Below the pieces are notes generated by a model. That model was not told where the DNA came from. It searched no databases and worked only from the letters and a program-made list of their open reading frames with translations. From Epiperipatus broadwayi (taxonomy: Eukaryota > Animalia > Onychophora), in assembly GCA_028023455.1 (NCBI GenBank), contig JAQFVV010000004.1:17856001-17920000 (forward strand): a stretch of 64,000 nucleotides of DNA. Reading direction: 5' to 3'. The position numbers and the translations under genes were made by a program. Of the stretch, positions 1 through 64,000 are shown one piece after another (position 1 is the first letter of the stretch; each line of letters opens with the position of its first letter).

Positions 1-524
1 TGCATTAAAAAATGACTGGAATGTGAAAATTAACATTTTGATGCATACCATCATTATTAGTCAGTATAATTAAGGGCAGTTAAAAATGCCATTCACTTCT
101 GACTTATCAATAGTCAAAATAAGAGTCGTATATCACATGACCCTATCTCTTAAGCTTGTAAGTTATAAACAATGAGGATTGCCAATTCCTCTACAAGCTT
201 TATGATAAATGCTTAGCCAGAGCCAGCACTTAAAATATCTCTGTCAGGAACCCCTCCCCAAAACCCTGACCATGGTTTCGTGCTTTGGCACACCTCAGAG
301 AGATGTCAGGGTAGGTTCAGACACTAGATCTAAAAATACCAACCCAAATCCTACATATATATGATTCAATATTACTATCTTCATTTCACCATTATCAATT
401 CACTATAGAATGAGGATCTCTATCATAATTTTCCTTCTCCAAAATATTTCATTAAACTTCTTTATCTCACCTAATTCATTTTCACATGTTTTTTCTCTGT
501 TTTTTACAATCTATTAATATCCAA

Positions 525-762
525 CTCAAACACATACTTTCAAGCTCTCTTCAGCTATCCACTCCATCTTATATAACCAATACACATGACCACATACATG
601 TGAAAAAGGTAAATATTGTCCAATGTATATTTCACATGTGTGGTCATGTGTATCAGTTATATAAGATGAAGTGGACAGCCAAAGGAAGCTTGAAAGTCTG
701 TGTTTCAAATCCCCTCTTATTACATCTAAAGTTGAATATATATATTATATCTTGTATTCAAA
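525..762. mobile_element. Short inverted-dimer copy of HHR repeat family F1
   Basis: Arms ~527-602 and ~633-706 are reverse complements and match the repeat at 6606-7435. The insertion is flanked by an exact 13-bp direct repeat TATTAATATCCAA (512-524, 763-775). Confidence 0.75.
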
Positions 763-1289
763 TATTAATATCCAATTTAAGAATTCAGTTGGTGATTCTG
801 TTGTCTAATTTCTTTTAGTCTCTTAATTCTTCCAAAGGTATCAGATATTTGTTTTTTCACTGATGTCTCACTTTGAATCCCCCTTTCTTCATCTAACATA
901 TAATTCTTCACATTTCATTGTGCTAGTTTAAAAAGATTCTGTATTATACTTCTATTAGATGTCTAAGCCTTACAACTATATGTAAGCACTGTTAAACACA
1001 CTTCTTAAAAAAAAAAAAAACCTTCCTTTTTAAATACATAAGCATATTTCCTTTTAATATTACTTCTATCAAAAGCACTGTTTAAATTAATTGTAATGGC
1101 ATACTTATATATCGTTACATATTTTTTTCATTATGGTCCGGGCCTTCATTTGCTTCCATTGGTCAAGCTAAATTTCTGCCCCCTCCCTTCCAAGTTTCTT
1201 TTTTTTTTTTTAATGTTTTTGTTTTTTTGAGGAAGTTTACTGATATGTAACGGCATATTTATATATCGTTACATAATGTTATGATTACT

Positions 1290-1790
1290 TTCATCTATTT
1301 CCATCCACATTATAGTCACAAATATCTATTATTGCTAACTTCTAAATCATTATTATCAATCTTTATTTTCTTTTGGAAAGCCACAGAACACAATTTAATC
1401 TTTTTTAGCACTTATCTTTAGTTCTATTTTCTTGCTTTAATCAAATAGTTCTTGTAATATTTCCAAAAGCTCTGAAACATTATTTACGAACCCAAACACA
1501 TCATTTGGCTTAAATAATCTTTACTTATTTTTATTCTTTTAGCTTCCAATTTTAATCCACAAAATACTTCCCATATAATTATTATAAACTACTGTAAAGA
1601 GATTGAAACACCTTATGATACATTTTATTGATGTTGATCATGTTGCATTCTGATGAACATTTTTCAAAATTTTTAAAATGACCTGGAACTGGGTTTTGGT
1701 GCTCCAAAATTTTAATGACTGTAAAAATGCCTAGAGAGTCAAATTCCTTTTCACAATTTACAAATCTGATATAAAATGAGTTCATGTTGG
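1290..1790 (-). pseudogene. Decayed RTE-like LINE reverse transcriptase fragment
   Basis: Minus strand gives RFVNCEKEFDSL (cf. FVDxEKAFDSV), then ELLEILQELF..SKKIELKISAKK..IKIDNNDLEV..RYL, the RT C-terminal pattern of RTE elements. Stops and frameshifts present. Confidence 0.7.
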
Positions 1791-1835
1791 ATCTTTCAAT
1801 AAGTTATTTAATATTTAAATGTGATTCATAGAACT

Positions 1836-2127
1836 ACTAGCTGTTCCGTGTGGTTTTGCTCGCATTAGTAAAATGAAAGAATGTCATGTTAATTAAAATA
1901 TATTTAAAGAATATTTACATAAAATAATAATACAGGAGTTATCATCAGTAATTAAAAAGGAGTTATAACTTTTTTTTATATAAAAATGCTTTACAATAGT
2001 AGTTTTGACCTGCTGTTGATAAATCATGTATTATATCATGTAAATATTATTTAAATATATTTTAATTATCAACTACATTACATTCTTCCATTCTAATAAC
2101 ATGAATAAAGCCACAGGTACAGCTAAT
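1836..2127. mobile_element. Non-autonomous Helitron-like (Lep1-type ends) remnant
   Basis: Left end ACTAGCTGTTCCGTGTGGTTTTGCTCGC and right end AAAGCCACAGGTACAGCTAAT are degenerate inverted versions of the CGAAGCCGCGGG..CAGCTAGT Helitron-type terminus. Confidence 0.5.
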
Positions 2128-2129
2128 GT

Positions 2130-2620
2130 ATATATATATACCAATAATAGTGGTCACAACTTTAGTTGCATCTCATCTCTTTATTTTTTTAAAGTTAAAT
2201 AGTTCTTTATACAGGAATATATCTGATCAATAAGTAAAGTACTTTTTAAGATTCTCATCAACATTTTAGTCACATTGTTATTTAAGCTAAATGTTTCAAA
2301 ATTTTTATATTTAAATGAATTAGTTATTTTTCTAAGAGAAATTCTTATTCTTGAAAGTAAAGTTACTGGTTATTCGCCTGGGTCGTACACTACAATATAA
2401 ATCAATTCTCTCAAACATCTGCACTTTAGCAATATTTTTTTCAGTTAAAGGTTTTAAACTTCTTTCATCATAACTACACAATTTATTTCACCTGCATCTC
2501 AAAATCTTTTCAGTGAGTGTATTTTTTTTACTAATAACTTCCCATTTCTATCTTTAATTGTTTCTTCATTCTTTAAACTATTTTATGTAATTTCAATGTG
2601 CATCACTCCTTCCATGGATG
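2130..2620 (-). pseudogene. Probable continuation of the RTE-like RT (N-terminal part)
   Basis: Purine-rich minus strand with a degenerate DP..PVTLLS (NYRPISLL-like) motif, colinear with the flanking RTE fragments. Confidence 0.35.
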
Positions 2621-2727
2621 AACAATATGCAAGATAAGTTTTACTTATTTATGCTATTTTTGATATTGTGGAAGTCAAATAATGTTAATAGATTACATAT
2701 TTATATCAATTCAAATATTTATTTAAA

Positions 2728-3128
2728 AGCAAGGTTGTTTAAAAATATTATTTAAATATATGTTTTGCACATTCTATTTGTATATTATTTAAACAAATTA
2801 AAAAAAAAATTATTTGAATAGTTTAAATTTTAATATTTTTTAAAAAATGTACCATGTATTTACTTAATTCTTTGGAAGTGGAAGATAAACAAAAAATCCA
2901 ACCATTTAAAAACTTCCTTCATTATCTAAGAATATATTTAAAGGGAAATCATAAATGACAATTTTCATTATTCAAATGTTTGCTTAAAGGACAAAGGTTG
3001 TTTTAAAATATTACACAAATAAATATTTTGTACATTCTATTCAACAATGTTTTTTTAAAAAAAATCAAATGGCATTAATTTTTTTAAGACAGTAATTACT
3101 TGAATAGTTTAAATTTTAACATTTTTTT
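2728..3128 (+). repeat. Local direct duplication (~120 bp)
   Basis: AAGGTTGTTT(A/T)AAAATATTA...TTGAATAGTTTAAATTTTAA occurs at ~2728-2840 and ~2993-3128. Confidence 0.6.
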
Positions 3129-3399
3129 TATGAAATAAATAAACAAATTAAGTTTTGTTTTCTGATTTTTAAAAATTTAAGTTTATGACATAATAAAAAT
3201 ATTTAAACTAAAACCTAAAAGATCAAATTCAGTAGTATAATGATATTTAATTTCTGTATTATGTATTTTAATATCCAAGCCATCTCATACTTTGCCTTTA
3301 AATAATTTTCCAACATCTATGAGATACTCATGAGATGAAATGCACTATGGCTTCTTTTTTGGAGTCAAGAATGTCTCAGTTACCATGCCCAGAGACACC

Positions 3400-3760
3400 T
3401 GTTAGCCACTTTACCTTTCCTTTCCATTCCCTGCCCTAAATTATTTCCATATTCTTCTCTATTCTGTTCCATTCCATTTCAATAACATAATCTTTTTCAA
3501 CTATATGGCCTTTATATGTAAATCTCCCTTATCTTTTTCTAAAACCAGCAACTAAGAATTCACTTTTTGTATAATAACTTTGTTTATATTTATTCTTCCA
3601 CAACTTCATTATTTGTACTCTATCTGTTTGCAGACATTTACATTCAATTAACAGATGCCTAATATTTTCTACGCCTTCCTTACATAACTTGCAGACTAAA
3701 TCACCCATATTTTTCCATTTATATGCATACCCTCATTGCTAAAGATCTTGTTTGAGCCTT
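3400..3760 (-). pseudogene. 3' fragment of a non-LTR retrotransposon ORF2 with CCHC zinc knuckle
   Basis: Open minus-strand frame at 3601-3710 reads MGDLVCKLCKEGVENIRHLLIECKCLQTDR (CxxC..E..HLL.EC). Confidence 0.55.
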
Positions 3761-4299
3761 AAAGAGTAAACTACTTTCCTTACTATTAACATAAATTAAC
3801 TCGCAACCAATAATAATTTTTAATCTTCAGTGCTGCCATCTTTTTGCTTTTTATGATGTCATTAGAAAATGGCTGCAATTTTGACACATTTTTATATTTC
3901 AAATTACCAAACTTTTTAAAACAAATACTACAAAGCAAAAATTCATGGCCTATGTTGTGCAAGATTCATCAAGACTGGTCCAATATTTATTGAGTTAGAA
4001 AGTAAAAAATAAACTAAGTTTTCATATTTATATATCAATATACATATAGATAGATAATCATTTAAATTTAGCTTGATTTTTTTTTGATTGGGTTGAATCT
4101 AATTTTCTCTGTAGTTGATTTATAATGATCTTAGTAAAGATCTTATGTAGAATTAATGGAAAACTTATATGTTTTATTAATATAATATATATAGCCACTA
4201 ACATCTCTATTTCTTCGCTTACTTTTTTAAAAATTATTGATAATAATTCAATCACTTTTGGGGGTTTTACTTTTTTTCATAAATTTAATTAAAATGACT

Positions 4300-5540
4300 T
4301 ATCTCTTCATATAAAATTTTTGGCATTTCAAAAGATATAAAAATGAAATTTTATTTTGTTTTCCTTATAAATTCTTGTATATCCTTTATGATACCATTTC
4401 TGTATTTGATAATAATGTAATATTTTATTGATATTGCTGAAAAAACTTTTCTTTCAGTACTAAGTGCTTTCATTGCCATTTCACTATTATAATTTATGTG
4501 TTCATTAATTCTTTGGGTACCATTTTATAGAATTTAAATATGAACTCTTTTAAATCAAATACTTTTATGTCATTTCTTTTCTTCAAATATTGCTTTAATT
4601 TTGATGAAAATTCATCTGTGAATTGATACTTTTTGGTCTTCTATCTGTATAGCTGTTTTGAAAGAATATGTCATTGATATCATTCAAATCTGAACCAACT
4701 TGAAAATAAATTAATATTTTAAAATAATTTGCAAGTTCTAGTTTTAATTCAAGGGAGTATTTCTGAAGCTTAGTAATATTAACTGTTAATATTATATTAA
4801 GTTTTTCCCTCTAATTTTGTATTAATTTCCCTCCTCTAGTTTGGCATTATACTTATTATTTCATTCATTGATGATCATTTCTTGTGTTGAATCTATTAAG
4901 AGTATTCAGTTTTGAAATATGTATTTCCTGCTAATCAAAATATAACATAATTTTGCTGAATCTTTATTTGGATTTCCCATGTCCATTTCAGCTTTGAATT
5001 TTTTTTTTCAAAAAGAGAGCGAGAGTATTTTCTGAAAATTCTACAAATCTATGTTTCCTCTCATTTCTGTCTCCATATAAATTTTCATCTTCCAATTGAT
5101 TTCCACTTCTAGCATTAAAATCTTTCATGTCAACTTTAAAATGTTATTTGATCTAATCAAAAGCATTCCCTATGTCTATTTAAAAATCCTCTACTTCTTC
5201 ATCAGTCGCAAACTTGTCGAGGCATAAACCTGAATTATCTACTTTTGATATTTCCCATTAAGTTAAATAATTAATATTGCTAATTTTCATAATATACCAT
5301 CAATCCCTTCCATCTTTTATTCATAATGAATCCCATTTTATTTGTTTTCAATATTTGTACCTTTACAGTAAAGAACATATCAATTTTTCAAATCAATTGT
5401 TTCTTCACCTTTCTTCTAATTTTACAAAATCTAGACAATATCCCATTTAATATTATTCACTTCTTTCAACTCAAGAAATTGTCCTTCATTTGAAAGTGAT
5501 CTACAAATGTAGATATTTAAATAGTAAATCATCACCACAT
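4300..5540 (-). pseudogene. Decayed RTE-clade LINE apurinic endonuclease domain plus linker
   Basis: Minus strand yields LNISTF..RSLSNE, KWDIV, IIQVYAST..DEEVEDF, MKDFNAR, KWTWE, YILISR and NDHQ. These are the APE motifs of RTE elements, with many stops and frameshifts. Confidence 0.75.
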
Positions 5541-6700
5541 ATCAATTTAGGTCTCTAACCCAATGATTCTTAGCATCTTCTGCTTTCAGTTGCCAACTAC
5601 TGCCTTGCATGAGATATTGTAAGTATATACAAAAAGATCATTCACACAAACACATAAATACTATTAAGCATCTGAGAAGAATAGCTAGACTATTATTTTG
5701 ACGTTAAACTCAAAGACAGAAGACAATAAACTTACCATATAAATGATGTATTTTAGTAAGCTTTCCATCTATGTTAATTTATCATTTCAATAATCACATT
5801 AATAACAGTTGCAAGGGTAAGAATATATGGAATGAACACTAATAATTTTCCATGCTTGTTTATTTGAAGATCTCAGAGAAGAATCAAATGATTTTTTTTT
5901 AATTAATCGCAATTTTCTTTTTAAAACTATACTTGGTACATTTAATCCTGAAAATAATATTTTCACTAACACTTTTTCAAAAAAATTCATTCTCAAATAA
6001 ATCCTGTAATTTAAAAGTTAATGTGAAATGTATTACAAATGATTAAAACAATTGGCAAAATTTAATAAAAATTATATAATACAATAAATAACTTTTTCTT
6101 ACTTATTACATAAACAAACCAAAACATTTAAAAGTATCTTTAAATTTGTCAATACATCAATTAGTTCTACTTCTACTTTATTTTTTCATCATTTCTGTAG
6201 TTTATTCAATATAGTGTTATTGTCAGAAATCATACTTCATTATATTTACTTGTAAATTATAAACAATGTTTGATTTTGTAAGTTTTTTTATGTTTTAATA
6301 ACCAATTAATTACTTTTGATATTTTTATTGGAAAAAAATGGACAAAGCAACAAAAAATAAAATCAATGAAAAAAAATCTACTTTTATTGGTATTTTCACA
6401 CTAAATAAATATACTCCAAAAATGTTATTTTATTATAAAATATAGTAGCCATAAGTATAAGTTTGTTTAAAAATTGGGGAAAAAATTATGTAATGAGAAT
6501 TTGTGTATGTGTTGCATTGCATTAGAAAACTGCATGAAGAGTCTTAAATTTCACTTTTCATTTTATTTTAAAAAATTGTAGTAAATTTATTAGTAAGTAG
6601 TATTTATAGGGGATTTGAACAGACTTTCAAGCACCCTTCAACTATCCACACTATTTCATACCACCAATACACATGGCCACACACATGTAGAAAAGTTAAT

Positions 6701-6756
6701 TAATCACCAATATATGTATTTTGTGCTGAACCAGAACTCATCACTTGGTTCAGATA
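6701..6756 (-). ncRNA. Type I hammerhead ribozyme motif (decayed copy, F1 left arm)
   Basis: Minus strand: ACCAA-GTGATGA-GTTCTG GTT CAGCAC-AAAA-TACATA-TA-TTGGT. Core carries C3>G and CGAAA>CAAAA changes. Confidence 0.65.
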
Positions 6757-7284
6757 ATCATCTTCCACACATATACACAATCACTGCTCAGTTTATATTA
6801 AGATAGCAAATCTTCACACTTTAATGGACAGGCTTCAATCTACTCCAATCTCCAACTCTTCAGCCATCTATACCATTGAAAATCTGATGATGGGAATGCC
6901 CAAATCCCATACTGGTGCCAATATTATTATGCTCATGTTGAACTCAAATCACTCTGACCCTTCATATACAGAACCTTATCCATTTAAATATATAGAAGAG
7001 GGATGGGCAGGATGCAGGCTTAATGTGTAATATTTGAAATACAGTCATTCTTCATATGTATTTAAATGAATAAGGTCCTGTACATAAGGGTCAGAGTGAC
7101 TTGAGGTCAATATGGGCATAATAATATTGGCATCAGCATGGGATTTAGGCATTCTACCATCAGATTTTCAATGGTATGGATGGCTGAAGAGTTGAAGTAG
7201 ATTGAAGCCTGTCCATTAAAATATGAAAATTTGCTATCTTAATAAAAACTGAGCACTGATTATAAATATATGTGGGAGGTGATG

Positions 7285-7339
7285 ATCTGGACCAACTGAT
7301 GAGTGTTGGTTCAGTACAAAATACATATATTGGTGATTA
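7285..7339 (+). ncRNA. Type I hammerhead ribozyme motif (F1 right arm)
   Basis: ACCAA-CTGATGA(7296-7302)-GTGTTG GTT CAGTAC (fully pairable stem II)-AAAA (CpG-decayed GAAA)-TACATA-TA-TTGGT. Confidence 0.75.
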
Positions 7340-7742
7340 ATTATCTTTTCTACATGTATGTGGTCATGTGTATCAGTGGTATGAGATAGTGTGGATAGTT
7401 GAAGAGTGCTTGAAAGTCTGTGTTCAAATCCTCTATATTTACAAGTAAGTTCCAGGTATATGAAGAATGCCTGTATTTCAAATATTATTATTAGTATTTT
7501 AAATGAACATAATTGAGTGAAAACAGACACATAATAAATATCACTTCCAAATTTATTGCTAATAACATTATTTTTTAAATTTTTGTTTATATTATATACA
7601 ATCTTAATTTCTATATTATATTATATATGAAAAAAAAAATTAGTATTATATATGTGCTAAAAAGTACTGTATATCTATCTACAGTACAATAAATAATACA
7701 GCTAATAATACTCAAGGCTAAATAAGTTTATAAATGTAAATA

Positions 7743-8705
7743 CACCTGGGTCTCGTTTTACGCGATAGATAGGTTCCTCAGAAAACACGTGCAAACGAAA
7801 TCGTGCAAAAATAGACGTAACTTACCTTGAAAAAGAGGGGATACGGATGGTGATTTTTCAAAAATCGCGTAAAAGCAAAGCACCAACGTAAAATTACTTT
7901 AAAATTCGCGCAAAAAAAAAATAAGGAAATAAAATATGACTAATAAATAATTTCAAATTTGAAAAAAATTGATACAAGACGAACTTTTTTTAACTATAAT
8001 ATTTAATTTTATTCAAAACAATATATTATTATGCATAATTTACAGTAATTTATATTTTTTTATACACGTTTTAATTATTATTGTTATTTTCCGGTAAACA
8101 GGTTCATTTGCAAACTGATAAAAAAATCAGATTCTTCACAAGATGAAATACAACTAGCGCCAACGTCACTCTCATGTTGTGTTAATTAATGGTTTTCTGG
8201 TGACAATGTAATTAGTAATTAATCTAACAACTAAAAATTAAATTCTTATTTTTGTCTTTAATTTTCAATTTTAATTGTGCCCACTGCTATTACTCACTTT
8301 TTAAAAATAAACTTGCGGACACTAAATGATTAATAATTGATTACGTTCTTTTTTAAAAAGCAAAAACAGAATGTGATTTAAAATGCAAAATTAACACGCA
8401 CAATGTTTGAACAAATTTACATTATAATCTTGTAAAATTTAATGTGTGTATACATAAAATGTGGAAATCATGATTTTAATTTCATTATGCATAAAATCTT
8501 ACTATTATAAAGCACTGAAAATATTGAAATTACTAAGTTGAAAGTAGAATTTCAATAATGTGCTATTACTTTCAATATAATGTAAGTGCACGAAATTTAT
8601 TATTCAAAGTAATAGCGCAATATCGGAGTTCGACTTTCGGTGAAACACGAATCGCGTAACTTCAAAATCGTGTTAAATAAGTCCGTGTAAAAAGAGACCC
8701 AGGTG
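7743..8705. mobile_element. Tc1/mariner (pogo/Tigger-like) MITE
   Basis: ~22-bp TIRs CACCTGGGTCTC(G/T)TTTTAC(G/A)CG. TA on both sides (7741-7742, 8706-8707). No ORF. Confidence 0.85.
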
Positions 8706-9227
8706 TACATGAAAGAAGACAACACTTAAACAATACCAATATCAATAACAATCAACAATCTCAATTTGTTGTCAAGACAACCTCCTTTTAAATGCTTTTA
8801 CATTAACTTGCCCTATTTGTGTTTCTGTCAGTATGTCCACATTTTTTAATTAACTATGAAAAAAAATCAGTCCCTGTTTAGAACTCCAACTCACATCCTT
8901 ATGTTTACAAAGAAAACTCCTTAGCAACTAGGTCAACAGAAATACTATATTTGTAGGGTAAAATTGTGTTATTATAATATTGGTTTAATTAATACTTAAA
9001 TTAATTAAAAAGACGATATATAAATATGATTATATAGTAGATAATCACATATTTAAATTTAGAATTGTTAGTTAGAAGGTGTATTTTTTATTTTCACATC
9101 TTATTATTAAATTATAATTTTTGTCATACTTTCTGTAGTTTTAACCATTTTAAAAATAATATATAAATATAACTAAAAATTAAAAAAAGATGTAAAAAAA
9201 TTTTTTTTTTAAATGTTTTTATATATA

Positions 9228-9564
9228 GGGTAAATGAGCACAGACTTTCATACCACTCACCACTCTATCTCATATCCCTGATACACTTGAAGACATATAT
9301 GTCGAAAAGATAATTTCATGCAGCATGAAATATGTATATTGGTGATTATTTATCTTTTCGATATATGTGTTCAAGTGTATCAAAGATATGAGATAGAGTG
9401 GTGAGAAAGTCTGCCATGAAATACGTATATTGCTGCATGAAATACGTATATTGGTGATTATTTATCTTTTCGATATATGTGTTCAAGTGTATGATAGAGT
9501 GTGAGAAAGTCTGTGCTCATATACCCTATTATATTGATACAGGTATATAATAAGTTTGTATTTC
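9228..9564. mobile_element. Internally rearranged inverted copy of family F1
   Basis: Ends GGGTAAATGAGCACAGACTTTC / GAAAGTCTGTGCTCATATACCC. It carries repeated HHR 3' halves GAAATA(C/T)GTATATTG(G) and an F1-type tail ending TGTATTTCA. Confidence 0.8.
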
Positions 9565-9885
9565 AGTTATAATGCTTTTATGTAAATAGCTAACTAAAAA
9601 CTACAAAATAACAAAGTAATCCCCTCTCAGTTAAAATAATTTGCCATTCTTGGAAAATATCAAAGAACTTAAGAATCTAGACTTGTCATAAAACAATTGG
9701 AAATTGCAGGAATATTGTTGTTTCATAAAAGCATTGAGACTCAAATAAATCATAAAAATGAAATGACAATATTTCTGCAATTTTCAATTGTTTTATAACA
9801 ACTCTAGATTCTTAAGATCTCTGATATTTTCCACGATAGGAAAATTACTTTTTAGTTGCTATTTACAGAAGAGCCTTATTTTAAA
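9565..9885. repeat. Foldback element (~90-140 bp imperfect arms)
   Basis: TGGAAAATATCAAAGAACTTAAGAATCTAGA...GTTTCAT (~9648-9725) is the reverse complement of ~9759-9835. Homology extends outward past an insertion in the left arm. Confidence 0.75.
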
Positions 9886-12800
9886 AAAATATTTTTTTAG
9901 CATCTTATTTGCAATACAATAAAAGATGGATACCCACCTTTATCTATAGTCCAATATATTATATAGATATTAAAGATTGCAACTTAACTAAAGAGAGTGA
10001 GATTATTAATTCAAAGAAGATTAAATAAACCTCATTAAATAGGAAAACATAACATGTTCTGAAAACAAACGAACAAATAGTCAACTATAACTTTCAAATT
10101 CCACTGTAATTATGCACTACTAAGGCAATGAAGCTAATAACGCCCAAAGCTAGATAGGTTTATAAATGTAAATAAATAATAAAGTATGAGCTAATATCTG
10201 ATATATATATGAAAGGAACAAAATATAGGTATTGCAATTCTATTGTATTTAGAAAATTCAATTTTCATTAAATGTACTTTAAAACTGGATCATAATTTGG
10301 CTGTAATTTAATCAATATCATAAAAATTTCCTCTAGCTATATATGGGATATATCCTCTCTATTGATATTATCAAAAAATATTAGCTTGAAATAAAATAAT
10401 CCAAATGAGATGCAAAACGTTTTTTATTTTTTTTTTATTTTCTCTTGGGAAAGTTGGTCAATAATATTGCGAAACATTTTTTATATTTCTAAACATGAAA
10501 AATATCATGATTGTTGGTGAAATACTTCTTGATTTAATTTTAACTATGTTTAAAACCTGCTAATAAAATTAGAGGACATATTTCTCCTCTATCAATCACA
10601 AATAGAGCAATAGCATAAACAATACAAACTTTTGGTTGATCATTTCATTGTTGTTTGTTTAACTAAGCTTTGACAACTATGTCCAAAGATATTTGCAACT
10701 TTATTTTCCTTCTCTTTTTCTTTAACTTCTATATAAAAAAATTTTAACCTGCTACCATTTTTGATCAGTAGATTCATTTTTTTAATTTGTCAGTATTAAA
10801 TTCCTTGTATAACTCACTTCAAGTTTTATTCATGCAGAGGAATTCATTAATTTCATCATCAATGTTTATTGTGATAATATTTGTAAGATTTTTTGCTATT
10901 TGTGTATTGTATTGATGTGCAATCTTTGGATGAAATAATAAACGAGGAACATAAGTCATAAAAAGTTTCACTTTCAAGGACCCAAATAATTTGGAGAAGC
11001 ATTATCTTGATGACTAAAATAATCAGTGTGACAAGGATATATAATTACAGCTTCGGACTTGGATAGTAATGCTAGGATAGAAAAGTGATTAGTTATCAAT
11101 CCTGAGATATTTAGATAATTAATTAGATGAAATGTGCCCTATGTATGTGCTACAAAGATAGCACATATTTAGATTATGCAGTATAGGTGGTTGGCATTGG
11201 CCAAATTAGTATATCATTCCTTGAAAATATATTTAAATTAATTTTCCACATATCTGAAGGAATGAAAATGATTCAGTTTATTAATTTCTAATGTTTTAGT
11301 TTTAAAATCTGGTGCAATCTGCAAAAACCCACATATTATTGAAGTTGCCTCTGTTGCTGCATAATATATTTTTTCATAATCAATTTCTCAAATTATAATC
11401 TCATACTATGATTTTTCATGCAGTACCTACAATAGGCATGGATAATCTTTTTCAAATAGCTGACCACATAAAATATTGATTTCATAAATTGGTCAGCATC
11501 CAATAAAAGAAAAATTTCATAAACATTAAAAATATATCAAAACAAAATTATTTTTAAAAAAAAATTCATATAACTTGTAAATAGCAAAATTATTAGAAAT
11601 TACAATTTTTAGTAAGAAGTATAGTATTTCTTGATATTGGCTAATGTGAGAGAATAGGCTGTATTATTATTCCTGAAAAGACTTTCCTAAACTTTAAATT
11701 GCATTTCAGAAGTATTAACATAAGTATACATTCACAAAAGAACTGATTTTTTAAAAAAACTAATTTAAATGGTTAGCCATATCTATAAAAAGTGCAAAAT
11801 CATTAATTCATTTATTAGACTTTATTCTAAAGATAAAATTACTTTTTATTTTCAAGAAGTTATATATAATTCTCTGCAACTATAAAAATGAAGCATTTTC
11901 TCATTACTTAACAATGGACTGCATACTAGAATATCAGATTTCCATATTCAAATTCAAGTGCTAATTTTTTTTTAATCTGCAATTACAAAAATCCTTTAAG
12001 CTAAGATGGTTAAATTCTCATTTTTTTTTCTTTATATATAAAAGTGATGCTTAAAACAAAAGCATGTTGAATGTTTTCATTTTGGTCACTTAGAATAATG
12101 TAGGCACATAATATTTAAAATGTTTATAATGGCTGACACATAGAAAATACAATGAAATGTTGCAATACCATAAAAATTGAATTTATTAAAAAAAAAAAAA
12201 ATAGATGGGTTTATTAAAAAAGTCAAAATAAAAACTATAGTATTTTCACTTTTAAATACTATGACAAAATGTTGTCAATCTTGCCTGCTAATATTGTGGA
12301 TACACGGATGAATATTCTAGCTGTTTTTACAAGTACTTCATAATTAAAGAAACACAAAGTAAACATCTTTAATAGTTAAATCTTAATTTTCATTTATTAT
12401 TAAATTAAGAAACTGCTTATTTACATTAAATCTCAATCAAGTGAAAAAATAAGTAAATGTTGAGAAAAAGAAATAATAGAAAATTTAATAAAAATTATTA
12501 TATCACTTTTAATCATGAAATAAGAATGTCATACAAAAAATCATAAAAGATCATATGGGAAAATCATAAACAACTGCAACAATAACAAATTTTTATACAG
12601 TAAATGCATTTGATTTAATGATTTAAATTTGAGTATAATATTCAACTTTTTAAATATCTATTCAATTTAAATTTCAAAATAATTGTTATCTGGTTGACAT
12701 TTCTACTATACTGAAGGGACAAGATTCTGATGCAACTCTCTTTTCCAAAAGTAATTAAGTGAAATTTATAATACTAATGGATTTTGGGTTAACAATTAAT

Positions 12801-13858
12801 CCCACTAAATTTCATTGAAATAATAAGGTGCAAAACATGAATAAATATATTTAAAGAGTTGCTATAGTTTATTATTATGACTATTCATTGGCTTATGATC
12901 CATGGAATCCTAAAAATTAATTGTAGCATCATTCTGTATGAATGGATTTTGTAAAAACATTGTCCAGCAGCTGTGTGGGGGGAGGGGAGCTTTTAAAACA
13001 TTTTTTCATTCTTACAGCTATTTTCCCAACTATGATCATGTGATGGTTGGAAGAGACATGTCTTAGGATCCAAAATTGATTAAATTAAATAGTTGGGCAA
13101 AAAATAAACCATAATTTCTTTTTTAAAAAAACTATTTTATGTCTAATAAAATTAAATTTTGTTTTATGCAATTTTTTAAAAGCCAAAGTGCACTAAGAAT
13201 TACTGTTGTAAGTTTAATTGTTTAATATATATATTTTTTGAGATTGTGTTGGTTTTTTTTTTTTTTTTTTGGAGGGCTTACAACAATGCTCTCCCCATAA
13301 TGTTACATTTGTAGTACTATTCACTTACTTTTCATGCTCAAAACTGATACCACACTGTAGTTTTTGAAATTGACTTTATTACAAGATCTATAATATGCTA
13401 AATAAAAAAATCTGGAAAATGTAAGTTCCAATCATAGCAGCTAAATATATATATAATGTAGTTGATAAAATTTTCTGTAAACAATATAACTCTTGAATCA
13501 ATCATTCTTACCATTACCATTGGCCTAAATTGATCATCTCAAAGTATTCAATCAAGGGTAGATCCAATAGAACATAGTTTTAAAGTCTGCTTGGTTATAG
13601 AAATTTACAGGATTACTGAAGTTCATCTGAGAAATAAAACTATTCATTTTAATTTCCATAATGGGTCAATAATCTTTTTTAATAATATATAGGTGTGATT
13701 TGCATAAAAGTTAAACTTTTATTCAAATTACTTTAAATTTGCTGATGACTTCAGTTAAAAAAAAATTAAAGTGATAGTTGATACCAGTTATAAAGATGGA
13801 AAAATATTTATAATATTTATAGTCAGGATTGTGCAATAATGGAATTGTTAATATGCTT

Positions 13859-13877
13859 ACACACACACACACACACA
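13859..13877 (+). repeat. (AC)n microsatellite
   Basis: Perfect AC run. Confidence 0.9.
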
Positions 13878-16416
13878 GAATTATTTTTCCTTTTACATGA
13901 CAACAAATTTTTAATTAGATTTTGCATTTGACTTTATGTATTCAACTATTTTTTAATCAATTCAATAACGGATGAAAGCTTCCGAACAGGTTTATAAGTT
14001 TCTACTCCCTCTCCTCCAATACCAGTTAGAAAATTAGAAAAAAAAACTAAAAAACTTTTTGCTCAATTTTAACAAAGGCAAAACAATATACATGTATACT
14101 TCACTTTCAAATTATAATGTCATACATAAAACATTCTAACCAATGAAACAAAAGTTTAGTCTATATATAAGTATACTGACACATTTGCAAACTATTATGT
14201 AAAATTAATAATCAAAATGGAATAAAGTGAAATTTGTCAACTAATACGTACAAAAAAAAAAAAGGATACATGTTGTTATGTGTTTGTTTGTTTCTTTTTG
14301 TAGAAAACGACTTTTAGAATTTGTTAATTTTAATATAACTTGAATAAATTCGGGTAATAAAAAAAAATGGATAAAGATGAAAAAAACTATCTTATCCCAA
14401 ATCTAGATTTTTATGTGATTCTATGAATTTTGATATTAAAACAACTATTCCATTCATATTTTTCATTAAAATCTTTTTACAATGTATTATAATGACTAAG
14501 TTAATAGAATAACATACAATACAATGAATAGTAGTCGCAAATGATCACCATTTATTTACGAATGGATGGTTGTCCTTATTCTATGAAGATAAATTCAGGT
14601 TTAGATTTATATAAGAGGAATATTTTGTAATATGTTTTATATAGTTAACTTGCAAATAATATTTATATTATAAATTATCTCCGAGAACTATTCAAATAGA
14701 GTGCACTTATGTTAAAAAAAAAAAAAAGACAGCTTTTGAATTTTGTAACGATTAATTTTATTAAACTTGAATAATTATTTACTAAATAAATTAAATACAA
14801 TAATTTTTTTTTTTATAAATTATTAATTATATTTCTAATAATTAAATATGTGAGTGCTATTAATCTAGATTTTATCTCGATTTATTTTACTAAATTTTTT
14901 TTTTTTTCATGGAGTTAGATGCACATATTTCAAAAACGGAAAGAAATAAACCATAGTTAAAGAGATTGAAAACGGTTGGTGTTTTTATTCAGTAAGATCA
15001 AAAAGTAGTGAATATTATTTTATATCTCTGATTGATGACATGGTATTCGTATGTGTATGATTAAAAATGTTGTAAGTATAAAGTCAAACAAACACACATT
15101 AAAAAAATCTTTATCCTTTAATCCCGGTACCCTAGTTAGATAGCTATTGTATTCTCTTTACATTCATTCTGATTATTGGAATTTGTACTTTTGATATTTA
15201 CATTTTAGATAGTCGTCATCATCATCATTAGCATTATCTATAGCTGAATCTTATCCTCCCAGTACACATTTATTCAGATATATATGAATAGTGCATCAAA
15301 TTGTAACTCTGAATTGATTGATATGATCATCAACTGACTTGTAGCATATGCTTTGATGATGTCCATTGTCACTTTGATTCCGTTACAATATATATTTACT
15401 GAATATTCGATTACAACTCAATGTTATAGAAGATATGAATACAAAAAATGTATTGATTATAGTGAAGTTCTACACAATAACCATTCCATGCAAGTACAGA
15501 TCATACTTATGTACACTGTTTCTTATTAAATTAAGGTTTAAACAATGAATGCCAAATCATATAAGAAACATACATGCTCTGCAATGTTTAGTTACTAGCT
15601 TAATATGCCTAAATCAAATTATCAGCTCCTTTTCTCAAAACTCTCATTTCTAAATATTACTTTAATAATTATCTCATTAAACATCAAACAATTATAGTGG
15701 CGCTAAAACATCCTTTATATTTTGTTCTAAGCCTCTCAAGTATTCATTATGTATAAGCTAAGATTACAATGGGATACATATTGTTTACTGAATTGCACAT
15801 GTACTGTACATTTAACACACACATATATATATAAATGTGGTTTTAATTTCTCTTTTTTGTAAAAAAAAAAAATTTTTAATTTTATATTATAGAAGAAAAA
15901 TTTTGGTAATAATTATTTGGGGGGGGGGTTGGGGGGGCTTTCTTCTCCCTTTCTCAATAGAAATTGATTTTTGTAAATGGAAATGTTAAATTTAAATTGG
16001 GTTTAGTTTCTTTTTTTTTTTTGTAAGGAATGGTTCTTTTGTGTTGTTTGTGTGTGTCTTTGTTGATGGTGTATGTCTTTTTTTTTTATATTTTATTTAT
16101 AGAAGATAAGAATATGAAAATGTTTTATTGAGTTAGTTTTTTTTTTTTTGAAATGGTGTAATCGAGGGTTCTCTTTGTTGTGTTGGTTGGTTTGTGTTTT
16201 TGTGAATGCCCTATATATATAATAAATGATTTTCTATGTATATAGTATGAATATGTAAGTTAAAATTATAATATAAACAAAATTTAAAAAATATAAATTG
16301 AGAGATCACGTCTTCATAGATGTTTCCATATGTGTGTTAAAAATGTGATTGCACATGGAGTTCCAAGATAAAAAAAAAAGCCTATTGGCATACTATAAAA
16401 TTCATTAAATTTACAC

Positions 16417-17367
16417 ATTTTGGGAATAGTATATATAATGCACCCCACCGCTTGATGGCGCTGTTTTTTTTCCCAACGCACATCAATATACCGTTTTAGC
16501 GGCCTAACTTATGGCTAATACTACAGGAATGTTGTAACCGTAACAGGCTGCTTGATGGCGATGTATTATACACTTACAGAATGAAATACTATGCCCATTG
16601 CCTTGTGACAGTATTCCTCAAGTGAGCGCAATTGATCTCTTGCTATGGTATGAATTGATGGTGTATTTTATGTTCATGAAAGTCTTAAAATATGCATTCC
16701 TGTATAATTATGATAAGGCGTACTCGAAGTAGTAGTACATAGTAAGAATTGTCAACCCATTACATATCCTTCCCTACAATTTGTAACTGCACACAACTTC
16801 GAAAGGTTAGGGTGAAAAGCAGAGTTCGGCTGAGCTCCCACGAAAATTCACGTTTTTGCATTAAAATATTTGAGGTTTCAGGTCCTTTTGGAAATCATAA
16901 GTTTGTTTTTGTTAAACTACTGCATCTTTTGGACGATCCAAAGGATCGTCAAAACCATCGTTCTCCACCATCTTGCACATTTCAGCACTAAACACTGACA
17001 TATCCTCCCTTCCTGATCTTCCCTATTTCACAAGTTGTTTTTTACACTCAATGCGTTTTGCATGATCGGCTAAACAATTGTTCACCTCCCTGCACATTGA
17101 TGCACTTGCCAAAGCAGTCTTTCACAAGTTGTTGTCCAAAAGAACTTGTTCATTTTCAATCAAAAATAAGCACAGTAATTAATTAATACATGTCTTTAAT
17201 TTTTTTAATCTCAAAATAATACATGAAATTGGACAATAAAAACAAAAAATACCATAGTACTTTTATATATAGAAACCGATGGCCTATGATCCAGTATATT
17301 AATGAGCGTTGGGTGAAAAACAGTGCCATCAAGCGGTGGGGTGCAGTATATGTACTATTGCTCAAAT
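16417..17367. mobile_element. Non-autonomous DNA transposon with ~75-bp imperfect TIRs, superfamily unassigned
   Basis: TGCACCCCACCGCTTGATGGCGCTGTTTT..CCCAACGC at ~16439 is the reverse complement of ~17307-17344. The interior is GC-richer and coding-like but broken. Confidence 0.7.
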
Positions 17368-17456
17368 TTTAATATTTTACTTTTGATTTCCTTTTTTTTT
17401 TGCATACCATAATAATAAAAAAAGGCTACAGACATATAAAATCTATTAAATTTATG

Positions 17457-18830
17457 GGTAATGATCTGATCTCTCATGTCAGCCAATTGATGGAGCTATT
17501 TCTAGCTAAATTGCTAAAAATATGTCATTTCCACAGCCACAGCCAAGCAGTCAGCCTTCTTTCTATGACATAACATAGAAAGAGTCTGTTGTACTCGGCT
17601 TCCAGCTACCGCTGGTGGCTTTTTTCTATGCTAAAAGCAAAGGAAAATGCCTTCATTGGTTGCCATAGAAGTTTATGTTACATAGTTTATCGTAATGCTG
17701 GGTTGTATTTTTTTGCTACAATATTATACTAGGGTATGTTAAGCACATCATGTCTAAATAATTTAATTTTTCATTGGTGACATCTTTTTTTTAATCTGAA
17801 TTGATGTACTCCTACCTTTTAACAGTATTGTGACTGTTCCATGATAAAGCTGTAAGCCTCATCAATTAGCTTTTAGGGTGGGGTAGTGCAATATTTTGAT
17901 GATTACACTGTAAGTCACATTTTGGCGAGTATTTTTCTGAGACAAATAAGATGGCAAATTCGAATGATCAAAAGTTGAAGCTATGGCAATTGTCAGACAC
18001 CCAAGCCAGCGCTGTAACATTTCTACAGCAGAACAACATCCTGCTGAAAGATAAGATCTGTTTGTGTGGCAAGACAATGCGACTTGAGGTCCATAAACAT
18101 CTTTGGACTTTCATCTGCAAGTCGTATTCTTGGCATCGCAAGTGTTCGTTCATAAAGGCAGCTGGTTTGAGGGATTCCATGTCCTTCGTCAAATGTTTAT
18201 GGTTGCTTCACTATTGGAACCGTGATGAGTTGAGTGTACATCATGCTGTCAAATGATCTTGTTGTCTCAAGATGCTTTTGTCAAGTGGAAGGAGGCTCTC
18301 CATGAGCTGTGTTGCAAAAGCCTTTCTTCAAGACTGTCCAGTCAAGTTGAAGAGGTTTGATAGTTGAGGTAGACAAAACACTTTTCAGTTGACGAAAGAA
18401 CTACCAAGGAAGAATGCTTCCTCAACAATGGATCTTTGGAGGGTTCTGCAGAAAGGCTGGGGAATGCTTTGCCACATCAGTTCCATCATGAACGACATCC
18501 ATCCTTCTGCAGGCCATACAGGCAATGTCAAGTGTGGATCCACCATTTACTCCGACTGCTGGAAGGCTATAAAACAACAGCTTTGGAGGCTGCAGGGTTT
18601 AAACACTTCACTGTTAACCATCGCTACAACTTTGTCGACCCTAAAACAGGCACTCACACCCAACACGTTGAACCTCTTTGGGGATGTCTGAAGTCCCAGA
18701 ACAGAAAACAGCATGGGACAGCCAGTAGTTCTCTGGACAATTACCTGTATGAGTTCCTGTGGTGATGTCTTCACAAGGCCAGAGATGATTTTTATGCAAT
18801 CTTGGGTGAGATGCAGTAGCTAAAGCAGAA
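17457..18830 (+). mobile_element. Merlin DNA transposon (left end plus transposase); right end not located
   Basis: The first ~50 bp from GGTAATG align with the left end of the TSD-defined Merlin at 37858. The 5' regions share further homology (17560-17680 vs 38030-38150). Confidence 0.65.
17951..18820 (+). pseudogene. Merlin/IS1595 (ISXO2-like) DDE transposase pseudogene
   Basis: Across frameshifts: N-terminal CxC zinc-ribbon region, VEVDKTLFS*RKNYQGRMLPQQWIFGG, IYSDCWKA, HFTVNHRYNFVDPKTGTHTQHVEPLWG, LDNYLYEFLW. Confidence 0.9.
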
Positions 18831-20069
18831 GTGGTCCTTTTTTTTCTTTTTTTTCTGTTACAATGTTTTGCGTTCCATGGACAGTATAAGTTTCATGTGT
18901 TGGTTTGTCGTTTATGCGTTGACTGATGTTTGTTCAAAGTTTTGGTCCATGTAAATGTTATTTTTGGCCATGGAAATGTTGTTAAAGGTTTATAAAATGA
19001 TTTTCTGAAGAAAGAAGACAAGAATATATAAGTGAGTGAAATTTTAATTATTTGAATAAATGGCTAAATTATTAATTTAAGGTAAATATGTTTGATGCTG
19101 ATGTTTGATTATTCTAAAAGTAACAATTTGTCTCCCATTAATTATTGGCAAGAAACTATCTAAATATACACAACAAAAAAACCTCTTCTCCCATTAATTT
19201 TTGTCAATAATATTTAACAAAAAAAAAACACCTAAATTTGTATTTCATCTTAGTCAAAATAAACACATCTCTCATTAATAATTGTTAAAAAAATTCAACA
19301 AAAAAACAAACAGATTTTCTAAAAAAAAAAACATATATATATATATATCATTTTCTAGAAATAATTTATAAACAAAAAAAAAGGCAATATTAATATAGAA
19401 TCACTAGCCTGGGAATGTTATATCTATGTGTTTTTGTTTAGCAACAACGCTTTCAAGTATCTGACACCAAAGATCAGAACACTACCAGTTAATGAATTCC
19501 AAAGTTTTTACTTTTTGTTTATTTACACTTTTTTTAGGCATAGCATATAATTGAAGTAAAATATATTGATACAGCATATATCATGGCTTCACTATATTCA
19601 TTTATATACAATTTGAAATACACTTTATTTTCTCACTAATATGCACATTAATGAAATTTAAAGATGAAATATTTCCATATATCCTTGAAAAACAAATATA
19701 TTTTAAATTAAATTAAATATTAAACACAGGTCAAAATTATACAATTAAATTTTCATATATTATAGGACCTCAAATTTGAATAGAGTTTGTGGCAAAATAA
19801 AAATATATTAAATAGTGTAATTATTTGGAGAAATACAAAAAAAGATTCATTTTTATTATACTAATATACAACATTGGCTGATTTAGCATATGCATGCACA
19901 TGACATTTTAAAGTGTTTTCACTTTTTCATCTGACATCTTTCTCAGACTCTGTAAGAAACTACTAATCTATCTTTTTATTTGAACCTGAAAATGCTGTAT
20001 TTTTTTTTCATCTCTATTCTGCTTGATAGACACTACATAATAATGTTAGCTATGATCAGATAAACAGAA

Positions 20070-20200
20070 TTAGAATACTAAAATAGATATCAAGAAAGAA
20101 ATGATTTCCAAGCAAGAAAACAATAAGAGTATAACAAGTCTAAGATCTGAATATGGAATGTCTTTTTTAAAAAGAAAAAGTGCAAAGATTGTCGCTGAAA
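20070..20200 (+). pseudogene. pogo/Tigger transposase N-terminal HTH fragment
   Basis: KIDIKKEMISKQENNKSITSLRSEYGMS resembles the Tigger psq-type HTH. Confidence 0.55.
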
Positions 20201-23200
20201 TATATTTTTCAAATGTACAAGTATAATACAGTCTATAAAACTTAAATGCCCTAAGTTCACTTTATAAGAATTTTTAAATTTATATTTTTGATTTTGTATT
20301 CTCTTTTCTATTTAAATGATTGTATTTAGAAGGGAACTTTGCAGTCTAGACTAGACATATGAAATGAATAAAAAAAATTTTTTTGATGATGATATTACTT
20401 ATACTTATGATGATCAATCTTTTTTGATTTGGGGGAAATAAAAATTTCAACTATTAAACAAATTAATTTAAAAAATTGTATTTTAGGCCATGTATATATT
20501 TTTGTTTTTAGTATATTTTTATTATTATATATGGTGAATGTTTATTTTTAATTAGGTGCTGAATAAGATTTGTATTCTTCTCTTTTTTTTATGGAGATTG
20601 TTTCCTTTGAAATAAAATTCTTAGGTATGTTAATTTATCTACTACAGTTTTTAGTGTGAAGATTCTAAATAAAAATTAGCCAAGTTTATTTTCTTATTAT
20701 CAAAGTTTACCTTTAATTACATATTGAATAGAATTTGTATTTTTTTTTTTTTTTTAAGGTTTAGATTTGTTTATGATTGCAATGAAAACATTTACCTTTG
20801 GATTGAGCAAGACATCTATTACATATTTTATTACAAAAGTACTGAATAAAAAGCAATGTAAATTCTTTTAATATACTTTATTATAATATATAAAAATTAT
20901 TTTTAATTATATAATGGATAACATTTTTATAGTTTTTGTTTTTTTTCATAAATCTCACCATTTTATCATATGAAAATACCACTTTTATAACATAAGTATT
21001 CCAGGATATCAGTAGTATTATAAAATGAATGACATTAAAAAAGGTAGCACTATAAACGAATAGTTGTTTATTTATCAACAAAATGGTTACAAATTGATGA
21101 TAATCAATATAATGAATCATATATTAATCATAATGTGAGGTTATAGTTGTATGTATAAGTCAGCAAATAGTTTACTTTATATTTCTAAAGAAATGAGAAA
21201 AATATAATCCCCAGTGACAATATTTTTTTATCATGTTATTACTATCAAAATCAGCAATACAAAAATCTTATCTATTGTTTCAAATATCTGCATGCTTATG
21301 TAAATTTTGACCATTCTTAGAAATAATTTTTATATTTATGAATAACCTGATGTGACAAATATTTCTAACTTCAAATATATATATATATTGCACTATCTTC
21401 TACAGGTAATTCTTTTATTCATAAAAAGTAAATGAAAGCACTATTTAATTTATTAAGAGTGGCCATTATACATGCACATCTATTATCAGATTGTAACCAA
21501 GATGAATTATACTCACCTACTAATACATAAACTTATTATTATTACTAAAACTATTTTACTTTAATTCGTGACTATTTACTGATTTTCTTTCATATATATA
21601 TAAAGGAAAATACACTATGACTGACAGCACGTTACATTATTTATACTTTTTTAAAAATTACTGGCAGTATTTATTTAGCATATTCCATGATTATTTGTTA
21701 CCAACAGGTTACTTTCAATAAAAAGATTAAAACATTATAAAGTAGGAAAGATACAGTGTTTTTCTTTTTTTTTTTTTAAAAAAAAAAACCTCTATAAAAA
21801 GATATTTACTAAGATTAAAAAATACCTACAAACTTATTTAAAACTGTCCAAATTAAAAATTTTAATTATAGTACATATGATAAGAAGTTAATTTGATAAT
21901 AGATTTATCAAAAAAAAAAATTATGGTAGTTAAAAATATGTATATAAATTCAAAATATTTCATAAAATTTAAGTAAGGACGGAATTTTAAATTCTTCAGG
22001 AGTTTCAAAAACTTTTTGCAACGAAATATCTATTTTTTCGTTATATGCATGTAAAAAAATATGAATTTTAAATTATCATATTTCCTCTAGTAGAATTATA
22101 AAAATATCTAAAAGATAAAAGTAGTGGATTTAATCTATAATTAACAACATCCTAATTACTAATACTGATATGTAAAAAAAAAAAAAAAACCGTTAAACAA
22201 TTCTCTACAGTACAAAGATTTTTCAAATGAACTCCAAACATGAGCAGTGAAAAAGAAGGTATTGCTCACTAGACTTGATAATTGCCAGTCATGAGGATTT
22301 TTAGCATTTTCCAGCTTTGTTTTAGCCACTAGTTAAAAAACAGCTATTTCCAATTTAGGTGCCAATGCTGGATGATTAGCTAGATTGACTATGAAACGCT
22401 ATCGGAGAGAAAAATCTAATTAGAACCTAAAAAAAAAAATCCTACCTTAGATTCCAATTCCATGTTATGTATATGCATTAACCATTCATTATATTATGAG
22501 GTCATTTTAAACAGAAATAATTATTAAACAATAATACCAGAATTTAAATTTTAAATTGTGAATGGGACAAAAAATTAGTATAGTGGAGAGTTTCATGTAA
22601 AATATATTAATTTTCTAAGATAATTAATAATATAATAAGTGGTATAAAATTTTTGCAATTTCAAATTTTTTTATGTGATTTTGTTTTAAAAAATGACTAG
22701 ATAAAAATTGATATATCTTTATCATTGTTTAATTGAACTAACCAATTTCTAGGAATTAAACCAAAGCATTAATCAGTTATCTGTGTGTACTTTGAAATTT
22801 TGCTAAATAAAGCAGCATATACATTACATGTATAAATCAATCATTTTGCTATTGGTTTGCTTATTATTAAACTTATGATAACTTAATAAATAAGTGATAT
22901 AGACAATGGTGTAACTATTTTAAAGCAAACCAAGACAATATCTATGGGACCTCTGGTCCTGGGGCACCTTTTTATTATATATACATATTCAAAAAAAGTA
23001 TTAAGGTATATGTGACGAATATTAAAAAAACTTGAAATTTTTGAAGTAGGGGTCCAAAAATTTTAGTACGCCAATCAATATAGATAAAGAAAAATACGAA
23101 CAGTGTTATGTAAAATTGCTTTCTTATATACATTACTTTCTTCCTATTAAATTGAAATGATTAAATATATATATTATTGCTGGCGACTTTTTCTTTAAAA

Positions 23201-24914
23201 AAAAAAACGAAATCGTTGGCAAATGCATATTTTAAACAAATATTTCAACTATTAAATAACTTTTAATCTATATGAATCTTTAAATCTTTTGTACAATTTT
23301 AATTCATCATCTGTGTTTTAGTGCTCCCTAATCACATTGAAACAGACTGTGATGACAATTGAAGGCCAGCGCTCTCCTCATTTATCACTGCCTTATCAAT
23401 TTTCTTTTTCTTTTTAGTTAATGAATAAAACAATCCACTCTAGCAAACTACTTCTAGGTGCAATGAAATTGATACCAAATGTTTAAGTGATTTTTAATTG
23501 CATCAAATCAAAGAAAGCTCACAAATTTGTTCAAACCAGGTGAATATTAATTAGATGACCTATGAAGACAGGCATAATGTAATAGCAAATTAAAGCATTT
23601 TATATCAATCCATATCTCATCTTTTTATCGTGAGAAACATTGAATAAGATATGAATAAAAATATAAAACTTCAATTTAGTTTTATACTTAATAAAATCTA
23701 TAAAAACAAAACACACATTATATATATATATTCCAGCAGTCTATCTAAGCACATTAAAAACTCCAATTGCTAATGTATTCAATGAATATACATTTCACAA
23801 AACAGTTCCTGATTATTTTGCTTTATTTCAAGTAGATGTATCAATGTATAGATCACCTAAAAACTTTTACCAGATTATTACTCAACCTTGAAATATAAGC
23901 TGTAGGAATACTAAAGACAACTATAGTACTATACTACATAAGTATGTATAAATTTGCCCTGCATAATGGTTACACAAATTCATATGTTCCAATCACAAAT
24001 CTATGTCCACTACAATAGTTTTGTTGTTATAGAAGAATGTAAAAGCTAGTTTAAAAAAACATTTAAAATATAAGCAGTAAGATCAAACAACTGAAGAAAA
24101 TGAATTTCATAAACTATACTTTATAGTTAATCAATTCCTAGAGTTTTGGTCAGTCTTAAAGCAAGTCATATGCAGGATTGTTTATTGTGTAAAGGGTACA
24201 GTGCAGCATTTTTCAGCATGCACATATATATATATAACATATGCTTTATTACATTTTGATACTCTGCTAATCTAAATATTAATGTAAAAAATATTAAAAC
24301 AGAGTTTAAATATAGAATTTAAAAAGATTTATTGTACTAAAGGTATTTTCAATACTTTCACATCATATTCATGATCTATATTGTAAACTGCAGCCAAAAA
24401 AAACTGCCCATATGTATATTATAATGAGACCAGCGCAAATCTTAGAACTGGAATTACTCAACATTCATTAATATATGAAAAATCTAAGATTAAGACAGAA
24501 TGTATTAATTAGTTGTGATCCGAGTATTGTCAAAATTATGTGCAAAGAAAGAAACAATCACGAATATAAAATAATGTGTGGTTCATTACATAAAATGAAT
24601 ATGTAATGAACCACTGAAAGTATACTTGGTACAATAAATCTTTTTTAAATTTTATATTTAAACCGTTTTAATATTTTTTTTACATTAGCATATGCTTTAT
24701 ATGTATAGTATGCATATATAAATTAAAATTATAATATAAATAAAAATTTTATAAGATAATGTTATTAATAATAAATTGAGAAAGCACATTTACATATATA
24801 CACAATACTGCATGTTTTCAATAATTTACAATTCTATTTCATCATAATTAAATAACTGTTATAGACATTTTTTTCTTTAATATTTTTTGTTAAATTCTAA
24901 GGAAAGCATAACAG

Positions 24915-25340
24915 CAGTTTTGTAATTAGCAGATGCAGCTGCACTGGTTATTAATATTTTTAAGACTGTAACAGTTTTGAAATCTATACACTCATCCCAT
25001 ATTTGTAGTAAATAATTTGGAATTACATAATCCAGATTCTCAACTAAATTCTTCAGATACTAAGATCATCAAATGTAGCTGTCTTACAATTCATATCATT
25101 TATTTATAGATTTAAGATTTTTTCCATTTGAATCAAAACATTATCCCTTACTTTAATTACAACTTTAGCAGTTTCAGGAGCACAAGTGACAGAAGCACAA
25201 ATCTTCTTTCTATAATTTTGCTGATCAATAACTCATTCTTCTGAAACATACAACCAATTTCTTAATTTTTCTTATTAAATCAATATTTTTTTGCCTTATT
25301 TAACGAAAGGCCTTTATGACTTTTTTGTATTTATCACTCA
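24915..25340 (-). pseudogene. Tigger1-like (pogo) transposase fragment
   Basis: Minus strand: GLSLNKAKNIDLIRK, ICASVTCAPETAKVVIKVRDNVLIQMEKSLNL, LKILITSAAASANY (cf. Tigger1 APQTAKVTATVRDKCLVKMEKALNLW and IKITGEAASAN). Confidence 0.7.
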
Positions 25341-25386
25341 TTATATTACAATACATTAGACTAAAAGATATGACACATACTATATA

Positions 25387-25802
25387 TAATTATAAATATG
25401 CGTTTTTTCGCATTAAATAGTGAAGCTATAATTATACTATAATGTATAATAGGTTTGCTTAGCGCTTTCGTGATTTAATGTTGGAATCTCATACTCATAG
25501 CTTTGTGAATGAAGACTGTTGTGATTTATTGTATACACATGCAAATGAGTTTGATTGTTTAATTAGTTAGTCCATTGTTTGGAGAGAGCAAAGCATGCCT
25601 CTCTCCAAACAATGGACTAACTAATTAAAAATTCAAACTCATTTGCATATGTGTACAATAAATCACAACAGTCTTCATTCACAAAGCTATGAGTATGAGA
25701 TTCCAACATTAAATCTCGAAAGCGCTAAACAAACCTATTATACATTATAGTATAATTATAGCTTCACTATTTAATGCGAAAAAAGTCGCAAATTTATAAT
25801 TA
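25387..25802. mobile_element. Near-perfect 416-bp palindrome (~200-bp arms, 10-nt loop) with a variant HHR-like motif in each arm
   Basis: 25387-25588 is the reverse complement of 25599-25802 with few mismatches. Loop is CAAAGCATGC. Confidence 0.9.
25686..25730 (+). ncRNA. Candidate hammerhead-like motif with A3-U8 core (mirror copy at ~25457-25501, minus strand)
   Basis: GCT-ATGAGTA-T-GAGATT CCAACATTA AATCTC-GAAA-GCGC-TA-A(A/G)C. Six-bp stem II, palindromic AGCGCT, 3-bp stem I (complete only in the left-arm copy). Confidence 0.45.
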
Positions 25803-26189
25803 CAATTTTTACTGGTGAAGAGAAAAACAATTTATTATATATAGATAAAAAATTTAAAAAAGAAATGCAAAAAAAAAATTTGTACATGTGCTTAATGAAC
25901 ATGATTAGATATATTCGTGTTTGCGATCTAAGAATGATAGATAAATTTACTGTGAAAAAAATATATAATTTTCACCACACTGAGATTCATAAAATTTAAT
26001 AAATTTGTAAATTTCAATGTTTTTATTATTTCTTTTAGATTTTTTTTTTTTTTAAACGTATAAGTGAAGTTGTGTAGTTTGATCCAGAATAGTTTATGGC
26101 TTCACTATATTAATATTCATCAAAACAATAATAATAATGGGGATGATGATGATAATAATAATAATGTCAAAGACTTAAACAAATTATTT

Positions 26190-26658
26190 GTAAGTCAATT
26201 TACTACAACATTTTGAATTTAAATGTGGATAAATTAAAAATTTTCTCAGTTCAAAAACTAAAAGATATCATTCAGATGATAAATTTATATTATAAAATTT
26301 TGAATAATTCTAATGCTATGATGTGTAGAAGTTTATATAATTCAATTTTTTGTATATCAGTTTTTAAAGTAAATCAAATGTAGATTACAAATAGTAAATA
26401 ATCAAATGAAACACATATATCATACTCATCAGAAAAATAATAATAATAAAAATATCTAAGATTTAAATAAGTCAATTTATTACAATATATTTAATTCAAA
26501 TGTAAATAATTTAAAATTTTGTTTAGTTCAAAGTCTAAAAATATTCCAATCGTTCAGATGATAAACATATATACAAATTTTAGATAGTCCTAATATTACA
26601 GTGTGCAAAAATCTACATAGTTCAATTTTTTGTATATCAGATTTTTAAAATAAATCAT
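26190..26658 (+). repeat. Diverged direct repeat (~190 bp x2)
   Basis: TAAGTCAATTTA...TTCAGATGATAAA...TTCAATTTTTTGTATATCAG at ~26190-26380 and ~26468-26658. Confidence 0.7.
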
Positions 26659-27683
26659 TATCTGAATAAATATAATCTTTTATTATTTTTCTATTAAAAA
26701 AAAAAGAATGATTATTGTGATATTTCAATAATCCTTTTCTTTTTTAATCAAGCTTCCAGTGTAATTTAACAATTTGGACTTTGTTTTTTCCAGAAATTCT
26801 TAGAAAGATTGAGCAGGAATGCTGCTGCAAAAAAAAAAATAGATTGAATCAATCATATTGATTTTCCTCCATGCAAATTGTGAAAATGCAGACAGAAGAT
26901 GGAACATGACTGAACAAAAACACATCAATCGCTGTTGTTCTATATCATATGATGATTTATAAATATCAACATCATAGATAGCTCTATAGTTGATAGGCTA
27001 ACAGATAAATGAAAAAAAGAAATAATGGTTATCATAAATGAAGCTACAGAAGCAGATGAATTATTAGCTCAAGTGATCCTTTTAAGAGACATTCAGCAAG
27101 AATTAAAAGAAACTGGAAGATTCCAGAATAGTTAAAAGATTATGTAAAATGATAAATTTCTTTGGAGTGGAGGCTATTCCATATTGTAAACAAAAACTAA
27201 CTGAAGAATTTCTTAGTTGAGAACAAGAATGACCAAAACAATGATCATGATTTACCAGTGGACCACCCACAATTTTTGGACTGATCACATGAATCAAGAA
27301 AAAAATAAGTGACTGATGCTACATAATGCATATCAGATAGCTATATATAAAAATACATTTTCCACATATGAATAGCTACTACAGACAAAAATTGCATCTT
27401 TACAATTTAGGCAATTGGGTGTAGTCAGACGAGCTAGTCAATGAATGTGTCAGATAACTTATGTCTTCATCTGAAATGCAGAATAATGCATACATCAATT
27501 ATAAAGTCATCATCTTGAATATGTTCATTATGCAAAGGTACAACAGATAACACTGAATAATATTCAGTTGATAGCTAAGCAATAACTGTGTTTTTTTTGT
27601 TGTGATGGGTATAAATTTAAGTAGTTTATCATTATATATATATAAAGTAATTTTTCTTATCATATTTCAAAAAAAGGATATAA

Positions 27684-28375
27684 TGTCTGAAACAAGTACA
27701 AAGAAAGACATATAATTTTAATACAAAATGAAAAGAACAGGTTTTTTTTTTAATCATGAATGCAAAATGTGTGGTGTTATACACATCATAAAAGTGTATC
27801 ACTTCCAAAAAAAGAAACTGACAAAAGATTTTTTTTAAAAAACTATATATGTAAGTTTTGATAAAGATTTTCTATCAAAAAGCAATTTACACAAAGATAA
27901 AGTTTATCACAATTAACCAGCCAGCAATTAAATCCATTATTAAATCTAAAGCTGCAACAATTGCATTATTTTGTATGAATTAAGTGTTAAGAAAATATAA
28001 GAAATCATTCACAAATGATAAAGAAAGCATTTCTAGAAGCTAATGATTCATTATTTGATTCATTCAAAAACAAAAATGAAATTATTTCTGCAATTAAATA
28101 TATAAAAACTTTCCTATAGAACTGACAGGAATCAAACAAAAATTACAAATTCTGATCTGATTGAACAACTAACTGAAGATGTTTAACTGTGTTTGTTTTT
28201 CCTTAAGTTTCATGAAATCACTTGACACACTTGATATTTCTCAGCTTTGTATTCTTATAAGAATTGTTTTTAAGGATAGGTGAAGAACTTTATTACATTT
28301 TCAAAAAATATATAAAAGGAGAAAAAAATTTGCAATTTATAAAGTTGTATTGATAACAACTGATGGATTACAGTA

Positions 28376-28407
<32 letters not shown>

Positions 28408-28560
28408 ATTGTGATACAAAGATAGTGGACTACAAAACTCGGAGAACATTACAAGTAATCCTTGCTTTGCAAAAGTCTATACATCCCTGGTTTAGAATAA
28501 ATAAAATCTAATTATGAATTAGATAGTTTCAAAACTAATTTAGTTTTCAAATTCCAAAAA
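27684..28560 (+). pseudogene. hAT transposase fossil (GTF2IRD2/EPM2AIP1-like, SPIN/Buster group)
   Basis: Across frameshifts: MSETSTKK, NAKCV, SVSLPKK, SFDKDFLSKSNL, KAATIA, KAFLEANDSLFDSFKNKNEIISAIK, LDISQLCILIRIVF and LITTDG. Confidence 0.8.
28375..28406 (+). repeat. (TAT)n microsatellite inside the hAT fossil
   Basis: Perfect TAT run. Confidence 0.9.
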
Positions 28561-29262
28561 TATTATTTTAATTTAATAAGAAATTTACAGATTAAAAAAC
28601 ATCATGAATTAACTAGTAAAAATGAATGGCTACTCCAGAAAAAAGAATAGATATAAAAATAATGAGAGACTTTTTCTTATCTTTTGCTCATGAATAGTGA
28701 GCAGTGTAATCATAAAATGAAAATATGTAATGGGAGATGTCTGCTCCTTAAAGTGAAAAAATAAGTATAGGAAATTTTATAAAGACTACTCCAATCTTCA
28801 ATATTATTTAGTAAGCTTCCAGGTGAATCTAGGTATCTGAAATTATAATAAATTCATATAATCACTCCCATTGTTAAATATAGGTATTTCTTATCAAACG
28901 CAAGTATTTATAAAATTTGGAAGCTACATTTATTATATACACTCGAAAATAAAAATTCTTTATTATATTGAATGGACATGCTATATAAATTATATACATC
29001 ACTTTACACACATCAGTAAAATCTAATATTTATACATTAAATACTGAATTAAACTTATTTGATTAATTATTTGCTTGCCACTTTTGCATTTGTCATCACT
29101 TACAGCAATTAACTTTTGTCTAGGTCACTGCAGAGTGGACAACAATAATACCTAGCTTGCGATTATAAATACCTTTCTAACATGCAGTGAATATATAGTT
29201 ATGGAAGTGTCTTGTGAACATATATGAATAAATAATAAAGGTGCTTTAGCTGATCATTTTCT

Positions 29263-29263
<1 letters not shown>

Positions 29264-29294
<31 letters not shown>
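29264..29294 (+). repeat. (CA)n microsatellite
   Basis: Perfect CA run. Confidence 0.95.
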
Positions 29295-29298
<4 letters not shown>

Positions 29299-31576
29299 AA
29301 AACTAGCAAAACTGTGCAAATGGGTAAACTATGTTTGGCCAAGACAATTTGTTCTAATTTTAGATAAATTTTTAAAATTGTGTGGAAATTACAACAGTTC
29401 TAAATAAATAATTTCATTAAGAAAGAATGATTTCAAAAAAATCTAAATAGCATAAAATAAATTTCGATTAAAAAAAAAAATGGTTGATGATGATAAAATT
29501 TCGATAAAAAAAAAAAGATTTGTTAATTCTACAAATAACTATAAATATAATGTGGAGATATAGATTTTCAAGTACAGTATTAAAAAGATAACAAAAAATT
29601 TGATTATTCTTTCGAAGAAATTGTGAAAATCAGAAAATCTGGTGAAGCAATCTCTCAAAAAGTAATAAAATAATATTAGTAAAGACTAAGTGTTCAAACA
29701 AAAAAGAAAGACTTTAAAAAAAGAAAAAATATGTTAACAATCAATAACGAAAACAATGTTAATAATATCAAAATTCTATTGTAATGGGTTCTCATGTATG
29801 GGATACAATTAATCAAAAAATCATTTCAAAAGTTTGAAATTTAAAAAATAGCTAGTTAATAACTTCTGAATATTAATGAAAATTAGAAATAATGTCAAAT
29901 TTGTGAATATTTCCCCATAAAATAAAATAAAAATTTAAATCAAATTTAAAAATGTAAAAAAAAATTCAAGAATTCAGATTCAAATAATTACATTAATAAA
30001 ATATTTAATTTTGCCAATTTAATCTTGATATCTTTCAAAATATCTGCAGACTACTAACAAACATATAGCACAAATAATTTTCAATGATGTTCTAACAATA
30101 AGAAATAATCATGTTCAAAGACAAACTACTTTGAATATTATCATTATGCTAAATTCATAGGAAGGAATCCTTCCATTACAAATGAATTCATGTCATATAG
30201 ATATTTCATTAGACTGCTGAGTATTCATTATCTAAAAGCAATAGTAAAAATCAGTCTGTGATATTATAAATTTTATTTCATTATTCCTTGCCATAGTCTT
30301 CTCGGTAGTAGTCAACAAGGTTGCAGGATATTAAAGCATTATGTAGGATTTTATTCCTAAAATAGGAAAAAGTTACACTATGTAATAAAACCATAATTCA
30401 ATTATTGGTGATAGAACATATAAATATCCTAATGAGTCAAGACCTCCAAATGTTTTAATGCTTTGAAAGGCATCATTATTATATTGAAATTAAAGAGATT
30501 ATTCACTGCAAATCTCAAGTCTTCAATACCAATAACTTTTGATTTTAGGATGAAATTTCACTGTGCACAATAGGATAAACAGTTTGGCAGTGTGGCTAAC
30601 TGCACTCTTTAATGGATATATAGTTACAACTGCTTATTATGTAACACACATGCAAAACTAAAAGCTCTTTGTAATCTCAAATAGATGTGCAAGAGCACTT
30701 TTAGAACAACCAGGGTGAATCTCTACAATAGAATATAACCACTTCTAAGGGTCTTTGGAAAATGTAGAATACTTTCACTTTTCTTAGGAACTACTATACT
30801 CATTATCAAGATGATTGTTGCAACTCCAATTTGAATTTAAATAATTCAACAATCACTGTCCGATGGCATTGAAAAAGATGAAGTATTACTCAACATCAGC
30901 ATTTTTATTAATCTCTCCATAAATTTAAGTCTGTATTACAAGTTAATGTACAATAATAATAAAAATATTTTTTTCTGGAAACTATAATATGAAAATCCAC
31001 AAATTAAAAACTGTTGAATTTTATAGCAGATTTAAATGTATAACAAATAATAATAGTGGAAACTATAAATTGATAATAGTGATGACTATAAATATTATAT
31101 AAAGTAATACCTGGAGAAAAATGCCCAAAGTTGTGATTTTTGCTCAAAGAATCCCTCATCTACTTCCATGCTACAATGTTTTTCAGAGAAATGGCAATGT
31201 TTTATTGTTGTAATAAATTTGTGAATTATCATTGGATCAATAATTATTCTTATTTCACATTTCATTCTATAATATCAAGCTATACATTGTATAATATGCA
31301 AATAATAAAGTCATGAACAACATAATTCCAACATATAATATTCAGTATAGTCAAATTGTTAATTTAAGACCATTAGTAATACATATCAAATTTGCATTGT
31401 AAACTTTTCAGACTGTCTGTCTTTATTTTGCATGATGAAAAAACTATAATTATAATTTTAATGAAAAATAATTAACTATCAGCATATCCATCTCATTAAT
31501 AGATCACACTCTATTTTGTTTACTGAATAATAGTTATCATCTAAAGCATCAATATTCATATTCATTTTACAAACAT

Positions 31577-31800
31577 TTACTTTTCTTTTATAAAGCTAGG
31601 GTATAAACTAAACTCAATTCCACTTTTGGTCTAATAGTGGGGTCAGACAAATATTACTGTATGTCATAATTTCAGTCATCTTGCAAACAACCTTTACTTC
31701 CCTTTTATAAAGCTAGGATATAAAATAAAATCAATTCTACTTTTGGTTTAAAAATGAAGTCAGATAAATACTATGTGTTACTAAATGTCATAATTTCATT
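31577..31800 (+). repeat. Tandem duplication (~117 bp x2)
   Basis: TTTATAAAGCTAGG..CTTTTGGT..GTCAGA..ATGTCATAATTTCA repeated in tandem. Confidence 0.8.
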
Positions 31801-34219
31801 TGACAATGTTAGATAATGATAGTTTGCCTGATTACATCATATATGAAATTTATCTAAAAAAAAACCTCAGCCACCAAAAATCTTTTAGTTAAACTCTTTA
31901 TGGGAGAATCTTCTTTATCTTGTGAAAATATTTAGGAAGTTGTAATAATTTCAGTTTTCACACATATAATTCCTTGACTTAAAATTAAAATATAAACTAA
32001 AAATGTTTTCATTTTTGATTTTAAAAATTAATCAACAAATGCTATCGATATAACATGTGATTTCAGTTGACAATGTCAGTTTTTAATTGGAGCTTTGCAT
32101 TATTGCCATCATAGCCAAATTTTTCTAAAATATACATGAAGAAATCCCATTAAAATTACTAATACTGTACTTACATATTAGACCTGCTATGCCTTTCCAC
32201 ATTGTTTCCTCAGTCCACCAATCACTTTCGAATTTTGTAATGTTATCAAATAACGTGTACACTGGAACTTCTGACAAATTTAAGTGATACATTTGTCAAA
32301 ACAGGCCATGTGTACAAAATGTTTCACAATATTTTAACAAAATTTAGTAATTTATCAGCAGATTGATACATATATGAAAAGGTGTAACAACTCTAATATA
32401 TAACACTAACCATACCAGACTAAATCTGAAAAAGTAAATTTTTAACAATGCGAAAAATGTAAAGTGGTACGCAAAACTAATACATTATGATACTAAATAA
32501 AAATGACACTTTGTGTCATCAAAACCATTCCCCCTCCTCCCTACCCAAGGTATGGCATTCTGCCATTGTTGCACACAAGACCAGTAATTACCACAATTTT
32601 ACTTAAGATTAAAAAAAAATATTATGTATATTAACTCTCGCATGAAATTACAAAATGAGACATTAAATCAAATTACCCCAAAATAAAAGTACATAAGCAA
32701 AATTAAATAAAAAAAATCCTATCTATTCTTTCGCTTAAATAAGTATATTAACTACAAAAATATTAAGTATATTCACTACAAAATGGACAGTAAAGCAAAT
32801 GAAAAAGAAATTGAAATTGTAACTCTGGCAGTAAAATAAAAAATGGACAGATAAAAAAACACCAACTTATAACTCCATCAGATTTTTAAAAAATAAAGTT
32901 AAAGCATGTGGTTATCCTATATAATGGCTGCATGAGATTTTGATCAAGAAATGACTAGATATATTTATTTTGTTAAAAAAAAAAAAATTAATTAGTAAAC
33001 TTTTATAAAAATGTAAAAAAAAAATTATTCAATTTTTATTAAGATGGAATTAATGAGATGGATTGATTTTTTTAAATATAGTCCAGAATGCAAATGAAAG
33101 TGCCATCTTCTTTGTGCAGCCGGCAGATCATACTTCTTCATTTTTATACGCTTTACAGAAGGAAGAGATAAACCTTTATTAAAACAGAATCACGAGATAT
33201 CATCCAGAATGCAAATGAAAGTGTCATGTCTGTTTTGTAATTTCATGTCAGAGTATAAAATAAGTAGTATTTTTTTAACTTTAAGTAAAATTGCTGGCCA
33301 TTATTGAGACAGCAGAATGCTGTATCTTGTGCAGGGTTGGAAGGATGTCATAAAGTGCTGCTTTATTGCAATAAAGCCACAATGAAACAAAAATTCAAAA
33401 CTATCTGTTTTTATTTAATATCGTAATGTTTTTATTATTTTTGTGTACAAATTTATCTCTGAAGTTTATCAGTTCAAATCACAAGGTTTATTTGAAGGAT
33501 CGCAAGTTTAGAAATTTATGAATAAAATAATATGGATGTGAAAAAGTGTAGCAGCTCTAGTACGTAAGTACCATATTTACATATATATATATAAATTATA
33601 TTCCAAAGAGTATTACCATATTAATTATCTGTATTCTATTGACACTTGTGGAATAAAATTTTTTATATTTTATTAGGATTTAAATATTTTTAATATATAT
33701 ATATATTATATTATTAACAATGTATTTATTTAAGTATTTGCTTATTACTTTAAATAATAATAATTAAAACACTAAACATTTCCCCCTGTTTTTTTAAACA
33801 CATTTAAATAACAAGAGAGTATCTTATTAAACATTTTTATATTATAGTAATTAAAACAATAATTTGTACTCAATAATCTCCCATTGCTTTTACTTCATGC
33901 TAATTTATTCAATGATTTATTTTCTCTCTCTGCTAATTAATTCAATGTGATTTTTTTTTAAAGATCATGAAAATTTTAAAAAACTTAATTACTCTTTCTT
34001 CAATTTTTTTCTCCAACTCCATTTAACAATGGATGTAATCTTTTTTAAAGACATTATAATTACATCAATTAGGATAGACAGTGGGGGGGGGGCAATTGGC
34101 TTACCTGTAATTAATATTATTAAATGTTATTTATTAAACATACTTTTTTACTTAGCATAGTATATAATACAGTATTTTTTCTTCAAAATACATTAATTCT
34201 AAAATGCCCTGTGTGATTT

Positions 34220-34335
34220 GCCACAGTTGGTAGAGCAGTTGGTAAAGCATCAGACTTGGAATTGGGAGATCCCAGGATTGTTTCTGGCACTCAAACTTAT
34301 GAACTCCTGACCAATAAAGCTATATGCCTTTCTTT
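34220..34335 (+). mobile_element. tRNA-derived SINE fragment (family A)
   Basis: tRNA-like head GCAGTTGGTAAAGCATCAGACTTGGAATTGGGAGATCCCAGG. Head and following ATGAACT..AATAAAG..TATA.CCTTT are homologous to 40938-41045. Confidence 0.55.
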
Positions 34336-36056
34336 TTTCCAATTCCAAAATTAAATATATAATTTTATTAAATTGTAACTGAAGTAAGCATAAGTTTCAG
34401 CAGTTGTGAAAGATTAAAAGTCAGACATACTTCAACAATTGGAAGTTTTTCAATACACTACAGATATAAGGATTAATGGTATTTTATCTATACCTCTCGA
34501 AGCTGTAAAAAAAAAAAGTTCATAGATCTCTCCTTTTTTTTTATTACACTTTAGTTGGAATTATACCCATTCATTTTTTTCAAGCTAAGTATATCATCAC
34601 TATATCAAACTTTTATGGTAAATGGTGAATGATGTTAATCTTAGTTTTATCTTTTTTCAATAATCCATTTCCATTTCTAATTCTTTTTCATTAATTATTA
34701 TTATATCTTTCTTTTTTTCTGCATTGTGCTCTCTTTCCCTATTCTAGATTTAATAAATTTAAAATTTTGTACATATATAAAAAATTACTTAACTAATTTA
34801 TTTTCTAAGAACAATACATAAAAGAAATAAAAAAATAAATTGCATTTAGAAATATAGAAAATTTTTAATAAATAATACATGCATATGTGGGTTTTTATAT
34901 TATCTATCTTAGAAAAATAGAAAATCAATAATAATCCATAATGGTTTGACATTTTATCATCAAAAGTTACCTATAACTTATTTGGATTGTTTGTTTGTTT
35001 TAAATAACTTATTTATTAGTAATAATTTTAATTATTAAATCTTTTAATAATTATTTGAATTTAAAATTCAAACAAAAAAAAAATGTTTTCATTATATCAC
35101 TTCCTTACAAATTTTATACATTTTTATTAATACTTATATTCCGGGTATTCAATAAATAAATGAAAAGGAAACAGAAAGGCTGTAAATGTCCTTAAAAACA
35201 GGATAAGTAGGAGCAAAATTGATATTTCATCCCAATAAGGAATATTAAAAATATCATGAACAAACAATTATAAATATTTTAATAAAAATATTTATATATA
35301 AATATACACACAAACAACCATATATTTATTAGTCAAAAGTATAATATAAGCACCTTAAGACTAAAGCTAACATGAAAAAAATATATATTTTGTTCAAATA
35401 TAAATGCTAAGTTAAGAACATTAAGCAATTGGTTTTTATATATACACCCATAAAAGAAATTTTAGAAATAGCGACCAAAAATTTTACATTATAAATTAAT
35501 ACATACATTTATTGAACAAGTTCTAGTTAGTTTTAAATATATGAATATAAACACAAAAATGCAAGCTTTGTGTAGATTTTTATAAATCTAATATAATCGT
35601 GTATACACATACATACGTATGTGTATATATTTATATAACATACATTTTGTTTACAACAAAATATTTTACCCCGTTAAAGCATCAGTAGCAGCAAAAAAAA
35701 AAAAAAGTAATGAGTGATAATTACATATGACTACCAACAAATATTTTATATTCAAATTTCCTTGTGCTACCATTCAGTATATAAATCCTCTACGAATGCA
35801 TAAAAACCACACTAATAAATATCATTTATAGGGCGATATATAAAGGAAGACTTTCTTAATGCAATCCCAAAAATAGTACTGCTCCAGAAAAAAATTATGA
35901 ATGCTTTAAAAAAATTATGTAATTTAAGTAAATCCGATATTGTAAAGAAATTATCATAAACAGAATACAATATTATATACACGTTTTAATTAAAATAAAA
36001 TTGAGAATAATAAAAATTCAAGAGGACAATGTTAATTTAAAATTTTCAAATCTTAC

Positions 36057-36137
36057 CAATAGTTTTTTTCCAATCAACCTTTCAGATTTACTTTTACCTT
36101 TAATCTCTTTTCCATTCAACATATCCCACTAACTATT
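36057..36137 (-). other. Candidate host exon (81 nt), possibly a start exon encoding MLNGKEIKGKSKSERLIGKKLL
   Basis: Acceptor TTTTTCACAG and donor TTG|GTAAGA, open frame from the ATG to the donor in phase 0. No partner exon found. Confidence 0.25.
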
Positions 36138-38569
36138 CTGTGAAAAATTAAACAAACTAACAGTCAATATTATACATCAAAACTGAAACAAAATGGTCCC
36201 AACTGTAACTTGCAAAAAATGTTTCAGTTTTGATTATTTTAAAATAAACAAAAATATTTATATATATATTTTTTCAATTTTTCATTCTCTTTTTTTCTAT
36301 AATTCTATTTTAAAAAAAACATAAATAATTCAAAAAATGTTTTCAAAATAAACTATTACAATGCTTTAAAAACATCTATATTTTTTAAATCATATATTAA
36401 TGGGCATGTATGCAAATACATACAGCATATTTATATCTGAACAAACAATACTTCAATTACTGATTATATGAAAACTTTTTTTTTTTTTTGTTTTGTTAGG
36501 TGTGTTCTTAAAATATATATTAACCATTTGCTTTGTTTGGATATTTATGAATGCACTGTTATTATTATTTAATTTAAAATTTATAATTACTAATTTAATT
36601 AAAGAAATGTTAATCTTAAACTTATTGCATCTTTTTATCACATTTAATTAAATACCTTAGATTTTAACTATATAAAATTAATAAGTTCTCTTCAAGAATT
36701 GTTTGAATTTGCTATACTTAATCAGTAATCAAGATTCAAATTTTTGAGTGAAAAAAAAAGATTTTACATTTATCTTATGTGAGTATATATATGCTGTGTG
36801 GAATGTACTTTTTATTTTTTAAAAATACAATAATAATTAAGATATAGTTCCAGAATATTACATTTTCAATGGCAGATTCCAGCAATGTCCTTTATCTTTA
36901 AATAGACTAATTAATAATTATAAGGATAAAATTGAAAATAATAATAAAATACAGTTAGTTTATGCCCTGGAATGCCAGATTATAATGCTAGATATTATAG
37001 AGAGACATGAGCAAATTTAAAAACAAAAATTGCATTGCATGTTCATCATTATTATAGGACTAAAAAAAAATAGTGCACACAACACTGTATTTTTTGAATA
37101 TTAAGAGGAAAATAGATCATTCAACTAAATCTACTGATGCTAAAAATCATTCAACTGGATAAAAACAATACAACATAAAATAAAAAAAGTTTGGCATATA
37201 ATTAAAATTTTTGTTAATGTAAAAGCCAATAACCCTCCCTTTTGATAAGAACTAGTGTTTCAATTTATAATTGATACATAATAATTTTTTTTACATTTTG
37301 AATTACAAGTGTCAAATTAACTCAATTCACATCTTCCACACCAACCACTTTAGATAAATATAGTAATGACTATTATTAATCATTTACTAAACTAGAGATC
37401 GTCTCCTAAGACAGATATAAACTTAAAACTCAATTAAGGATTAATATATCTGATTTTTTAAAATTAAACACACAAACACAAGGAGTTATTCACATTTCTT
37501 TTTCCCAAGTGTAATATCTTTATAAATATATTAAATAGCCTCAATATTACCACATTATTTTAAATTCATTTGTCTTTGGTTGTATCTTTATTTATATGAA
37601 TTTAAAAGAATATATGGTAATATTGAGGTTATTTATTTATAAATAATAAATTTTAAAAATTTAATTAATATAAAAGTCAATATAAGAACTCATGTTCCAA
37701 TTTATAATAGGTATATATTTAAATTGGCTAAAATAAATGGTAGTCTAGCTTTAATAAGGATGTTCTGTATCAAAGTCTGACTTAGCAATTTTTTGAGTTT
37801 ATGTCCGTACACTTTTGTGGAATATCATTTTATATTTTACTATGGCTTAAATATTTTGGTTGTTTTCTCATCCCTGGTGTTCGCCTCAAGATGTCTCTAT
37901 TTCTAGATAAATTCCTAGAAATATAACGTTTCACCAGCATTCACCCAACAAACGAGGAAATTTTCTACGCTATAAATGCAGAAAAAGAGTTCTCACATTA
38001 TGTTGGGCGGCGACAGAAGCCAACACAAAGAGACTTCTTTCTATGATAAAATACAGAAAGAGTTCCTGACAACGGTTGCCGGTTGTGGCTTTTTTTTTCC
38101 TATGCTAAAAGCAAAGAGAAATATCTTTATTGGCTGCTGTAGTTGATTTTGTTATTCATTTCCTCGTAATCTTTGAATATCTATTATCTCTGTAGTTTGG
38201 TGTGAGAGTGTGTGTATTTGAGCCAGTCGTAGTTTTTTAAAATTTGATTAGACATTTTTTTTTTTTTTAATGTGATGTAACTTACTTTAGTGTTGTAAGT
38301 TTATTAATAATGACCTGCAGCTTCCATGAGGAATGTGTAACCCTCAAAAAGTTATTTGAAAGGGTACATGCTAGTATTTATTTGACAATCACGTGATAAA
38401 TAATGTTCTAGCGAAAATTCGTTCAAGAACAAGTAAGATGGCTGACACCGTGGCAATTGCCATCAACTGAAGCCAGCGCTGTAGCGTATTTGCAAAAATA
38501 AAAATATCCTGTTGAAACAGAAAAAATGTCTTTGTGGTGAGGAAATGTGAATTCATGCTAATAAAGATC

Positions 38570-39198
38570 TGTTATGTCCGCCAGTTCTGTATAATACTCG
38601 CTGGCGAACAATCTATGCAGTAAGCCAACCTTGCCCTGCCTATATATGCATACAAGAATCCTAATCCTTTAGACTAACGCTGGTAGAATAAGAAAAGCAG
38701 ATTTAATTACAATACACTAATATCTACATATTTACACGAATACATTAAAACAACCATTATACATTTAGATCAACAAAACCCGAAGGTATACCAAAATAAG
38801 AAGAATAAAGATCTATGCAACCTACTTTATAGTCCCTATTATGCTGACTCTTGGACATTCGGAGGCCAGCAGTCTGCTACTGTGCTAAATAAGCGACATT
38901 CAGCACCTTGCACAGTTCATTGCATCGGGTAGAACTCCCAGTTTGCCGATGCTTTACACTTGCACTCATTTCACCAGTTCTGAATTTGATTGGTCAAATC
39001 TTGTCCGTCCCTCCATCCCTCCCAGTTTACTTGCAGAAGCAGATTTAGACTTATCTTTTACTTTGATTGATTACCCCTTTTTTCAGCCCGATTACTTTTT
39101 TAATTAATTATTCATCTTGTTGATCTGCAAAGTTCCTTGGTTAATTAACCTTCCTATCTCAAAGGATTTTTTTTTTTTTGCTGTTTTACAAAATAACA
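38570..39198 (-). mobile_element. Probable solo LTR nested in Merlin
   Basis: Bounded by TGTTAT...ATAACA and starts exactly where Merlin homology stops. TATA-like and ATTAAA motifs on the minus strand. No clean TSD. Confidence 0.45.
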
Positions 39199-39594
39199 CA
39201 GCTATTAAAGTCTAAGATGATTTTAAATTAATGAAGTATTATTTTTTTATCTTCACGTATATATATATATAACTTGCATATGTATATGCGACAATTGATA
39301 CACGTACATACGATTCAATATTAAATCCCCATTTACAACATTTACTATTATTATTTTGTGTGTATTTTAATTACACACCTACATAACAATACTTCCCCCA
39401 AGTTGGAAGATTATTTGTTAGTCTTCGAACTTAACATAGAAACCTTTAATTAAATATTTGGGAGGGTTTATTTTCCTTTTGAGTTGTTGCCGTGAATTCT
39501 TTTCCATTTGTAGTGATGTATGTATATCATTAAAACACACACAAAATCATAATAGTAAATGTTGTCTAAATTACATTACTTTTTATAGATTTAT

Positions 39595-40428
39595 AATTAC
39601 GTATTGCTTTTTAATAAAATGATTGATTGACTCTTGACAAAAAATACCGTAACTTTAAAAAGACACACTAAAGTCAAAAAAAAAATTAGAAAAACACCGT
39701 AACTTTAAAGCAGTGGTCTTTAACTTTTTCACACCTGCGGACCGGAAAAAATAAGGATAAGGTTCCGCGGACCGGCAAAAATAAGGATAAGGTTTCATGG
39801 AGCAGCAGAAGTTTATAGATAAATTTTCTTAAAGATGTAAACAGCTTAGCCTTAGATGAAGTTATATATATATATATATGGAGTTTGTATAATAAAAAAC
39901 TTTTTTTTTTTTAATTTTGAATTTTTTTAGAAAAGTAATAAAAAATTTAATTCTACCCCCCCCCCCATAAATATGTGATAACTACAAAAACAAATTAATT
40001 TATGTATGACTGATTAGATTTTGTTCTGTTTCTTTTTTTTTAATCAGGTAAAAGTGCGATGAAAAAAATAAATAAAAATTGTTTATATTAATTAAAAGTT
40101 TAAAATCTTATTATTTTGTTATTAAAACTTTCTTGCCAGTCTATAGCGTACCAGCAAAGAACTTCTACGGCCCGGCACCGGGCCGTGGACCGATGGTTGA
40201 AGACCACTGCTTTAAAGACAAACACACAAACTCAAAAAACAATATAAGATTAATAAACATTTACTTATTACGTATTGCTTTTTAATAAAATGATTGATTT
40301 ACTCTTGAAAAAAATACCGTAACTTTAAAAAAACACACAGAAAGTAAAAAAAAAAATTAGGAAAAAACACCGTAACTTTAAAGACACACACACAAACTAA
40401 AAAACAATATAATATTAATAAACATTTA
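39595..40428 (+). repeat. Tandem duplication (~170 bp x2); first copy interrupted by hAT MITE
   Basis: CGTATTGCTTTTTAATAAAATGATTGATT...CACCGTAACTTTAAAGACA..CACACAAACT repeats, and the second copy has the uninterrupted site. Confidence 0.8.
39711..40209. mobile_element. hAT MITE
   Basis: TIR CAGTGGTCTT(T/C)AAC. Exact 8-bp TSD CTTTAAAG (39703-39710, 40210-40217). GGACCGG subterminal repeats. Confidence 0.9.
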
Positions 40429-40937
40429 CAAAAATGAAAGACTAACATCATATAATAGTATTAGTTAGTAGAATATTTTATTAAAAATCTAATAAATCAG
40501 ATCTTTTTATATCAAATCAATCACACAGGTCGGGCCCCGGATCATTATATGTATATGTTTTTGATTAGCATCAACGCCATCCCGCGGTGAACACCAGGGA
40601 TGAGAAACAACCAATATTTTTAATTTATTTATTTTGAGTTTTAACCATATCTAATTATGGTATAAATATTCGGTCATTCAAATTACATAAGGAATCAATC
40701 AATCAAGATTAAAATTTTTCCAGTCATGTATTAATTGTAGTATTTTTAAAATGTTGCAATATTACAATGAACCATTTAGAAAATAAAATAAAATAGATAA
40801 GACTTACTTTTCTAAACTTCATTTTTATGAGGTTTAATTTATATATGAAGATAGTGAATATCAAATTTAAAAAAAAAAAAAAATTATTACAGCAATGCAT
40901 TTCAACAATTTACTGTTCCTCCTAAGATAGTAAAAAA

Positions 40938-41045
40938 AAGGTATATGACTTTATTTCTCGGAAGTTCATAAAAAGTTCAAGCAACAGAACTGATCCCAGG
41001 ACCTCCCGATCCTAAGTTGGGTGCTCTGACAACTATGCCAAATTG
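40938..41045 (-). mobile_element. tRNA-derived SINE fragment (family A)
   Basis: Minus strand TGGCATAGTTGTCAGAGCACCCAACTTAGGATCGGGAGGTCCTGGG, homologous to 34220-34335. Confidence 0.55.
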
Positions 41046-41380
41046 CACAGGGCAATAGTAATGAAGACATATAAATACAAATAATCTTTCCTAGTGCTTA
41101 AATATAGTATATTATTACCAAATATGGCAAGTAGTATAGCTAGGTCCAAGATTTTTCAGCAACAGTATATTTCCCAAATGGAATTTTAGGATGTGAGAAT
41201 GTTGTGGATTATAGAACAAATGAAGACAATATTCAAAAAGAGGCAAATGGTTTAATCAAGAACTCACAGCTCTCTTAATAATAGCTTATGGAACAATGAA
41301 CAAAAAATCAAAATTTACTAAGTTTTTTAAATTAATACACTGTACAGGTTTACACACACCTGCACATATATAATATATAA

Positions 41381-41785
41381 GGGATTCAAACAGACTTTCA
41401 GACGACCCTCAGCTCTCCATGCCATCTCATATTGCTGACCCACCTGATCATACACATGTTGAAAAGATAAATAATCACCAATATACATATTTCATGCTAA
41501 ACCAGAAATCATCAGTTGGTTCAGATTACTATCTCCACACATATATACAATCAGTGCTCAGCTTTACATTAAGATAGCCAATCTTCACACTTTAATGGAC
41601 AGACTTCAAACTACTCCAACCCACAACTCTTCAGCCATCCATTTCATTGAAAATCTCATGATGGAACGTTCAAAGCCCTTGTTAGTGCCAAGGTTGGCAT
41701 CCTATCCATGTTGACCATTTAGTCATTTTGACCCCTCATGTACTGGAGAAAAATCCATTTACATACATATGCGAGGGATGGGCAG
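41381..41785 (-). mobile_element. Single-arm (monomeric) copy of HHR family F1
   Basis: Colinear with 6606-7010 from GGGATT..AACAGACTTTCA to GAGGGATGGGCAG. Flanked by a 14/15 direct repeat AATACACT(G/A)TACAGG (41334-41348, 41818-41832). Confidence 0.85.
41472..41528 (-). ncRNA. Type I hammerhead ribozyme motif (F1 monomer)
   Basis: Minus strand TAATC-TGA-ACCAA-CTGATGA-TTTCTG GTT TAGCAT-GAAA-TATGTA-TA-TTGGT-GATTA. Both core boxes are intact, stem I is bulged, stem II is decayed. Confidence 0.75.
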
Positions 41786-43944
41786 ACCTTTAATGCACTA
41801 TGTATTTAATATGTAATAATACACTATACAGGCTTTAAAGAAAAAAAAAAGTTATCTAAAAGAAGATAAAGGTAATCAATTTGTGCTGCTGAATATTTAA
41901 AAAAATAAGTCAACAAATGAATTCTATAATTTTGAGAAATCTAATGATTCTAATATTAAAAAACAAAAAGACAAATTTATATACAATATTCTTTAAAAAC
42001 ACAATAATAAAGCATAGTCTCATCACAGGTATCTTAAAATGCATCCTTCAGTAGCTGTTATTTCACAGATATTTATAAATATAGTGATCCATAAAAATAA
42101 AAATAAAACACACATTAAAGCTTATGATTTTGGAAAAGTCCACAATATAGAGCACAACGAAAACTGCTGCAGATTGAATCCAGAATGAATTTGAATTTGG
42201 AAGTTTGATAAGAAATTCTTTGTTTAATTTTATCTATAAAATAATGCTAAAATTAGTGATGAACTCAGAAGGGCTTCTTTTGATGTCACAGTAATTGGCA
42301 TTTGGTCGTATATCATTTAGGACCTTTTGAAACAGAGAACCATGAATAGTAAAGAGATCAATTTATTATAGACATTTTATATTGAATAGTCAATATTTGT
42401 TTGTTATATTTCATGGGAATATATTTACAATGAATTTACAAGTAGATTCAATGGCACCTTTGTAAACTAACCCATGAGATTATTTATTAATTATATTATC
42501 TGAAGTTCATTGCCTCCAGTAAAAAAGTTATTTAATCTCATTTTGATATTAACATGTATACCATATATATTAGATATGTTGATAATGTTTTTGTAGTGCT
42601 TGTCAAGATTATTTTGATCATGTTTAAAAACTAAAACAAAATCCTCCAATTAAATGAATGAAGGAAGATGAAAATATTAATAAATCTATTGCATTTTTAG
42701 ATTTAATGTTGTAAATCAGTACAATGTTTCTAATTAATAGATGTTTGTAAAGATGGTAAATATAAAAGGTTATGTACATCTATTATTAAATATTCCATTC
42801 ATTTCATTATGAAATGGTAGATCTTAAAGTCTTGAAAAATTTGAACCTGATAGGAAAATAATATAAAGTATTTAAAAAAAAATGATTTGATCAGAGATGT
42901 ATATTCTATAATCATGCTTGATAAGAAAATTTTAAAAAAAGTATTTATAAACATAAAAATGATAGAACATCTATTATGGAACCATGAGTTTTGATATACC
43001 CTTTATACCTAAATTACTGAGAAAAGTAATTTCTATTATAAATAAAAAATTTAATCTGGGTTTTGGATGTCCTTTATCTTAAATAGATTAACAATTCTAA
43101 GGTTAAACTTGAAAATAATAAAGTACAATTGATTTATGTTTATAATAAAATTAAAAACAATAGTCCATATACTTTTGTATTTTTTGGAAATGAGAAGGAA
43201 GCCAGTAATTTGTTTATGTTCACTGATAACAAACATAAAATTAAAAGCTTGACATTTAATTAATTCAAAAAATCCCATTAATGTAAAAGTCAGTATTCCT
43301 CTTAAAAAACTAATGCTTCAATTTATAATGGATATACATATACATTTTCTAAAATAAACTAGTTTAAATTTCATAATGATGCTCTGCAATGAAAACATGA
43401 CAATAATTTTAAATATACCACTACATTATTTATTAATTTTTCATATAATTTTGTGAATATTATTTTATATTTTACTACAATTTAAATATTTTAAATTTAA
43501 ATTGTTATATTTTCATGTATACAGTTCAGTTAATCTATATGACATTAAATCATTACAAAACTGAATAATTATAAATTATAATAAATCAAACATAATATAG
43601 AATTTCAAAAAAAAGGAACTTTATTAGATCAAAAAGATTTTACACTGATTTAAATTCACATACATATGTTATACATTTGTGACTATTGAATTTGTACTAG
43701 CATAATGATGTATATATGTACATAAGTGGGGGAGAGGTTTACAGCTCAAAAGGTTATGTCAATAGAACACTGGATAATAATAGTTATCTAGCTTTATGCA
43801 ATGGTGCATTTATGCATGAAATTAAGTGGGAATCAAGCATAAATTTATAGATTATTGTTCAATGATAACATATGTGTACAATACACACATTCTGTGGTTT
43901 TTTTTTACAGATATTTTTATAAAAGTTCATGTTATGTGGTCATC

Positions 43945-44930
43945 CGTGGTTTGGATGTTTGTTATACTGCGATGAGGCACGGGGTTATACCTTCCATCTT
44001 AGTTTTCTGGGGATTATTTTGAACTTCAGGGTGTGGTATAAATAATGTGGTGGTCTGTGGTGAGTTCACTTCAGTTGGATGTAGCTTGCCTTACTATGTT
44101 GTTGACTGCTCAGTGATTTGGCTGATTATAGGCATGATTGCTGCTTTAGTAGTGTTCCCTATTTTAAGTCTCATTATAGTTGTATAAGGGGTGTTCAGGT
44201 ATTTTTGCATTGTGGTATGCTGTTTTGCATGATTCATAGTTACCAGTGTGGCTTAGCTCAAGCCCGTCAGTGATCTGATTGCTGGTAAAAAACATCTGAC
44301 GGAAGTCATCTGGAGTGTTGTTCCTTCTGTTTTAGATCTCTTTAATTGGCAGTTCTTCTTTGGATGACCTGGTCATCTTTTGGTTTCTAATGTGTTAATG
44401 TTTCTATGGGCCGGAGGCATGTGATGAGTGCATCAATGATGTGTATTAATGTTTTTTCATTACTATTTGTGGGTGGCTTGTTTTAGGTGCTGATCTGTAT
44501 CATACAGATATTGAAAACTGACTTTGGTATATTGTTGCCTGTGTTGGTTGTAGATGAGATATTTTGGGTGGGTTATAAGAGAGGTCTGGGGTCATCTGGG
44601 CAGGATTTATATCATTTGTTCTTTTAGTAAAGAGATTAAATATGAATGTGCTTTCATCCGTAGTAATATGTTGGCGATCTTTGGACATTTGGGTGATAGC
44701 TAACTTTTTGTTGGTTTTCTGGACTGGGACTGATGGCACACAGATCCACAGTCTGTCTTTGCTGGTCTTGGTTAAATTGTTTATCTGTTGGTTATGTTTG
44801 TGAAACTTGGTTACAGTGAGGTGACCATGCTAGCATAAGGATGGTATTGTGGTTTTAAGCCCCTAATGTTGAGGCTGTGTGGTCTCCATGTCTACAATCT
44901 GTGTGGGTATGTTCTTTGAATTGATATTGG
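43945..44930 (-). mobile_element. Decayed non-LTR retrotransposon fragment (Jockey/I/L2-like linker region)
   Basis: GC-richer block with an A/C-rich minus strand and broken frames (e.g. HIIDALITCLRPIET). No diagnostic catalytic motif seen. Confidence 0.4.
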
Positions 44931-46615
44931 TGTTTAATTTTAGTTTATACTCAAAAAAAAGTTATTACTGTAGAACAATAAGGATATGTCTTTGAGTATA
45001 CAGCATTGAAAGCTATAACCTTTCCAAATGGCTCCATCATTCTCTGAAAGTCCAAACATATAGTATAAATATCTATGCATGAATGCATTTATTTTGTTTT
45101 TACCATTCAAAATTAATAATTTTGAAAGCGTTTATATAGATATTGTGTTATTATATCATAGAATTAGATGATGTGAAGCACATTATATTAACAAAACTTC
45201 TAATCAAAGTTGGGACATTTTCCTTTACTATTAATTGTTTTATATAACAGATTCATTTATTATTGATAATATTACGTTTTGAATACATAAATGTCTTGTA
45301 TTTTTTGTTTCATTTATTGCATTAATTAAAACTATTCCATTACATATTCTAATAAACTGTACAATTCTAATCTTTTATAACAATGTAGATTAATAATACT
45401 ACAAGTCTTATATTATCTTATCTAAAACACTAATTAAACAAAAATAGTATATAGTATTACTTTTGTTTACAGCTTAAATTATTATAGCAAGTGAATTACT
45501 ACAATAATAAAGTAGGAGTTGAATATATATCCATAATATATTCTACTAGAAAATGTTCTAATACAAAATGTAAAGAAGATTATTTAAAATTTATAGTTTT
45601 TCATCACATATCTAAATTCATTATTTATGTATTAGAGCTGCAACATGTATTACACCTTCAGCACCTTTTCACATTCATATAAATCCACTTATAACTTTTT
45701 AATCTTTTGATCTGACCAAAATAACATGTACACTTGGATCTTCTAAAAACTTAAAATGATAAATTCGTGGAAAAAACCACGTGTACATATTTTTTCACCA
45801 GATTTACAAAGTTATCGATAGCCTGAATACGTATGTGAAAAGGCACTGTAGAGCTAATACATGTTGCAGGTCTAATACTAAAACAATTACTAAATTACAA
45901 AAAGTAAATTATGCAATTCCCAAATGTTAGTTTAAATAAGGACTAAACAGTCACTAAATTACAAAAAGTAGTCTAAAATATTACCAAAAAATTGTAAAAT
46001 CCCCCCCTCCCAAATAGAGATTTACTTAACAGGTGTTTGTGCAATCAAAAAAACCGAGCTTAAAAAGTAAATTATGCAATACTAAAAATATGAATTTGAA
46101 TAAAAAAATAAAATCTTAAAAAGTACATTTTTAAAAACAGTAAAACCATTGATTTGCCTTACAAAAAATATGTAATCAATGGCACATCATTATGCAATTC
46201 GCAAATGTATACAAAACAAACACTAAATTACAAAAATTGTCTAAAATATTATCAAAAAAATGGAAAATATACACATACATTACTTACCATATAATATATA
46301 AGAGGAATTATTGTGATGAAACAATGAATTTGTCTGTTCTACTTTATTTTACTTTTTGAGCCAACATGGAGATTTAAACTAAAAATTTCCCCCCCAAAAT
46401 GAACACGTGATTTGTGCAGTATCTTGCCTGAATGGGATTTTCTCCTCACCCTCCAAAAAGTTAATAAGTAAATGTATTTTTTAAAAATATATATATATAA
46501 AAGGAGAAAATAATCATGAAATAAAGAAATACAATAAAATTGAAACACTTTTATAAATTCATTCTGGGAGATATTTTTTTAATTTTGTTCACTATGGAAA
46601 TAACACATTGTCATA

Positions 46616-47050
46616 ATAGCTTTGCTCAAAGTTGCTACTGTCCTATCATTACTTCTAATGATAATGTAAAGAAAATCAAAAGAAAAAAGGAAAACTACGT
46701 ATACTTACTCACTTAAAATTAAACGAATCAAGCAAAAATGCATTTCGTTTAGTACGGAAATGAACGCATCATCAAAATAGCTTTGATCAGAGTTGCTGCT
46801 GTCCTATCATTAATTCTAATGGTAACGTAAAGAAAATCAAAAGAAAAAAGAAAACTATGTATACTTACTCTCTTAAAATTAAATGAATCAAGCAAAAATG
46901 CATTTTGTTCAGTACAGAAATAAATGCATCATCAAAAATTGCTGCTGTCCTATCATTAATTCTAATGATAATGTAAAGAAAAGCAAAAGAAAAAGAAAAA
47001 CTACATATACATACTCACTTAAAATCAAATGAATCAAGCAAAAATGCAAT
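46616..47050 (+). repeat. Tandem array, ~160-bp unit x~2.7
   Basis: GTTGCT(A/G)CTGTCCTATCATTA..CTAATG..AATCAAGCAAAAATGCA repeated three times. Confidence 0.85.
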
Positions 47051-50000
47051 TGAAATCTTGAAATAAAACTATGATAAAGCCTGTTGTCAGAATGAAATCT
47101 GAACAATAACTGAGACTGTCAAAAAATATCACAAAAAAAAATGTTTTGATACGATATCGAATTTAAAAAAACATGTTTTGATACCACATTGGATAACATC
47201 GCAGGGTTTATTTGATGTGATCACAAATTTAAACATTTATCGCGGATGTGAAAAGGCCTACCATGTCCTCTACATTGCAGGTCTAATACGTAAGTACCCT
47301 AAATTCTTTATGCTATTAAAAAAAAATGGAAAAACCAAGTGCAAATAATGATAATAAAAAATCGAAATATTGTAGCAGAAAAACATATTATAAGGATAAA
47401 GTGTAAACTTAAAAAAGATAAAAATAATTCTGTGATAATAAATGCATAATTTAAACACTGTAACAAAAGAATTTACACCTATAAAACTCCAGCTGAAAGT
47501 TAAATTTTATTGAAATTATATATTGATTAAATTCGGCTTTAGAAAGAATACCAAAAAATGCAAATGATATTCTGAAACTTATTTAATCTCTGAATATAAT
47601 TTAATTATTGTTAAATTATGATTGATTTTGGGATAAAAAATGAGAAAAAAATAAATAAGAAATGTCAATGTAAAATTGAAATAAAAAAATTAAGTAAATT
47701 TTATTTATTTATTATAGACCAGAAAATAGAAAATATAGTTAATCAATAATATAAATTCTTTAAAGGGATGGTATTTACCAAAAATATCAGATGTAAATAT
47801 GGAAGCATTTCATATGAGAGCTGTAAAAGAATGAAATTAGTTTGTGAAATGACTGCTGAATGATAAAAAAAAAAAAATTAAGCAGATTGTGTGCATGGGG
47901 CTTTTATATCCTACTCAAAAAATAATCCTTTTATTTCTAGAAGAGTGACAACAACAAAAAAAAAAAGTATAGGTGCAATAGAGTTAATATGTCACATTTA
48001 GCTCCTGAGCTTTCCCAGACTAAAGATTCTGCTGGATTAAGCAAACATATAGTAATAATTTAACAATATACCTCATTCTCTTATTATAAATTATTTTATT
48101 AGCTCTTCTGGTATGATTTTTATATATTAAAAATGTACATATTTATTTATTAAAAACAAATGATATTTAAATAAGTGAAGTTTGTTTTAAATTATATTTT
48201 TGTGATTAATGTAAATAAAATTATTATTTTTAAGTTATAATCTAAAACAAGCTACTTTTAAAAACAATTTTATTAAGCTATTTATTTTGTTTAACAAAAA
48301 TCTTAAATATATGCCAGCTCTAACATATTTAATTTTAATTACAAATTATTAAATAAATTCAGTATAAAATAATAATATTTTTAAATTGCACTTCTTAAAA
48401 ATATTGCAATAAAAATATTCAAACTTTTTTTTTAAATATAAAAGCATTATTTTTTTTTTTAAAAAAAAAACTAAATTGGAAGCAATGTTAGCAATTGTAG
48501 AAAATATAGTTTTAGAATGCTTTGTACAAATCTACACATTTCAAATCATATCTGGCACTTTGAATTATTATTTAGAAATGATAATTCATAATGATTAAAT
48601 AAGAGCCGAAATTGTTAACTACCATATATCTGCTGGCTCAAAAGTTGAATGATTCACAGCACCCATAATTTGAATACAAAATATTTTAAAAAATCAAAAA
48701 TTAGTAAAAAAATGAAATTTTAATTTTTCTAGCTCACATTGCAATAGTTATATTTGTGGTTACAAAATCCCATATTCTATTGCAAGATATTTACTATCTG
48801 CATAGGCAAGTGTGTACTTGAAATTATAGATAATTCAACATCACTTATTTTTTCATTTTATTATCATCAATTTTCATCTAAAGAAGAATTAAAAAAATAA
48901 TTCTTTGTTGTTGTCTTAATATGTATATGTAATTTTTAAAAATTCTAACAAAATTATTTTGAATTATATTTTCTTTTAAAATTTGCTTCCATTTTTATCT
49001 AATATGAATCTTCTACTTCTTCTTCTCCTATGTCAAAGAAGGTGTCAATGGTATGATAAATATGAATCTTGTATTTAAAATATTTTTTTAATTTAATTTT
49101 ATTAAATAATGAAAATTCAAAAGTAATAAAATAAGATTCAGAAAGAAATGTTTTAAATACAATCTGTACTTCATAGATATATGTTTATATGCTTGACTAC
49201 TATTGCTGCTGTTGATAATTAATTTTAGTGATGCTTTAATATATATATATACTATATAATTTTTCATTTGATAATTTATATCACATGCACAGTCATGCTA
49301 TATATAGTGTATATATGTTTAAAATATATTTTATATGTGTGTGCATGTGGTGAAAAGATATTATAACATTAAATTATTATTGGGCCTCAGAACCAAATGC
49401 AAGGATACAATGGTCCCATTACATTTTAATAATCTAAATACTTTGAATTCCAAAATTATAAACAAGCATTTAAATTTATATGATTACCCCAAACTATTAT
49501 TTTGCCCAAGTAATCACACTTTTTATTTAACTATGAATAAATGAATACACATATTTTTAAAATAAAATCCAAATAATAAGCAGTAAGTAAATTTTTCTAT
49601 TACTTCTATTATGTCACATCTAGTGTAAGCTTTAGTAATTAATAGATTCCAGATAGAAATGCTTAATAAATCCCTATCTTGTATTGTGCTATCCAATATA
49701 TCCAAACTAGATGGCATAACAGAGGTTAGAGATAAAAAAATTGCTGATGAACAATAATGTCACATAATGACTTATTGGATTTAAATAGATTTGCCTGACT
49801 GAAATGTACATATGTTTGTCTTTCTTGATTTGTCAAAGTCAGTTATAATTATTTATCTGATCATCATTATTTTCATTTTTTTTTATACCAAATAGAATAA
49901 AATAGAAACTGAAAAAAATGAAAAATTGTAATCACTATATTTAAATTCCTTTCCACTGATTATATTATATTTTTTATAAAAATAGTATTTGAAAAAATAA

Positions 50001-53000
50001 TGAAGAACCTTACCATAAGAAAGCATAATTAAAAAAAAAAAAGTTATTATTATTATTATTTGAATCTAAAGTCAATATAACATGTATTGCAAATGTATAT
50101 TGAATATATTAAAATCAAATATAATGATCTAAAAGCATTGAACTCTGTATAATGAGAGAAAAACACGTATTCTTGACTTATTATTATGCCAACTTTGTTA
50201 ATCTGCCAAAACTAATGAGAAATCAAGAGGCCCAAATTTATATATGATAGAATTCCTTATATCTGGAACACTTTTTCAAGATTTTTTTTCTTAATTAAAA
50301 TATGTGTGCGCATGTGTGTAAATATTATAATTTTTAAACACTGCATATTTAATGATTAAAGCTTAATTAATGTAAAACTTTATATAAGTTTTTGAGTGAA
50401 ATATTTTTTCATTTCATAACATTTATTTGTAAAAATTAATATCAAAATTACAATATTTAATAATCTATAATTCTGCACAACAACTACTCAAAATTAAAAT
50501 GTATTTCATAACTGTTCACATTTTAATTTTCTCAAAATCTCTCCATCAGCTATTCACACACATACACACACACACAAAACCAATGAAAAAGAAGGCATCA
50601 CTCATCAAGATGATGATTGTTTTAATGATTTTCTATTCTTGTTGTATCCTCTATCTAAAAATGGCTATCTATTTACCAATTAATTTTGGATAGTTAGCTA
50701 GGTTGCCTTAAAAAATTCTAAGCCTTTGGAACTGAAAAATATGTCAAGTAGATCCAGATCTAAAAATTAAGTCACGATGATGGCAAATGAATGCACTACA
50801 ACTATACCATAAGCCTTTCAAATTACATATATATTCATTTCCAGTTGTAGCTCAGGTGTGGCACTGTGTTAGTGATTTCAATTTATAAAATTTAGGAGAA
50901 AATATACAACACAATAATAATTACAATATTAAAAATGGGATGATTGTGATGTCTATCATATCACAGAAAACCATTTCAATTTTTTAAAAAAAAAAAAAAA
51001 ATTGTATATACTTAATAAAAAATAAATAAATAACATCTACAAATATTTTTTTTACATTTTCAGAAAGACAGAAATTTCCTCTTTCCCATATTAAAAATTT
51101 CAAATGTTCAGAAAGATAAAATATATTTTTTTAAATGTCTGTACCACATATAATTAACATTAAACTTTTTCTCCCATTTTTATCTTAATAATTTAATTGG
51201 TAAATAAAAATAACTGCAACAATATATAATAACGTTATATAAAAAAATATAATGAAAAACCATTTTAATTTCATTCTTAATTTAAAAATAAAAAAAATCA
51301 TGTATAAATAGCAAAACAATAAATAATATCTATTATATATTATATTTTCAACATTAAAAGAATAAAGCGTTAAGTATGTACACTATTGTTAAAAGAACAA
51401 TACCAGGATTAATATAAAACAGGAAAGTAAGTAGGAAACAGGTTGATAATATTATATATAGTGATATAAAACAGGCATATATGAAGTGAAATAAAATTAG
51501 TTGTAAAAAAAAAAAAATTCTGTTTGATTTTTAAAATATATAACATCCTCTGCATTTTGGTGCAATGATGATGTGTCCGATTCTGGAGTTTAAAGATCTG
51601 AGATCATATTCATTTCTATCACATCTGGCATTTGAACTTATTAGAAACTCCCAAATAATAAAGCCATTCAATTATTTTTTTATTTTTCAATATATATATA
51701 ATTTTAAAATATATTTAATAATAGGAATCTATATAATTATAAAATATTGTTACCAGTGAACAAACATTTTATTTATTTGGTGATAAATAAATAAATAAAT
51801 AGTAAATAAACAACCTTAAATAGAAGTCAATGCATTGAATTTATATAAGTGTTTATGTATTTACACATACAGATCACATTTAAATAAATGAAATTTTAGT
51901 TATTCTATATTTGACATGAATATAAATTAAATATTTTGTTTACCTCATGAATTGATGTCGACTTACTCATGATGTATTGATGTATTTCTTCTTAAATTAT
52001 TAAAATTTAACTAGTATAACAGCAACAAATATTATATAAAATAATGGAAAAGAGTTTTCTTCACCCATGTACATTTAAATAAGATTAATGCTAACATTAG
52101 TAAAAAAAAAAAATCATTCAACAATTCTGAGTTCATAAGTAAAACATATCAAATCAGTATATAATAATACAAAAAGCAAACATCCATGAAGAGAGACTAT
52201 AATGAAAGTTTAATTTAATGTGTGTTATTATTATGCCAGTATTAAAAGTCATTGTCTTATAAATGTGGGGTTGAACATAACTAATTTAAACATTTCTATT
52301 CATTTACCAAAAGATACAGAAATATATAGTTAACATTAAAATTTTCTTTGATTAAATTCTTTTTTTAAATCCCAAAGCAAATCAAATAAAAAAAGTTGAG
52401 ACTTCAATATTCATATCAGATATATAAATAATAGCTTATTTTGTTTTAGTACAATAAAAGTCTCCATGGAGAATTTATTTTTCATCTCATGTTTGATACT
52501 TTATTAGTATTCTCTCGATCCATACTGTATATTTGGATGCTTTTTTAGGATTGATGTAATGGAGGAGTGGAGCTTGAGTATGAGTAAACATTTAATATCA
52601 TAGTATAAATGACTGCATATTAGAATAAGTAATCAGCAAGACTAAATGCACAGCTCTGAAAGGATGGAAGAGCCTGCATCCTGATAAATAAAAATCTACA
52701 GAGCTATGGTAATGCATTTTAATTCTATCATCTTATTTGTTGTTGTTATTAAATGTGTTACTTTAGAGATGATAGATTGTACTTCCTCAAAGATTCATTA
52801 CAGGAATGTGGAGTGAAATATTCATGGGTGTATTTATAAATGAATTTGTCCATGAAAAATTATTAGGCTAAAGATTCCAAGATAATCACATGTATAGCTG
52901 AAAATTCAGATAAGTTATCAGGTACCCTATATTTGGCCTTATCAAAAAAAGTATATAAGAACCAGATGCACAATTCCTGATTACATCATATGTTCATACT

Positions 53001-53199
53001 GTATCAAAGATATATTTTCCATTTTTTAACCAAAGGATTAATTCCTGATTTATTAGACTTATATTTGCTCAGTAACCAGATGCAATTTTTTGCTTTTCTG
53101 TGACATGGAAGTGTGATAGATTTGTATTTATTTGAACTTTAATCTTGGTGAATCTATGTTTCTGTGCCCAATCATTAGAATTTATTTAAGAATATATAC

Positions 53200-54900
53200 T
53201 AAAATAATGCATTAGAAACCCAAAAAGAACAAAAGATACTGTCAAAAAAATTGTCAATACCTTCACAAATAGCTTTAACAACGATGAATATGAAAAACAA
53301 TTTATTGGGTCAGTTAGAAAAATAAACTCTAAAAATAGAATTAGTAGATGTCAAATCCCTAAAAGAGAGAGGATGGTGAAAAAAATGTATATCCCAATAA
53401 TATGAGATAAAAGATTTTCCAAGAGATAAACATTGTTGCAGGAAGTAAATAATTTGATAATCATAAATTATGATTAAATTAGAATCTAACTGCTAGCAGT
53501 ATTAAAACAAATTAATATAATATGGGAGAGGTAAACTCATTTTAAAAAATATAAAGTTTTCAGAGGAAAGTATTATTGATACTGAAAAATAGGTCTCTTC
53601 CTTCTTCCTCAAGCTATTAAGTATTTTTAAAAAATGTTAAGATATGGAAGAAAAGAAAAGGAACACGAGCAATATAAAGCAATGATTATCCCATTAAGAA
53701 TGATAGCATTAACAACATAACAGATGAATAGTCATGAAGATGTTTAAACATTTTAGAAGCCAACCACTAACAGCTAGATGCCAAACAGATATCAACTAAA
53801 CCAAAATAGATAGTAGTCTTCAATAAATGGAAGATTAGAAGTTATACTGAACAAAAAAAGAGGTGGGCAAGAATGTAGAAATAAAATGAAAGTATAATTA
53901 AAACATATAGCTGAAATAATTGATAGAATTATTATAATAGATAGAAACTACAGAAAAGTTTAAAACCAAAATTGATAATGAGAATAAAAAGGGGGAGATA
54001 GTAAAAATAAATGAAGATGGTAATAATTTTATGGATTAAAATAAAATTGATGTTAGAAATGAAATTTGTTATGAAATTATTTTAGTGAGAAAAAGCATAG
54101 AATGGAAGTAATAGAAAAGAATAAAAAGGAGGAAAAATTGGAAATACAGATGCAAATAAAAAATGAAATGAATAATTGATATGCTAAACAAATTATCATA
54201 GAAAACCAGCAATAATTAAAATATACAATTATCAGCAAATAATCAAAGAGAACATTAAGAAGTGATAAAACAATCTGGAGAAATACACATAAGGAAAGAA
54301 GTTTAACAGAATGATCAGGATTTTAAAAAAAGATTAATCTAGAATTATTATTTTTTTAAAAAAAAATACTTTTAGAGATACAAAACAAATATAAATAAAA
54401 TAGATGATAGAAATTAGTTAAACAGCAAGGAATTAAAAAAGTTTGAATTTATTCAAAAGAAGTAAATAACAATAGAGGTTTATAAAAAAAAGTAAAGAAG
54501 CAGATATGAGTCTATAAGTATCTGAAGAAAATGAGATAGGGAATCATCAATTTATTAGTAGTAAAAAAAAAAAAATATTGAAATATATATAGTACAGAAT
54601 AGATGAAGGCAAAATACAAAAGAGAAATATTTGGCACATTGTGAATTGTAAGGTGCATATGTCAGGCTATCCAGAAATACAAAATTGTATTAACTTATTG
54701 GTACATCCTGAGCCTATCCAAAAAAAGTTTGCCTGTTCTGGGCCTGAAAAAATAAATCCTATTATAGATGAACAGGCAATGCTATTGTCAAAACAAAGGA
54801 TAATAATTAAACTGGATACTCCTCATATAAGCAGAAGCATCTAATCATAAATTGGAAAATATAATGCAGAAATAATTTTAATTGATAACTAATGATATTG
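53200..54900 (+). mobile_element. Possible very old LINE fossil
   Basis: Long strongly purine-rich plus strand with no recognisable motif. Compositional inference only. Confidence 0.3.
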
Positions 54901-57900
54901 AAATGATTATCTGTATAGCAATGTCATACTTAAAACTAATGATTATTGACAGTAATAGAATTTTGAGAAATTTCTAATAGATATTAAAATTTATTTTGAA
55001 TCATAAAAAACAAAATGAAAATATAATAATTAAAAATAAGAAATGCATAAAGTTGGAATAGGAAAAATTAATTAAAAAATAGATTAAAACGAAATATTAC
55101 ATTTAGTGTGTAGTAGAAAACTTTTTAAATAAATAAAAAATTGTTACTTTATTTTATTTGCAAATAAAGGGGGCCAAGAGTTAGCTCAAGACCCTATTTT
55201 ATTAAGTGAAAAAAAAAAAGAAAGAAAAAGTGAAAGACAATAAAATGAGTGGTGAGGCAGCACATTTTTTCTTTAAAATAGTCAATTCACAAAGTCCTAA
55301 CAATTTTCTTAATGTATTAGTCTACACTCTTTACTCTTAACTATTAAAAGAAACCCCATTAGTAAAAGAATAAAAATGCAAACATGAATATGGAATACTG
55401 CACAAATCAAATATTTGTTTTCTGATAATAATAACAATCATATAATAATAATAATTGATATCTCAAGTAAAAAAAATGACGTCTTGAGAGTCATGCTACA
55501 TTTTGTTTTTTAAAAAATATTAAAGTATAAAATATATTTTTTTATTTTCTAATATTAATTTATTCTTTAGATGGCAAATGCTGGTGGAAAAAAAAAATGG
55601 ATTTTGCAATCACCATTAGTTAATTTTTGTTTTTGTCACCTAATTATAGAACGTAATAATATTCTTATGATATCTTTCAAATAATAATGGCCAGATAAAA
55701 CTGTAAATAGAGTATTTTAGCATTATCTGAACTTCTGGGAAGAACAAGATATGTTTCACTAAGTATCCAAAAATGTAGTGTCTTTCTACTTATTTCTCTA
55801 TTTTTCTCTCTCCAATACAAATAATTAAAATTTTAAATATTTTTAAGACAGAAAAAAAAAAAATTCAACTTTTAAAAGCGGATGAAATATTAATAAAATA
55901 CCATTAAGACCATGATGAAAAAAGTATGTAAAAAAAGACACTTTGTTATAAAAAAAAAAAAAAAAAAACACCAAAAAATATTGCTAAATGGTAGCGAGAT
56001 TTTCTCTCTCTTTAATGTTTACACAAAATATTGCTAAAAATATAGGGTATTAAACTTTTATTATGATTCTACTGAAATTAATACATATATATATCTAAAA
56101 AAAAAAAAAAAGATTCAATTCTAACAATAAAATTTTCAAAGTCAAATTAAAAATGTTTTGAATTAACCAAAAATACATATTTATAATGATATAACTAAAC
56201 TTCAAGATAAATGATAATTTATAAGCATTTTTATTGATTGATTTTTTTGAGGAATTATAAACAACAATTGTATTAGACATACCAAAATACTAAAAATTAT
56301 ATATATATTTTAATAAATATCATAAAAATATTGTAATGGTCAACATATGCATGTTTAAATTATTTAATTTATTGTAATTGATTCAAATGCTACCTGACAT
56401 TAAACATCAGGAAATAGACTGACACATATTATATAAATATTTAAATATGGTTTGAAAATATTTTCCCAATAGGCAATAATGATAACCACTACACAGCCAC
56501 TATTTGCAATAGTGAAGCAGTCAATCTTAGCTTAAGATTGTGCTTCATGTTTCTACCTACTAACCCGTATTCAAACCCCTATATCCCATCCCGCTCCTTT
56601 TGTCGTATATATATTTTTTTATGTATATATTTGAAATGTGCGCCTAAATTTATCAATTTTAACTTTCAATAACATTTTATTATTAATTTTATGATTATTA
56701 ATTCTATTATTAATTATTAGTTCTTTTTATTAAGGTATTATAGGTGCGGCTCAAATATATATATAGGAGCAAAAACTTACTAACAAAATATTGATTTTAA
56801 ATATTTTATTATACGTCATTTTTAAACTTTTTCTTTTTAAAGTACTTTTTCTATTAAACTGTATATTTTTATAAAGTCCAATATGGAAGATGCTACAGTT
56901 GATTGTCTAAAAATAATTAAGTGTTGGAAACACTATTGTTCTAATCTGGGGAAGGTATTTTTAATTAAAGTTTTTACTTAAAATGGGATTAAGATTAGAG
57001 ATACTTTTGTTAAAAACATGTTGTCAAATCTATTTCTAATCTGGAAATAGATTTGAATTTATTTTGGACGTTATCTTACTGTTGCATCTTCAAAAACAAC
57101 CGATAAAGAAAAAGTATAAAATGGCTGAATTTTGAAATCACAGGGAGATTAGCCACTATTGAGAGAACTGATTGCTACTAGACACCACGCTGTTTTAAAA
57201 TCTAAAAATGATGTAGTAGTGAGTCCACCACCCTTCTCTGGCCCTGGTGGGTCATCATCTTTCGCGGCCATACCATCTAACTGCTGCCCTGAAAGAAAGT
57301 AAAAGCCTAAAGAAGGAACTCTGGAGTGCTAAATAGAAGCTTGCTGTCACTAAGAATTCAGTTAGATCCTCAATTTGCCATGCACGAGCCATACTTTGAA
57401 AATAGACTTGTTAAATTTGCGCAAGGTAACTCTTATGCTAATAAACTCTTATGCTACTATTTGAAAATGAATCTAGCCTAACTAATCTCAAATTCTGCTA
57501 TCAAGATTTCTAATGTATTGTTCAATTTTCTCTCTTTTTAAATAATATGTAATTTGCTTTTAAATAATTTATATAAATTTAATTCTCTCTCTTATGCTCT
57601 TAACTTTCTTTAACTTTGGTGCGGTCATTTATTTATATGTATTTATTATTTGATTTATATATCTGTTATTGATATGCCAATTTCAAACAATCTGACGAGT
57701 TGAATTTCTAAAAATCTTTTCTGTCATTTTAACTAAACCTTCATGAAAAGGTTATTAACGTCCCCTTTAAATATACATATATACTGCATTATAAATTAAT
57801 ACGTTCACCAGATTGTTTTATGAATCAACATTTTAGGTCCGTTTTTAATATAAAAATTGATTTGTTTAACTCTGGATTTTCTACCCGGGGAAAATCCAGA

Positions 57901-58396
57901 ACTCAAGCTAATTAACGCTCTGAAACATTTATTTTATAATTATTTATTAAATTCTGAAAGGGTGACTTATAATTTGTTTTCTATATAGCTGCTAATCTTA
58001 CTTCATTTTTCATACTCTTAAAATATCAAATATAGTATTTAAATATTCCAGTTATTATAAAAATCATGAAGGTGGGATTGATTTATTTAAAAACAGCAGA
58101 AAAGGGATGGGGATAAATCTTAATGTTTTTTTTTACTAAGTAAAATCTTCATGTATATTTTATTAATCTAAATATCTCTCTATATATATAACTGCATAGT
58201 GATATTATTTATATAAATTATAGCATTCAAATAAGGGTCATCTATTTTAAAGCAGTAAATTATATTTCATGCCATTTAGTGACATTTATTATTACTGCGT
58301 TGCTGACATTTTGGCCTTATCTTCGTGTTTATATATATATGTGCTTCTTAATCTGGGGGTTGCGACAAGTTCGAACCCATAGATTTATCTCTAAAA

Positions 58397-58584
58397 TGCC
58401 TCTGGCGGTGATTCCCTAAGTTTGGCACACGCTATGCATATTCATTTATTTCGTATAAAAAGGTCTCTGGCGGTGATCCCCTAAGTCTGGCACACGCTAT
58501 GCACATCCATTTCTTCGTATAAAAAGGCCTCTGGCAGTGATCCCTAAGTCTGGCACATGCTATGCCCATCTACTTCATCTTTCG
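58397..58584. repeat. Tandem repeat, 64-65 bp x3
   Basis: CTCTGGC starts at 58400, 58465 and 58529. Unit is CTCTGGCGGTGATCCCCTAAGTCTGGCACACGCTATGCA..TTCGTATAAAAAGG. Confidence 0.9.
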
Positions 58585-58589
58585 TCCGG

Positions 58590-59300
58590 AAGCACAATTT
58601 TTCCTGTTATTTCTTGGTTATAATGTCAGTACCACAAGCTTTTTCATATATTTATTTCTTTTGCTTCATGACCCAGTTTTAATGCTCTAATATTAAAATT
58701 GCGCTTTGCTTAAAATATCTATAAATGCCAACTACTTCTATTTTTAGTAATTAAATTTATTTCAGTCTTATAAAATCCCACCATTGTAACTTATTTCTGT
58801 ATTTAAGAGTATATGCCTTGGGAAAAATAAAGCGTTTGTCTTACTATTGTTAAAATAATTTTTCATTAAATATTTTGTCATAGAATTAAATGTAATTTTC
58901 AAATGTGTTTTATTCATTTTCATGACCGCAATGGCATGAAAATGATTTATATTATATCTGTAATGAATCTCAGAACGCTCCCGAAATAATGTTAGTCACC
59001 ATGTTTCAGAACCGTATATAAAAGCGTTGATAGCAATATTATGTAATCTTTTCTAATAATCGATTGGCATTTTAATATTGGACCCACCAAAGATGTGTGT
59101 TTATTCATAATATATCATTTAGCTAATAAAGAGCATATGAGAAATAATAGCGTGAATGACACTATGTAATCATCTACCGCTTGCTCATTCCCGCATATAC
59201 TCATGTACTTAATTTATAAATGTATAATTATTTGTCAGTATATTGAACTAATAATTTTATTGTCTAACATATTTGAGTAGTTCGAATTCCTTTTCCTCCA
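58590..59300 (-). pseudogene. RTE-clade LINE ORF2 3' fragment
   Basis: Minus strand AFIYGSETW (hallmark LxYGSETW), later KLQWWDFIRL (cf. RLxWxGHxxR) and a degenerate GR.MK(W)M. Confidence 0.55.
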
Positions 59301-60282
59301 CTGCTTACATATATTTTAGTTTAGTCATAGTTAATAGATGTCTCATTGTTTTGCTCAGCTTTGCTAGTCGGCCGGATTAAGATTAATTCTCATGTGCCAT
59401 CACTGTTATGTTATTCATTAGGTGTTAAATCTGGGGCTTAGAGAGTGGGTTCGAATTCAGGCTGGTCCCTGACCTAAATCTCGGGCTGGACTGGGTTTGA
59501 AGTACATTTTGTGAGTTCCAGCTCATGTTAGATGGATAAACATGTTTTGACCGGTACAATAGCTGGCTAGATCACGTAAAACATAAATTACTTTTGATGA
59601 AATAAACATGGAATAAATATACAGAATAGACAATATTACATATAAAGGAGTTAACATATTATTTAAACAAATAAAACAATAGTTTAATTACAAAGTATTA
59701 CAATTGTCAGACAAGATATAATATTCTTTTACCCTAAACATGCTTACATTATAGAATTTATAACATTTGAACAATAGTATTTATTTGATAAGCCATTTCT
59801 CCTCTATCATTTTTTTTTTACTTCACCTGCAGGGTGGAAAACAATGGTAGTTATTTATAAAGTTGGCAAAGTTTATTTTGATTAATTTTTAACATTAATG
59901 TTTCAATTAAATTTTATATTATTATCAAATTATATAATCAAGGACATATGCCATAGAGTAAATCTGTGGCCTTTAATATACTCTGGATATAATTCTATGT
60001 ATAGATGATCCTCACAAATACAATATATTTATTGATTTCATTAGCATTATAGTGTAGTCATATAAGTATATCTAATATGGGATAGTTATAACCAATATAC
60101 CTTTCTTGCAATAATAATTCTAGGGAGTGGGCACTTTAGGCCTGAATATCAATTTAATAACAACAATTTAATTACAGAGATTGTATTTCTATGTTGGACT
60201 ATTTCCATTATCTAATATGGAGTATTGAATGTCTTATTCCAAATACATTCAACTCTTAGTAATAGCACACAGTTAGTATATG

Positions 60283-60325
60283 CACAATGTTTCAAAAGGT
60301 ATTATTCTCCCCTCTTCTTCAGGTG
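60283..60325 (-). ncRNA. Minimal hammerhead-like motif (left arm)
   Basis: Minus strand CAC-CTGAAGA-AGAGGG GAGAATAATA CCTTTT-GAAAC-ATT-GTG. Confidence 0.55.
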
Positions 60326-60788
60326 TTACTGGCCTAACCAGTGACAGTACTAGCATGAAAATCAAAACTGGACCCTCAGATTCTTTGAGCATTGAATTTT
60401 AAAGTTAACACTCTAACCAACTGAGCCATCCTGTCAAAGGCAACAGTCAGTAGAAATTTCATATACTTATCTATGAGGTTCCTCCTGATTTCTCCACTTT
60501 TTTGCTAAGAGGAAAGTTGATTATTGTTTTCTATACATTATGTATAGTCATACTAGATTGACTTATGGGATTGTTTGCCATTGTCACGTGAACAGCTTCT
60601 TTAAATTTTCTTTTTCATAGCTTTAAGGAAGCTGCTCACATAACAATGGCAAACAATCCCATAAGTTAACACAGTGTGACTATACATAATGTATAGAAAC
60701 CACTAATCAACTTTGCTTTTAAAAAAATATTGAAAAATCAGAAGGAACATCATAAACAAATATATAAAATTTCTACTGACTTGCCTTT

Positions 60789-60865
60789 GGCAGCATGGCT
60801 CAGTTGGTTAGTGTTACCTTAAAATTTAATACTCAAAGAATCCAGGGGTCAAGGTTTGATTCCTA
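60789..60865 (+). promoter_or_regulatory. tRNA-like Pol III internal promoter (mirror copy 60360-60435, minus)
   Basis: A box TGGCTCAGTTGGTTAG and B box GGTTTGATTCC at tRNA-like spacing. Not an intact tRNA. Confidence 0.6.
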
Positions 60866-60895
60866 TGCTAGTACTGTCACTAGTCAGGCTAGCAG

Positions 60896-60939
60896 CACCT
60901 GAAGAAGAGGGAAGAATAATACCTTTTGAATTGTTGTGG
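60896..60939 (+). ncRNA. Minimal hammerhead-like motif (right arm, decayed)
   Basis: CAC-CTGAAGA-AGAGGG GAAGAATAATA CCTTTT-GAATT-GTT-GTG. With the left arm it implies ancestral GAAACGTTGTG. Confidence 0.5.
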
Positions 60940-62874
60940 ATATACTAACCTGTGTGCTATTACAAACAATTAAATGTATTTGGAATATTTAAATAAAGTT
61001 AAATTTTTCTAAAGACATTCAATACTCTTATTAGATGATGGAAATAGTCCAATATATAAATACAATTAAAATACCATCACCACAAACCTTCAGGAAAACA
61101 CTAATTACAGAGATGACTCTTTTGAATCTGATCCCTAATTTTAATAATACTACTTAATTAACTGAAATAATCTCCCAAAATTTACCGATCAAAATCATGA
61201 ATTAATCTACCATAGATATAGTATACTTTAACTATTCAACAGTGATCTAACAATTGCATTTATATTGCAAGTTCTACATACATAAAACTTATCTCACAAT
61301 AATAAAAGAAGAGCTAATTTATATACAAATGAACTCAATCAAATTTCAAAATAAACCTTTAACTTAAAATACTAATAATTATTTTACTTCATCTTTTTTT
61401 AATACTTGGACACTTTATATAATTTACAAGTGTGCACATTTGTGTTTAAGATAAGCATTATACTTTTGAATATTTATTTAATTGACAATTTTTACATGAT
61501 AAGAAAACTTTTTCTTATTAAAGGAGATAAACTTTTAATTAGCATGTACATACTAAAGAGAAAAAAAGTGAATTTCTATTTTAGCTGTTTTAAAATGCAG
61601 TTAGAGTATTTTAAAAGCTTAACAGCAAATGCTTTTGTTGTTTTTTTCCAAATAATTCACTTCTTCCTTTAATCATTCATAAAGTTTGTTACAATTAAAT
61701 ATTCACTAAAAGATCAGAAAATAAACTTAAAATGGATGCTACAGTCAAAACAATTTTTTTAAACTTAGACAGCAAAAGTTCTGAAGCGGAATTCTACAGT
61801 TCACTGTGAATGCGTTTTTTAGTCTAATTTTTCTCCTACAATGGTATATATTAATTGATTCAATTTATAAGTTGCCATGTCCTTTAACAATCTCTTATCT
61901 TTGAAATTAGAGATTGTCTTTGTTTCTTCATTTTGAATAGATTCCTTCAAAAATAGATTGGTCAGGTTCCACAGACCCACATTAGATTTCAGCAATTATT
62001 TCTCTTTTCTATTTGGTCATCCTAATGAGGATTTAATGTAGCTTGATAAAAATAAAAATCTAGACTGATTAATTTCAAAAAAATTTGACTAGATATAGGT
62101 TTGACCTTTTTTATTTTTAACATCTTTGATTTTGTTTTTCACAATTTTGATAATCTCTTATTTTCAACACTTTTAAGATCTCATTTAATTTTAATTATAT
62201 GAATTTTAAAAACATACTTATTATTTAATTAATTGAATTTCAAAATACTATAATTACTAAATTGCTTGAATTTATTCCTGAATTCAAGTCTCAAAATAGG
62301 CATAATCTTTTTTATTAACTTATTTTTAATTTAATTATTTAATATCTATTTCTTAAGTTCTTTTGCAATACATTTCATTCTTTTAATTAATCTTTAATAA
62401 GAAATACAATTTTAACATAATTTATATAATTTACTAGTTTCTCTTAAATTTAAACTTTCTTAACAAACTGATTATTTAATATTGGTTAAAATACGACATT
62501 TAGTAATTTATTATAACATTTAAACATTAACTATTATAATTATTTTTAATCCTTTATTTTAAGATATTAATTTTATTTTATATAATTTTTTTAAAAATGT
62601 TAGTACTGCTATATTTATTAACTATCCTCACAATTAAAAAGCAGTTTATTGTCATGTAAAAGCTTACATGGCTGACAGTGAAATGAATACATTACTCACT
62701 TCAATATATATAACAAAAATGGAAAATTATAATAAAATACTCCTACCAGGTAACTGGGAAGATTTTAAATTATTACGACTTATATTTAACTATCATTGCT
62801 TTATTTTTTATATATATTAATCTGAGGACAGAAATTTAACATTTATAATAATTGTGTATCTTCTTCATGTAGAA

Positions 62875-63370
62875 CAGGGGTGGGCAAATAGCGGCCTGAG
62901 GGCCACATGCGGCCCGCTAAGAGTTTTTATGTGGCCCTCCAAGACAATCAGAAAAATCCACCTTGGACTGAGATTTCCTTCCTGTTGCATGACCGAATAT
63001 TCATCTCATATTTTCCACTAGAATGGCCACATCAATATACACGCGCAGTGTAGATACAATGTGCAGTGCTTTTCCAGTTGATCTGATTAATTTCAATTTT
63101 GTCTTTGCATTAGCAAATATATATATTTCCAACTTTTGTGAAACCATGAATGCTCCAAAAAAATGTAAAATTGGTAATGAATGTCATGTGTTTAATGAAG
63201 AATGGACAAACAAATATTTCTTTGGTAATACAGGGAGTAAAGCAGTGTGTTTATTGTGTCATGAAAAATAGATGCGGCCCTCCGTTAACCTTCGCTTCCA
63301 CAAAGTGGCCCCCGATGCGGCCCTCCACCAACCTATGCGGCCCCTGAGCCAAAACAATTGCCCACCCCTG
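62875..63370 (+). mobile_element. Internally deleted hAT element (SPIN/GTF2IRD2-like)
   Basis: 13-bp perfect TIR CAGGGGTGGGCAA. Exact 8-bp TSD ATGTAGAA (62867-62874, 63371-63378). GCGGCCC subterminal repeats. Retains N-terminal coding KKCKIGNECHVFNEEWTNKYFF..KAVCLLCHEK. Confidence 0.92.
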
Positions 63371-63863
63371 ATGTAGAAGATTAACAATTTGGAAATTTAT
63401 TATAAATTAAATAAAAACATATACTACTTCAGATACTATGCGACCCTGAGAACAAGATTTTATAGTTATACAATAATGGCACAATTTCCTTAATAATTTT
63501 ATATTTAACATGAAAATCAATTATAATAAATAAAGTATATTCTGATGTTAATTCATTCATGTAATTATAGAGATGTCCTCTTAAGCCATTAGAATTTAAC
63601 CTGGCAACAATATATGAAATAAAGAATATTCTTTTCTTCAATAACATTTTTTTTCTTCTAAGAAAACACTAATAACAGTCTCATTATCAGAAGTAGAATT
63701 TCTAGCTGTTTTTGATGTTTTTAAGTCTATATCAGCTTTGGAATTTATATAGTCACTTCTAGCTATTAGCCATTTCAGAATCTGAATAAATTCTTTAACC
63801 ATAAAGCTTTTTGATGCAATAGTAAAAATGTTTTACAATTCTCATTTTAACTATTTTATTACT

Positions 63864-64000
63864 TAATAATCAGAAAATAATAATGAATTCTTTATAACAG
63901 CTATATAAATCTAACACTTGAAAAGGGCACCAAACCAGGTGTTGAAAAAGGCTTTTTATACAGCTGTTATAAAGAATTCATTATTATTTTCTGATTATTA
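63864..64000. repeat. Palindrome running to the window edge
   Basis: 63864-63909 is the reverse complement of 63955-64000 (1 mismatch), around a ~45-nt spacer. Confidence 0.8.

Follow-up and report, generated by a model that had tools for sequence, protein, structure and literature searches.

Insertions of Penelope-like elements (PLEs) follow a recognizable format, in which an inverted 5'-truncated copy is accompanied by a tail of 30-40 bp at one end (Craig et al. 2021, PMC8557442). In Adineta, these insertions show inverted pLTRs, a 31-bp tail and target site duplications (TSDs) of 8-10 bp (Arkhipova et al. 2013, PMC3846280). Head-to-head is the commonest arrangement of the pLTRs, for which self-priming was proposed, and pLTRs are sufficient in trans (PMC3846280). 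The minimal hammerheads of Penelope elements have, as a hallmark, an unpaired base after A9 (Cervera and de la Pena 2014, PMC4209133).

Two other groups of hammerhead-bearing repeats are relevant here. The schistosome repeat Sm-alpha is tRNA-Gln-derived and apparently transcribed by Pol III (PMC2770079, PMC6765202), and its type I hammerhead is canonical, matching the Rfam motif and cleaving in vitro (1998 study cited in PMC6765202; PMC2770079). Metazoan non-LTR retrozymes are defined by tandem units of 170-400 nt, bounded by classical hammerheads of type I and expressed as circular RNA (Cervera and de la Pena 2020, PMC7229834; bioRxiv 10.64898/2026.07.22.740005), and they were proposed to derive from the terminal repeat of PLEs as non-autonomous elements (Li, Clavereau and Pollet 2026, bioRxiv 10.64898/2026.07.22.740005).

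Penelope terminal-repeat hammerheads, schistosome tRNA-derived hammerhead SINE-like repeats and inverted Penelope insertions with a one-sided tail have already been described singly. The locus presented here is a clean and fully bounded example that unites all three known ingredients in a very abundant family. We read it, with a probability of about 0.68, as an old and decayed head-to-head pair of an abundant non-coding retroelement that was copied in trans by the machinery of a Penelope-like element.

Architecture of the insert

Coordinates are positions within the window, that is, the whole stretch of 64,000 nt that was analysed. The arms were delimited by arm alignment, inverted repeats and BLAST, and the following features were assigned:

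60182-61101: whole insert, 920 bp, two inverted arms in head-to-head orientation
60169-60181, no strand: left copy of the TSD, TAATTACAGAGAT, 13 bp, exact direct repeat
61102-61114, no strand: right copy of the TSD, TAATTACAGAGAT, 13 bp, exact direct repeat
60182-60605, minus strand: left arm, antisense copy of the unit, no tail
60606-60621, no strand: centre (loop), 16 nt, non-palindromic, junction of both 5' ends
60622-61066, plus strand: right arm, sense copy of the unit
61067-61101, plus strand: tail (terminal extension), 35 nt, right arm only, not in the left arm according to the arm alignment
60622-60795, plus strand: right-arm leader, spanning about 174 nt between centre and A box, of high copy number (word depth 28,000-730,000 in run X1, see below)
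60429-60605, minus strand: leader of the left arm, mirror copy
60790-60866, plus strand: tRNA-derived module of the right arm, A box 60796-60807, B box 60853-60863
60365-60435, minus strand: tRNA-derived module of the left arm, A box 60417-60428, decayed B box 60358-60369
60868-60883, plus strand: hairpin of the right arm, 5 bp, between the tRNA-derived module and the hammerhead-like motif, seen also in the arm fold
60338-60353, minus strand: hairpin of the left arm, mirror copy

A sequence-only reading of this DNA had described a palindrome of about 900 bp with a 13-bp TSD, and this description was borne out, the 920-bp insert being bounded by exact copies of TAATTACAGAGAT on both sides. The arm order that it gave (leader, A and B boxes, hairpin, CUGAAGA...GAAA-type motif and 3' region) was found in both arms, with the B box decayed in the left one. 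The comparison of the two arms by BLAST gave 80.5% identity with gaps counted, while the aligned bases comprise 362 matches and 58 mismatches (86%); in the arm alignment, 25 nt of the right arm are deleted from the left arm. The insert is asymmetric, as 35 extra bases end the right arm only, directly before the TSD. The locus is a single, old and decayed insertion event with one TSD, whose arms drifted by about 14% at aligned bases after the insertion and whose hammerhead motifs are now both broken. With an arm divergence of 14%, finding the 13-bp TSD still exact is no anomaly (P ~0.14). RNA folding of the arms was better than that of shuffled sequences (z = -3.47 and -2.19). BLAST found no further copies of the right arm within the window. 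A search of the window for the empty site with the joined flanks gave no convincing match, a 21-nt similarity at 59675-59695 not extending further.

The sequence-only reading could not match the inverted dimer to a described SINE. In the literature at large it is not without match, since head-to-head inverted repeats, a one-sided tail and a short TSD are together the format of PLE insertions (PMC3846280, PMC8557442). As in PLEs, inverted terminal units lie head-to-head (and other insertions of the family also appear to do so), the tail is one-sided (35 nt here with respect to 30-40 bp in PLEs), the TSD is single and short, the central junction is short and non-palindromic, the terminal unit includes a hammerhead motif, and the structure belongs to a kind that is mobilisable in trans without an ORF. 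The locus differs from PLE insertions in the length of the TSD (13 bp as compared to 8-10 bp in Adineta), in the presence of a tRNA-derived module within the unit, and in having no RT/GIY-YIG ORF between or near the arms. It is this insertion format only that points to a probable Penelope partner for the insert.

The repeat family and its two 3' ends

Other copies of the unit were collected as contigs from four public runs, namely run X1 and three runs with other species labels. From run X1, 87,225 contigs were placed on the insert, and thousands more came from the three other runs; the label RNA carried by a run is no proof that the family is transcribed. The depth of the family is at background outside 60174-61135, and the limits of the family coincide with those of the insert. 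In fact, the depth climbs from about 900 to about 290,000 immediately after the left TSD, and both TSD copies sit where it drops to background. The highest depth was measured over the 3' part (about 7 million), and lower values over the leader. At 60602-60616, contigs from other copies either break off or diverge, with a loose end at 60612. The family is an extremely abundant, ORF-less retroelement with a unit of about 450-490 nt. Two conserved patterns of the family had no match in metagenome, prokaryote-genome or viral contigs.

At the 3' side, 429 contigs of other copies pass into unrelated flanks at 61065 and 364 depart at 61100, and in both cases the flanks beyond are heterogeneous and AT-rich. 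The family has two alternative recurrent 3' ends, 35 nt apart, with and without the tail. The depth over the tail is about one quarter of that of the preceding bin. The tail is not copied from elsewhere in the arms, where its best local match is 8 nt long.

Among the joints listed that run from left to right, six out of eight are near-symmetric head-to-head pairs with four different truncation points and the remaining two join a truncated copy to the distal tail, bearing in mind that foldback joints in short-read contigs can be assembly artefacts. Joints that appeared to connect opposite strands link mirror-image positions of the two arms; they were rejected as real inversions, a contig probably taking the arm that it matches better.

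The same data bear on the possibility that there is no separate family, and that each arm is instead a terminal repeat (pLTR or 3' end), truncated at its 5' side, which belongs to a coding Penelope-like element and happens to contain a tRNA-like module and a hammerhead. We consider this rather unlikely. The bias of family depth to the 3' end would be explained, some contigs continue for 30-83 nt upstream of the 5' ends of the arms, and solo and inverted pLTRs are known (PMC3846280). However, numerous contigs from other copies stop or branch at 60602-60616, as expected of a common 5' end, and there is no coding sequence nearby: no ORF of at least 120 aa was found anywhere in the window, in which neither a Penelope RT nor a GIY-YIG coding region was detected.

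The hammerhead-like motif

Each arm contains one hammerhead-like motif:

60896-60938, plus strand: motif of the right arm, CAC, CUGAAGA, helix II, GAAU for GAAA, UGUU-GUG, core broken
60283-60325, minus strand: motif of the left arm, CAC, CUGAAGA, 6-bp helix II, GAAAC-AUU, GUG

The core CTGAAGA is present in both arms (60899-60905 on the plus strand and 60316-60322 on the minus strand), with no difference listed in the family majority letters. In the left arm it continues with GAAACATTGTG and in the right one with GAATTGTTGTG, in agreement with the sequence-only reading. A full descriptor of the minimal hammerhead gave one match in the window, in the left arm, as compared to none in 400 simulated windows of 64 kb (about 51 Mb over both strands). 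The occurrence of the motif is non-random.

The positions G12-A13-A14 and A15.1 read GAAA in the left arm and GAAT in the right arm; because the family majority letter at 60931 is A, GAAA is restored in the right-arm motif. The majority letter is C at both 60925 and 60296, and the change at 60296 turns the 3' strand of helix II into CCUCUU. With the majority letters, a hammerhead-compatible helix II needs an unpaired A after A9, and the lowest-energy fold adopts a competing register of helix II that consumes A9; the folding used the 63-nt motif with only three majority or inferred letters changed. The conserved G10.1-C11.1 pair is absent from both arms, in which 11.1 is U and the pair is G-U or A-U, with no majority change listed. 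Helix I consists of 3 bp (CAC/GUG), as the sequence-only reading had cautioned; this length is within the range of 2-5 bp of the minimal Penelope type, and the majority letters do not extend it.

The dinucleotide at 15.2-16.2 is CA in the left arm, and therefore not palindromic, and TG in the right arm; positions 16.1 and 17 are both U. At an inferred CG, the two arms show C/T and A/G differences, and the CpG observed/expected ratio is 0.35 in the window, which makes the suggested opposite CpG decay in the two arms plausible. The ancestral string GAAACGUU, which had been reconstructed on this basis, is consistent with such decay as far as the inferred CG is concerned, but it is found in neither arm.

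Like the minimal PLE hammerheads (PMC4209133), the motif has CUGANGA and GAAA cores and no helix III of its own; helix II is long (6 bp), one base after A9 is left unpaired (with the family majority letters), helix I is short and, if CpG decay took place, a palindromic CG would have stood at 15.2-16.2. It differs in the G-U or A-U pair that replaces G10.1-C11.1, and in the CG, which is intact in neither arm. The assignment to the minimal Penelope type made in the sequence-only reading stands with regard to CUGAAGA, GAAA, the unpaired base and the short helix I, but not to the G10.1-C11.1 pair. The motif is plausibly a minimal type I hammerhead devoid of that hallmark and, judging from its sequence, a putative ribozyme. 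The Rfam hammerhead models (types I, II, III, HH9 and HH10) gave no match, whether 2.3 kb and 186 nt were searched at E <=10 or the whole window at E <=1; a poor score against these models would be expected for a motif without helix III.

It may be asked whether an ordinary tRNA-derived repeat, with no ribozyme ancestry, contains the hammerhead-like string by chance. The missing match in Rfam, the missing G10.1-C11.1 pair, the 3-bp helix I, the competing register of helix II and the fact that the finding was picked from a scan of many windows are all in line with this possibility, which nonetheless appears doubtful: the full descriptor was never matched in the 400 simulated windows, with the majority letters CUGAAGA is preserved, GAAA is regained and helix II becomes better in the register with the unpaired base after A9, and the motif lies in an element with a Penelope-type insertion format.

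The leader and the tRNA-derived module

The A box TGGCTCAGTTGG was found in both arms; as for the B box, the right arm has GGTTTGATTCC and the left arm a decayed version. The left-arm module scored 21.6 bits against the Rfam tRNA model, whose cut-off is 29 (E = 0.01 for a search of 101 nt), the right-arm module had no Rfam tRNA match, and ARAGORN called no tRNA. The tRNA likeness of the module is sub-threshold. Downstream of it, the sense strand contains a short run of T:

61004-61008, plus strand: T5 run, predicted Pol III terminator, 60-95 nt before the 3' end of the unit

This run is T7 in the consensus of contigs from other copies (loose end at 61029), and runs of T are not avoided on the sense strand.

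Both arms, and contigs from other copies as well, have about 174 nt of family sequence upstream of the A box. The sequence-only reading had left to be checked whether the leader is part of the repeat unit. It is: in contigs of other copies, under three species labels, the leader is joined to the tRNA-derived module. With type 2 Pol III promoters, transcription begins a short way upstream of the A box. Since the module is internal and the T run precedes the 3' end, the full template could not be a transcript initiated from the A and B boxes of the unit. The proposal of a tRNA-derived SINE is therefore retained in part: an A/B-box module followed by a minimal hammerhead-like motif is present, but the description as "tRNA-headed" is not supported, as the module lies about 174 nt inside the unit. 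The label "Pol III SINE" agrees poorly with the leader upstream of the A box and with the T5/T7 run before the 3' end.

The repeat resembles Sm-alpha, as described, in having a tRNA-derived Pol III-type module followed by a hammerhead and in being a non-coding repeat of very high copy number. It differs in that its motif is minimal, without helix III and without a match in Rfam, and in that its unit is longer, the tRNA module being preceded by a leader of 174 nt. A genuine tRNA-headed SINE like Sm-alpha, with an internal Pol III promoter as the source of the template and a hammerhead for the trimming of multimeric transcripts, would agree with the proper spacing of the A and B boxes in both arms, with the 21.6-bit tRNA match and with the promoter-then-hammerhead order of Sm-alpha (PMC2770079, PMC6765202). 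This explanation is nevertheless quite improbable. The 174-nt leader before the A box was copied here and in other copies, at odds with the start site generally known for Pol III; the T5-T7 run precedes the last 60-95 nt, which are the most abundant part of the family; and T runs persist on the sense strand.

With respect to retrozymes, the likeness consists in a non-coding, structured repeat that bears a hammerhead. The differences are the inverted pair, with units of about 445-480 nt at this locus, the general unit length of about 450-490 nt and the minimal motif.

Mode of insertion

In the mechanism that we favour, namely Penelope-dependent insertion, the unit, which consists, in this order, of the leader, the internal tRNA-derived module, the small hairpin, the minimal type I hammerhead-like motif, the 3' region and an optional 35-nt tail, would be copied in trans by the enzymes of a Penelope-like element, its reverse transcriptase and its GIY-YIG endonuclease. 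The 13-bp duplication would come from nicks with a stagger of 13 bp. Reverse transcription would begin at the 3' end of the unit, and the head-to-head pair might be produced either by turn-back of the cDNA (self-priming) or by a second priming event on the other nick. In the resulting insertion the two 3' ends would point outward, and only one of them would have the tail. Active copies would possess, after GAA, a two-fold symmetric ACGU by which two motifs might pair into a joint helix III and cleave, as proposed for the minimal Penelope hammerheads. The dependence on Penelope, the ribozyme activity and the turn-back step are what we infer, in this scheme, to have operated in the family.

Cut-and-paste elements do not usually generate a TSD of 13 bp. 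A DNA foldback transposon or long-TIR MITE with a SINE captured in its terminal inverted repeats, suggested by the large palindrome with its TSD and by the further foldbacks in the window, is very improbable in view of this unusual TSD length, of outer ends that are asymmetric by 35 nt, and of a family with 3'-biased depth, foldbacks at many truncation points and two alternative 3' ends.

Penelope-dependent insertion might also be given a broader and much more tentative form, which we regard as rather unlikely. The tRNA-derived module could be a working part, either a Pol III promoter or a tRNA-processing signal, of a class of non-autonomous, Penelope-dependent elements present in several species of this animal group, whose arbitrarily truncated head-to-head insertions would record the turn-back of the reverse transcriptase. 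If this were true, the family would offer the first natural, high-copy read-out of the Penelope integration mechanism, and SINEs of the Sm-alpha type would be tied to the Penelope machinery. The locus alone is a dead copy of a common repeat; the family could show whether elements of the Sm-alpha type ride on Penelope enzymes and how head-to-head insertions arise.

Some minor observations were made in the window. Rfam microRNA matches at 60542-60684 (MIR851, MIR4208 and others) were discarded as artefacts of the central hairpin of the palindrome, as they occur on both strands and far below the gathering scores. A Pfam search of ten ORFs of the window returned only a weak IS1595/Merlin-type transposase fragment, and several other foldbacks occur in the same window.

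Structure of the insertion

The sequence TAATTACAGAGAT is found, exact in both places, at 60169-60181 and 61102-61114, as a target-site duplication (TSD) on either side of a 920-bp insert composed of two arms:

60182-60605, minus strand: left arm, inverted relative to the right arm
60622-61066, plus strand: right arm, inverted relative to the left arm

The arms are joined by a non-palindromic centre of 16 nt and align collinearly from end to end, with 80.5% identity including gaps (BLAST); the aligned bases comprise 362 matches and 58 mismatches, 41 of the latter being transitions. The right arm is followed by 35 additional bases (61067-61101) ahead of the duplication, and 25 nt of it are missing from the left arm. 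Given the 14% divergence of the arms, the probability that the 13-bp duplication stayed untouched is about 0.14, and its perfection is therefore unremarkable. In the run of the probable source organism (X1), contigs reach a summed depth of about 700-2000 over the immediate flanks (60100-60173 and 61136-61172), as compared to about 30 for single-copy sequence. For this reason, the insertion site may lie within an older, moderately repeated sequence, of which no second copy was found elsewhere in the 64-kb window.

Extent of the family in public contigs

Logan contigs of four public runs were mapped to 60100-61200 at 80% likeness. From the run of the probable source organism 87,225 contigs matched; a second species label and two runs tentatively taken as RNA contributed thousands of others. 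In metagenome, prokaryote-genome and viral contigs, two conserved patterns of the family found no match. Outside 60174-61135 the summed word depth stays at background, and inside it rises to about 7 million, which indicates that the limits of the family coincide with those of the insert. The leader, which is the innermost part of each arm, is also high-copy, and contigs of other copies (80-87% alike) span the tRNA-derived module together with the entire leader, reaching 60602-60616; this establishes the leader as part of the repeat unit, a point that the sequence-only reading had left to be checked. Depth peaks in the 3' part, the pattern expected of 5'-truncated retro-copies, even if part of the variation must stem from local divergence of the copy in the window. 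Contigs leave the family at 61065 (429 contigs) and at 61100 (364), in both cases entering heterogeneous AT-rich sequence; therefore two recurrent 3' ends exist, without and with the 35-nt extension.

Of the eight left-to-right arm joints listed for other copies, six are near-symmetric head-to-head pairs with four different truncation points, and in the other two a truncated copy is fused straight to the distal tail. This support for the head-to-head format is suggestive only, since short-read contigs may include artefacts. In one contig of another public run (X9), the distal tail (61071-61101) is immediately preceded by family-unrelated sequence containing CTGATGAG, which is a hammerhead core string in canonical form; another hammerhead-bearing element, possibly an autonomous partner, may share this tail.

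Insertion format

The inverted dimer with its TSD, which the sequence-only reading could not match to a described SINE, fits the documented format of Penelope-like insertions (PMC8557442, PMC3846280). In these, a unit is adjoined by an inverted 5'-truncated copy, most commonly head-to-head, with junction palindromes that the authors read as self-priming; a "tail" of 30-40 bp (31 bp in Adineta vaga) often stands at one end only, TSDs are short (8-10 bp in A. vaga), and terminal repeats suffice for mobilisation in trans (PMC8557442, PMC3846280). We count a match on each of these points, with a TSD of 13 bp and a tail of 35 nt at our locus, so that the arrangement is a signature of this retroelement class. 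Because neither reverse transcriptase nor GIY-YIG coding sequence is present in the 64-kb window, it is from the insertion format, and not from sequence relatedness, that we infer a dependence of the family on Penelope. No ORF of at least 120 aa is present in the window in any frame.

The tRNA-derived module

From the centre outward, each arm consists of a leader of about 174 nt, a tRNA-derived stretch, a 5-bp hairpin, a hammerhead-like motif and about 100-130 nt of 3' sequence. Both arms carry the A box TGGCTCAGTTGG. Of the B box GGTTTGATTCC, the right arm has an intact copy and the left arm a decayed one. The Rfam tRNA model scored 21.6 bits in the left arm only (gathering score 29), and ARAGORN called no tRNA; the tRNA likeness is genuine yet weak. 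Folded as RNA, the arms are more stable than shuffled controls (z = -3.47 and -2.19), which agrees with a structured RNA element and is not decisive.

The unit had been taken for a tRNA-headed Pol III SINE. The module lies within the unit, preceded by 174 nt of family sequence. A sense-strand run of five T, lengthened to T7 in the consensus from contigs of other copies, occurs 60-95 nt ahead of the 3' end; no part of the family is more abundant than the sequence downstream of it, and sense-strand T runs are not avoided. A transcript initiated at the A and B boxes of the unit itself would miss the leader as well as the 3' end, and the unit is probably not a Pol III SINE in the simple sense. The module may be the fossil of a captured SINE, may be active in tandem arrays only, on the model proposed for Sm-alpha, whose cleaved units end up with the promoter at their 3' end (PMC6765202), or may have a putative role in RNA processing.

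The hammerhead-like motif

The segment reads CAC-CUGAAGA followed by a 22-nt hairpin segment, after which the left arm has GAAACAUU-GUG and the right arm GAAUUGUU-GUG. A descriptor was built from CTGANGA, a helix II with a minimum of 5 bp and no more than one unpaired base, GAAA-NN-U-H and a helix I with a minimum of 3 bp. Over both strands of the window it matched exactly once, in the left arm; 400 simulated windows with matching dinucleotide composition gave no match. The family majority letters retain CUGAAGA and restore GAAA at 60931, where the right arm reads GAAU. At 60296 and 60925 they turn the 3' strand of helix II into CCUCUU, with which hammerhead-compatible pairing needs one unpaired base after A9. 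Cervera and de la Pena count this unpaired base among the hallmarks of the minimal Penelope hammerheads, in which helix II is long, helix I is short and 15.2-16.2 is palindromic (PMC4209133).

Against this, the conserved G10.1-C11.1 pair is replaced by G-U or A-U, helix I has 3 bp only, the majority letters add no pair to it, and the lowest-energy fold favours a register with A9 paired. The Rfam hammerhead models did not match, even with a 186-nt stretch at E = 10, as expected of a motif without helix III. That the CA and TG of the two arms derive from one ancestral CG is reasonable, given a CpG observed/expected ratio of 0.35 in the window with TpG and CpA in excess; the reconstructed GAAACGUU is itself present in neither arm. 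We consider the motif to be hammerhead-derived with a probability of roughly 0.75, and give about even odds to the prediction that master copies actually cleave. At this locus both motifs are broken.

Schistosome SINE-like repeats with a tRNA-derived part and a hammerhead are known, Sm-alpha deriving from tRNA-Gln (PMC2770079, PMC6765202), and minimal dimer-type hammerheads occur in Penelope terminal repeats (PMC4209133); the case has lately been made that animal retrozymes are non-autonomous and derive from these Penelope repeats (bioRxiv 10.64898/2026.07.22.740005). These known features come together in the present family, which also bears a clear insertion signature of the Penelope type.

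Other features of the window

Foldback insertions recur across the window. A young one at 25387-25802 has 186-nt arms, 97% complementary, around a 10-nt centre; another at 528-705 has 67-nt arms with 87% complementarity, and at 9225-9529 inverted repeats and 112-nt direct repeats are nested in a complex pattern. At the latter two sites the Rfam microRNA matches are spurious. A 109-aa ORF at 18436-18762 (plus strand), within a locally GC-richer stretch at 16-20 kb (33% GC), weakly matches the ISXO2/IS1595-type DDE transposase domain, its 22.8 bits falling short of the Pfam cut-off; it probably represents a decayed Merlin-like DNA transposon. With a GC content of 21-33%, strong depletion of CpG, TpG and CpA in excess and no ORF of at least 120 aa, the window looks like a repeat-rich, gene-poor part of a methylated animal genome.
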